A stretch of DNA of 63,511 nucleotides, counting the filler, from Octopus bimaculoides (taxonomy: Eukaryota): assembly GCF_001194135.2 (NCBI RefSeq). It is 4 parts of 3 records of this genome, joined end to end, with 100 filler letters (N's around TTAATTAATTAA, not from the genome) between each part and the next. Parts side by side here need not be neighbours in the genome. Positions count along the whole stretch, not along the records: positions 1 to 20,257 come from NC_068986.1; 3 more parts are not named here. One strand, written 5' to 3'. The position numbers were made by a program, and so were the translations under genes. A model generated the notes under the pieces. That model had not been told where the DNA came from. It saw nothing but the letters and a program-made list of their open reading frames with translations, and did not search any database. Shown one piece after another: positions 1-63,511 of this stretch. The number at the start of each line of letters is the position of its first letter. Positions within the stretch are counted from its first letter, which is position 1.

Positions 1-348
1 ATATATATATATATATATAAACATATAGGCATACATACATACGTTACATTCATATTCTTCCTGATCAAAATATCATTTACCACATTGACAATGATTTCAA
101 CATCGTTCATTAAAAACCGCAACTGCATTCACAGATTATCTGTAACACAAGACGGATTTCGCTTCTGGTTAGTTACTTATGCTTTGACAACCTTGTTTCT
201 ATGGACGGTTCTTTTCTTCTGTTTGTTTATCTATATGTTTTCTATACGATTTCTTCCATACTGCCACAGTTAAGCTACTGAAAAAAAGATATAGATGTTT
301 CCTGTTGCCTACTGTCATATATAATCTGCAAACCAAATATGCCTGTAG

Positions 349-447
<99 letters not shown>

Positions 448-1655
448 TGCATGCATGCATTCCAAAATACGCTTGTGTGTGAATATAGGCGCATGTTAAG
501 TATCGGAGTTCTGTTCACTTATATGCATATATCCCTATAATCGTTTCTTNNNNNNNNNNNNNNNNNNNNNNNNNNNNNNNNNNNNNNNNNNNNNNNNNNN
601 NNNNNNNNNNNNNNNNNNNNNNNNNNNNNNNNNNNNNNNNNNNNNNNNNNNNNNNNNNNNNNNNNNNNNNNNNNNNNNNNNNNNNNNNNNNNNNNNNNNN
701 NNNNNNNNNNNNNNNNNNNNNNNNNNNNNNNNNNNNNNNNNNNNNNNNNNNNNNNNNNNNNNNNNNNNNNNNNNNNNNNNNNNNNNNNNNNNNNNNNNNN
801 NNNNNNNNNNNNNNNNNNNNNNNNNNNNNNNNNNNNNNNNNNNNNNNNNNNNNNNNNNNNNNNNNNNNNNNNNNNNNNNNNNNNNNNNNNNNNNNNNNNN
901 NNNNNNNNNNNNNNNNNNNNNNNNNNNNNNNNNNNNNNNNNNNNNNNNNNNNNNNNNNNNNNNNNNNNNNNNNNNNNNNNNNNNNNNNNNNNNNNNNNNN
1001 NNNNNNNNNNNNNNNNNNNNNNNNNNNNNNNNNNNNNNNNNNNNNNNNNNNNNNNNNNNNNNNNNNNNNNNNNNNNNNNNNNNNNNNNNNNNNNNNNNNN
1101 NNNNNNNNNNNNNNNNNNNNNNNNNNNNNNNNNNNNNNNNNNNNNNNNNNNNNNNNNNNNNNNNNNNNNNNNNNNNNNNNNNNNNNNNNNNNNNNNNNNN
1201 NNNNNNNNNNNNNNNNNNNNNNNNNNNNNNNNNNNNNNNNNNNNNNNNNNNNNNNNNNNNNNNNNNNNNNNNNNNNNNNNNNNNNNNNNNNNNNNNNNNN
1301 NNNNNNNNNNNNNNNNNNNNNNNNNNNNNNNNNNNNNNNNNNNNNNNNNNNNNNNNNNNNNNNNNNNNNNNNNNNNNNNNNNNNNNNNNNNNNNNNNNNN
1401 NNNNNNNNNNNNNNNNNNNNNNNNNNNNNNNNNNNNNNNNNNNNNATATATATATATATATATTCGTATGTGTGTGTATGCTTGTATGTACGTGTGCATG
1501 TATATGTATTTTGATACATATGTGCCTGTGTGTGTATACTTGTATTCTTCAGTAATGCATTTATATACATCCCTACACACAAAAACAAATTCGAACACGT
1601 ATACATGCGTGCTTAAGTCATAATCGCCTTGCTTTACCGATAACATCTTGCTTAC

Positions 1656-1717
1656 GAGGCGAATCGTAGATATCCAACAAAGGATTCCGGTATCTCTGGA
1701 GCAGTAGAGAAATGGGC
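1656..1717 (-). CDS. Candidate exon
   Basis: Acceptor cctaccctccctttag|GC, donor CTC|gtaagc. Phase 2-1 frame reads PISLLLQRYRNPLLDIYDSP. All three frames are open, so the frame is not constrained. Confidence 0.25.
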
Positions 1718-2283
1718 CTAAAGGGAGGGTAGGTATATACTGAACGATTGTTTGTGGTGAATTAGCAAACATTAGGCGGGAAAAGAAGAGATATCGCAAT
1801 GCAATGATATTAGAAAAGCGCGCATATAAGTCTGTGTGATAAGTAAGAGCTGCATCACTGATAGCAATAACATATTAACCAAAGTTAGTATTGTTTTATC
1901 ATATGATATATTATGTAGTGCATTCACATCTGGATGCTAGTTAGCTATATCCGTGATGTATGTAGTTACGTACGTATGTATTCGTGCATATATGGATGGA
2001 TGGATGGATGGATGAATGGATGGATGGATGGATGGATGGATATACGTACGTGTGTTTCTGAATGTATTGTAAGTATGCTTGTCTATATCTGTGAGTTGTA
2101 TGTGTGTGTACGTGTACGCATATATTTGTGTATATATATGTGTATCTATATGTGTGTGTGTGTACGTTTTTACGCGTGTGTGTGAGTGTATGTATATATA
2201 TATATATGTATGTATGTACGTATGTATATATATATATGTGCACACACACACATACATATATGCGGATATATCTCTGCATATGT

Positions 2284-2324
<41 letters not shown>

Positions 2325-2934
2325 NNNNNNNNNNNNNNNNNNNNNNNNNNNNNNNNNNNNNNNNNNNNNNNNNNNNNNNNNNNNNNNNNNNNNNNNNNNN
2401 NNNNTATATATATCAGTACTTACTCGAACATATGCTATTAGGGAGAATGTCTCTCTCTTTTCCTCTTTCACTCACCCCCGCCATTTCTCCTTTCTCTCTC
2501 TCTCTCTCTCTCTCGCTCTCTCACTCTCTCTCTCTCTCTCTCGCTCTCTCTCTTTTTCTCTCTCCACACACACATGCACACACACACACACACACACTAT
2601 TTCCTACTTATCTATCTATCTATCATACACTCTCCATAAGAGATATTCATCAAGTCTGACATGACGATCAGTTTTTTTAAATACAGGATTTATATATCCG
2701 ACGGACACTTTCTATTTGTGGATCGCCTTTTGCACTAACCGCCGCTCTTCTCCCAACACAACCTCTTTACACATATCTAAACTGTCATGACATCTTCAGC
2801 CACTATTTTCTCCTCTTTTAGAGTTGCTTTGCCATTTGGAATTACTCAGAATAGAAATCAAGAAAAATCGTGCGATATTTTCTGCTCATGTATAAGAATA
2901 ATGATGGAAATACAATAATAACGAAATACTGGTT

Positions 2935-3235
2935 TTAGTCTTTGGAACAAAGCCAGTGGTGATGGAATAAGTGGATTACTTCGAACCCAGTGTCCAACTG
3001 GTGCTTATCTAATCGATCTCGAAGGAACGTCGATGTGAACAGAATTTGAATTCAGAACGTAAACACGGACGAAATGCCAATGAGTTTTTTGGCCCAACGA
3101 ATCAACGAATCTGCTCACACGCCGCCTTAGAATAATAATCTCTACTGTAGGCACATGGTCTGAAATTTAGGGTTGGGGATGGGACTAGTCGATTACTTAG
3201 TTTATAGACTCCGAAAGCATGAAAGGTAAACTCAT
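2935..3235 (-). mobile_element. Decayed SINE family A copies (others at about 25760-25990 and 49900-50045)
   Basis: aatttgaattcagaacgtaa...gacgaaatgcc matches the reverse complement of the family A head. Confidence 0.6.
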
Positions 3236-3239
3236 AGTG

Positions 3240-3378
3240 TTGTTTTGCATTTATAATAAAATAAATATATACAAATTATAAAATTGATGATTAAAAAAGT
3301 ATACAGTACAGTACTGTTTCTACTTCGCGGATTTTCACCTAACGCGGTGGGAACCTGCGATATTCGAGGAATTACTGT
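3240..3378 (-). mobile_element. Tigger-like element end, uninterrupted copy
   Basis: Reverse complement reads tacagtaattcctcgaatatcgcagg...gtagaaacagtactgtactgtat. Confidence 0.65.
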
Positions 3379-3774
3379 ACTGAATTTCATATAATATTAT
3401 TTAGGACTTTCGCAGAATCTTCTAGAGGATCGGAGAATTGGATAAAATGCTTCGAGTATTTAGTTACGAACCTTCACATTCCGAGTTGAAATCCTTTACG
3501 TTTTTTTTACCAAGTCAAGTACTGAGATTGACGTAATGCAGTTACCCTCTGTTGAAAAAAGTTTTCACCATGCCAATACAAGAAGTCATTATTCAAAACA
3601 TATGAAGGAACAGGCTTCTGTAAAGTCGTCAGACATGAGGAAGTGAGATTTCAGTAAGATCATGTTGATGCACTTCGAACATCTTTAGATCAATGCGTGC
3701 GTGGAACGAAACATAGGATGCAGGAATTCAGTATGGTTCTTTGGAACAGAGTAAACTCTGTTACGGTAACTCAC

Positions 3775-3838
3775 GAACCAAATGAGTTTATAGCGGGTCC
3801 ATCCTGTCTTTTGAGTAAACGCTTGTGAGGAATATTTG
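3775..3838 (-). CDS. Candidate exon
   Basis: Acceptor ctatactcttcaatacacag|CA, donor TTC|gtgagt. Phase 1-2 frame reads NIPHKRLLKRQDGPAINSFG, phase-compatible with 8486-8551. Confidence 0.3.
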
Positions 3839-4687
3839 CTGTGTATTGAAGAGTATAGTGCGACAGTCTGACTACTTGTGGTGTGTACGGTACGAAGTAC
3901 GTAAACGTTAGATACAGTCAGTTAATGAATTGATGGATTAGAAAGAGGAAGAAGAAAACAGTTTCGTTGACACGTTGTCTGAGCCTTCGAGAATATTGAA
4001 CAGAAGGTAGAAATGCTCCCAACAAACTAGCCTCTACTAAAACAACTAAAGCGGTCCAGGTGGTGGTGGTCTAGGCGGACGACGGATTAAATTGATATTG
4101 GTGTGTGAGCCCCCAAGAGAGATAGGAACAAGTATATCTACGTCCACAGATGTTACCGCCGTGATTAATTAGATCTATGTTCATAGCTAAGCCACGTTAA
4201 AACAGAACTGTGTTCACAATCATTCCAGTCATGAACATTTTATTCATTTGGTTGTTTGTTGGTTTTTTGGTTAACATCTAAGAATGCTTATTCTATTATA
4301 CCTGCTCTTTGTTTAAGGCATGTAGGATTATTCATTGTTATTTCTAGCAGAATAAGTAACGTCTAGAATCTAGAATCTAGAATCGTTGCATGTATGTCTA
4401 TCTTTTTCATAGATATATAGGGATAAACAATCTTCTATGTGCTGTCCAGAATACATGAGGTGTTCGTCTGGTATGTTTATTTTTTTGTTTATTTCTATGT
4501 GCATTGACTATACTATACTGACAAGTGAAGAGTATAGATTACTATAATGATCACGAAATCGGCGATCTATAGTTCAGTCTGTTTTTAAAAGGCTAGCTTC
4601 CTTGAAGGCTACATTTCCTCGCATTCGGTAAAAATGTGTTTATTACGGTAGTTAACGTGAGGCATTCTTGTATAGTTNNNNNNNNNN

Positions 4688-4736
<49 letters not shown>

Positions 4737-5632
4737 ATATGATTTAGGGAAAAACGATAGATTCTTCCCTGTGAATTTTTTTCACGATAACTACTTGATA
4801 AATTCTTATATAAGAGTTTATCCTATTATTGTATTAATTTGAGTGTGTGTATGTATGTGTGCATGTGCATGTGTGTATTTACATATCCAGTTTGCAACCG
4901 AGGCTGCCCATCGAAGACTGGCATTAAACTAATCGAAAAATATTCAAACGAAGAACAGGGTTAGCATCGTACGCAATGGACAACTAACAACAAATAAGAA
5001 AGCAAGTTTATTTCGTGCATTATGGCAGCTAGAGCTAGCGACCACCATTTTTTATTCATATTTCATGATATAGCTATAGATACCATGAAGTTCATGCGAA
5101 AGTAACGGCTTATGTAAACCTCTCTACCATCATTTTTTCATATTCTTAACTAAATACATTACATTTATCAAACAAATTCTCTTCCTTTGGTCATCATGAA
5201 TTTTAATATCATTAAGGAAAAAGCTTGGAAAAAATAAATTTCTCTGTGCTCTGTTGGATCACAAGTTAAAAATGACTAATGTAATGATATTTCACATGAC
5301 AATGTTGTTTCCCTGCGGCGGCAAGATATTTTCCAATGTGACAAATGTTCTTTCACCAGCATTAGTCTTTCCACAAATTAGATGTAAATTACACCACATG
5401 TTACCTCACTGATAGCCACATGAACCGTGAAACAGTGAAGCAATAACCATTGAAATATTGTTCAATAATTAATAAGCGGTCAGTGAAGAGGCATGAAAGG
5501 ATTTTTGGCCAGGCCACTTTCTGCTCGGTGTTCAAATTTTACATGGTGTTAATGGATTCTAGATTTCCTTTCAGGATCGATAAAATGAGTAAAAATGAAA
5601 TTAGTCTCGTCGATTTCATCGCTTCTTTCCAA

Positions 5633-5704
<72 letters not shown>
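5633..5704. repeat. (AAT)n microsatellite
   Basis: Direct reading. Confidence 0.97.
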
Positions 5705-6019
5705 CCTACGTAAAATACTGTCTATGTGATCTCAAATTTTAAAGCAAACACATAATTTTCGTATGGTTTCTTAACCATTCACTTGAACAAAACTGTACTA
5801 CAAATCCAAATATATGGTACCCTAGGCATAACACCTACATGAACTTCTAACTTGTTGTCTCTTGAGGTCTCTGGGTGAGACTTAGATCCAACTTGTACAA
5901 ATGCAAAACAAAAGTCAAACATAAAATAATAATAATAATAGTAAAAATCATAGGGTCAATAGCATTATGAAAATCAATCATGTTATGATATTCATATATG
6001 TGTATATGTGTGCTTGTAT

Positions 6020-6079
<60 letters not shown>

Positions 6080-6189
6080 CTGTGTGTGTGCCTGTGTGTG
6101 TGTGTGCCTGTGTGGCTGTATCCGTGTGTGGCTGTGTCTGCGCATACATATAAACATATACAGAGACCGCGTGTGTATCGTTGGCGATT

Positions 6190-6365
6190 TTCTTTCTGTC
6201 TCTTCCCTTCTTTGGACTTTTCCTATATTTCTGATGAAGAGCCTCCGCTCGAAACGTGAAATCCACTTTCTTTTCTTTCCTGTCCTGACCTTCCAATAAC
6301 ACAGTACTTGCACCACGTCCTCGCGTTGTTGTTTTTCTTGCTTTTTATTGTTTAGATTGACTACA
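6190..6365 (+). mobile_element. Penelope-type terminal-repeat fragment
   Basis: Hammerhead followed by sequence related to the 57.5-kb copy (ccac-gtcctc..gttgttgttttt). Confidence 0.5.
6227..6262 (+). ncRNA. Minimal hammerhead motif, cleavage triplet GUG (likely inactive)
   Basis: AUUU-CUGAUGA-A-GAGC CUCC GCUC-GAAAC-GUG-AAAU. Confidence 0.6.
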
Positions 6366-6661
6366 TACATATATATATACATATATACATACAGTTATAT
6401 ATGCATATATATATATATATTGTCGTCGCCGTCGTCATCATCATCATCATCATTATCATGTTGGACCGTTAATCTCTACACATTTTGTCTCTATTGTTTT
6501 ATCATTCTTTCTCTGTTTGCTTCCTCTTAATCCTTTCTATCCAAGAGCCTAACCTCGAAACGAAGAAGATTTTTCCATATTTCCCGACCGTTAAGCTAAT
6601 ATACCTGCTACTTGTTGCTACACTTCTTTTCTGTAATTTTGATTTATATGTATACAGATTC

Positions 6662-6713
<52 letters not shown>

Positions 6714-6913
6714 GAAGAGAGAGAGAGAGAAAGAGAGAGGGAGAAAGAGAAAGAGAGTGTACAGTTTAAATATACAGATGACATTGGAGCTGACAACCTT
6801 GGTGAAGATTTTATTTATGACCAAAAGAACTATTCTTTCCCGACGAAGAAAAAAAAAGCAAATGTTAAATTATTTTCAAATAAGACTTCGAAGGAATCTA
6901 GCTATATGACATA

Positions 6914-7386
6914 CCGTTAATCCTCAAGTATAATCCGCACATTTTTCCCAAAATTTAAAGGTCAAAATTTCTAGTGCGTACTATATACGAGGTTAAAAAT
7001 GAAAAATATTTTCAAAGCAATGTCCAAGTCTCTATTTTCTGTCCGTGTCTCTATTTGCTGTCCGGCAATGCTTATTCAGATGCATTTTGTGATGCCGGGC
7101 GGGAAAATACCTTAAGCTATATTTATTTTCACTGACGTTATTTCTTTATTTTCTGCAATCAAAATGCAAAAAAAGCTACACGTTTGCATTATGTTCTATA
7201 TACAATAATAATTAAGGATGTTACCGTATATATGTTTACAAACCAAGAACGTTATATAGACTTCCTTGACTCAAGTTAGAGAAGGGGTGCGTATAATACA
7301 CAAGGTTTAGGTTTTTCAGAGGTACAGCCCCCTATAGATCCCCTACGTATTATATTCAAGGGCGGACTATACTCGAGGATTTACGG
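6914..7386. mobile_element. pogo/Tigger-like MITE, TA TSD
   Basis: TIRs CCGTTAATCCTCAAGTATAATCCGC and CCGTAAATCCTCGAGTATAGTCCGC (22/25), flanked by TA. Confidence 0.85.
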
Positions 7387-7560
7387 TATTCAGATATAGA
7401 CTCCGATGAGACTAGCAATTACTGTCTCTAGACAACTCTCAGAATACAATAATCTAAAACATAATCACTATTTGGATTTGCCGTTACCATGTTTCGAAGC
7501 AGCCGTTTTCAAAGGCCATAACCACACATCAAATTTCATCCGGAATTGAAGAGATTATGC

Positions 7561-8012
7561 GCAGGAGTGGCTGTGTGGTAAGTAGCTTCCTTACCAGCCA
7601 CAAGATTCCGGGCTCAGTCCCACAGCGTGGCACCTTGGGCAAGTGTGTTCCGCTATAGCCTCTAAAGCCTTGTGAGTGGATTTGGTAGACAGAAACTGAA
7701 AGACGCCCATCGTATATATATGTATACATCTATATATATATATATNNNNNNNNNNNNNNNNNNNNNNNNNNNNNNNNNNNNNNNNNNNNNNNNNNNNNNN
7801 NNNNNNNNNNNNNNNNNNNNNNNNNNNNNNNNNNNNNNNNNNNNNNNNNNNNNNNNNNNNNNNNNNNNNNNNNNNNNNNNNNNNNNNNNNNNNNNNNNNN
7901 NNNNNNNNNNNNNNNNNNNNNNNNNNNNNNNNNNNNNNNNNNNNNNNNNNNNNNNNNNNNNNNNNNNNNNNNNNNNNNNNNNNNNNNNNNNNNNNNNNNN
8001 NNNNNNNNNNNN

Positions 8013-8052
<40 letters not shown>

Positions 8053-8330
8053 GTGTGTGTGTGTGTGTCTGTGTGTGTGTCTGTGTGTGTGTGTGTCTGT
8101 GTGTGTGTGTTTGTGTGTCTGTGTTTGTTCCCCCCCAACTTCGCTTGACAACCGATGCTGGTGTGTTTAGGTCCCCGTAACCTAGCGGTTCGGCAAAAGT
8201 GAACGATAGAATAAGTACCTGGCTTACAAAGAATAAGTTCTGGGGTCGATTTGCTCGACTAAAGGCGGTGCTCCAGCATGGCCACAGTCAAATGGCTGAA
8301 ACAAGTAAAAGAGTAAAAGAGTAAACGAGT
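7561..8330 (+). mobile_element. SINE family B (tRNA-like head, internal (TA)/(TG) microsatellite, AAAAGAGT tail)
   Basis: gcaggagtggctgtgtggtaagtagc head; ggtgctccagcatggccacagtc...gaaacaagtaaaagagt tail. Confidence 0.85.
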
Positions 8331-8485
8331 AACTCTTTATGAAGAAAGGAAAACATTTCTTAGACGCGCTGGTTTTGCCAGAAACGCACCCTTTTTTATC
8401 GAGTATGATCTCCATACATCTAGCTTGCATTGATTATGGCTGATTAACTTTTAAGTTAATGCAGTAAGACAAAGATTTAACTCAC

Positions 8486-8551
8486 CGGTGGTGAAACAGG
8501 TAGAATCTACAACACTGATGCGTTTCATTGGCTCACAGTCACATCTGCTTT
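8486..8551 (-). CDS. Probable internal exon, EGF-like Cys-rich segment of the same minus-strand gene
   Basis: 66 nt, phase 1-1. Acceptor ttaattttcttgtccaacgtatag|AA, donor CCG|gtgagt. Translates SRCDCEPMKRISVVDSTCFTT, resembling the CxCx...C half of an EGF module. Confidence 0.5.
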
Positions 8552-9381
8552 CTATACGTTGGACAAGAAAATTAACATAAGGAAGACGAGAAAATAGCCA
8601 GGTGAAAACTTGATGCGTGTAATATGGATTCTATGCAACAGGAGATAATCTGTTATCAACGCTTACGATTGGAAAATGAGATTGAAGGTAATAGAAAATA
8701 AAGATATGAATATACAGAAGACTTTAATTCAATTTCCTAGCTTTAGAGAAAACGTGATTCAGTGACTTACTACTTCTACATTTATAAAAAAGTAATCCCA
8801 GTTTTGAATTAACTATTACAATTTAATGCAAATCATTTTAAAAATAAGCACAAATTTACTGTAAGTAAACAAATCAGTGGGGCTGGTTCTGTCCCTAGTC
8901 TTAAGTTATTGTTGTGTATAACATCTACTAGCATTTCCTTGTGTATTTCATTTCAATAACGTCTGTGTTATAATTTAAATTTTTGCATGGTACGGATGTA
9001 ATTTGATTGCCGTTAACCTTCTCTAAACTAAGTAGAGGACGAATACACAATTTTGCTCTATTGATATTCAACGCGTTTGAAAATTTTATATAATGTTGTA
9101 AAAGTTAGTAATGAAGATTACAGTTTAGTAAACCCATCAATTGTAGATAGGGTTTCACACTACATCTAAAGATGAGCGTATTTTTTACACTTATTAATTA
9201 TATAATCTGTCTGAATTTATCGTCTTTAATATAATGATTTACATCAACATAACTATAAAACTTATACGTTACGACATATAAATATATATATATATATGTA
9301 TATGTATGTATGCATGTAGGTATGTATGTATATACGCATGTTTGTATGTGTGTGCATGGATATAAATATGTATGGATGTAG

Positions 9382-9427
<46 letters not shown>

Positions 9428-10295
9428 CATAGATACATGTATGTATGTATTTATATGTATATGCATGTATGTATATATGCATACACACATACATATCTAC
9501 ATACAACCGTATTGATGTTATAAATTTTAAAAGTATTGAAGTAAATCATTTATATTATTTATACACAGCATAGATATGAAATGTGTGATATAATACACAC
9601 NNNNNNNNNNNNNNNNNNNNNNNNNNNNNNNNNNNNNNNNNNNNNNNNNNNNNNNNNNNNNNNNNNNNNNNNNNNNNNNNNNNNNNNNNNNNNNNNNNNN
9701 NNNNNNNNNNNNNNNNNNNNNNNNNNNNNNNNNNNNNNNNNNNNNNNNNNNNNNNNNNNNNNNNNNNNNNNNNNNNNNNNNNNNNNNNNNNNNNNNNNNN
9801 NNNNNNNNNNNNNNNNNNNNNNNNNNNNNNNNNNNNNNNNNNNNNNNNNNNNNNNNNNNNNNNNNNNNNNNNNNNNNNNNNNNNNNNNNNNNNNNNNNNN
9901 NNNNNNNNNNNNNNNNNNNNNNNNNNNNNNNNNNNNNNNNNNNNNNNNNNNNNNNNNNNNNNNNNNNNNNNNNNNNNNNNNNNNNNNNNNNNNNNNNNNN
10001 NNNNNNNNNNNNNNNNNNNNNNNNNNNNNNNNNNNNNNNNNNNNNNNNNNNNNNNNNNNNNNNNNNNNNNNNNNNNNNNNNNNNNNNNNNNNNNNNNNNN
10101 NNNNNNNNNNNNNNNNNNNNNNNNNNNNNNNNNNNNNNNNNNNNNNNNNNNNNNNNNNNNNNNNNNNNNNNNNNNNNNNNNNNNNNNNNNNNNNNNNNNN
10201 NNNNNNNNNNNNNNNNNNNNNNNNNNNNNNNATATATATACACATATATATACATGTATATATATGTATATAAATATATCTATATATCTATTTGC

Positions 10296-10340
<45 letters not shown>

Positions 10341-11181
10341 TATATAAGCAAATAAGTATATGTATCTAAAATATTATAGATATATATGTTATCCTATTTC
10401 TCATCTCTGTTGGTAAGTTCGGCAATATTCAACTATGGATAATGCTTTTCCCTCTTACTAACATTAAGAAATAACACCAGAAGATAATATGCCTGCGCCA
10501 GTGTACGTATATATGTACGCGTCTCTCTCTGTACATACATATATGTAGACACACATATATATATATATGTATGCGTGCATGTATATATGTATGCTTGTAT
10601 CACTATATGTATCTATGCGCTTTTAAGTGCGTTCTTGTCTTCATATATTAGTGTTCGTTGTGATTATATATGTTCGTGTCTGTGATGAATATTAATGGTT
10701 AATTACAGAGATAAAATTGTCAGTTAATTTTCTTCACACAGTAACATGTTCAGCAATGTCTTTCACTGATCGATAGATTTTCTTTGTTGATCAAGCAGTT
10801 GACTATTTAGGTGTTTTTTTTTCTTCTTCGTCTTCCTTGTCTTTCTTCTTTCTAATCGATAGATAAAATCTTACTCGCGTTTACTTATATTCCTTTCTTT
10901 AAAAAAAAAATAATAATAAAAGAAGAGAAAAAAAAACGAAAATCAGTTGTGTTTCCGATTCTATTAAAACTTGTTATCTCTGTTGAGTGTCGTAGAGCAG
11001 AACAGGATAAAACAGAAGCTCCTGTCGACCCTCCAGCCTACTTGCAGTGGTTCGATTCTCAGGCGAAGACGTTTCACAAAACTTGTGCCGCAATTTCTCT
11101 CTGAGAAAGACACACAACTCACAAAGATTCTCTGTTTTGTTAGATATAGATAAGAAAATAATGAAAAGAAACAGTATAAGG

Positions 11182-11575
11182 AGCAAGCATGGCTCTGTGG
11201 TTAAGAATCTTGCTTTGCAATCACGTGATTTTGGTTTCCGTCCCACTGCCCGGCACCTTAATCTAGTGTTTTGTATTATAGCCCCGAGCCGATCAATGCC
11301 TGGAGAATGAATTTCGTAGATGGACATTATATGGAAGATCGTCTTGTATATTTATGCTTCTGTGTCCTTGAATTTGTGTTTGTTCTAACACCAACACGGA
11401 TTGAAAATCGGTGTTGGTTTGTTTATACTCCTGCTACTTAGCATCAAGGCGAAAGAGCTAGATAGAATAAAGTACCAGACTTTAAATAACGAGTTACTGG
11501 AGTCGATTTGTGGTATAAATGCTTTCCTGACAATGCTCCAGCATGGCCGCAGACCAATAACAGAAACAAAATAAT
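11182..11575 (+). mobile_element. SINE family B, older copy
   Basis: Diverged head and tail are both recognisable. Confidence 0.7.
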
Positions 11576-11669
11576 ACGGCAAACGGTTCGAAAGATAAAG
11601 GAGATCCAGACAAATCCGACTGGGAAACACGGTTTTAAATCCCTTTTCAATCCTAAATTATTATTTGAA

Positions 11670-11971
11670 TATTTTCAGTTATTTGACTGCGGCCATGCTT
11701 GAGCGCCGCCTGTAGTTGAACAAATCGACCCCAGAGCTTATTCTTTGTAAGCCTAGTACTTATTCTATCCGTCTCTTTTGCCGAACTAGTAAGTTATGGG
11801 ACGTAAACATACCAACACTGGATGTCAAGCGATGGTGTGGGGACAAACACACACCCAAACACACAAATATGTACAAATATATATATATGTGTATGTATAT
11901 ATATGTATATATGTATATACGTATATATACATATATATATGTATATATGTATATATACATATATATATATG

Positions 11972-12070
<99 letters not shown>

Positions 12071-12170
12071 TCTCAAATTCTTTCTGTATTCCCGAGCGTT
12101 AAACTAATACATCCTTTTATTGTTTACACCACCTGTCCCCGTCTGTTGTTTTTTTCGTAAATTCTCCCAT

Positions 12171-12229
<59 letters not shown>

Positions 12230-12395
12230 CACACGACAGGCTTCTTTCAGTTTCCCTCTACTAAATCCACTCACAAGGCTTTGGTCGGCCCAAGACTATA
12301 GTAGAAGGTACATGCCCAAGGTGTCACGCAGTGGGACTAAACCAAGAACCTTGTGGTTGAGAAGCAAGCATCTTACCACACAGCCAGTCCTGCGA
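11670..12395 (-). mobile_element. SINE family B with expanded internal microsatellite and nested Penelope-type fragment
   Basis: Tail at 11670-11850, head at 12230-12395. Confidence 0.8.
12070..12174 (+). mobile_element. Ribozyme-less copy of the same Penelope-type repeat, nested inside a SINE's internal microsatellite
   Basis: ctttctgtattcccgagcgttaaactaatacatcctttt...cgtaaattctcc matches the reverse complement of 57510-57608. Confidence 0.65.
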
Positions 12396-12859
12396 CTATA
12401 TTTTACTACTATTTCTAATATCGTAAAAATTTTTTGGAGAAGAAAATTTATTTAGTTCCTTTGTTTTAAGGTTTCGAGTCCATCATGTTTGACAATGCAT
12501 TTACATATGCGAATGATAGCTAGTGCGTTATTGAGGTTGTTCCTGTTGACAGATTCCTGATATGTAGAATGCCGGAGTATAAAACTTAACATATAATTAC
12601 GGACAAGAATCATGCCTCTTCATCGATGTGACTGTCGTAATCGACATAAATATATCTGTGAAAATCTGCCAAAAACTTGGCTGTGAAAACGACATCCATT
12701 TATGAATTTATTTATTTAATTTTTTTTTAAATACATATTTTTACCTGTAAATTTGCGTGTGTAAACTGGGAGTGCATACAAGGAGCTTCTCTGCCCTAGG
12801 CGAGAAATGGAAGAAAATTTGAAGAAAGAAGAAAAAAAAAACAACATAATAATAATAAA

Positions 12860-13395
12860 TTTCCTGATGCAGTACCAGGCAGTGGCTCTCATGGCTTCTG
12901 ATCTTAATTGATTGGAAGTGTTATCATGTACATTGTTTTGTCTTGGTATAAAAGATGGGCTACAGCAAATATCCTGCTAAATACCACAGATTTGCTTGTC
13001 AGTTGTTTGACCTTAACTAGTTGAGCATGTCCCTTGGTGGCTGACGATATGTGCATCTCTAATCATGAGCAGAAGTAGTGGGGGAGCATCATAGCCATGT
13101 GTTGAAAGGATTTATTTGGGGTTTGGATAATTCACCTCTGGAAACAGGTTGTTTCGTTTAACATCCTTAAACAACCTTTATTGAGGGACCTTTTGAGCGG
13201 AATGAGGTACTCAACCTGAATAAAATTCTAACTGGGCCCCACCTGCGAGGTCATGCGCTGTTTATCGTGATATGAGATCACCATGTCGCGCACATATGGT
13301 TGTGATGCATGTGCCTGGTGTACCCTTATCAGACGGGTAGTCACGATGGGTATAATGGGCTTCGTATATTTTACTCCAAAGTCACTTTGATAGCA
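12860..13395. repeat. Unclassified interspersed repeat
   Basis: Higher-GC block with sharp borders, abutting the (AAT)/(AGT)n tract. Single copy in the window; classification is recall only. Confidence 0.35.
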
Positions 13396-13421
13396 TACAT
13401 TGCTGTCTCGCACAATAATAA

Positions 13422-13491
<70 letters not shown>
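13422..13491. repeat. (AGT)n microsatellite
   Basis: Direct reading. Confidence 0.97.
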
Positions 13492-13492
<1 letters not shown>

Positions 13493-14044
13493 ATAATAAC
13501 ATTAGAATTTGAGAAGAAACGAACAAATTATGTGGTATCCATTTAAAGCATTCAAAATATAGTATACAGCATGCAATATCACGTTTATAAATATGACGTT
13601 TATAAATATCACGCTTATAAATTAGTATTTCTTATAATGAAACGATAGAAAACGAAAATTCTAAAAATAGACGCCTTCGGCAAATAGGAAGTTTCACATG
13701 TTTACAAAGCGATATTAATAATTTTGCTACCAATAACGGTAATAATCAGACGTTTCGGACATGAAACTAGGCCTAAGGGAGAGAAAATATTTTAAATATA
13801 TTTGAATCGTTTACTACAATGCTGGGAGATTAATCAAGAATAAAGTGGCAGATCAATAAAGAGATTAAACGTTGGAAGGTAACGGTGAGAATTGAAACAT
13901 TCGCTTGGAATCAAGATGTGATTAGAATTAAGGAAAAGTGACGCGTATCTTTCGCCCTTTCTGTTAGTTGTCACAGACGTCCTACTCTACCATTTCCAGT
14001 TTTCATTTTTAGTATATACAGTCGTATTTTTCACCGTATCTTAT

Positions 14045-14149
14045 TTGTTTTCTATCGCTGTGACCGCATATTATCATCCGTTCAGTCTTTTGGTTCTTTC
14101 CTCTCACACTATCTTTCTCTTCCTCCATTTTGTCCCACAGTCTCACAAT

Positions 14150-14182
<33 letters not shown>

Positions 14183-14303
14183 NNNNNNNNNNNNNNNNNN
14201 NNNNNNNNNNNNNNNNNNNNNNNNNNNNNNNNNNNNNNNNNNNNNNNNNNNNNNNNNNNNNNNNNNNNNNNNNNNNNNNNNNNNNNNNNNNNNNNNNNNN
14301 NNN

Positions 14304-14336
<33 letters not shown>

Positions 14337-14660
14337 TCACTCTCTCCTTCTCATTTACTATCTTTCTTTGACTCGAGCATGTCTCAACCCTTTATCACTA
14401 TCTACCGCTCACTCTTTAATTCTTTCGTTCTCTCTTGCCCCCTCTCTCTCCTTCACTATCTTTCCTTTGCTTTACCTTGTTTCATTCTTTCTCACTCTCT
14501 TTCTCCATTTCTAACTTTCCCTCGTTCTTTCATTATCTTTCTATCGCTTTAACTTGCTCCCCTCAATGCGCCTCTCACTATCACCCTCTGGTTCTCTTTT
14601 GCCCTCTTCTCTAACTATATCGCTTTCTCAAGCTTTCCATTACTCTCTTTTTCGCTGTAT
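14045..14660 (+). repeat. Long pyrimidine-rich, degenerate (CT)n region
   Basis: About 600 bp strongly dominated by C and T on the plus strand. Confidence 0.85.
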
Positions 14661-15239
14661 ACCAGGGGAGGTGGAGTACGGAGAGGAGGAGGAGAAGCAG
14701 GAGCCGGAGGAGCAGGAAGATGTGGGGAGTAGGAACAGATGAAAGACCATATTTGGTATCTTCAACGGAGATGTGTATTTAGGAGATGAGATTTTTCAAT
14801 TGCAAGTCACATGAGCTTCCTTTCTTTTCAGAGAGAAAACACGTGAGAAACAGAAAAGCAATTTGAGGGTCATTTCTAAGAAAATTAAACTTTCAAATTA
14901 AAACCTGCTGATATGTGTTGAGTGACAAATTAAAGGTGAAGCGTAGAAGAGAAACGGAATTCTAAATTTGACTGTCTCTATGGGGGTTAGAGCGACTCTT
15001 TCAGGGATTCGTTCTCGTTGTTGTGCAATGCTGATAGCCAATTATGGTATCCATTTGTGAGAAAGAAATGATGTGATTTACTGGGGTCAGAAAAGAGAAT
15101 TGTAATCTTTGGGGTGTATTCCAAGTTATCAAGAGAAATAGGAGTATAATGAAACAGAAACGTCAAAACCCACGTCTCACTCAATGTACCGTTACGTGTA
15201 TGTGTTTGTGTACGTGTGTTTAAGATATACGTATACACA

Positions 15240-15332
<93 letters not shown>

Positions 15333-15333
<1 letters not shown>

Positions 15334-15700
15334 CATTAAGTAAGGCTAATCTACGAATTAAAGTAGTGGAAAGGCCTGGTGCCCCTTTAAAATCTCTGAT
15401 CTGTAATACCTATCTCTTTGATAAGAACCCCTGTGCGCAGATCAGTTGTGTTGTATGTAGATTGAACCCACAGGTTAACTGTAAGGTTAGGAATGTAGTG
15501 TGTAGCTTACGGTGTACTGAAGGATAGTGTAAAAACATGACAGCTACCTACATAGGAGAGACTGCACGCAGCATAGGAGAGCGTATTGGTGAACATTAGC
15601 GAGAGCTCAAGGAAAAGAAAAACTCGTCAGTGTTCTACCAACATGCTCAGGCAGAACATGGAGGCACGATTAATAATATAGAGGTTAAAGTATCGATAAT
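15333..15700 (+). pseudogene. Penelope-like element GIY-YIG endonuclease fragment
   Basis: One frame with two stops: ...KNPCAQISCVVCRLNPQVNCKVRNVVCSLRCTEG*CKNMTATYIGETARSIGERIGEH*RELKEKKNSSVFYQHAQAEHG. Contains the YIGET..R..EH signature and upstream Cys motif typical of Penelope endonucleases. Confidence 0.8.
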
Positions 15701-17090
15701 ACTTCGGTATTTCATTGCTGGTGATGATACGGAAAAGAACTCATTGTTTCTCCTCAAGTCTGGTGTCGAGCAAGCAAACGAGTATTGATAGAGAAGCCTT
15801 GTGTTTCAAAGAATGTGACACCTAGACACTGAGTTTTGGGACCTTCCCTTCGAGTAAAGTTAACGAATGACAGTATCAAGCAGGCATCCCATCTGCCGAA
15901 TCAATTCTCTAGTGAACTGGCACGGATTTTCGAAAATGGGCTCATACAATCGATATTCAATGAATTGGACGTGTCTGCCGGAACGCAGAGATTCTCAGGT
16001 CGAATTTACAGTTCTGAGATTTGTGAAAGTTATTTTTGTGCCATTCTTACAGTACAAATATCTTGAGTGATTTTTGCAGGTATGGATCCTTGATTGAAAA
16101 CGAAGGATAACAGATATCACATCTGCCATTTTTGTTTTTATACTTTGCACTCTATCATCATATATACCTGATAAGAGAATACATACACCGAAATTTCAAA
16201 AGCGAAAGACAAGACACGAATGGAGCGACAGAAAATTGGAAAAAACTTTATAAATAAAAAGACAAATAAAAAACTTTTCTCGCTTGAAATAACACCGGAA
16301 AGAAACGAACGAATTTATCTGACAACCAAGTCTAGAAGTACGACTGTATGTGCTCGTGCGCGTTGGTATGTCTTTGGAAAGCTTATTTAGCACTTTTAAA
16401 TAATCTAATTTTCCCATTTTTTCCCATTTTGTTCTCAACTCATGTTTTGTCTAAATATAACTGTTCTCCTGCAAATATTCTCCATAGGTTAACGTGTTTG
16501 ATTTCATTGAATTAGTGAACATTTGTCATAAATCAGTCACCGGTCTAATCTTCGAAATCCCACATAAGCAACTGAAGACATAATTTTTAATGTCGTCATT
16601 ACAGCTGTCATTGAATTTGTGGTTAGTTCTTCGTTTTCTTTTCGCTTTCTTTAATTCTTTATTCAATGACCTCCTCGTCATTGTTCGCTTCTTTTTAGTT
16701 TTTTTCCATTGTCCACAATAGTTTGCTCTGATATCAAGTTAGAAAAATCGATCTTGTGGCCTTGTGAAAATTAATAATGCATAAAAGCTGACATAATGAA
16801 AAAGAGATTTATGGAAATTAGAATCAGTCGTTTGATACGATAGAACAGCACGTGGCTGAATAGATAAGGTAAGAGATGAAGTAAGAGATAATGAGGAAAA
16901 AGGTCCAAGTTTCGTGTCTTATATCAGTTTGTATGGTCAATATACTAAAACAGCTGAGACTGGTCAACTTCTTTAAAACCTTCATGAGTCACTGCATTAA
17001 ACTAGGAGTATGCAGCGTAAACTAATGGGTGCAATGTTACACCGAAGTGCTGTCATCGACATATATATATATATATAAATATATATATAT

Positions 17091-17573
17091 ATAAAGTCTA
17101 GTATATTGCCACTTAAGTGTGGCTGACCACTAGGGGTAGATGTTACTGTTGCTTTTAGCCCCAGGAGGACATCTCCTCTAGCTGGCTTATCGACACACTA
17201 CTGTGTCCTGTTTGCCAAGGGAAGTTATCCCTCCCATCATGATCTGTAGCACGAACGGACCCGGGTTTCAGGGTTATTTCCCTTCGTCGGCGTCCGATAG
17301 CCACTGATCCTTGATGAGAGAGATAATTTCTTGGCAATCTTATATATACTTTTCCAGTGAAATTCTTCACTGATATCGAAAAGGTGAAAACAAGCAATGT
17401 TAATTCTCTAAATGAAGTATTAACAGTAGCTGCACGATAAAGTGTAGTATATTGCCACTTAAGTGTGGCTGACCCCTAAGGGTGGATGTTACTGTTGCTT
17501 TTAGCCCCAGGAGGACATCTCCTCCAGCTGGCTTATCGACACACTACTGTGTCCTGTTTGCCAAGGGAAGTTA
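17091..17573 (-). mobile_element. Non-LTR retrozyme-like element: 346-bp unit plus 137-bp terminal redundancy, carrying one type I hammerhead
   Basis: Direct repeats 17091-17227 and 17437-17573 (5 mismatches in 137). Hammerhead at 17252-17296. No coding capacity. Several internal hairpins. Confidence 0.75.
17252..17296 (-). ncRNA. Type I hammerhead ribozyme motif, near-complete (U4C core variant)
   Basis: Minus strand: CGGACG-CCGACGA-AGGG AAAUAA CCCU-GAAA-C CCGG G-UC-CGUUCG. Stem I 6 bp, stem II 4 bp, palindromic stem III ACCCGGGU, GUC cleavage triplet. Confidence 0.8.
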
Positions 17574-17945
17574 AAATTTCTAGTTAACTAGAGGATAGCA
17601 CAGAAACATATGTAGGTTATTTCAAAATTATTTTTGTGATTTATAACTTATAATCAATTTATTTGTACTGTAATGTTTTAAAAGAAAGTTTTTACACTTT
17701 TCTATAAAATAAAAAAAATTTTTTCATACATCCAATTCTCTTCATTTTCTTTCCTTCAATATCAATAGTTCCAATAATCCCTAACATATCCAAGCGACCT
17801 TCGCATTATATGATAGTGATTAACGAGGGGAATTTCTTGGATTACATAATCCTTAATGAGGTTATAACTTCCTCGAATTTGATGGAAATATAGAGGTGCG
17901 TAAGGCGACTCAAGAAATCTCAAATGCGACATTTTATTATTGTAC

Positions 17946-17977
17946 CTGAAGAGACGCAGAACGGGTTGAAACCTGTA
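17946..17977 (+). ncRNA. Hammerhead motif remnant
   Basis: CUGAAGA-GACGC AGAAC GGGUU-GAAA-CCUG-UA. Core intact, stem II with one mismatch, stem I not evident. Followed by AATAAA. Confidence 0.5.
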
Positions 17978-18874
17978 CTGTACCCAATAAAGCCTATTAC
18001 AAATTCCATCTCCTATTTCATTAATGCTGTTATTATATAATATATATGTATGTATATATATATATATATATGTATATNNNNNNNNNNNNNNNNNNNNNNN
18101 NNNNNNNNNNNNNNNNNNNNNNNNNNNNNNNNNNNNNNNNNNNNNNNNNNNNNNNNNNNNNNNNNNNNNNNNNNNNNNNNNNNNNNNNNNNNNNNNNNNN
18201 NNNNNNNNNNNNNNNNNNNNNNNNNNNNNNNNNNNNNNNNNNNNNNNNNNNNNNNNNNNNNNNNNNNNNNNNNNNNNNNNNNNNNNNNNNNNNNNNNNNN
18301 NNNNNNNNNNNNNNNNNNNNNNNNNNNNNNNNNNNNNNNNNNNNNNNNNNNNNNNNNNNNNNNNNNNNNNNNNNNNNNNNNNNNNNNNNNNNNNNNNNNN
18401 NNNNNNNNNNNNNNNNNNNNNNNNNNNNNNNNNNNNNNNNNNNNNNNNNNNNNNNNNNNNNNNNNNNNNNNNNNNNNNNNNNNNNNNNNNNNNNNNNNNN
18501 NNNNNNNNNNNNNNNNNNNNNNNNNNNNNNNNNNNNNNNNNNNNNNNNNNNNNNNNNNNNNNNNNNNNNNNNNNNNNNNNNNNNNNNNNNNNNNNNNNNN
18601 NNNNNNNNNNNNNNNNNNNNNNNNNNNNNNNNNNNNNNNNNNNNNNNNNNNNNNNNNNNNNNNNNNNNNNNNNNNNNNNNNNNNNNNNNNNNNNNNNNNN
18701 NNNNNNNNNNNNNNNNNNNNNNNNNNNNNNNNNNNNNNNNNNNNNNNNNNNNNNNNNNNNNNNNNNTATATAACAGTACATATATACGATGTTGACCAAG
18801 GTAAACACATTGGAATGAATAAATCAACTTTAATAAATCACCATAAAGAATATTGCGGTAATTACCTTGAAAAG

Positions 18875-19105
18875 ACATCTTATTTCCTTACTGCCACAAG
18901 GGGCTACACATAGAGGGGGCAAACAAGGACAGACAAAGGGATTAAGTCGATTATATCGACCCTAGTGTGTAACTGGCACTTAATTTATCGACCTCGAAAG
19001 AATGAAAAGAAAAGTGGACCTCGGCCGAATTTGAACTCAGAACGTAGCCACAGACGAAATACCGCTAAGCATTTCGCCCAGCGTGCTAACGCTTCTGCTA
19101 GCTCG
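18875..19105 (-). mobile_element. SINE family A, full length
   Basis: Reverse-complement match. TSD ccttgaaaag at 18865-18874 and 19106-19115. Confidence 0.85.
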
Positions 19106-19164
19106 CCTTGAAAAGCTACCTTTTCACACAATGCATAAAAAGAAATATATTTTAGCGTTGTTAG

Positions 19165-19610
19165 ACGAGAATCGTTTGCTACGTGATTTCTACCTAATGT
19201 CTCTCCTCAGTGACATCCAACAGCTAGCTACATACCAGCCAAATCTCACTGCTGACGATATATCGAGTTCCAATGAATTTGCAGCCACTGATGTCATATA
19301 TAACCAGCAGGCTCGCTAAAAATAGTTATTAGAAATAGAAGCAGTGTTAATAACAAAATGCAATCTTTATATCCAAATTAGCGTGAATGTATTGTTAGAA
19401 CGCCAGATACGTGAGGATTTACCCTGGGAAAACTTTTCATATGCGTGTGCATGCTGCATTGAATCAGGTACATTTTATCGTTGGCAAACGAGAATCGTTC
19501 GATTAACGGCGTCGGAACTAGCAGTTCACGTGATTTCCACGTACTGCGTCTCTTCAGGGACAGTCATCTGTAAGTTGCATGCAAGGAAAATCTCAGTGCA
19601 AACGATGTGT
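19165..19610 (-). mobile_element. Old tandem unit (347-bp period) with two decayed hammerhead motifs; retrozyme or Penelope pLTR-like
   Basis: 19208-19259 vs 19555-19606 match 36/52 without gaps. The words acgagaatcgtt and acgtgatttc are repeated. Cores on the minus strand are CUGAGGA...GAAAUCACGU and CUGAAGA...GAAAUCACGUGA. Confidence 0.55.
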
Positions 19611-19655
19611 TTGTCTATATATACACACACAGACACAGTCACACAAACACACACA

Positions 19656-19697
<42 letters not shown>

Positions 19698-19767
19698 CAC
19701 ACACACACAATCACGCACAGACGTATAACCATATGATAGAATATATGCGTGTATCTACCTATCCATA

Positions 19768-19798
<31 letters not shown>

Positions 19799-20033
19799 GC
19801 GTGTATATCTAAATATACATGGATATATAATTAGAAAGACAAAGATATAGTTACACACGTTCATACGTACATACATATGTACATACATACATATGTGTAT
19901 GCATACATCATAAATACATACATACAGACATGCATATACACACACATTCATTCATGTTTTTTTATTCTTATTAATAAAATCTAAAAAATTAACTTCATGT
20001 TTTCACATTCGAACCTAAATGCATTTAAAAAGT

Positions 20034-20059
<26 letters not shown>

Positions 20060-20066
<7 letters not shown>

Positions 20067-20257
20067 TTATTTATTTATTTATTTATGTGTTTCAGCCAAG
20101 TGGCTGCGGTCATGCTGGTGCACCACCGTGATTTTCACGTTCCTCGCATGGCTCTTCTCCCCCACCTGACATGGTCCAATCAAGAGTTTTGATGGCACAT
20201 CTGGTGTATAAGAGAATTTGACATAGCTGCCCTAAACTGCGTCTCATTACGAGCCAT
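20060..20257 (-). mobile_element. LINE-like 3' end sharing its tail with SINE family B
   Basis: ggtgcaccagcatgaccgcagccacttggctgaaaca plus (TAAA)n, preceded by non-SINE coding-like sequence RAAMSNSLIHQ. Confidence 0.45.
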
Positions 20258-20301
20258 NNNNNNNNNNNNNNNNNNNNNNNNNNNNNNNNNNNNNNNNNNN
20301 N

Positions 20302-20313
20302 TTAATTAATTAA
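20302..20313. other. Artificial scaffold spacer TTAATTAATTAA within N run (also 33178-33189 and 53877-53888)
   Basis: The identical 12-mer, with stops in all six frames, is centred in 44-N flanks giving a 100-bp block three times. Confidence 0.92.
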
Positions 20314-20357
20314 NNNNNNNNNNNNNNNNNNNNNNNNNNNNNNNNNNNNNNNNNNNN

Positions 20358-20405
<48 letters not shown>

Positions 20406-20417
20406 AGTGTGTATATA

Positions 20418-20450
<33 letters not shown>

Positions 20451-20970
20451 CTATATATATACATATACACACATGTAAGTATGTACATATACGTATCTAT
20501 ATATGCATATATATATTATTTATATTAATATATGATTGAACACCACACATCCTCTTCCAAGTAAGTTGTATCTTAATAATTCTGATGCGCACTCTACAAT
20601 CATTTTACTCTTAGGTTTTTCTCTTATTCTTCTACCTCCCCCTCCTGTTTTTTCTCACTAATCCTATCTCTAATTTTTTCCTCTCCTCTTCACAGTTCTG
20701 TCTGTCACTCTCTCTCTCCCTCACTCTTCCTCCCTTGCTCACGTGGCTCCCACGTGACTATCGGCCATCTTTCTTCTCCTAACTTGTGTTTCTTTCTTTC
20801 TCTCCGTTGTAGCTGGATCAAGGAAGACATGTTCTTGTCTGTCTCCTGTCCAAGCTTGATTTACGCGTTCGCCACCACAACCGCGTTTAGGCTTAGCAGC
20901 CCTTCCTGTTTGGTTTTACTGTCCTGTTTGTGTTACCCTCCGCAAAATCCCCAATTTTATTTAATTTGCT

Positions 20971-21650
20971 GGATCTTTTTTAAAACGGGGGCCACATTTT
21001 TCATTAACGAAACACTTTGAAACTTGGAACANNNNNNNNNNNNNNNNNNNNNNNNNNNNNNNNNNNNNNNNNNNNNNNNNNNNNNNNNNNNNNNNNNNNN
21101 NNNNNNNNNNNNNNNNNNNNNNNNNNNNNNNNNNNNNNNNNNNNNNNNNNNNNNNNNNNNNNNNNNNNNNNNNNNNNNNNNNNNNNNNNNNNNNNNNNNN
21201 NNNNNNNNNNNNNNNNNNNNNNNNNNNNNNNNNNNNNNNNNNNNNNNNNNNNNNNNNNNNNNNNNNNNNNNNNNNNNNNNNNNNNNNNNNNNNNNNNNNN
21301 NNNNNNNNNNNNNNNNNNNNNNNNNNNNNNNNNNNNNNNNNACGGTTAGGGTTAGGGTTAAAGCAAATTTAAAATGAAAAAAGCAAATAAAACGAAGGTA
21401 TGGAGATTAAATACGCTTTACATCGCTTAATCAGCCAAGGAGTAAATGTAAACAACTGAATACTTGTCAGTGATTGGTTGAAATTATCGAAATAAGACAA
21501 TTTTTTACATGAAATAAATTCGAATACAAAAATATTTTTCTGTTCTATAACACAAAATAGATAAGTATACGAAGTTTGAAAGTCTTTCGGTACCAAAAAC
21601 ACTACGTAAAACATTAATGAAAAATGTGGCCCCCGTTTTAAAAAAGATCC
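20971..21650. mobile_element. Young MITE with perfect 37-bp TIRs and 8-bp TSD (Merlin- or hAT-type)
   Basis: TIR GGATCTTTTTTAAAACGGGGGCCACATTTTTCATTAA at 20971-21007 and inverted at 21614-21650. TSD AATTTGCT at 20963-20970 and 21651-21658. Interior partly N. Confidence 0.9.
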
Positions 21651-21839
21651 AATTTGCTTTGCGGGAGCAACTATTTTATCGAAAACGTATATTGTTGTTA
21701 AATGCTCGAAATACGAGAGTAGAAAATCAGCCAACAACTGATGATAGGTCGTTCTTTGTGTTGTTTGTCTTGTTTTCCATTTGTGGACCGGGTCCCTTTA
21801 TTTATCTTTGCTATCCAATTACTTTTACTTCTTATTCAT

Positions 21840-22562
21840 CATTTAAAATATCAAAATTGAAATTATTAATGAGTTCATTATATCTTCTGTTACTGGTAGA
21901 CACCTGGTATCAATATTCTTTAGCCAGTGTAGAACATTATTTCCAAATCCATCCAGTTCCGTTATGTATTTGGGATGTACCATCACACACTTAAATTGCG
22001 ATGGCACCTCCCTACAGATTACAGTGATTACATTTATTAAATTCTTCCCAATTGCTTATTACCTTTGATAACTCGGCATTCCTTGAGTTAAACATTACTA
22101 TGCTTTTTTTCCTCACAGGTTGGAGCTTGGGGCATTTGGTGCTCCTGTGTGCTTGCGGATAATTTGTCAATGTCAGATGGGGCAGGGTGGCTGTTGGTAT
22201 CTGCATGGGAAGGGTGGGACAAAGTGGGTCTGGATGGGAGTCTGGTGTGTGTGGGATAGGGGGTGGTCATAGTTCATAGATTGTTCTTTTTTCCTCCTCT
22301 TTCTACTCTTCCTTCCTACAATCTCCCATCCGTCACTGGTTTTCATTTCATCATCTTCCTCTGTACTTCTGCTGGTTCTTGTCGTTGGTGAAAGTGTGGT
22401 TTCTTTTGTGATTACGGGTTCTTGTTCTTTTACGGGCGGTGGTGGACATTCTGCTATAATGTGGCCTTATTGGCGACATTTGTAACAACCCGGGGTCCTG
22501 CCCTCCACTCTTACCATGAGTACCATGTCGTCTTCTAGGGCCTCCGTGTTGCTTTTTTTGAT

Positions 22563-22565
<3 letters not shown>
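21840..22565 (-). mobile_element. L1/Tx1- or I-like LINE fragment: ORF1 zinc knuckle and start of ORF2
   Basis: VLMVRVEGRTPGCYKCRQ*GHIIAEC (CX2CX4HX4C), then acidic/basic tail DGWEIVGRKSRKRRK and a decayed endonuclease start. Confidence 0.6.
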
Positions 22566-22608
<43 letters not shown>

Positions 22609-23325
22609 CTGGAGTCAATTCGTTGACTAAAATTCTTCAAGATGGTGCTCCAGTATGGATGCAGTCGAAAGACTGAAACAAGTAAAAAATAAAGATGAAT
22701 GTTTGTATGTATTAATATATAGTATGTATGTATGTACGCATGTATGCGTGTAGGCATGTATGTGTCTATATATATATATATATATATATNNNNNNNNNNN
22801 NNNNNNNNNNNNNNNNNNNNNNNNNNNNNNNNNNNNNNNNNNNNNNNNNNNNNNNNNNNNNNNNNNNNNNNNNNNNNNNNNNNNNNNNNTATATATATGT
22901 ATGTGTATATATATATATATATATGTATGTGTGTATGTAATATATATATATTTATGATATCTGAGCACCTACCACAAGACATTTTGCTCTCTACTTCTAC
23001 AAAACCATAAATATTAATGCATGATCTTCGCTGTCATTGTTGGTATCCATGTTACTCTACTTGTATCAACAATTCTCGTAAACCCTGCTTTTCTAAAAAC
23101 GAGGAATAACCTACCGTCTTCTCATTTATTTTCGTTTGACTTTAGATCTGCCAGAATTTATTTTCATTTCCACTTGTCATTGTTCTGTTGGACAACGGTT
23201 CTTACCATTTATGGTCCCGACCAAACATTTCACACACGTCGTACATACTTTACATATTTATAACATGTTTTATACTCTCTCTCTCTCTCTCTCTTCCTCT
23301 CTCTCTCTTCCTCTCTCTCTTCCTA

Positions 23326-23375
<50 letters not shown>

Positions 23376-24334
23376 NNNNNNNNNNNNNNNNNNNNNNNNN
23401 NNNNNNNNNNNNNNNNNNNNNNNNNNNNNNNNNNNNNNNNNNNNNNNNNNNNNNNNNNNNNNNNNNNNNNNNNNNNNNNNNNNNNNNNNNNNNNNNNNNN
23501 NNNNNNNNNNNNNNNNNNNNNNNNNNNNNNNNNNNNNNNNNNNNNNNNNNNNNNNNNNNNNNNNNNNNNNNNNNNNNNNNNNNNNNNNNNNNNNNNNNNN
23601 NNNNNNNNNNNNNNNNNNNNNNNNNNNNNNNNNNNNNNNNNNNNNNNNNNNNNNNNNNNNNNNNNNNNNNNNNNNNNNNNNNNNNNNNNNNNNNNNNNNN
23701 NNNNNNNNNNNNNNNNNNNNNNNNNNNNNNNNNNNNNNNNNNNNNNNNNNNNNNNNNNNNNNNNNNNNNNNNNNNNNNNNNNNNNNNNNNNNNNNNNNNN
23801 NNNNNNNNNNNNNNNNNNNNNNNNNNNNNNNNNNNNNNNNNNNNNNNNNNNNNNNNNNNNNNNNNNNNNNNNNNNNNNNNNNNNNNNNNNNNNNNNNNNN
23901 NNNNNNNNNNNNNNNNNNNNNNNNNNNNNNNNNNNNNNNNNNNNNNNNNNNNNNNNNNNNNNNNNNNNNNNNNNNNNNNNNNNNNNNNNNNNNNNNNNNN
24001 NNNNNNNNNNNNNNNNNNNNNNNNNNNNNNNNNNNNNNNNNNNNNNNNNNNNNNNNNNNNNNNNNNNNNNNNNNNNNNNNNNNNNNNNNNNNNNNNNNNN
24101 NNNNNNNNNNNNNNNNNNNNNNNNNNNNNNNNNNNNNNNNNNNNNNNNNNNNNNNNNNNNNNNNNNNNNNNNNNNNNNNNNNNNNNNNNNNNNNNNNNNN
24201 NNNNNNNNNNNNNNNNNNNNNNNNNNNNNNNNNNNNNNNNNNNNNNNNNNNNNNNNNNNNNNNNNNNNNNNNNNNNNNNNNNNNNNNNNNNNNNNNNNNN
24301 NNNNNNNNNNNNNNNNNNNNNNNNNNNNNNNNNN

Positions 24335-24383
<49 letters not shown>

Positions 24384-24629
24384 CAGTCTGTGTGTGTGTG
24401 TAATTGATCACGAAGAGGAGAGTGGAGAGTTATTCACATCCAAAACTTCTTATTAAAATGTTTTCTACAGAATATATAATATTGACCTGCATGTTTCGAC
24501 TGCAGCGACTGTACATTGCTCTGTATGCCATTATGCATCCTAGTCGCTGCAATTTCATTCAAGGTCCATCACTCACGTTGTTTTCAAAGATTGACCCTCG
24601 CATAAGGTTTAAGATGGAAAAAAGTGGAG

Positions 24630-24665
24630 CTGTGACGTTTCGTGCATCACTCTTCGTCAGAAAGA
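24630..24665 (-). ncRNA. Minimal hammerhead motif with intact core and decayed stems
   Basis: CUUU-CUGACGA-A-GAGU GAU GCAC-GAAAC-GUC-ACAG. One mismatch each in stems I and II. The downstream tccacttt is shared with the 6.2-kb copy. Confidence 0.55.
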
Positions 24666-38870: not shown

Positions 38871-39779
38871 CTCTTTCTTTTCTATCCAAGCTATATACAT
38901 GTTTCGTATTCAATAAACATGACAAACCTTAAATATTAAGCTTACTCAGCAATAAACGTATAGATCATAACGGCAAAAGATGTCTATCACTTACTCTGAA
39001 ATATATAGTGGTCGTTTTGAAGTAGTACCGAATACGCCCCAACTGGCTACGGTATGATTTGGATTAGATGTTTGGTGCGATAATAGGAGAATGACAAATA
39101 TAAGAATCGTAGGTGAGTAACATTTCTCCAATGTGCATCTTCATTGCTGGCTGCTTTTACACGTTTCTCTTTAAAATGTATCTTCTCCGTTTCAGCTCTC
39201 CCCCGAAATACAAAGCCTCTTAATTTGCCTTCTGTTCGAATTGAATCACATATCCTCTCTACTCTTCTTTCTTTGAATATTCAATTTGTTAGGTACTAAT
39301 GCAAGACTTACTTGTTTTCTTTCACACTTCCCTGGGATAAACATTATTTTGACATAGTGAGTAGCTCTATGTATAAATTCATTAAGAATTAATTAGTTGA
39401 AAATGATTTTATTTATTTCAGTTGTTCTTAAGAGATAGTCAATTCAATAGATGTAAATATAGTAAAGGCAAAATCTACTAAAATCAGCAAGTAGTTTAAA
39501 GCGACCAGTGTAATCAAAATCACTTTTGCAATCAACCTAGAAATATTTATTAGATATACTTAACAGAAAATGAGAGAAATGGTAACCTAAAATAGACTGT
39601 TAAAGAAGGCAAACAAATTTCAGAAAACATTTCGAAACTTGATAGCAAATTCGATAGTAAATAAATCGAGTGGACAATATTTCTGAACATTTGCCGGTAA
39701 GGGGAATGCTACAGGATCAGATCTTGTCCTGTAGTTTGCTTGGATTTGTTTTCAAGTTTCAAGTGCATGTTAAATCCCC

Positions 39780-40430
39780 AGAGAAGAATATTTTCGTGGA
39801 AAAAATAAGTCTAAGATTTTATATGGAAGTCGCCTACGAGAGACTGCCGAACTTGATAAGTTCAAGATCGATTACAATAATTCACACGGAAATCTCGAAG
39901 GTTAGGAAGGTTACAGACGATCTTCTGTGATCGACAACGAGAAACACAGTGTTATTATTAGAGCAGGGTCAAAGCAAACAATTCTAGAATTATCTCAAGA
40001 CGTAAACGTTTAGCATCCAACAGTTTTCGACATTTGTACGAATTTGGTAAGTCAAGAACTCTTAACAAGCATGTATCACACAAGCCGCATGAATATTGCA
40101 GTAATCGTCATTACCCAGTCTCTGTGAATCTTTTGCGCTGTAAAAGAATAAAATATCTTTTATCGCATTGTCATATGCAGCAAAAAAATAATAAATAAAA
40201 AAGAAAGGTTTCTTTACGATAATTGATGGCATTTGGTGCAGTGACAATGAAAATCACAAACACTTGCCCAAACCAAGGATGAATATTTCTTGGTGTGGAG
40301 CGAAACTATCAAACCATGGAAGTATTCGCGAGGTAATCAATAGGGCGTCCCAAGAAGACGCTTAAATACATTTATACCATGTATGCTCAACTAGAAAGGA
40401 CCAAATTTTTACCATGAATACACTGACGGC
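39780..40430 (+). pseudogene. Very old mariner transposase relic
   Basis: RRSSVIDNEKHSVIIRAGSKQTILELSQDVNV*HPTV...IFYRIVICSKK...YDN resembles mariner RPS..D...L...I...PRQT.RELA..L.VSH.TV...FL.RIVTCDEKW..YDN. Confidence 0.55.
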
Positions 40431-40845
40431 TGTATCTTGCGAATAACTCTAGAATTTAAACGAAGTGCACTTCAACACTCTGCTGTATCAAGTATACATA
40501 CCAAAACTCTTTCCCACGGACTCTTCTGTTTTCAGGTACTCCGATTATTTTCTGTAATAAAGCAGCAGCTCAAAACACGTTCAGAGAATATCAAAACCGT
40601 GAAATTCTGAAGTAGCAAATAAATAAATGTGTTTCATATGAGGAAAATGTGTAGAATCGTTTAATAAAATATATTAAGGTAATGTAAGGTATCTGAAGTA
40701 AGATACCTTACATTAAATTTGATACTTAAAAATCGCAAATATTTACTCTATTGATATAACAAATACATAAGGACATACATACAGGTCTGCATAAATGTAT
40801 GCGCTGGCCTGACTGTGATGGTAAAAGCCTGCTTGCTCACCACAC

Positions 40846-41455
40846 GGTTCGCGAGAATGGAGAGAAGAGCCGATGTCAACTTGGAATTTGCGGTTGCTTT
40901 CGGTCAGTTCATGAGGCACTCGTTTTCCAAGTTTAGGAACCTTTCCAAGTTGTTGAAGATGACGATGAATTGTTGTATGGTTTGAGCTTAAGCTTTATTG
41001 CCAATTCTTCAACTGATAATTGCAGGATTTTCTTCAAGTAATGCCTCAAGGAGCTTATCATCAAACTCAACTGGACGTCCTGTTCAATCTTCATCTTGAA
41101 GGCTTAAATCTCCACTTCTGAATTTTGCAAACCATCTTGTGCAAGTTCTTTCATTCAAGCATTCTTTCCCATAAACTGAGTATATGTTTCGAGTCGCTTC
41201 GGCTGCAGAGTTTCCTTTTTTGTACTCATAAAGCATTATTTGCCTCAAATGCTCTTTGGATACTTCCATGTTAGAAAGGGTTTTAATCAAAGAAATTTTA
41301 ATTCTACTATTCTATAAAATAATATTTAATTAGTTTAAATGTACACAAATGCATAAGAATAATTTTTAATTCCATTAGACATTCTAAAATACTATTAAAT
41401 TTCATTCAATTTAAAAAAAGGTAAAATCGGACAGAACTTATGGGATGACCTGATA
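40846..41455 (-). pseudogene. Mariner transposon 5' half with left TIR
   Basis: TA + TCAGGTCATCCCATAAGTTCTGTCCG end at 41455. ATG 41269: MEVSKEHLRQIMLYEYKKGNSAAEATRNIYSVYGKECLNERTCTRWFAKFRSGDLSLQDED*TGRP (mariner HTH). Confidence 0.88.
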
Positions 41456-42036
41456 TTATATATGTATGTATGTTTGTTTGTTCTTTTTTTTTTCTTGTGT
41501 TTGTCTCCCACCACTGCTTGACAACCAGTGTCGGCGTGTTTACGTTACTGTAAAATAGCGGTTCGTCAAAAAAGACCGATAAGTACAAGGCTTAAAAAAA
41601 TTCAGTCCTGGGGTCGATATGCTCGAATAAAATCCTCCATAGTGGTGCCCCAGCATGGCTGCAGTCACATGGCTGAAAAAATTAAAAGATAAAAGATATT
41701 TGGTTTATGGACCTCTGTTGGTTTTCATTATAATTATTCAGTTGATGAGCAAACTGAATTACGTGTTCAGTTAATTAATATGTAGGTGGTTGAATATTCT
41801 ACAAACACGTTATACTTAGACACAACGTGATGCAGAGTGTGATAAGAATGTTGTATAATTTAAGTGGCGAGCTTACGTGCGATTTCCATAAATCCATTTT
41901 TACTCACAAGGCTTCGGTTTACTTGAGGCTATAGTAACAGATACTTCCGCAAGATGACACGCAAATGGATTGAACTCGTGATCTTGTAATTGCGAACCAA
42001 GCTTAACTATTCAACCATGTTATTTTCAAATATATA

Positions 42037-42410
42037 CAGTAATCCCTCAACTGTTGCAGGTGTTACGTTTCAAAGCCCCTCGCGATAGGTGAAAATCTGC
42101 AATGTAGAAACAGCGGCGAGCTGACAGAAACGTTAGCACGCAGGACGAAATGCTTAGCGGTATTTCGTCTGCCGTTACGTTCTGGGTTCAAATTCCGCCG
42201 AGGTCGACTTTGCCTTTCATCGTTTCCGAGTCAATAAATTAAGTACCAGTTACGCACTGGGATCGATGTAATCGACTTAATCTCCTTGTCTGTCCTCTCT
42301 ATGTTTAGCCCCTTGCGGGCAATAAAGAAATAAGAAACAGTACTGTACTGTATATTTGTTTACCTCTTTTACAATTTGTATATATTTATTTTATTATAAA
42401 TCCAAAACAA
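42037..42410 (+). mobile_element. Tigger-like element end (TA-CAGTAATCCCTC) interrupted by a SINE
   Basis: Homologous to the reverse complement of 3240-3378, which lacks the SINE. Confidence 0.7.
42114..42332 (+). mobile_element. SINE family A, full length
   Basis: Closely similar to 48930-49160. TSD AGAAACAG. Confidence 0.9.
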
Positions 42411-43293
42411 GACCACGGAGGAATCGTCAAAAGGCGAATGAACTCCTGAACATTTTCTGACCAGGCACTCTGTTAAGTTTCCAATCCTAAGAGCATTTTT
42501 AGTCGATAGAATCAGAAATCATGATGCAAACGATATTTATTTTATTATAGCTGAAACTAGAACAGAAAAAAAGGACCCTTGATCTGAAGGAGCGAAAATA
42601 AATAAAGTAAGAAAACATTATTTCGCTACACATTTATACATTCCCTGAAAACATCGTGCATAGACGCGTGTATGCTTTATATGACTTACGCATCAAATAA
42701 AAATTATTTAAAGTCACCATTTTATACATTAAGTTTGTTATGTGTATAAGCATATATCTACGTGAGAATACTTACTTGCATAATATATAGATAGACATGC
42801 ATATAGTACACAAAGACACACATACATAAATATACATAAATACATACATACATTACATACGTATGCATATATGCATGAATACAGGCTTCTTTTTAAATAT
42901 GTAAGAATGAATGTGTAAACGTAGTCATATATAACCATAAAATTTTGTATATATACATATAATTTTATGCATATCTATCTTATTATTATTAGTGTAATCA
43001 TGTGTGTGAGTATCTGTGTGTATGTATGTTTGTGCATATGTGTCTGTGTTGGTATATATAAACAGGAATGCATATCTTCATATATATGAGAATATGCTTC
43101 TGTATATATATATATATATATATNNNNNNNNNNNNNNNNNNNNNNNNNNNNNNNNNNNNNNNNNNNNNNNNNNNNNNNNNNNNNNNNNNNNNNNNNNNNN
43201 NNNNNNNNNNTATGATTTCCTTCGTGGTCGTATAGACGTGAATATATACATAAGTGTGCTTATCGACACGTGTATGTATATATGTATACAGAT

Positions 43294-43366
<73 letters not shown>

Positions 43367-45074
43367 TACACTTACATGTGAGTGTTGTGTATCAATGTGG
43401 TTGGGGTTCAAAGACTTGCTGTGAAGATTAAAGCGTTACTCGGTGGCAAATCCATACCACACGTTTCAGCTAAATTGAAGTTGAATCGTGCTGGCAAAAA
43501 AAAATAATCAAAAGGAGGAACAATTGATTATTTTGTTCCATCATAGCAATAGTATCGGTATGTTTATGTTTCTCTTGATTTTAACATGTATTTCAGGAAA
43601 ACACACACACCCACACACATACGTAGTTCACACACACATATACATGCCAACAAACCCACACGGTCACACTCACTGATAAACGCATGTTATTCATACATGT
43701 ATACATGTATATATGTATATATATATATATGTGTTTGTGTGTCTATTTCAGCATATATATATATANNNNNNNNNNNNNNNNNNNNNNNNNNNNNNNNNNN
43801 NNNNNNNNNNNNNNNNNNNNNNNNNNNNNNNNNNNNNNNNNNNNNNNNNNNNNNNNNNNNNNNNNNNNNNNNNNNNNNNNNNNNNNNNNNNNNNNNNNNN
43901 NNNNNNNNNNNNNNNNNNNNNNNNNNNNNNNNNNNNNNNNNNNNNNNNNNNNNNNNNNNNNNNNNNNNNNNNNNNNNNNNNNNNNNNNNNNNNNNNNNNN
44001 NNNNNNNNNNNNNNNNATATATATATATATACGTGCGCACATAAATATACATAAATAATAATGTATATACATATAATATACATCCATACACACATATATT
44101 TGTATATGTGTGCTTGCGTGTGTATGTGTATAAACGAATTTCAGAAATTATCATCTCTAGGCCAAAAGTTTAATACCTAAATCTCTCACATACAGTTGTG
44201 TATATTTACGCGTATGTATTCACATATGCATATATGTGTGTTTATATATCTGTGTGCATGTAACGCACATACTTTGTATTGATCTCAGTATATGTGAGCC
44301 ATATGTTTGTGTTCGTATGTGTTTTAGAATATGTGTCCCTGTAACAATTTTCAAAAAAAAAATGTTTTTCATGCGAAATAACCATGAATCGAATACGCAA
44401 ACTCTTTCATAGTATAATCTAGTAAACGAAAATAAAATGAAAAAATGCATCAATCTACAAATATATTTTGTTATTCGTTTTTCTTATTTGTTTATTCATC
44501 TGAAACAGAGCCCTGTTTCCTTGATTTTATTTTCCAGTTGGCAAACACATATCATGAATTTACCTCGTATATTAGTAGTTTTACTGTCTCCAGAGAAGCT
44601 AAACAACACAACTCTTCTATAAATGAATAATAGTTCCCAATATGAAAACATCGTTACATACAAATTCTGTTTGAAAGTCAGACTACACATTGCCGGAGTT
44701 TTTTCACTTAATAGTGATAATGGTTTCATAGTGTTATTATTTTTAATTAAATTTCTACTTTAAAGCAATGTAACGTCTATTGTTCTTGGTTCAATCGATT
44801 ATTTGCAAATATATTTGCTTTAAATATTTAGATTTAATTCCCTGATTGCCAAGGTATTTTGTTATGTAATTTGGGTTTTGTATTTCAATAATAATTTGCA
44901 CTAGATTTTATTAAGTTCAGAAACTACATTGACAGAAACATGTTTTAAACTATCACACGCACGCGCGCGCGCACACACACACACACACACATACACACAC
45001 ACACACATGCAAAAACATACGCACACATAAACACGTACACATGCATATCTTCACATATCCATTCCTTCACCTTG

Positions 45075-45274
45075 ATGCGTATATATATTTGTATACATAT
45101 TCATATATATACATGCATGTATATATATATATATATGTGTATACATACATATACAGATATGTGTGTGTGTATATATATACATATATGTATATTTATATAT
45201 ACATATATGTATATATATAGATATATATATATATATATATATACATACATATATGTATGTACATATATATATTT

Positions 45275-45365
<91 letters not shown>

Positions 45366-45420
45366 AACATACATACATACATACATATGTATGTATATAT
45401 ATACATACAAACATACATAT
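45075..45420. repeat. Degenerate (TA)/(TACA) microsatellite field, representative of dozens of (TA)n, (CA)n, (CT)n and (TACA)n tracts
   Basis: Direct reading. Such tracts flank most N gaps and generate most ORF-track entries. Confidence 0.95.
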
Positions 45421-45814
45421 GAAATTGCGTGTTGCAACGCGAACAATTTCTTCGTGAAAAATAGTCATTCCCATTATTTAAGGAACATACACTAACAACA
45501 GATGTTACTATTAAAAACACATTTATTGGATTAATTGACTGAAAGCTTCAATCCTATAGAATAAAATCATAAAATAGAAAAATGTGGCCCCCAAGTTTAT
45601 ACGAAATGATTTTATACCTGCAGTGAATTTAAAAGCAGTAACGTACGCTAAATATTACTCCAGATTAATGTTAGCGAAAATGTTGCCATGCATTAGAAAC
45701 CATCTGGAATCCCAAAACTCTCGCTCTTGTAATATATGCTTAGATGGACGTGTCCCACACACCCACCTAAAGTTAATCCATATGAAGGGGTTTCAGAAAA
45801 CTATTAAATACTTA

Positions 45815-46400
45815 CACGCTGTTCGGGCTAGTCGCATAAAAGAAAAAGAAACATACTGTCCTGTTTTAAAACTAAATGTATTTTTTACATCAAAAGTATT
45901 AACTAGATTATGGCTGGAAGATAATGGTTTAATCAAAGTAGACACCCTCAAGTTCCACCATAGCCTGAAACGGTTCCGGAATCTTGTTCCAGAATCTGTG
46001 TCCCTAGGGAGATCTTCCAATACCTTCTTGATCTTGGTCGCCATGTTGGCATTTGTGTTGCAAGAAGAATGCTTGGTGCCCTTCCCAAATGCGTACCATG
46101 GTGTTACAATCAGGGGAAATAAGAGACAAGAAATTAGGGATGGTGGTGAAGTCGTGGAAATTCTCCGACAACCCTTTCTGAGTGTTTCCCGAGTTCTAGC
46201 ATGCAGCCGAATCTTTCTGTCAGATATATGACCTTCCAGTAGTAACCCTCTCCCGCCAGAGACTGGCCACAATTTTCAGCAGCTTCATATAGCTGTTTGA
46301 ATTCAGCCTAAGACATTGCTCAAGGATGTCGGGGTTAATCGCAGCATATGGATGTAGTCAGAACACCTGCTGCTTCCTTTGTTGCTGGCCACGACTTCAT
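45815..46400 (-). pseudogene. Tc1/mariner DD37D (maT-like) transposase C-terminal relic
   Basis: LRLNSNSYMKLL...GRSYI*QKDSAAC*NSGNTQKGLSENFHDF...SPDCN, then TKHSSCNT...KKVLEDLPRD...RFR. Matches QQDSAP.H...WPP.SPD.NP.D with maT-like spacing. Confidence 0.7.
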
Positions 46401-46707
46401 TGTCTCCGCTGCATCTGTTCATGTCACGTCTTACAGCCATTGCGTACCCAAATCATGGACCATCTGAGCCATATCAGTCTAGGCCGCCGCGTGAGTGAAC
46501 GAACTAATTACAAGACACTATGACAGACACAAGAGACAACGCTGTGTACGTTGTCACGCGACTTGATCCTTAAACACGCTACCTCCTATATCGTCTCACT
46601 ACCTTTATTCCGTAATTGATAGACTCAGAAATAAGAAAAAAGAGCAGTATTTTCAAATTACACTATCTTTTGAAAAAAAGAAATAGAAAAAAAACTGCAG
46701 CACACAC

Positions 46708-46774
46708 TCGATAATATAGTCTTTGATCAGTGATTCGCTGACTCTTGGGAATCCATATCTGTAGCACTTGATAT
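46708..46774 (-). CDS. Candidate exon, degenerate LDLa-like segment
   Basis: Acceptor gactttacctttcag|AT. Phase-1 frame reads IKCYRYGFPRVSESLIKDYII(E), with SESxxxDxIx spacing identical to SESKVCDRIN in the LDLa exon. Donor is weak (gtgtgt at 46707 or gtgtgc at 46705). Confidence 0.3.
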
Positions 46775-48929
46775 CTGAAAGGTAAAGTCAATATTTGAAA
46801 ACATCACAATGTAAAATGCATTATTCATGATACGGTTGATAAAGATAAACTTAGAAAATTTCATCATCGAATTCCAATCCACAAGAATAACTTTATATTC
46901 TAGGTATTTTTTTTTTAGAAGCTAATCTACTCTTAAAACAGTCTTCTATTGAAATTTAAATTTAGAATATAGCATCAACAAAACAACACTATCTCGTTAA
47001 ACAAGTAAGGTTTTGTTTAATACTTCTATTGATTTTGCTGCATATTCAGTAAAATCCTTCAAGTAAGTGATGTAAGTGATTAACAAATTTGTTCCTAATT
47101 GCTAAACTAAAATTATTGAGTAAACAAATATTTTTCAAAGCTTGGGATCCATGAGGATACTCATTCAAATTCGTAGGTGGATGTTTGGTAGAGGGAAGTT
47201 TGAAAACGAATATTCTAGATAAACAATGCCTGTAAAATGTTTACCAATTTATGCAGAAAATCCGACTTCACGTAGAGTTTGAACAGAAAATAGTATGAAG
47301 TTAGACTTAACGATTACAATATAAAATATAGCATTTTTGGAGAGATCTGTCTCATGTCACAAACGTCTGATTCATTGTATTTAGCCATGGTTGATTGATG
47401 AAACTCAGTTGATAGAAATCAGTGGTAAAACTCTCAACATTTTTACCTGAACAAAGATAAATGTTCATTCCAATGGGTATTTGTATCATTCTATACTTTA
47501 GGCACGCAGTTCTTTACCCTGAGGGAATCTACTGAGGGAAATCTCAGCATTCCAGTGATAGAAGTAGCGATTTCACAGAAGAAAATGGTTTCAAGTTTGG
47601 AGAATTCTTAGTTGCTAAACAGACTTTGCGAGATTTATTTCCCTAACGTTGACTTTAAAGATTCTAATCTTAAATCTCCATAAGGTTGACAGTGACACAA
47701 TACATTGCATTAAAAAAGTACGTTCTTTTTCTCACATATGTTGGAAGACTCGGGATAGTGGAGCAGTAAGAGAGGGAAACGGAAAAACCATATTAAGCCA
47801 TGAAAAACAGGTTAACATCCATATGCATGAAGCTTCGTAAAAATTAGCAATATATCTACGAATTAGTTTATATTACTCGATCCGGCTTGAGAGTCTCTGT
47901 GTGGTCGTAACTTGCTTGGAGTAACAACCGGATCCATCGCAAATTACACCATGTCACTTTTAAAAAAGAGATGTAATGAATAATGCAGAGTTAGGTGCAC
48001 GATTGCTGAAAAACAAAAAATAAACAAAAAAAAACAAAAAAACAAATACCCAACGCAAGATCGTATACCTTGTTTATTGTAGACACAATCAGTTACTGAC
48101 ACCCATAGACCGTAAACAATAAGGAGAAGATTTGCAGATGTGTATAAGTACTTGCCAAATTGGTATTATGTAATTAAAGGTACTCTAAGCAACGATGGCG
48201 CATTACAACGCAGAAACAAGTGTCCAACACTCTGTTCGTTTCCATATTTATTGTCTATAAAAAGTTTTCTTTTCTTTTTTTCTGATTAAGTTACTGTAGC
48301 GAAGGTTTTTACACATGTAAGTGTACGCAAATATGTTACGTCTAAATGAATATAGCTTTCTATTTAATTGTCGCTTAATACGTATGTTTATGTGCTTAAG
48401 TATAGTCGTAAATATACCACTATATTGGAACCAGATTGGATCATGATACTATACGTGAAGCTTTAAACACAACAATTTCAGTCATACATCTAACTGTCTT
48501 CACATGATTATTGTGTATGTGTAGTACACATATTTACAAACACACACGTACCTACTCGAACATACGTAGATGCACAAATATATATGTATGCGTGACACGT
48601 TGATCAAGTGCTTAGTAGTATACCCTTGGGTGGATCGAAGGCTCGTATGTGAATTGGGTCGACGGAATCTGACCAAAAGCCTATCAAATGTGTCTATATA
48701 TATATATACACACAAACTCACACACACACAAACACACACACACTTACACACGCAAATATATATGTATATACATATATATACATTGCGCTTCAAATTATTA
48801 ACGACGTAACATCTTTTTTATTTAATTTAAAAACTACGAACTTTACACAGAATAACGGCTACTCTTATATCCGTTTGGTGCGTAAAATAAAGCGAGGTTC
48901 CATAAACAACTCAGAAACTACTGCCATAA

Positions 48930-49160
48930 GGCGGCGAGCTGGTAGAAATGTTAGCACGCCGGGCAAAATGTTTAGCGGTATTTCGTCTGCCGTTACGTTC
49001 TGAGTTCAAATTCCGCCGAGGTCGACTTTGCCTTTCATCCTTTCGGGGTCAATAAATTAAGTACCAGTTACGCACTGGGGTCGATGTAATCGACTTAATC
49101 CCTTTGTCTGTCCTTGTTTGTCCCCTCTATGTTTAGCCCTTTGTGGGCAATAAAGAAATA
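48930..49160 (+). mobile_element. tRNA-headed SINE family A, full length with 15-bp TSD
   Basis: ggcggcgagctgg...gagttcaaattccgcc...aataaagaaata. TSD AGAAACTAC(T/G)GCCAT at 48913-48927 and 49161-49175. Confidence 0.9.
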
Positions 49161-51315
49161 AGAAACTACGGCCATTTTCTAAACTTACGTAAACTTTCGC
49201 TGTTTCGAATTAAAACTCATGTAAGCAAGAAAGTACCAACTTAAGTGTTTGATGTACATACTGAAATGAACATTTACAGTTATAAAGATGGAAGAAATAG
49301 AAATAAGCACGTAAAAAGCATTCAAAAATGATAGGTTAGCTGATTAGTAAGGGATATATGAGCCTTTGTTAGAAATAAGTTGGAAAAGGTGTTGGTCCAT
49401 TGGGCATGCTAATTTCTGGATCTCCTCTGCTGTCATTCCACGGATACATCCACATTTCCTACATTTCCTACGATTCTAGCAATTTGTTCCGGGTTCAGGC
49501 CCACTGCGTGGCACCTTGGGCAAGTGTCTCCTACAATACCCTCGGGCCGACAAAAGTTCATTATGTATGTATATNNNNNNNNNNNNNNNNNNNNNNNNNN
49601 NNNNNNNNNNNNNNNNNNNNNNNNNNNNNNNNNNNNNNNNNNNNNNNNNNNNNNNNNNNNNNNNNNNNNNNNNNNNNNNNNNNNNNNNNNNNNNNNNNNN
49701 NNNNNNNNNNNNNNNNNNNNNATATATATATATATATATATAAAGAAAGAGAGACAGAAGGAGAGAGTGACGTGCAGGAGTGGCTGTGTGGTAAGTAGCT
49801 TGCTTACCAACCACATGGTTCCGGGTTCAGTCCCACTGCCGAGAGAGAGGGGGGGATAGAAACATAAATGGAGAAAGGCAGACAGAGGTCAGACATGAAT
49901 TGACCACTGGTCTGTTACACTATTTATCGATCTAGAGAGGATAAAAAGAAATGTTGACAGCGTCCTGATTTGAAATGAAACCGCGGAGAGCCGAAACTTA
50001 TATCATAAGTTATTCTATCCGACGGTTTTACGATTCTAGCAATCTGTGCGTGCGTACGTACATGCGTGTGTGTGAGTTACTGTGAGTATGCGCGCGCGCG
50101 ACAGTGTCTGTAGACGAATATTGAACAAAATAGACACTGCGGAAATGGTATGTGGAGTTGCATACTTTATGTGAAGTCATCCATTCGATAAACAGACGTC
50201 GATAAAATATTTAACAGACTAAAATAATGGCGTCAATAAAATCGACCAAAGCGCTTGAAGGTAGTGCTACAGCATGGTCGTAACCTAAAGACTGATACCA
50301 GTTTAACAACGAAAGAATAGCAGTGAATTATTTGCAATATTTACACTTACACTTAATTATTGAAAATTCCACAGAATTAAGAAACTCATCACGATTTGTT
50401 CATGTCTTGTTCGTTTTAACGTCTTTTATTAATTTATTTCTATTTTATCGTATTTTTCTGTTTGAAATGTCCATTTTTGTCTGTATTTACAAATACTTTT
50501 TTCATCAATATTGACATGTTTAAATGTGCAAATAGAATATGCAAAAATCATATAATTAAATTTAGGTGAGTTCTTATAAATGGTTTACACATTCTGCGGC
50601 AAAAATGAAATTGAAGAAGAAAAACAAATAACAAAACTCACTTATAACATAAAAACGTATTATTTTTTTCCTTATTTTTATGATTAAAACTTTTCAGTAA
50701 ATGTCATTATTCGTGTTAATATGTCAATAACTTTTCTCTAGTATACATCATGTGTTGAACAATTTCTAAAGCTGCTACAAACATCTTATATTCGAGATTA
50801 CATATTGTTTATCAGTTTATAATTGTAGGCACACACCTACGTGCACGTCACATATTTATATATACACCCACATAAATATATCTGTATATAATTCAGATAT
50901 TGCCTGGGGCGCCTGGTTTTTCTTCATCTTTGTATTAGTGGCAAATTCAATCTAAGCGCGTCTTACAAATTATTACCATAACAAAAAGGGAAGTAGCACC
51001 AGTGTAGATATAGCAGAGCAAAGGGTGGCACAATCAGGAAATTAGCGAACCAAACATTGTGGTATATTATTCTTTTATTCATTTATTCTTTTAATGGTTT
51101 TAGTCGTAGAATTGCGACCATATTGGACCACAGCCTTAATTTTCTGTCGGTTTTCTAGTTGCTTTATGGCAGGTAGCTGGTCTACGAATGAGTTTCTAGC
51201 AGCTGATCTTCCTTGAGTATATCCTTGAATGCTTGACTGGTCCGATATAGTCGCTGGGCGTTTATCCAATTTTATTTTTTAATTGTTCAGTAGAGGTTCA
51301 TTCATTTTTTAAAGC

Positions 51316-51660
51316 GGAGGCCCAATGGCCCAGTGGTTTCGATTCCCAGACCGGGCGTTGTGAGTGTTTATTGAGCGACAACACCAAAAACTCCACGCGG
51401 CTCCGGCAGGGGATGGTGGCGAACCCAACTGTACTCTTTCACCACAACTTTCTCTCACTCTTACTTCCTATTTCTGTTTTGCCTGTAATTCAAAGGGTCA
51501 GCCTTGTCACACTGTGTCACTCTGAATATCCCCGAGAACTACGTTAAGGGTACACGTGTCTGTGGAGTGCTCAGCCACTTGCACGTTAATTTCACGAGCA
51601 GATTGTTCTGTTGATCGGATCAACTGGAACCCTCGACGTCGTAAGCGACGGAGTGCCAAC
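51316..51660 (+). mobile_element. SINE family D (3' fragment also at 26812-26915)
   Basis: tRNA-like head ggaggcccaatggcccagtgg/tttcgattcc. The 3' block cgtgtctgtggagtgctcagc...gacggag is shared with 26812-26915. Confidence 0.75.
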
Positions 51661-52245
51661 ACACACACAGAGGATCATTTTATACACCTAATTTCTTTAG
51701 GTAAGCAGTTGGACAGTTGTAGACCTCTAAATATCAGGTAAAAAAAAAGGTGGGTAAAGTTACCTTCTCGATTCATGTCAACTCGTAAGAGCCGGTTTCT
51801 CGGTTTTCATGGGGTATGTATTCCCCCACCGGTCCGTCGCAGAATTACTCATTTTTGCCGCCTGCTGAGTGGACTGGAGCAACGTGAAATTAAGTGTTTT
51901 GCGCAAAAACACAACGCGTCACCCAATTCTGGAAACGAAACCGCATTCTTACGACCGTGAGTCCATTCCTCCACGCGTCTCCACTAGTATCGTTCTAATT
52001 TAAATAATGAAATCATTACCATTGATTAATTAGCTCCCCTAAAATTTATAAGTTTGTGCCTATGTTGTAAGTCAATGTTATAGAATACAAGTGCGTGATG
52101 TATTAACAGAATCGGTAGAACGGCAAACAACACGCTACGTAGTATGAATTTGTGCAATTTTTCGTTCTGAATTCGAATTCAGCGCGGGGCGATTTGGCCT
52201 GTCATCATTGGTGGGTCATTAAAGTGGTGTACCATTGGCAAACTC

Positions 52246-52316
<71 letters not shown>

Positions 52317-52833
52317 NNNNNNNNNNNNNNNNNNNNNNNNNNNNNNNNNNNNNNNNNNNNNNNNNNNNNNNNNNNNNNNNNNNNNNNNNNNNNNNNNNNN
52401 NNNNNNNNNNNNNNNNNNNNNNNNNNNNNNNNNNNNNNNNNNNNNNNNNNNNNNNNNNNNNNNNNNNNNNNNNNNNNNNNNNNNNNNNNNNNNNNNNNNN
52501 NNNNNNNNNNNNNNNNNNNNNNNNNNNNNNNNNNNNNNNNNNNNNNNNNNNNNNNNNNNNNNNNNNNNNNNNNNNNNNNNNNNNNNNNNNNNNNNNNNNN
52601 NNNNNNNNNNNNNNNNNNNNNNNNNNNNNNNNNNNNNNNNNNNNNNNNNNNNNNNNNNNNNNNNNNNNNNNNNNNNNNNNNNNNNNNNNNNNNNNNNNNN
52701 NNNNNNNNNNNNNNNNAGCCTCGGGCCGACCAAAGCCTTGTGAGTGGATTTGGTAGTCGGAAACTGGAAGAAGCCCGTCGTATATATGTGTGTGGGTGTG
52801 TGTGTGTGTGTGTGTGTGCGTGTGTGCGTGTGT

Positions 52834-52871
<38 letters not shown>

Positions 52872-53586
52872 TTGTGTGTCTGTGTTTAGGTCTCCGTAAA
52901 ATAGCGGTTCGGTAAAAGAGACCCGATAGAATGAATACTAGGCTTACAAAGTATAAGACGGTGCCCAACTGACCCTATCATATTGTAGTCGATAAAATCA
53001 AAATCTAAAGAATTAAAAATATATAATGGCGACAATTAACCATCGCACACTGCATACATGTGTGTGTGTGTGTGTGCGTGTGTGTGTGTGTGTGTGCGTG
53101 TGTGTGTGTGTGTGTGCGTGTGTGTGTGTGTGTGTGCGCGCGCGTTTGCTAATGTGTTTGTGCGTGTGTATGTGCGCTAATGTGTTTGTGCATGTGTGTG
53201 TGTGTACGCATGTGTGTGTATACACACACATACACACACACACACACGCGCACAAAGAACCCTACATAAGACAGAACATGTGTGAAGTAATAACTGAGGC
53301 TCAGTCAATGTGGTCAACTGACCGGCTAGAAATGGCAACCAAATATCATACAAATTACACATTACCGCCTTTAAAGCATAGGCACAGATTTTATAATTTA
53401 GTCATAGATGCAATATTTGTAGAGGAAAACGTTGGTATAATCATATTTGAAATGATTTCCAATCATACGTTGTTTTGCTAAGCAACAAAAATAAATCATG
53501 TAATTACGATATTGTGTATATTCTTGAAAATATACACAATATTTACTGCCGAGACATAGAAATCTATAAGCGTACATACATATTTA

Positions 53587-53640
<54 letters not shown>

Positions 53641-53932
53641 CCTGGACGGACGGTAGACACATCGGCTCCCATGTAAGTTGCATTTTTCACCTCTTAAAAG
53701 ACCTATTTTGTTTTAAAATTTTGTATAAGTTGTGTATAACACAAAATACTTAGTGAACATATATTTTTCAAAAGGGAAATAGCTCTATTTAGAGCCTTAT
53801 TTCCAAAAATTCAAACATATCTTCCTCGTTCCNNNNNNNNNNNNNNNNNNNNNNNNNNNNNNNNNNNNNNNNNNNNTTAATTAATTAANNNNNNNNNNNN
53901 NNNNNNNNNNNNNNNNNNNNNNNNNNNNNNNN

Positions 53933-54225
53933 TTCACGCAGCTATCCTCATTCATTCTCACCACATGTCCAAACCAGCGCAATCGTCTCTCTTGCACACC
54001 ACTACTGATGCTTCTTATGTTCAGCTTTTCTCTCAAGATACTTACACTCTGACGGGTATGCACATTTACATTACACATCCAGCGGAGCATACTGGCTTCA
54101 TTCCTTGCGAGCTTACGCATGTCCTCAGCAGTCACAGCCCATGTTTCACTGCCATGTAGCATGGCTGTTCATACACATGCGTCATACAGTCTGCCTTTTA
54201 CTCTGAGTGAGAGTCCTTTGTCGCC
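53933..54225 (-). mobile_element. RTE LINE C-terminal fragment
   Basis: MLHGSETWAVTAEDMRKLARNEASMLRWMCNV...ERRLRWFGHVVRM. Confidence 0.9.
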
Positions 54226-54314
54226 AATGAATATTAAAAATATATATGGACAAATGCATTGAATATATGGGGCAATGCACTGAATGCATATCTACAGTTA
54301 ATATCACTTTTTCC

Positions 54315-54343
54315 CTGACGAAGGAGACATTCTCTGAAAATGA
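54315..54343 (+). ncRNA. Hammerhead motif remnant
   Basis: CUGACGA-A-GGAGA CAU UCUCU-GAAA-AUGA. 5-bp stem II; cleavage-site region decayed. Confidence 0.4.
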
Positions 54344-54865
54344 ATTTTAAGATTCATTTTTTTACCTGGATGAATGAACACCAGAAGCGGCCATGGGAAT
54401 ATTTTCTTTTAATATGTAACCCAAAACCTTATTTTGATGCCTATTATTACCTCTTCCCTATATTTTCAGGTCTTTTTTACAAACGTTTTTATCAATATTC
54501 CTATACTTCATTATATTATTAATATGTTTACCCATTCATATTCATATATTTATATGTCCATATATATTTTTAATATTCATATATTTTCATATTTTTAATA
54601 TATTAATTTTTTATCTTAATTAAATTCGAACACGTGTATTCATTATAGCTAACCTAATTTGAACTTTTTCCATTTCATTTATTATACTTGTCTAACATCT
54701 CAGGTTTGACTTGAGCACTTCTATGCAGTCTATGTGTTTCAAAAGAAGTATTTTAACTATGTATATATATATATATATATATATNNNNNNNNNNATGTAT
54801 GTATGTATGTATGTATGTATGTATGTATGTGTGTGTGTGTATGTATGTATGTATGTATGTATGTA

Positions 54866-54900
<35 letters not shown>

Positions 54901-55289
54901 ACACACATATTGATGTATGATATATATGGAAAATGTAAATTAAGAGCTTCAATGTCATCATATAAAACATTGAAGTTTCATAACATACTGGTGAGCTACA
55001 CATGATGCTATATAATACCGACTGGTCAATAAGGTACTACCTTAGATAGAGGTGTTATTGTAACCTGGTCAGTTAGATAACATGCCTGAAATATAGGAGT
55101 TATTGAGGATTCATTTGCATGGTAATACAGTAAGACAGAGATGCTAGTATAGCCTTAATCAGTATGGAAACCCACCTGATGCAGAGGTGTTTGCATAGCC
55201 TGGTCAGTAAGGTGACCTACCTGAGATAGCTGTTTTAATTTTGCCAAGTTTATATTATAATTCTTACAAACCCTACTACTGTTACTATG

Positions 55290-56085
55290 GATTATCCTTA
55301 AAAGCTGAGTCAAAAGCTTTCTCCAAGTCAACAAAGGCCAAGTACAGAGGTTTATCTTTGGCTATGCATTTCTCCCACATCTGCCTAACCAGAAATATAG
55401 CATCAGTGCTGCTTTTCCCTGGCATAAAACCAAACTGCATCTCATCTAAGCTAACTCTCTCCCTAATTACTTGGGCTATGACTTTCCGTAACTTTCATCA
55501 TCTCATCCAGCAATTTGAAACTACTGTAATTATTTTTCTCAAAGGCATCATCTTTACATTTGTAGCAGTTGACTATGGTTCTGCTACACCAGCCATTGGG
55601 TATGACTCCTTCATGAACCAGCTGATTTACAGTATGGGTGACTAGACCATAACCCTCTCTGCCAGATATTTTAAGCATCTCAGCAGTGACTCCAGATGGG
55701 CCAGGGGCTTTTCCTGTCTTCATATCCTTAATTGCTTTATCTACCATGGAACTGTCAATTTGGGTAGCCAGTTCTTCAACTGGGTCAACGTTTGGCAGAC
55801 TACTCCTCCCAGTCATTCTCTACATTCAGCAGTTGTTTCATGATGACATTTCCAAGCCTCTATCTTGGCAGAATCATTACATGTAAGTGCACCAGCATCC
55901 ATACAGACACATTTCTCTCCTATGACATTGCAATTTTCTCTCACACACTGTCTTGCAATCTGAAACACTTCAGTTCTTTGGCCCTCACATCCCTGAATAT
56001 AGGTAAGCTTATTCTTTCCTGTTTCTCCCTTGGCTAGACATACTTGTCTCCTAGCATCCCTTCTGGCAATCTGATACAGTTCCCT
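55290..56085 (-). mobile_element. RTE LINE RT-region fragment
   Basis: VDKAIKDMKTGKAPGPSGVTAEMLK...QFGFMPGKSTDAIFLVRQMWEK...LYLAFVDLEKAFD. Confidence 0.9.
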
Positions 56086-56149
56086 GCTATATATATATAT
56101 ATATATAGCATATATATATAGCATATATATATATATATCATCATTATCA

Positions 56150-57160
56150 ATCATCATCATCATCGTTTAATATCTGCTTTCCATGCTGGCATGAGTTAGA
56201 TGGTTTGACTGAGGACTGGCAAGCCAGGAGGCTGCACCAGGCTCCAATCTGATCTGGCAAGGTTTCTACACCTGGAGAGTGTAGTTGGTGCTTTTTATGT
56301 GCCACTGACATGGGAGCCAGCCAGGTGGCACTGACATCGGCTATGCTCAAATGATGCTTTTTATGTGCTACTGGCAAGGATGACAATCAGGCGACACTGG
56401 CATCAGCCATGCTCAAATGGTGCTTTTTACATGCCATTGGTTTGGGAGCTAGTCAGGCAGCACTTGCATCGGCCACAACTACAACTTCATTTGGCTCAAC
56501 AGGTTTGCTCAAGCACAGCATATTGCCCGATGATAGAAGTGTACTTTTAAACAGGCCAATTATGCGATACTGGCATTGGCTACGGCTACAGTCTCACTTG
56601 GCTTGCCAGGTCTTCTCAAGCACAACATATCTCCAAAGGTCTTGGTTGCTTTTCATTGCCTCTGTGAAACCCAACGTTCAAAAGTCATGCTTCACCACCT
56701 CCTCCCATGTCTTCCTGGGTCTACCTCTTTCACAAGTTCCCTCTGTTAGGGTGTGACAATTCACACAGCTGTCCTCATCCATATGTAACACATGACCATT
56801 CCAGCACAGTCATTGCACACCACATCTGATGCTTCTTATGTCTAACTTTTCTCTCAGGGCAAATACATTCTGCTTTGTATGTACACTGACATTACACATC
56901 CAGCGGAACATACTGGCTTCATTTCTCTCAAGCCTACACATGTCCTCAGCAGTTACAGCCCATACAGTCACAGGCATCATACAGTCTACTTTTCACACTG
57001 AGTGAGAGGCTTTTTGTTACCAGCAGAGGTAGGAGCTCTCTGAACTTTATCCAGCCTATTCTTATTCTAGTAGCTATGCTCTCAGAGCATCAACCCACCG
57101 CTACTGACTTTGTCACTTAGGTAACAGAAACTATCAACTACCTCTAGTTTTTTCCCCTGG
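56150..57160 (-). mobile_element. RTE LINE 3' fragment with (ATG)n tail and internally repetitive 3' UTR
   Basis: Minus strand AVTAEDMCRLERNEASMFRWMCNV...GRPRKTWEEVVKHD. (CAT)n on the plus strand at about 56150-56164. Confidence 0.85.
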
Positions 57161-57506
57161 CATGTGATGGAATCTGTTTTCTGTACATCTTCGGTGTTTA
57201 TTGCCTTTGTGCATNNNNNNNNNNNNNNNNNNNNNNNNNNNNNNNNNNNNNNNNNNNNNNNNNNNNNNNNNNNNNNNNNNNNNNNNNNNNNNNNNNNNNN
57301 NNNNNNNNNNNNNNNNNNNNNNNNNNNNNNNNNNNNNNNNNNNNNNNNNNNNNNNNNNNNNNNNNNNNNNNNNNNNNNNNNNNNNNNNNNNNNNNNNNNN
57401 NNNNNNNNNNNNNNNNNNNNNNNNNNNNNNNNNNNNNNNNNNNNNNNNNNNNNNNNNNNNNNNNNNNNNNNNNNNNNNNNNNNNNNNNNNNNNNNNNNNN
57501 NNNNNN

Positions 57507-57705
57507 ATATATAGGAGAATTTACGAAAAAAAACAACAACAGATGAGGACAGGTGGTGTAGATAACAAAAGGATGTATTAGTTTAACGCTCGGGAATACA
57601 GAAAGTCTTTAACGTTTCGAGCTACGCTCTTCAACAGAAAGAATACGGAGAAAACAAAGAGAAAAACATGGAGAAAAAAATTGAATGGTTTGGTCAGCGA
57701 TCTGT
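57507..57705 (-). mobile_element. Penelope-type terminal-repeat fragment (hammerhead-bearing family)
   Basis: Contains the hammerhead at 57606-57642. 57507-57605 is near-identical in inverted orientation to 12078-12174 and related to 6260-6350. Confidence 0.6.
57606..57642 (-). ncRNA. Minimal type I hammerhead motif (CUGUUGA core variant) in a Penelope-type terminal repeat
   Basis: UCUUU-CUGUUGA-A-GAGC GUA GCUC-GAAAC-GUU-AAAGA. Stems I and II are perfect. Stem III is reduced to the palindrome AACGUU. Confidence 0.65.
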
Positions 57706-57714
57706 GAAAGTATT

Positions 57715-57987
57715 TCCTGTTACTTCATATCTGCAAGGCCATAAGTCTTAAGAATGTTCCTTCCATTACATTCAAACATTGCATAGAGCTAGTCCTTATA
57801 CTCATTAAACTTTTTCATCTCTTTCTATCTCTCAGTCTCTCTCTCCTCTTTTTCCTCACCCCGAGCAATAACTCATAATTAAAAACATGGTAGAAGAGCA
57901 GTCCCTCTGACCCCGCCAACTACTGTACTATGACACTCTCTTCCAGCATTTCAAAGTGATGATAAAACTATTAACAACAATCTGTTT

Positions 57988-58056
<69 letters not shown>

Positions 58057-59240
58057 TATCTATCTATCTCTTCCTCACCTTTGTCACCAACAGTTTAATT
58101 TTTATACTATCAGCTCTTTTGGAGATCTGTAATATATTTTCCACCCCAGAGAGCACATACCTTTTAGAAATTTCATGAAAACATCATTGTTACTCTCACC
58201 ATGAGCAAGTTATTCAACTGCATCTAGTATGCAAATCTGGTAAAATTCCTTACCTATAGGCTGTACACAACTCTCTTCTTATGAATCAGTGTCTGCATGC
58301 CAGATCACAGTACTATGGTAAGTATTAATATTATAACTCTCTTAACTCCCTCTCTATAATTTCTGATATGTCATTCACACTTTTCTTCCTCTACAGTGAC
58401 AACCTCTGTGATTTCACTATCAGCAACACCCATTCTTATATAGATGATAATACCCTTCATTACTCCTTAACATTCTACACCTATGTCATATACATGCAAC
58501 CTCGATACAAAAATATCCTCCAATATGGTTGTCAACGTTGTCTACTTTAATGCTACAATGAAAACCACTACACATGTCAAGAGGAAAAACATTAAGCCAT
58601 GCTAGCACGGAAAGCAGACGTTAAATGAATGAGTCCTCTTAAACATGAATAATATGCAGCTAGACATCACACAGTTACTGAAAATAGCAAGCCTTAGTCT
58701 CACTGGGGATCTCTTCATAGTCAAAACTGCATCACAATGCCTGGTTTTCCTTACAAGAGTCAGAAAATACTTGAGCACCTAACAGCTAATGAATTATTAA
58801 TAAAGCCCAAAAACAGAGTACTGTTTTCTCATCTAGGATAGCACTGCTGCAAGATCCATAGACATCCTAGACCACATCCAGGAAGTAACAGCTACTCCAC
58901 AGAGTCTTATGAAGTCATTTCCGAATATACTCTGGCTTGCAGACATGTTGTTCCCTTTCAGTATTATTTTTTATACTAATTTTACTGTGTCCTCTGCTGT
59001 TTGATGGTGCTGCTGGCTAGTCTCATATCATCTTTCCTCAGCTATTCTTGACTTGCCTATCTCTCTCTTTCTCACTGCCTTTATTGTGACCCCACCCCTA
59101 CCATCAACTAAATCCAACATTAAACATTATTCTCATTTCTTTTTCTTCAGAATGGTATTCTAGAATTCTCACTCTGCACTTGTCTTTTTTGCAGTCATCA
59201 AATTGCAAATATTTAAAAGGAATGTTAGCTACATCAATAT
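57715..59240 (+). mobile_element. Highly decayed CR1/L2-like LINE (RT and C-terminal region)
   Basis: SFTLFFLYSDNLCDFTISNTHSYIDDNTLHYS matches the SPTLFLLFINDL...HSYADDSTL RT motif. Confidence 0.6.
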
Positions 59241-59690
59241 CAGTGGTCTCAGAGGTCTTGTGAAGGTGGTGGTCTCAATCCTTTCCACCAAACTAATAAA
59301 GTATAAAAAGTAAAATAAAAATGAATTTAATGGAATATGTGACCAAGAATCAAGTCTAGGTTGTAGACCAGGTTTTCTCAAGAGCTTACCATTTGTGAAA
59401 TACATTAACCATATTAATTATATAATGAAAGGGAAATTGCAAAACTTGGGGCTGATACCTAATTTATGGATTCAGCTGACAAGGAGTTTACCATTTTCTG
59501 CTCTATGGAATTCATTGGTAATAGACTATAAAGTAGAAATACCAGTGTTGTTTAGTTAGCACTATAGGTTCTGTTTTAAAGCTCTCAACAGGAAATATAA
59601 CTTAGATAGTTTATCAAATGGTTTATAAAGAGATATTTTATTAAAAAAAATATGGCCATGAAAAAGATAATGGACAAAATAAACACTTAC

Positions 59691-59798
59691 TGCAATTCAT
59701 TTCATCACTACCATCACTACAATCATTGATTCTGTCGCATACTTTAGATTCACTATAACAATAATCATTTTTACACTTTCTAGTTCCAATTGGACACT
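59691..59798 (-). CDS. Internal exon encoding one LDL-receptor class A repeat (host gene unidentified; LRP-like, GRL101-like or other LDLa protein)
   Basis: 108-nt exon, phase 1-1, with acceptor ttctataattccag|AG and donor GCA|gtaagt. Translates CPIGTRKCKNDYCYSESKVCDRINDCSDGSDEMNC: six Cys plus the DCxDGSDE signature. Too short for the ORF track. Confidence 0.88.
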
Positions 59799-59939
59799 CT
59801 GGAATTATAGAAAATAAAAACAGAAGATTTTAAAAACATGTAATTATATGTAAATACTTAAAATCTAAACAAGTTGATGTATTACTTGATTACAATTTTT
59901 GCTTTCTATGAATCAAAACAATAAAGGAAACATTTGTCT

Positions 59940-60901
59940 CAATTATTGACTGTTGTCCAAGCAATATACAAATTATTTTCAAGTTGTTGCAAATCATCCA
60001 GTTGTGATCTTTGAATTTAATCTTGTTTAAGAGTGACATCAAATTTTCATGTTTCCTTCATGATCACTGAGTGTCCAGCAGAGATGGAAGCATACTTATT
60101 CCTGTTATGCAGTAGAACAACTTTAAGATATCGTTTTGAAGAGTCAATAAAGGGTCCCTATTCTACAGTATTGTAACCAGTGCCCAGATTTTTTTATTAG
60201 TCCCAATGGAACTGTACAATAAATCAAAATGTTTTTTAGTGAAATAAGAAACAAATTCTTTTCTGCTGTTATGATGCATGAGGAGCTAAAAGATTTTTGA
60301 ATTTCAGTTTGGAACCTAAAAGCTCTGCTGACTCCTTTGCAAGCCCTAAGTCCCTCACCAGATTGTTTAATTCACTCTAATTGAATACTTGAGGTTCTTC
60401 ATCTTCATTACTTCTGAAGTCTTCATTGTTGTTGCTATTTCTGCCTTGTGACTTAGAACTCAAATGTATGTCTTCAAGGTCACCTGCTGGCGATGGGATT
60501 GGAACATCTAGTCCATGGGCAACAGGTTGCAATGCAGATGAGAGACTTAGATAAACAATGCTCTTCCCACTCTTCAGATTGTGTTCTTGCACCTTACTTG
60601 ATCTAAAGTATTAGTAATCACTGTGATTTTACGCTCTTTCCATATCATTGGAATCCCAAAACAAAAGGACTTCTCAGTACATTTTGTCCTTTGATTTAGT
60701 TCTTCATCATAAAATAAGCAGGCCTTCTGAGGAGCCCACTTCTCTTAATTTCACACCAAAGTTGGCATAGTAAAAATTTTTGATGGCATTGGTAATGTTT
60801 CTCTGATGTAGCTTAGTCATAAATTTGCCACAACTGTAACAAAAGTTATCCAGTCTTTCTGAACATTTATAAGACATCCTTACTTCAAATGATATGGAGG
60901 C
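59940..60901 (-). pseudogene. Chapaev3-like (CMC superfamily) transposase relic, 3'-truncated
   Basis: ATG at 60877: MSYKCSERLDNFCYSCGKF...YYANFGVKL. After frameshifts: FGIPMIWKE, SALQPVAHG, FN*SELNNLVRDLGLAKESAELLGSKLK, FIDSSKRYLKVVLLHN, HNWMICNNLKIICILLGQQ. Motifs recalled from Chapaev3-type transposases; family assignment needs a Repbase/Dfam check. Confidence 0.7.
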
Positions 60902-61199
60902 CTGTAAGGAAAGGGGAAGGGGATTTTTTTAACTGTATATATTTGATTTACCATCAAAATGCATACATATCATTAAAGAAGCAATGAAATATAACTGATG
61001 ATACAGTAAAACAATATACATAGTATGTATGTTTGTTGGTAGTCCATTGATGTCTGGTGATGACAAAGTCTATGTTCTCAGTGGTGAGAGTAATGTGATT
61101 TTGCAGTTCAAAGCTGGAAGCATACAGGCGCTCACAGATATCACAGTGTAATCTGTTGACTAGATTGAGGTGGATGCTGCACTGTGATATTTTTATTTT

Positions 61200-63511
61200 G
61201 CAACATCAAGTCCTCTTCAAAGGCAGTTGCTGCTCCTGAAGTGAGAGACCTCCACATTGAACTGTCTGTGGCAGAAGCTTCAAGTTCATGTGGACCAAAG
61301 CTGCTCTATTTGAGGTTGCTTTTTAGAATGTCTTTGTACCTCAGCTTAGGTCTTCCTTGCTTGCATGAGGTCACCACACAACAGCTATCTGGGTACACAG
61401 TGGTCAGTTATTCTGATGACATGCCAGTCCAGTGCAAATGAGCCTTCAGCAACATTGGCTTAATGTTTGTTGAACTAGCTCTGTCCAGTACTTCTTGGTT
61501 TGTCACCCAGTCCTGCCAGTGAATGCCCATGCCATGATCCTGCATAGTGTCTTTGTGTGAAACTGTTCCAGCTGTTTGATGTGCCAGTGATATGGAGTTC
61601 ATATTTCACATCTATAGAATAGTGTAGAGATGACAACAGCCATGTCAATTGTCAACCTCATTGACAGTCTGATGCCTTTCTGCTGGAGGACTTTCACTTT
61701 CAATCCTCCAAGTGCTTGGCTGGCTTTGTGGATTCTGAATAAGATTTCACTGTCTAATGATGCATTGGCTGAGATTGTGCAACTAAGTACTTGAAACTCT
61801 TCACACACTTAAGCTGCACTCTCTCAATGGTGATGTTTGGCTGGAGGTGAATTTGTTCAGAGCTGCTTGGGCTACAACCTCTATTTGCTCAAGACTCATG
61901 GTCAGTCCAAAGAGCCTTGACCCTTCTGCAAGGTAGTTAACAATGGTCTGCAAGTGATTTTTCCTTATGTGCCATAAGGGCAAAGTCATCTGTAAACAGG
62001 GCTTCAGTAATGAACTTTTTCACTGTCTTGGTTGAAGCAGAGAGTTGGTGGAGGTCAAAAGCAGAGCTGCTTGAGCAATATCTAATGTATACACCCAGGT
62101 CTACGTCTTTCACTGTGTAAAGTAGGACCTGCGTGAAGAACAAGTTGAACAATGTGGGGGTGAGTATGCAGCATTGTTTCACACCATTGGAGATATTGAA
62201 AGAGTTGGTGCAGTCATCATTGCAGAGGACTTGACCAGTGATATTATCACGAAAGAATCTTATCAGTGTAGTGAACATATGTGGGCAGCCCAGCTTAGTT
62301 AGGATTGATCACAAAGCTTCTCTCTTGACTGTGTCAAAAGCTTTGGTCAGGTCTATGAACATGGAATACAAATCTATCTGTTGTTCAATATACTTCTCCT
62401 TGACATAACACACACCAAACACCATGTCTATGGCACTGCAGTCAGGATAGAAGCCACACTGAACTTCAGGTAAGTTACTCTCAGAGACGTTGGTGATGAG
62501 CTGGTGAAGAGGATGCAGGCCAGGATTTTTCCAGCAATGGAAATCAGGGAAATGCCCCAATTTCTGCAGTCTGATTTGGCCCCTTCGTTCTTGTAGAGTA
62601 TAACTATGGTGGTGTCTTGAAAGTCAGCTAGTATACACTCTTCCTCCCAATGGATACAAAGATATCATGGAATGCATTGAAACCTATGGTACCAAGTACC
62701 TTGTACGGTTTTGCAGGAATTCTATGTGCTCCCAGAGCCTTGCCACAGTTCATTTTTTTATGGCAGTCTTGGCCTCATTTACACTAAGCAGCAAGTCAAG
62801 GTCTTTGTGTAGAGTCTTCTGAGGTATTTGCTGCTATGTTTCCTGGTTGACAGTGGACAGCCAGTTTAGGTGTTGGTTCAAGTGCTCCTCTCATCTTGCC
62901 CTGATTCGTTCTTTGTTGTTGATGATTGTTGAGCCATCAGCAGATGTCAAGGGTCTGTTCCACTTTTGGAGGGCTGTAGATGGGCTTGATAGCACTGTAC
63001 AGCATCTTGGAGTTGTTGGTGTCAGTGCAGAGCTGCACTTCTTCAACTTCCTGCTGTCGCCATTAATCTTGCATACTGTGAAGCTTCCTCAGGGGTCTGG
63101 CTTGACAGTCCCTCTATTCCTATCTACACCATATGGATTAGTTTGGCTGATTCTGATAATCATGTAAACCTTTCTCTTATCATCTGACTGTGCTTGTATT
63201 GCTTTGTTGTCATCATTAAAACAGTCCTGATGAAACTTCCTTTGGGCCTAAAACTATTTTGGCTGTCTTTGAACTGACTTCTTTGAACTGGTTCCACTTT
63301 TCCTCTGATCCATCGGTTAGTGGTCCTATTGCCTTGAACTTGATTTCAAGTTTAGGCTGGAACTCTTGCTGGTATTTGGCTGAAAGGAGTTTATGTTGAA
63401 GGCAAGTCTAATAAGCTTTGGGCACTTGTGGTGCTGGGGAACCGTATGGATGTTGAGCATGGCTCTTATGAGTCTATGATCTGTCCAGCACTCTGCTCCA
63501 TGCATTGCTTT
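61200..63511 (-). mobile_element. RTE-clade (BovB-like) LINE, degenerate ORF, runs off the window end
   Basis: Fragments across frameshifts include WTDHRLIRAMLNI, LPEVQCGF...IDMVF, YSMFIDLTKAFDTVKREAL, ISNGVKQCCILTPTLFNLFF, EALFTDDFAL and WQDWVTNQEVLDRA. Confidence 0.9.

What the first reader, a model, noticed from the sequence alone, without database searches (positions are those of the whole stretch)
17091..17573. Candidate cephalopod non-LTR retrozyme: 346-nt hammerhead circRNA unit integrated as a 1.4-mer
Seen: a non-coding 346-bp unit followed by a repeat of its first 137 bp (17091-17227 vs 17437-17573, 5 mismatches). A near-perfect type I hammerhead sits on the minus strand between the repeats. 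The unit is rich in hairpins: GCCAC-ttaagt-GTGGC, GACACA-ctac-TGTGTC, CAGTGAA-attc-TTCACTG and a consensus CCCCTAGGGG palindrome. It abuts a (TA)n tract. Established: non-LTR retrozymes of cnidarians, mussels and salamanders are short tandem units of a few hundred nt, each with one type I hammerhead; they are processed into abundant circular RNAs and are thought to use Penelope-like element enzymes. Inference: the terminal redundancy is what reverse transcription running more than once around a 346-nt circle would leave, so this is a genomic copy of a viroid-like circRNA family. I do not know of one described in cephalopods, but that needs a literature check. This locus has only one ribozyme, so monomer release would need multimeric source loci elsewhere.
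Basis: partly seen in the sequence, partly recalled or inferred. Interest (0 to 1): 0.9.

Follow-up and report, generated by a model that had tools for sequence, protein, structure and literature searches.

The report
Decayed hammerhead-repeat (retrozyme-like) insertion, 1.4 units
This is one old, probably inactive genomic copy (1.4 units of 346 bp) of a short non-coding repeat that carries a hammerhead self-cleaving RNA motif, a kind of element already known from mussels, corals and salamanders, so it is at most a new member of a known kind.

Summary
Positions 17091-17227 and 17437-17573 are a 137-nt direct repeat with 5 mismatches and a 346-nt period. On the minus strand at 17296-17252 lies a type I hammerhead-shaped motif. 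It has a 6-bp helix I, a 4-bp helix II and a 2-bp helix III with a tetraloop inside the 8-nt palindrome ACCCGGGU. The site GUC|C falls at 17258/17257.

The motif is not intact. Core position 4 is C instead of U, and Rfam reports no hammerhead family for it, even when only 91 nt are searched at E<=10.

The 346-nt unit has no ORF of note. It is richer in G+C than its flanks (43% vs about 30%). As a circle it folds far better than shuffles (z about -7.6). It abuts a (TA)n tract and shows no target-site duplication.

The best reading is a decayed copy of a non-LTR-retrozyme-like repeat, probably mobilised by Penelope-like elements. The 1.4-mer does not prove a circular template, because internal initiation by the Penelope-like-element RT on a linear multimer would give the same product.

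I could not test family copies, multimers, circular RNA or the cephalopod origin. All DNA and protein searches for relatives returned nothing.

Verdict: new member of a known kind, modest interest.

The parts
17059..17090 (.). (TA)n microsatellite that abuts the 3' end of the element (element orientation = minus strand). It is the likely AT-rich target site.
   Evidence: A random breakpoint lies at or inside a (TA)>=6 tract with probability about 0.036 in this piece.
17091..17227 (-). Repeat copy R1. In element orientation these are the 3'-terminal 137 nt of the insertion.
   Evidence: 137 nt, 96.35% identical to 17437-17573.
17228..17436 (-). Non-repeated 209 nt of the 346-nt unit. It holds the hammerhead motif and one arm of the long-range helix.
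17437..17573 (-). Repeat copy R2. In element orientation these are the 5'-terminal 137 nt (a partial upstream unit).
17252..17296 (-). Type I hammerhead-shaped motif. Helix I is 17296-17291 with 17257-17252. The core CCGACGA is 17290-17284. Helix II is 17283-17280 with 17273-17270, with loop 2 AAAUAA at 17279-17274. GAAA is 17269-17266. Helix III with its tetraloop is 17266-17259. C17 is 17258.
   Evidence: Rfam does not recognise it.
17289..17289 (-). Core position 4 is C instead of the conserved U. This is the only deviation from CUGANGA...GAAA...UH.
   Evidence: the hit has 1 core mismatch.
17257..17258 (-). Predicted self-cleavage junction GUC|C. It is intact in the genomic copy.
17259..17266 (-). 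8-nt palindrome ACCCGGGU spanning A15.1 to U16.1. Two copies could form an intermolecular 8-bp helix III (duplex -14.9 kcal/mol), the dimer mode of newt-type and other metazoan type I hammerheads.
   Evidence: The architecture is described in PMC4209133.
17212..17250 (-). 5' arm (RNA sense) of the long-range helix stack that brackets the hammerhead. It pairs with 17300-17337 as 5 + 4 + 15 + 7 bp segments. The innermost 5 bp extend helix I beyond an internal loop UAU/U.
17300..17337 (-). 3' arm of the same long-range helix stack.
17108..17123 (-). Hairpin GCCAC-loop-GUGGC within R1 (repeated in R2).
17192..17207 (-). Hairpin GACACA-loop-UGUGUC within R1 (repeated in R2).
17355..17372 (-). Hairpin CAGUGAA-loop-UUCACUG in the unique part.

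Best explanation
Positions 17091-17573 (minus orientation) are one old, non-coding insertion of 1.4 units of a 346-nt hammerhead-bearing repeat. The repeat is of the kind described in animals as non-LTR retrozymes, or hammerhead satellite repeats.

Inferred life cycle of the family (not shown here):
- Tandem source loci are transcribed.
- Paired hammerheads form an extended helix III through the ACCCGGGU palindrome and cut at GUC|C.
- This releases 346-nt monomers, which a host ligase can circularise.
- The RNA folds into a compact, highly paired structure.
- A reverse transcriptase and endonuclease supplied in trans, most likely from Penelope-like elements, nicks AT-rich DNA.
- It then copies more than one unit length of a circular or multimeric template.

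At this locus the copying would have started next to a (TA)n tract, at ...ACUUUAU, and stopped 483 nt later. This copy itself is probably inert. It has a single ribozyme of a type that needs a partner, a C at core position 4, and 3.6% divergence between its two repeated parts.

Shown: the anatomy, the statistics of the motif and of the fold, the absence of coding capacity, and the position at a (TA)n tract.
Inferred: retrotransposition, the Penelope-like-element partner, an active family consensus, and circular RNA.
For: - The repeat has a 346-nt period.
- The hammerhead-shaped motif has 6-bp, 4-bp and 2-bp helices plus a palindromic tetraloop. PMC4209133 gives exactly this as the canonical metazoan type I architecture. 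PMC7229834 calls '2 bp capped by a tetraloop' typical of invertebrate hammerheads.
- The motif is far above chance: 0.04 expected per 17.5 kb at this quality. None of 9 sequence-only matches to core plus palindrome in 2.9 million viral contigs had helices I and II.
- The circular monomer folds with MFE -120.7 kcal/mol, z = -7.7, in hammerhead polarity. The other monomer version gives z = -7.6. The plus polarity gives about -5.8, and seven flanking 346-nt controls give +0.9 to -3.0.
- G+C is 43-50% against about 30% in the flanks, which suggests an inserted block.
- No Pfam domain was found in six frames of 16100-18077.
- The unit size matches mussel repeats of 350-390 bp and newt/axolotl repeats of 330-350 bp (PMC7229834).
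- Copies longer than one unit are what the published model predicts (PMC7761336).
- The element ends at an AT-rich microsatellite, the target type of Penelope-like-element endonucleases (PMC11167929, PMC8557442).
- A simple tandem duplication cannot make a 137-nt repeat separated by 209 nt. Copying a periodic or circular template can.
Against: - Rfam reports no hammerhead family at any threshold tried.
- Core U4 is C.
- The isolated 61-nt domain prefers a non-catalytic fold (-24.6 kcal/mol against -7.4 for the hammerhead fold).
- There is only one locus. No second copy exists in the 20-kb piece.
- No relative was found in any searchable collection, so there is no family, no covariation and no multimer evidence.
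- No target-site duplication is visible.
- Adjacency to (TA)n has about 7% chance probability for two ends.
Confidence: 0.6

Rival explanations
1. The locus is a remnant of a Penelope-like element proper. On this reading it is a heavily truncated or internally deleted partial-tandem insertion whose pseudo-LTR sequence is all that is left, not an independent non-autonomous retrozyme family.
For: Penelope-like elements insert as partial tandems with 5' truncation, carry hammerheads, and cut AT-rich or microsatellite targets (PMC11167929, PMC8557442, PMC4209133). A 2026 preprint finds vertebrate non-LTR retrozymes to be sister to pseudo-LTRs of these elements (10.64898/2026.07.22.740005). Most dispersed hammerheads of these elements are single and 'probably related to truncated PLEs' (PMC4209133).
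Against: No RT or GIY-YIG signal lies in 16100-18077 or in the ten longest open segments of the piece. The repeats are 209 nt apart, not about 2.5-3 kb. The hammerhead lies outside the repeated segment. Its architecture is canonical (helix II 4 bp, helix I 6 bp, helix III present). Metazoan Penelope-like elements carry the minimal form instead: helix II 7-8 bp, helix I 4-5 bp, an extra unpaired base, and no helix III (PMC4209133).
Confidence: 0.15
2. The locus is a stump of a DNA-level satellite array. On this reading a 346-bp tandem repeat that happens to encode a hammerhead was amplified by unequal crossing-over and later deleted down to 1.4 units, with no retrotransposition of this locus.
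For: Hammerhead repeats were first described as satellite DNA (newt satellite 2; PMC7229834). The preprint's discussion proposes local amplification by unequal crossover. No target-site duplication is visible here. The two repeat copies differ by 3.6%.
Against: The block is isolated, has sharp borders and a G+C step, and sits exactly at a microsatellite edge. There are no further degenerate units on either side. Dispersed monomers and short copies are common for retrozyme families (preprint).
Confidence: 0.1
3. There is no ribozyme element. On this reading the hammerhead resemblance is fortuitous within a G+C-rich, hairpin-rich repeat of another origin, for example an unclassified SINE-like element with a partial duplication.
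For: Rfam covariance models do not report it. One conserved core base is wrong. The local MFE is a different hairpin that pairs GGACGCCG with CGGGUCC. My descriptor also picks up two other one-mismatch hits in the piece (4518-4567 and 8440-8524), so it is permissive.
Against: The expectation for a hit of this quality is 0.04 per 17.5 kb. Four features that the descriptor did not require also fit the canonical metazoan type I motif (PMC4209133): the 8-nt palindrome at helix III, the exact 6/4/2-bp helix lengths, the A-rich 6-nt loop 2, and helix I continuing beyond an internal loop. The unit size and strong fold fit retrozymes as well.
Confidence: 0.12

Closest known systems
Metazoan non-LTR retrozymes (Cervera & de la Pena 2020, PMC7229834), especially the Mytilus galloprovincialis repeats of 350-390 bp
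   Same: Both are short non-coding units of about 350 bp with G+C below 50%. Both carry one type I hammerhead per unit with a 2-bp helix III capped by a tetraloop. Both have a highly self-paired predicted circular monomer, genomic copies longer than one unit, and no LTR, PBS or PPT.
   Different: Only 1.4 units and one hammerhead are present here, and that hammerhead has a core change (U4 to C). No evidence exists for tandem multimers, copy number, expression or circles. No sequence comparison with mussel units was possible.
Newt/salamander satellite 2 and axolotl Rtz_331/353 repeats
   Same: The unit is about 330-350 bp. The type I hammerhead has a very short helix III and a palindromic loop, so it is active mainly as a dimer. 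The ACCCGGGU palindrome here would allow the same mode.
   Different: Those repeats form very large tandem arrays (up to about 120,000 motifs) with demonstrated transcripts and circles. Here there is a single dispersed, decayed copy in an invertebrate-like, microsatellite-rich scaffold.
Pseudo-LTRs of Penelope-like elements with minimal hammerheads (PMC4209133, PMC11167929)
   Same: Both show a partial-tandem insertion structure with a terminal direct repeat, a hammerhead motif, and integration at AT-rich or microsatellite DNA. These elements are the likely source of the enzymes.
   Different: There is no RT/GIY-YIG ORF, and the repeats are 209 nt apart. The hammerhead is canonical, not minimal, and lies between the repeats rather than in them.
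Plant LTR retrozymes (PMC4918200)
   Same: Both are non-autonomous, hammerhead-bearing elements proposed to spread through circular RNA.
   Different: The plant elements have type III hammerheads inside true LTRs, a PBS and PPT, 4-bp target-site duplications, G+C above 55% and units of 600-1000 nt. None of these features is seen here.
Schistosoma Sm-alpha hammerhead repeats (from my own knowledge and as cited in PMC6155905)
   Same: Both are SINE-like dispersed or tandem repeats of a few hundred bp with a type I hammerhead. As I recall it, Sm-alpha has an A-rich loop 2 resembling AAAUA and a helix I interrupted by an internal loop.
   Different: The resemblance is recalled, not tested. No sequence homology was examined.

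Membership tests
Hammerhead ribozyme, type I | Conserved core C3 U4 G5 A6 N7 G8 A9 ... G12 A13 A14 A15.1 ... U16.1 H17 | tested here: not met
   All positions fit except U4, which is C at 17289. By established knowledge of hammerhead mutagenesis, U4 belongs to the CUGA uridine turn and changes there strongly lower activity (my own knowledge, not tested).
Hammerhead ribozyme, type I | Three helices around the core, with helix I open | tested here: met
   Helix I is 6 bp, helix II is 4 bp, and helix III is 2 bp plus a tetraloop. Chance expectation is 0.04 per 17.5 kb.
Hammerhead ribozyme, type I | Score at or above the Rfam gathering threshold for a hammerhead family | tested here: not met
   No hammerhead hit was found at gathering score, at E<=10 on 901 nt or at E<=10 on 91 nt.
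Hammerhead ribozyme, type I | Self-cleavage at H17 | not testable with these tools
   This needs in vitro transcription of monomeric and dimeric constructs.
Canonical metazoan type I hammerhead (dimer-dependent) | Helix I about 6 bp, helix II about 4 bp, helix III 1-2 bp capped by a 2-4 nt palindromic loop | tested here: met
   The helices are 6/4/2 bp and the loop is CCGG. ACCCGGGU is an 8-nt palindrome with a self-duplex of -14.9 kcal/mol. The definition comes from PMC4209133.
Metazoan non-LTR retrozyme | Short non-coding unit (about 170-400 bp) with G+C below 50% and no LTR, PBS or PPT | tested here: met
   The unit is 346 nt with 43% G+C. No Pfam domain was found. There are no TG..CA termini and no target-site duplication.
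Metazoan non-LTR retrozyme | Tandem arrangement, from dimers to multimers, each unit with a hammerhead | tested here: inconclusive
   Only 1.4 units with one hammerhead are present at this locus. The preprint reports that monomeric and short copies are common.
Metazoan non-LTR retrozyme | Multi-copy family in the genome | not testable with these tools
   No second copy exists in the 20-kb piece. The source genome is not searchable. There were 0 hits in the metagenome, prokaryotic-genome and viral collections and in the protein database.
Metazoan non-LTR retrozyme | Stable, highly self-paired monomer | tested here: met
   The circular MFE has z = -7.7 and -7.6, against controls of +0.9 to -3.0.
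Metazoan non-LTR retrozyme | Expression as linear and circular monomeric RNA | not testable with these tools
   No RNA data are available.
Penelope-like element (pLTR-ORF-pLTR) | ORF with RT and a GIY-YIG endonuclease between the direct repeats | tested here: not met
   Only 209 nt lie between the repeats. There is no RT/EN signal in six frames of 16100-18077 or in the longest open segments of the piece.
Penelope-like element (pLTR-ORF-pLTR) | Minimal hammerhead (long helix II, no helix III) located in both repeats | tested here: not met
   The motif has the canonical architecture and lies in the non-repeated 209 nt. The definition comes from PMC4209133.
Plant LTR retrozyme | Type III hammerheads in LTRs, with PBS, PPT and a 4-bp target-site duplication | tested here: not met
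   The motif is type I and lies outside the repeats. No target-site duplication is visible.
Infectious viroid-like or deltavirus-like circular RNA | Ribozymes in both polarities | tested here: not met
   The plus strand of the unit has no hammerhead-descriptor hit and no ribozyme family in Rfam. The sequence is embedded in genomic DNA.

The most novel reading that the evidence does not exclude
The locus may be a fossil of a still active, lineage-specific family of about 346-nt hammerhead circular RNAs in a cephalopod genome. That group has no described retrozyme in the literature I could search. The family consensus would carry an intact dimer-dependent hammerhead, be expressed as abundant circles, and be mobilised by Penelope-like elements into (TA)n tracts.
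Probability: 0.3. Interest if true: 0.5.

Novelty: new member of a known kind. Interest (0 to 1): 0.3.

Why it matters
If a live family stands behind this copy, it would add another major animal group to the hosts of hammerhead circular-RNA retroelements. It would also give a compact test case, 346 nt with a clear 3' junction at a (TA)n tract, for one open question: do such elements integrate from circles, or from linear multimers through internal initiation by the RT of Penelope-like elements? The distribution of end points among copies would answer this. Permuted ends point to a circle or multimer with free start sites. A fixed 3' end at ...ACUUUAU next to AT-rich DNA points to site-specific internal initiation. 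On its own, this single decayed locus adds little to what is known.

Tried and rejected
1. Rfam on the whole piece at gathering score, then at E<=10 on 901 nt and on 91 nt, gave no hammerhead.
2. Exact-pattern DNA scans used a 28-nt hammerhead segment and a 22-nt segment of the repeat. They gave 0 hits in JGI metagenome contigs, GTDB genome contigs and IMG/VR. Both of the first two collections are now exhausted.
3. I searched a chimera of all open segments of the unit in six frames against the 5.8-billion-protein database, hoping for spurious ORFs called on other copies. It gave 0 hits.
4. For organism identification I searched a chimera of SINE-derived ORFs and did an exact-protein look-up of a window ORF. 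Both returned nothing.
5. A generic scan of IMG/VR for CTGANGA...GAAACCCGGGTC, meant to obtain comparators, gave 9 hits. None had helices I and II, so they were chance matches and useful only as a negative control.
6. A search for a target-site duplication found nothing longer than 6 nt, and nothing at the junctions.
7. I checked the 5 R1/R2 differences against the predicted helices. Two keep pairing as G.U in the hammerhead polarity and two break pairs, which is uninformative.
8. An LTR-element reading is rejected: there are no TG..CA ends and no target-site duplication, and the ribozyme is not in the repeats.
9. A simple tandem duplication is rejected, because it would give adjacent copies rather than 137-nt repeats 209 nt apart.
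I used X-masked six-frame translations instead.

Full report
**Observation**

The 137-nt direct repeat 17091-17227 / 17437-17573 is real: 5 mismatches and start-to-start spacing of 346 nt. The homology may begin 3 nt earlier, at ATA 17088/17434. The 'CCCCTAGGGG' palindrome is a reconstruction, because neither copy has it. A (TA)n tract at 17059-17090 abuts the left end. No other copy of the 483-bp block exists in the 20-kb piece.

**The hammerhead**

Read on the minus strand, the motif is CGGACG-CCGACGA-AGGG-AAAUAA-CCCU-GAAA-CCCGGG-UC-CGUUCG, at 17296-17252.

- Helix I has 6 bp, one of them G.U.
- Helix II has 4 bp.
- Helix III has the A15.1-U16.1 pair and a C-G pair around a CCGG tetraloop.

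Cervera & de la Pena (PMC4209133) describe the canonical metazoan type I hammerhead as helix I 6 bp, helix II 4 bp, and helix III 1-2 bp capped by a 2-4 nt palindromic loop, active as a dimer. This motif has exactly that build. A15.1 to U16.1 reads ACCCGGGU, an 8-nt palindrome whose self-duplex is worth -14.9 kcal/mol. In the full fold, helix I continues beyond an internal loop (UAU/U) into a further 5 bp and then a long helix stack.

Three caveats apply:

- Core position 4 (17289) is C, not U.
- Rfam reports no hammerhead family at gathering score, at E<=10 on 901 nt or at E<=10 on 91 nt.
- The isolated 61-nt domain prefers a different fold: -24.6 kcal/mol against -7.4 for the catalytic fold. 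That is the behaviour described for dimer-dependent hammerheads, but it is also what a non-ribozyme would show.

I wrote my own descriptor: core with at most 1 mismatch, helix I >=4 bp, helix II >=3 bp, helix III >=1 bp. In 100 dinucleotide shuffles of the piece it gives 0.22 hits, and 0.04 at the quality seen here. A chance hit inside this particular 346-nt unit is therefore unlikely, at about 0.001-0.004. As a side control, 9 sequence-only matches to core plus palindrome in IMG/VR all lacked helices I and II.

**The unit as a whole**

The circular 346-nt monomer in hammerhead polarity has an MFE of -120.7 kcal/mol, against -78.7 +/- 5.5 for shuffles (z = -7.7). The alternative monomer built from the other repeat copy gives z = -7.6. 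The plus polarity gives -5.95 and -5.67. Seven 346-nt control segments of the same piece range from +0.9 to -3.0. A stack of 5 + 4 + 15 + 7 bp (17212-17250 with 17300-17337) brackets the ribozyme.

G+C rises from about 0.31-0.35 on the left and 0.23-0.33 on the right to 0.44-0.50 inside the block. Six-frame translation of 16100-18077 gives no Pfam family of note, and neither do the ten longest non-repetitive open segments of the whole piece. There is no reverse transcriptase or GIY-YIG endonuclease here. The 209 nt between the repeats cannot hold one.

**What it is**

Size, composition, lack of coding capacity, one canonical type I hammerhead, a strongly self-paired monomer and a copy longer than one unit together match the published description of metazoan non-LTR retrozymes (PMC7229834; review PMC7761336). 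The closest in size are the mussel repeats of 350-390 bp and the newt/axolotl repeats of 330-350 bp.

The locus differs from the pseudo-LTRs of metazoan Penelope-like elements. Their minimal hammerheads have a 7-8 bp helix II, a 4-5 bp helix I, an extra unpaired base and no helix III, and they sit in both repeats (PMC4209133).

A simple tandem duplication cannot produce 137-nt repeats separated by 209 nt. Copying a periodic or circular template from an arbitrary start to an arbitrary stop can. In element orientation the 3' end (...ACUUUAU) joins the (TA)n tract with 3-4 nt of possible microhomology. The 5' end (UAACUUCC...) joins AAATTT. No target-site duplication is visible.

Endonucleases of Penelope-like elements prefer AT-rich DNA or microsatellites (PMC11167929, PMC8557442). 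A random breakpoint lies at a (TA)n tract with probability about 0.036 in this piece, so the adjacency is only modest support.

**How it most likely works, and what is inferred**

- Shown: the anatomy, the statistics and the context described above.
- Inferred from the families named: tandem source loci are transcribed. Two hammerheads pair through the palindrome and cut. Monomers are ligated into circles. A reverse transcriptase and endonuclease in trans, probably from Penelope-like elements, integrates copies at AT-rich sites.

That is the published model (PMC7761336), but it is not the only route. The anole Penelope-like element initiates reverse transcription internally on unprocessed multimeric RNA, without need of hammerhead cleavage (PMC11167929). 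That route gives the same 1.4-mer with an intact GUC|C junction. One locus cannot separate the two.

This copy is probably dead. It has a single dimer-dependent ribozyme, a U4-to-C change, and 3.6% divergence between its two repeat copies.

**Rivals**

- A truncated remnant of a Penelope-like element proper (0.15).
- A stump of a DNA-level satellite array (0.10).
- A fortuitous motif in an unrelated structured repeat (0.12).

The preprint 10.64898/2026.07.22.740005 argues that vertebrate non-LTR retrozymes derive from pseudo-LTRs of Penelope-like elements and are often found as dispersed monomers. The first rival and the best explanation therefore shade into each other.

**Limits**

Exact-pattern scans of metagenome, prokaryotic-genome and viral contigs found nothing. 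A six-frame ORF chimera of the unit found nothing among 5.8 billion proteins. I could not verify the cephalopod origin.

**Literature**

None of the retrozyme papers I read names a cephalopod. However, type I hammerhead repeats are said to occur 'from molluscs to arthropods' (PMC7229834). The giant squid genome paper lists 235 Rfam Hammerhead_1 loci and Penelope elements (PMC6962438). Craig et al. report families of Penelope-like elements in squid and octopus (PMC8557442).

**Verdict**

This is a new member of a known kind, represented here by one decayed copy. Interest is 0.3. The most novel reading not excluded is an active cephalopod family of 346-nt hammerhead circles: probability about 0.3, interest 0.5 if true.

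Noticed in passing
window 4512-4573 (+): A second hammerhead-shaped match. It has helix I ACTATA/TATAGT, core CTGACAA (G8 replaced by A), helix II GTGA/TCAC with a 22-nt loop, GAAA, a 3-bp helix III with loop GGC, then UC. Two hits of this quality occurred in none of 100 shuffles. Rfam does not recognise it. No repeat structure surrounds it, and an N gap follows at 4678. It could be another decayed hammerhead element or a chance match.
   Followed up: partly
window 8440-8524 (+): A third, weak descriptor hit with core CTGATTA (1 mismatch), helix I 4 bp, helix II 3 bp and helix III 1 bp. It is within the range expected by chance (0.22 per piece).
   Followed up: no
window 7560-7745 + 8104-8304 (-), 11673-11865 + 12199-12394 (+), 11375-11569: A dispersed SINE-like repeat family at 68-83% identity between copies, with a microsatellite or an N gap in the middle of each copy. 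ARAGORN finds no tRNA-like head. From memory it resembles an abundant octopus SINE. A protein-level search for relatives found nothing.
   Followed up: partly
window 1-20257: This is a draft-scaffold piece. Seven N gaps total about 2.7 kb (13%). (TA)n, (CA)n, (GATA)n, (AAT)n and (GA)n microsatellites are very dense, with 22 (TA)>=6 tracts alone. Several gaps are flanked by microsatellites, so their true content is unknown.
   Followed up: no
window 17900-17945 (+): CTGAAGAGACGCAGAACGGGTTGAAACC resembles a hammerhead core (CUGANGA ... GAAA) about 330 nt from the element. It has no helix I and no proper helix III, and it fails the descriptor. I judge it a chance resemblance.
   Followed up: yes
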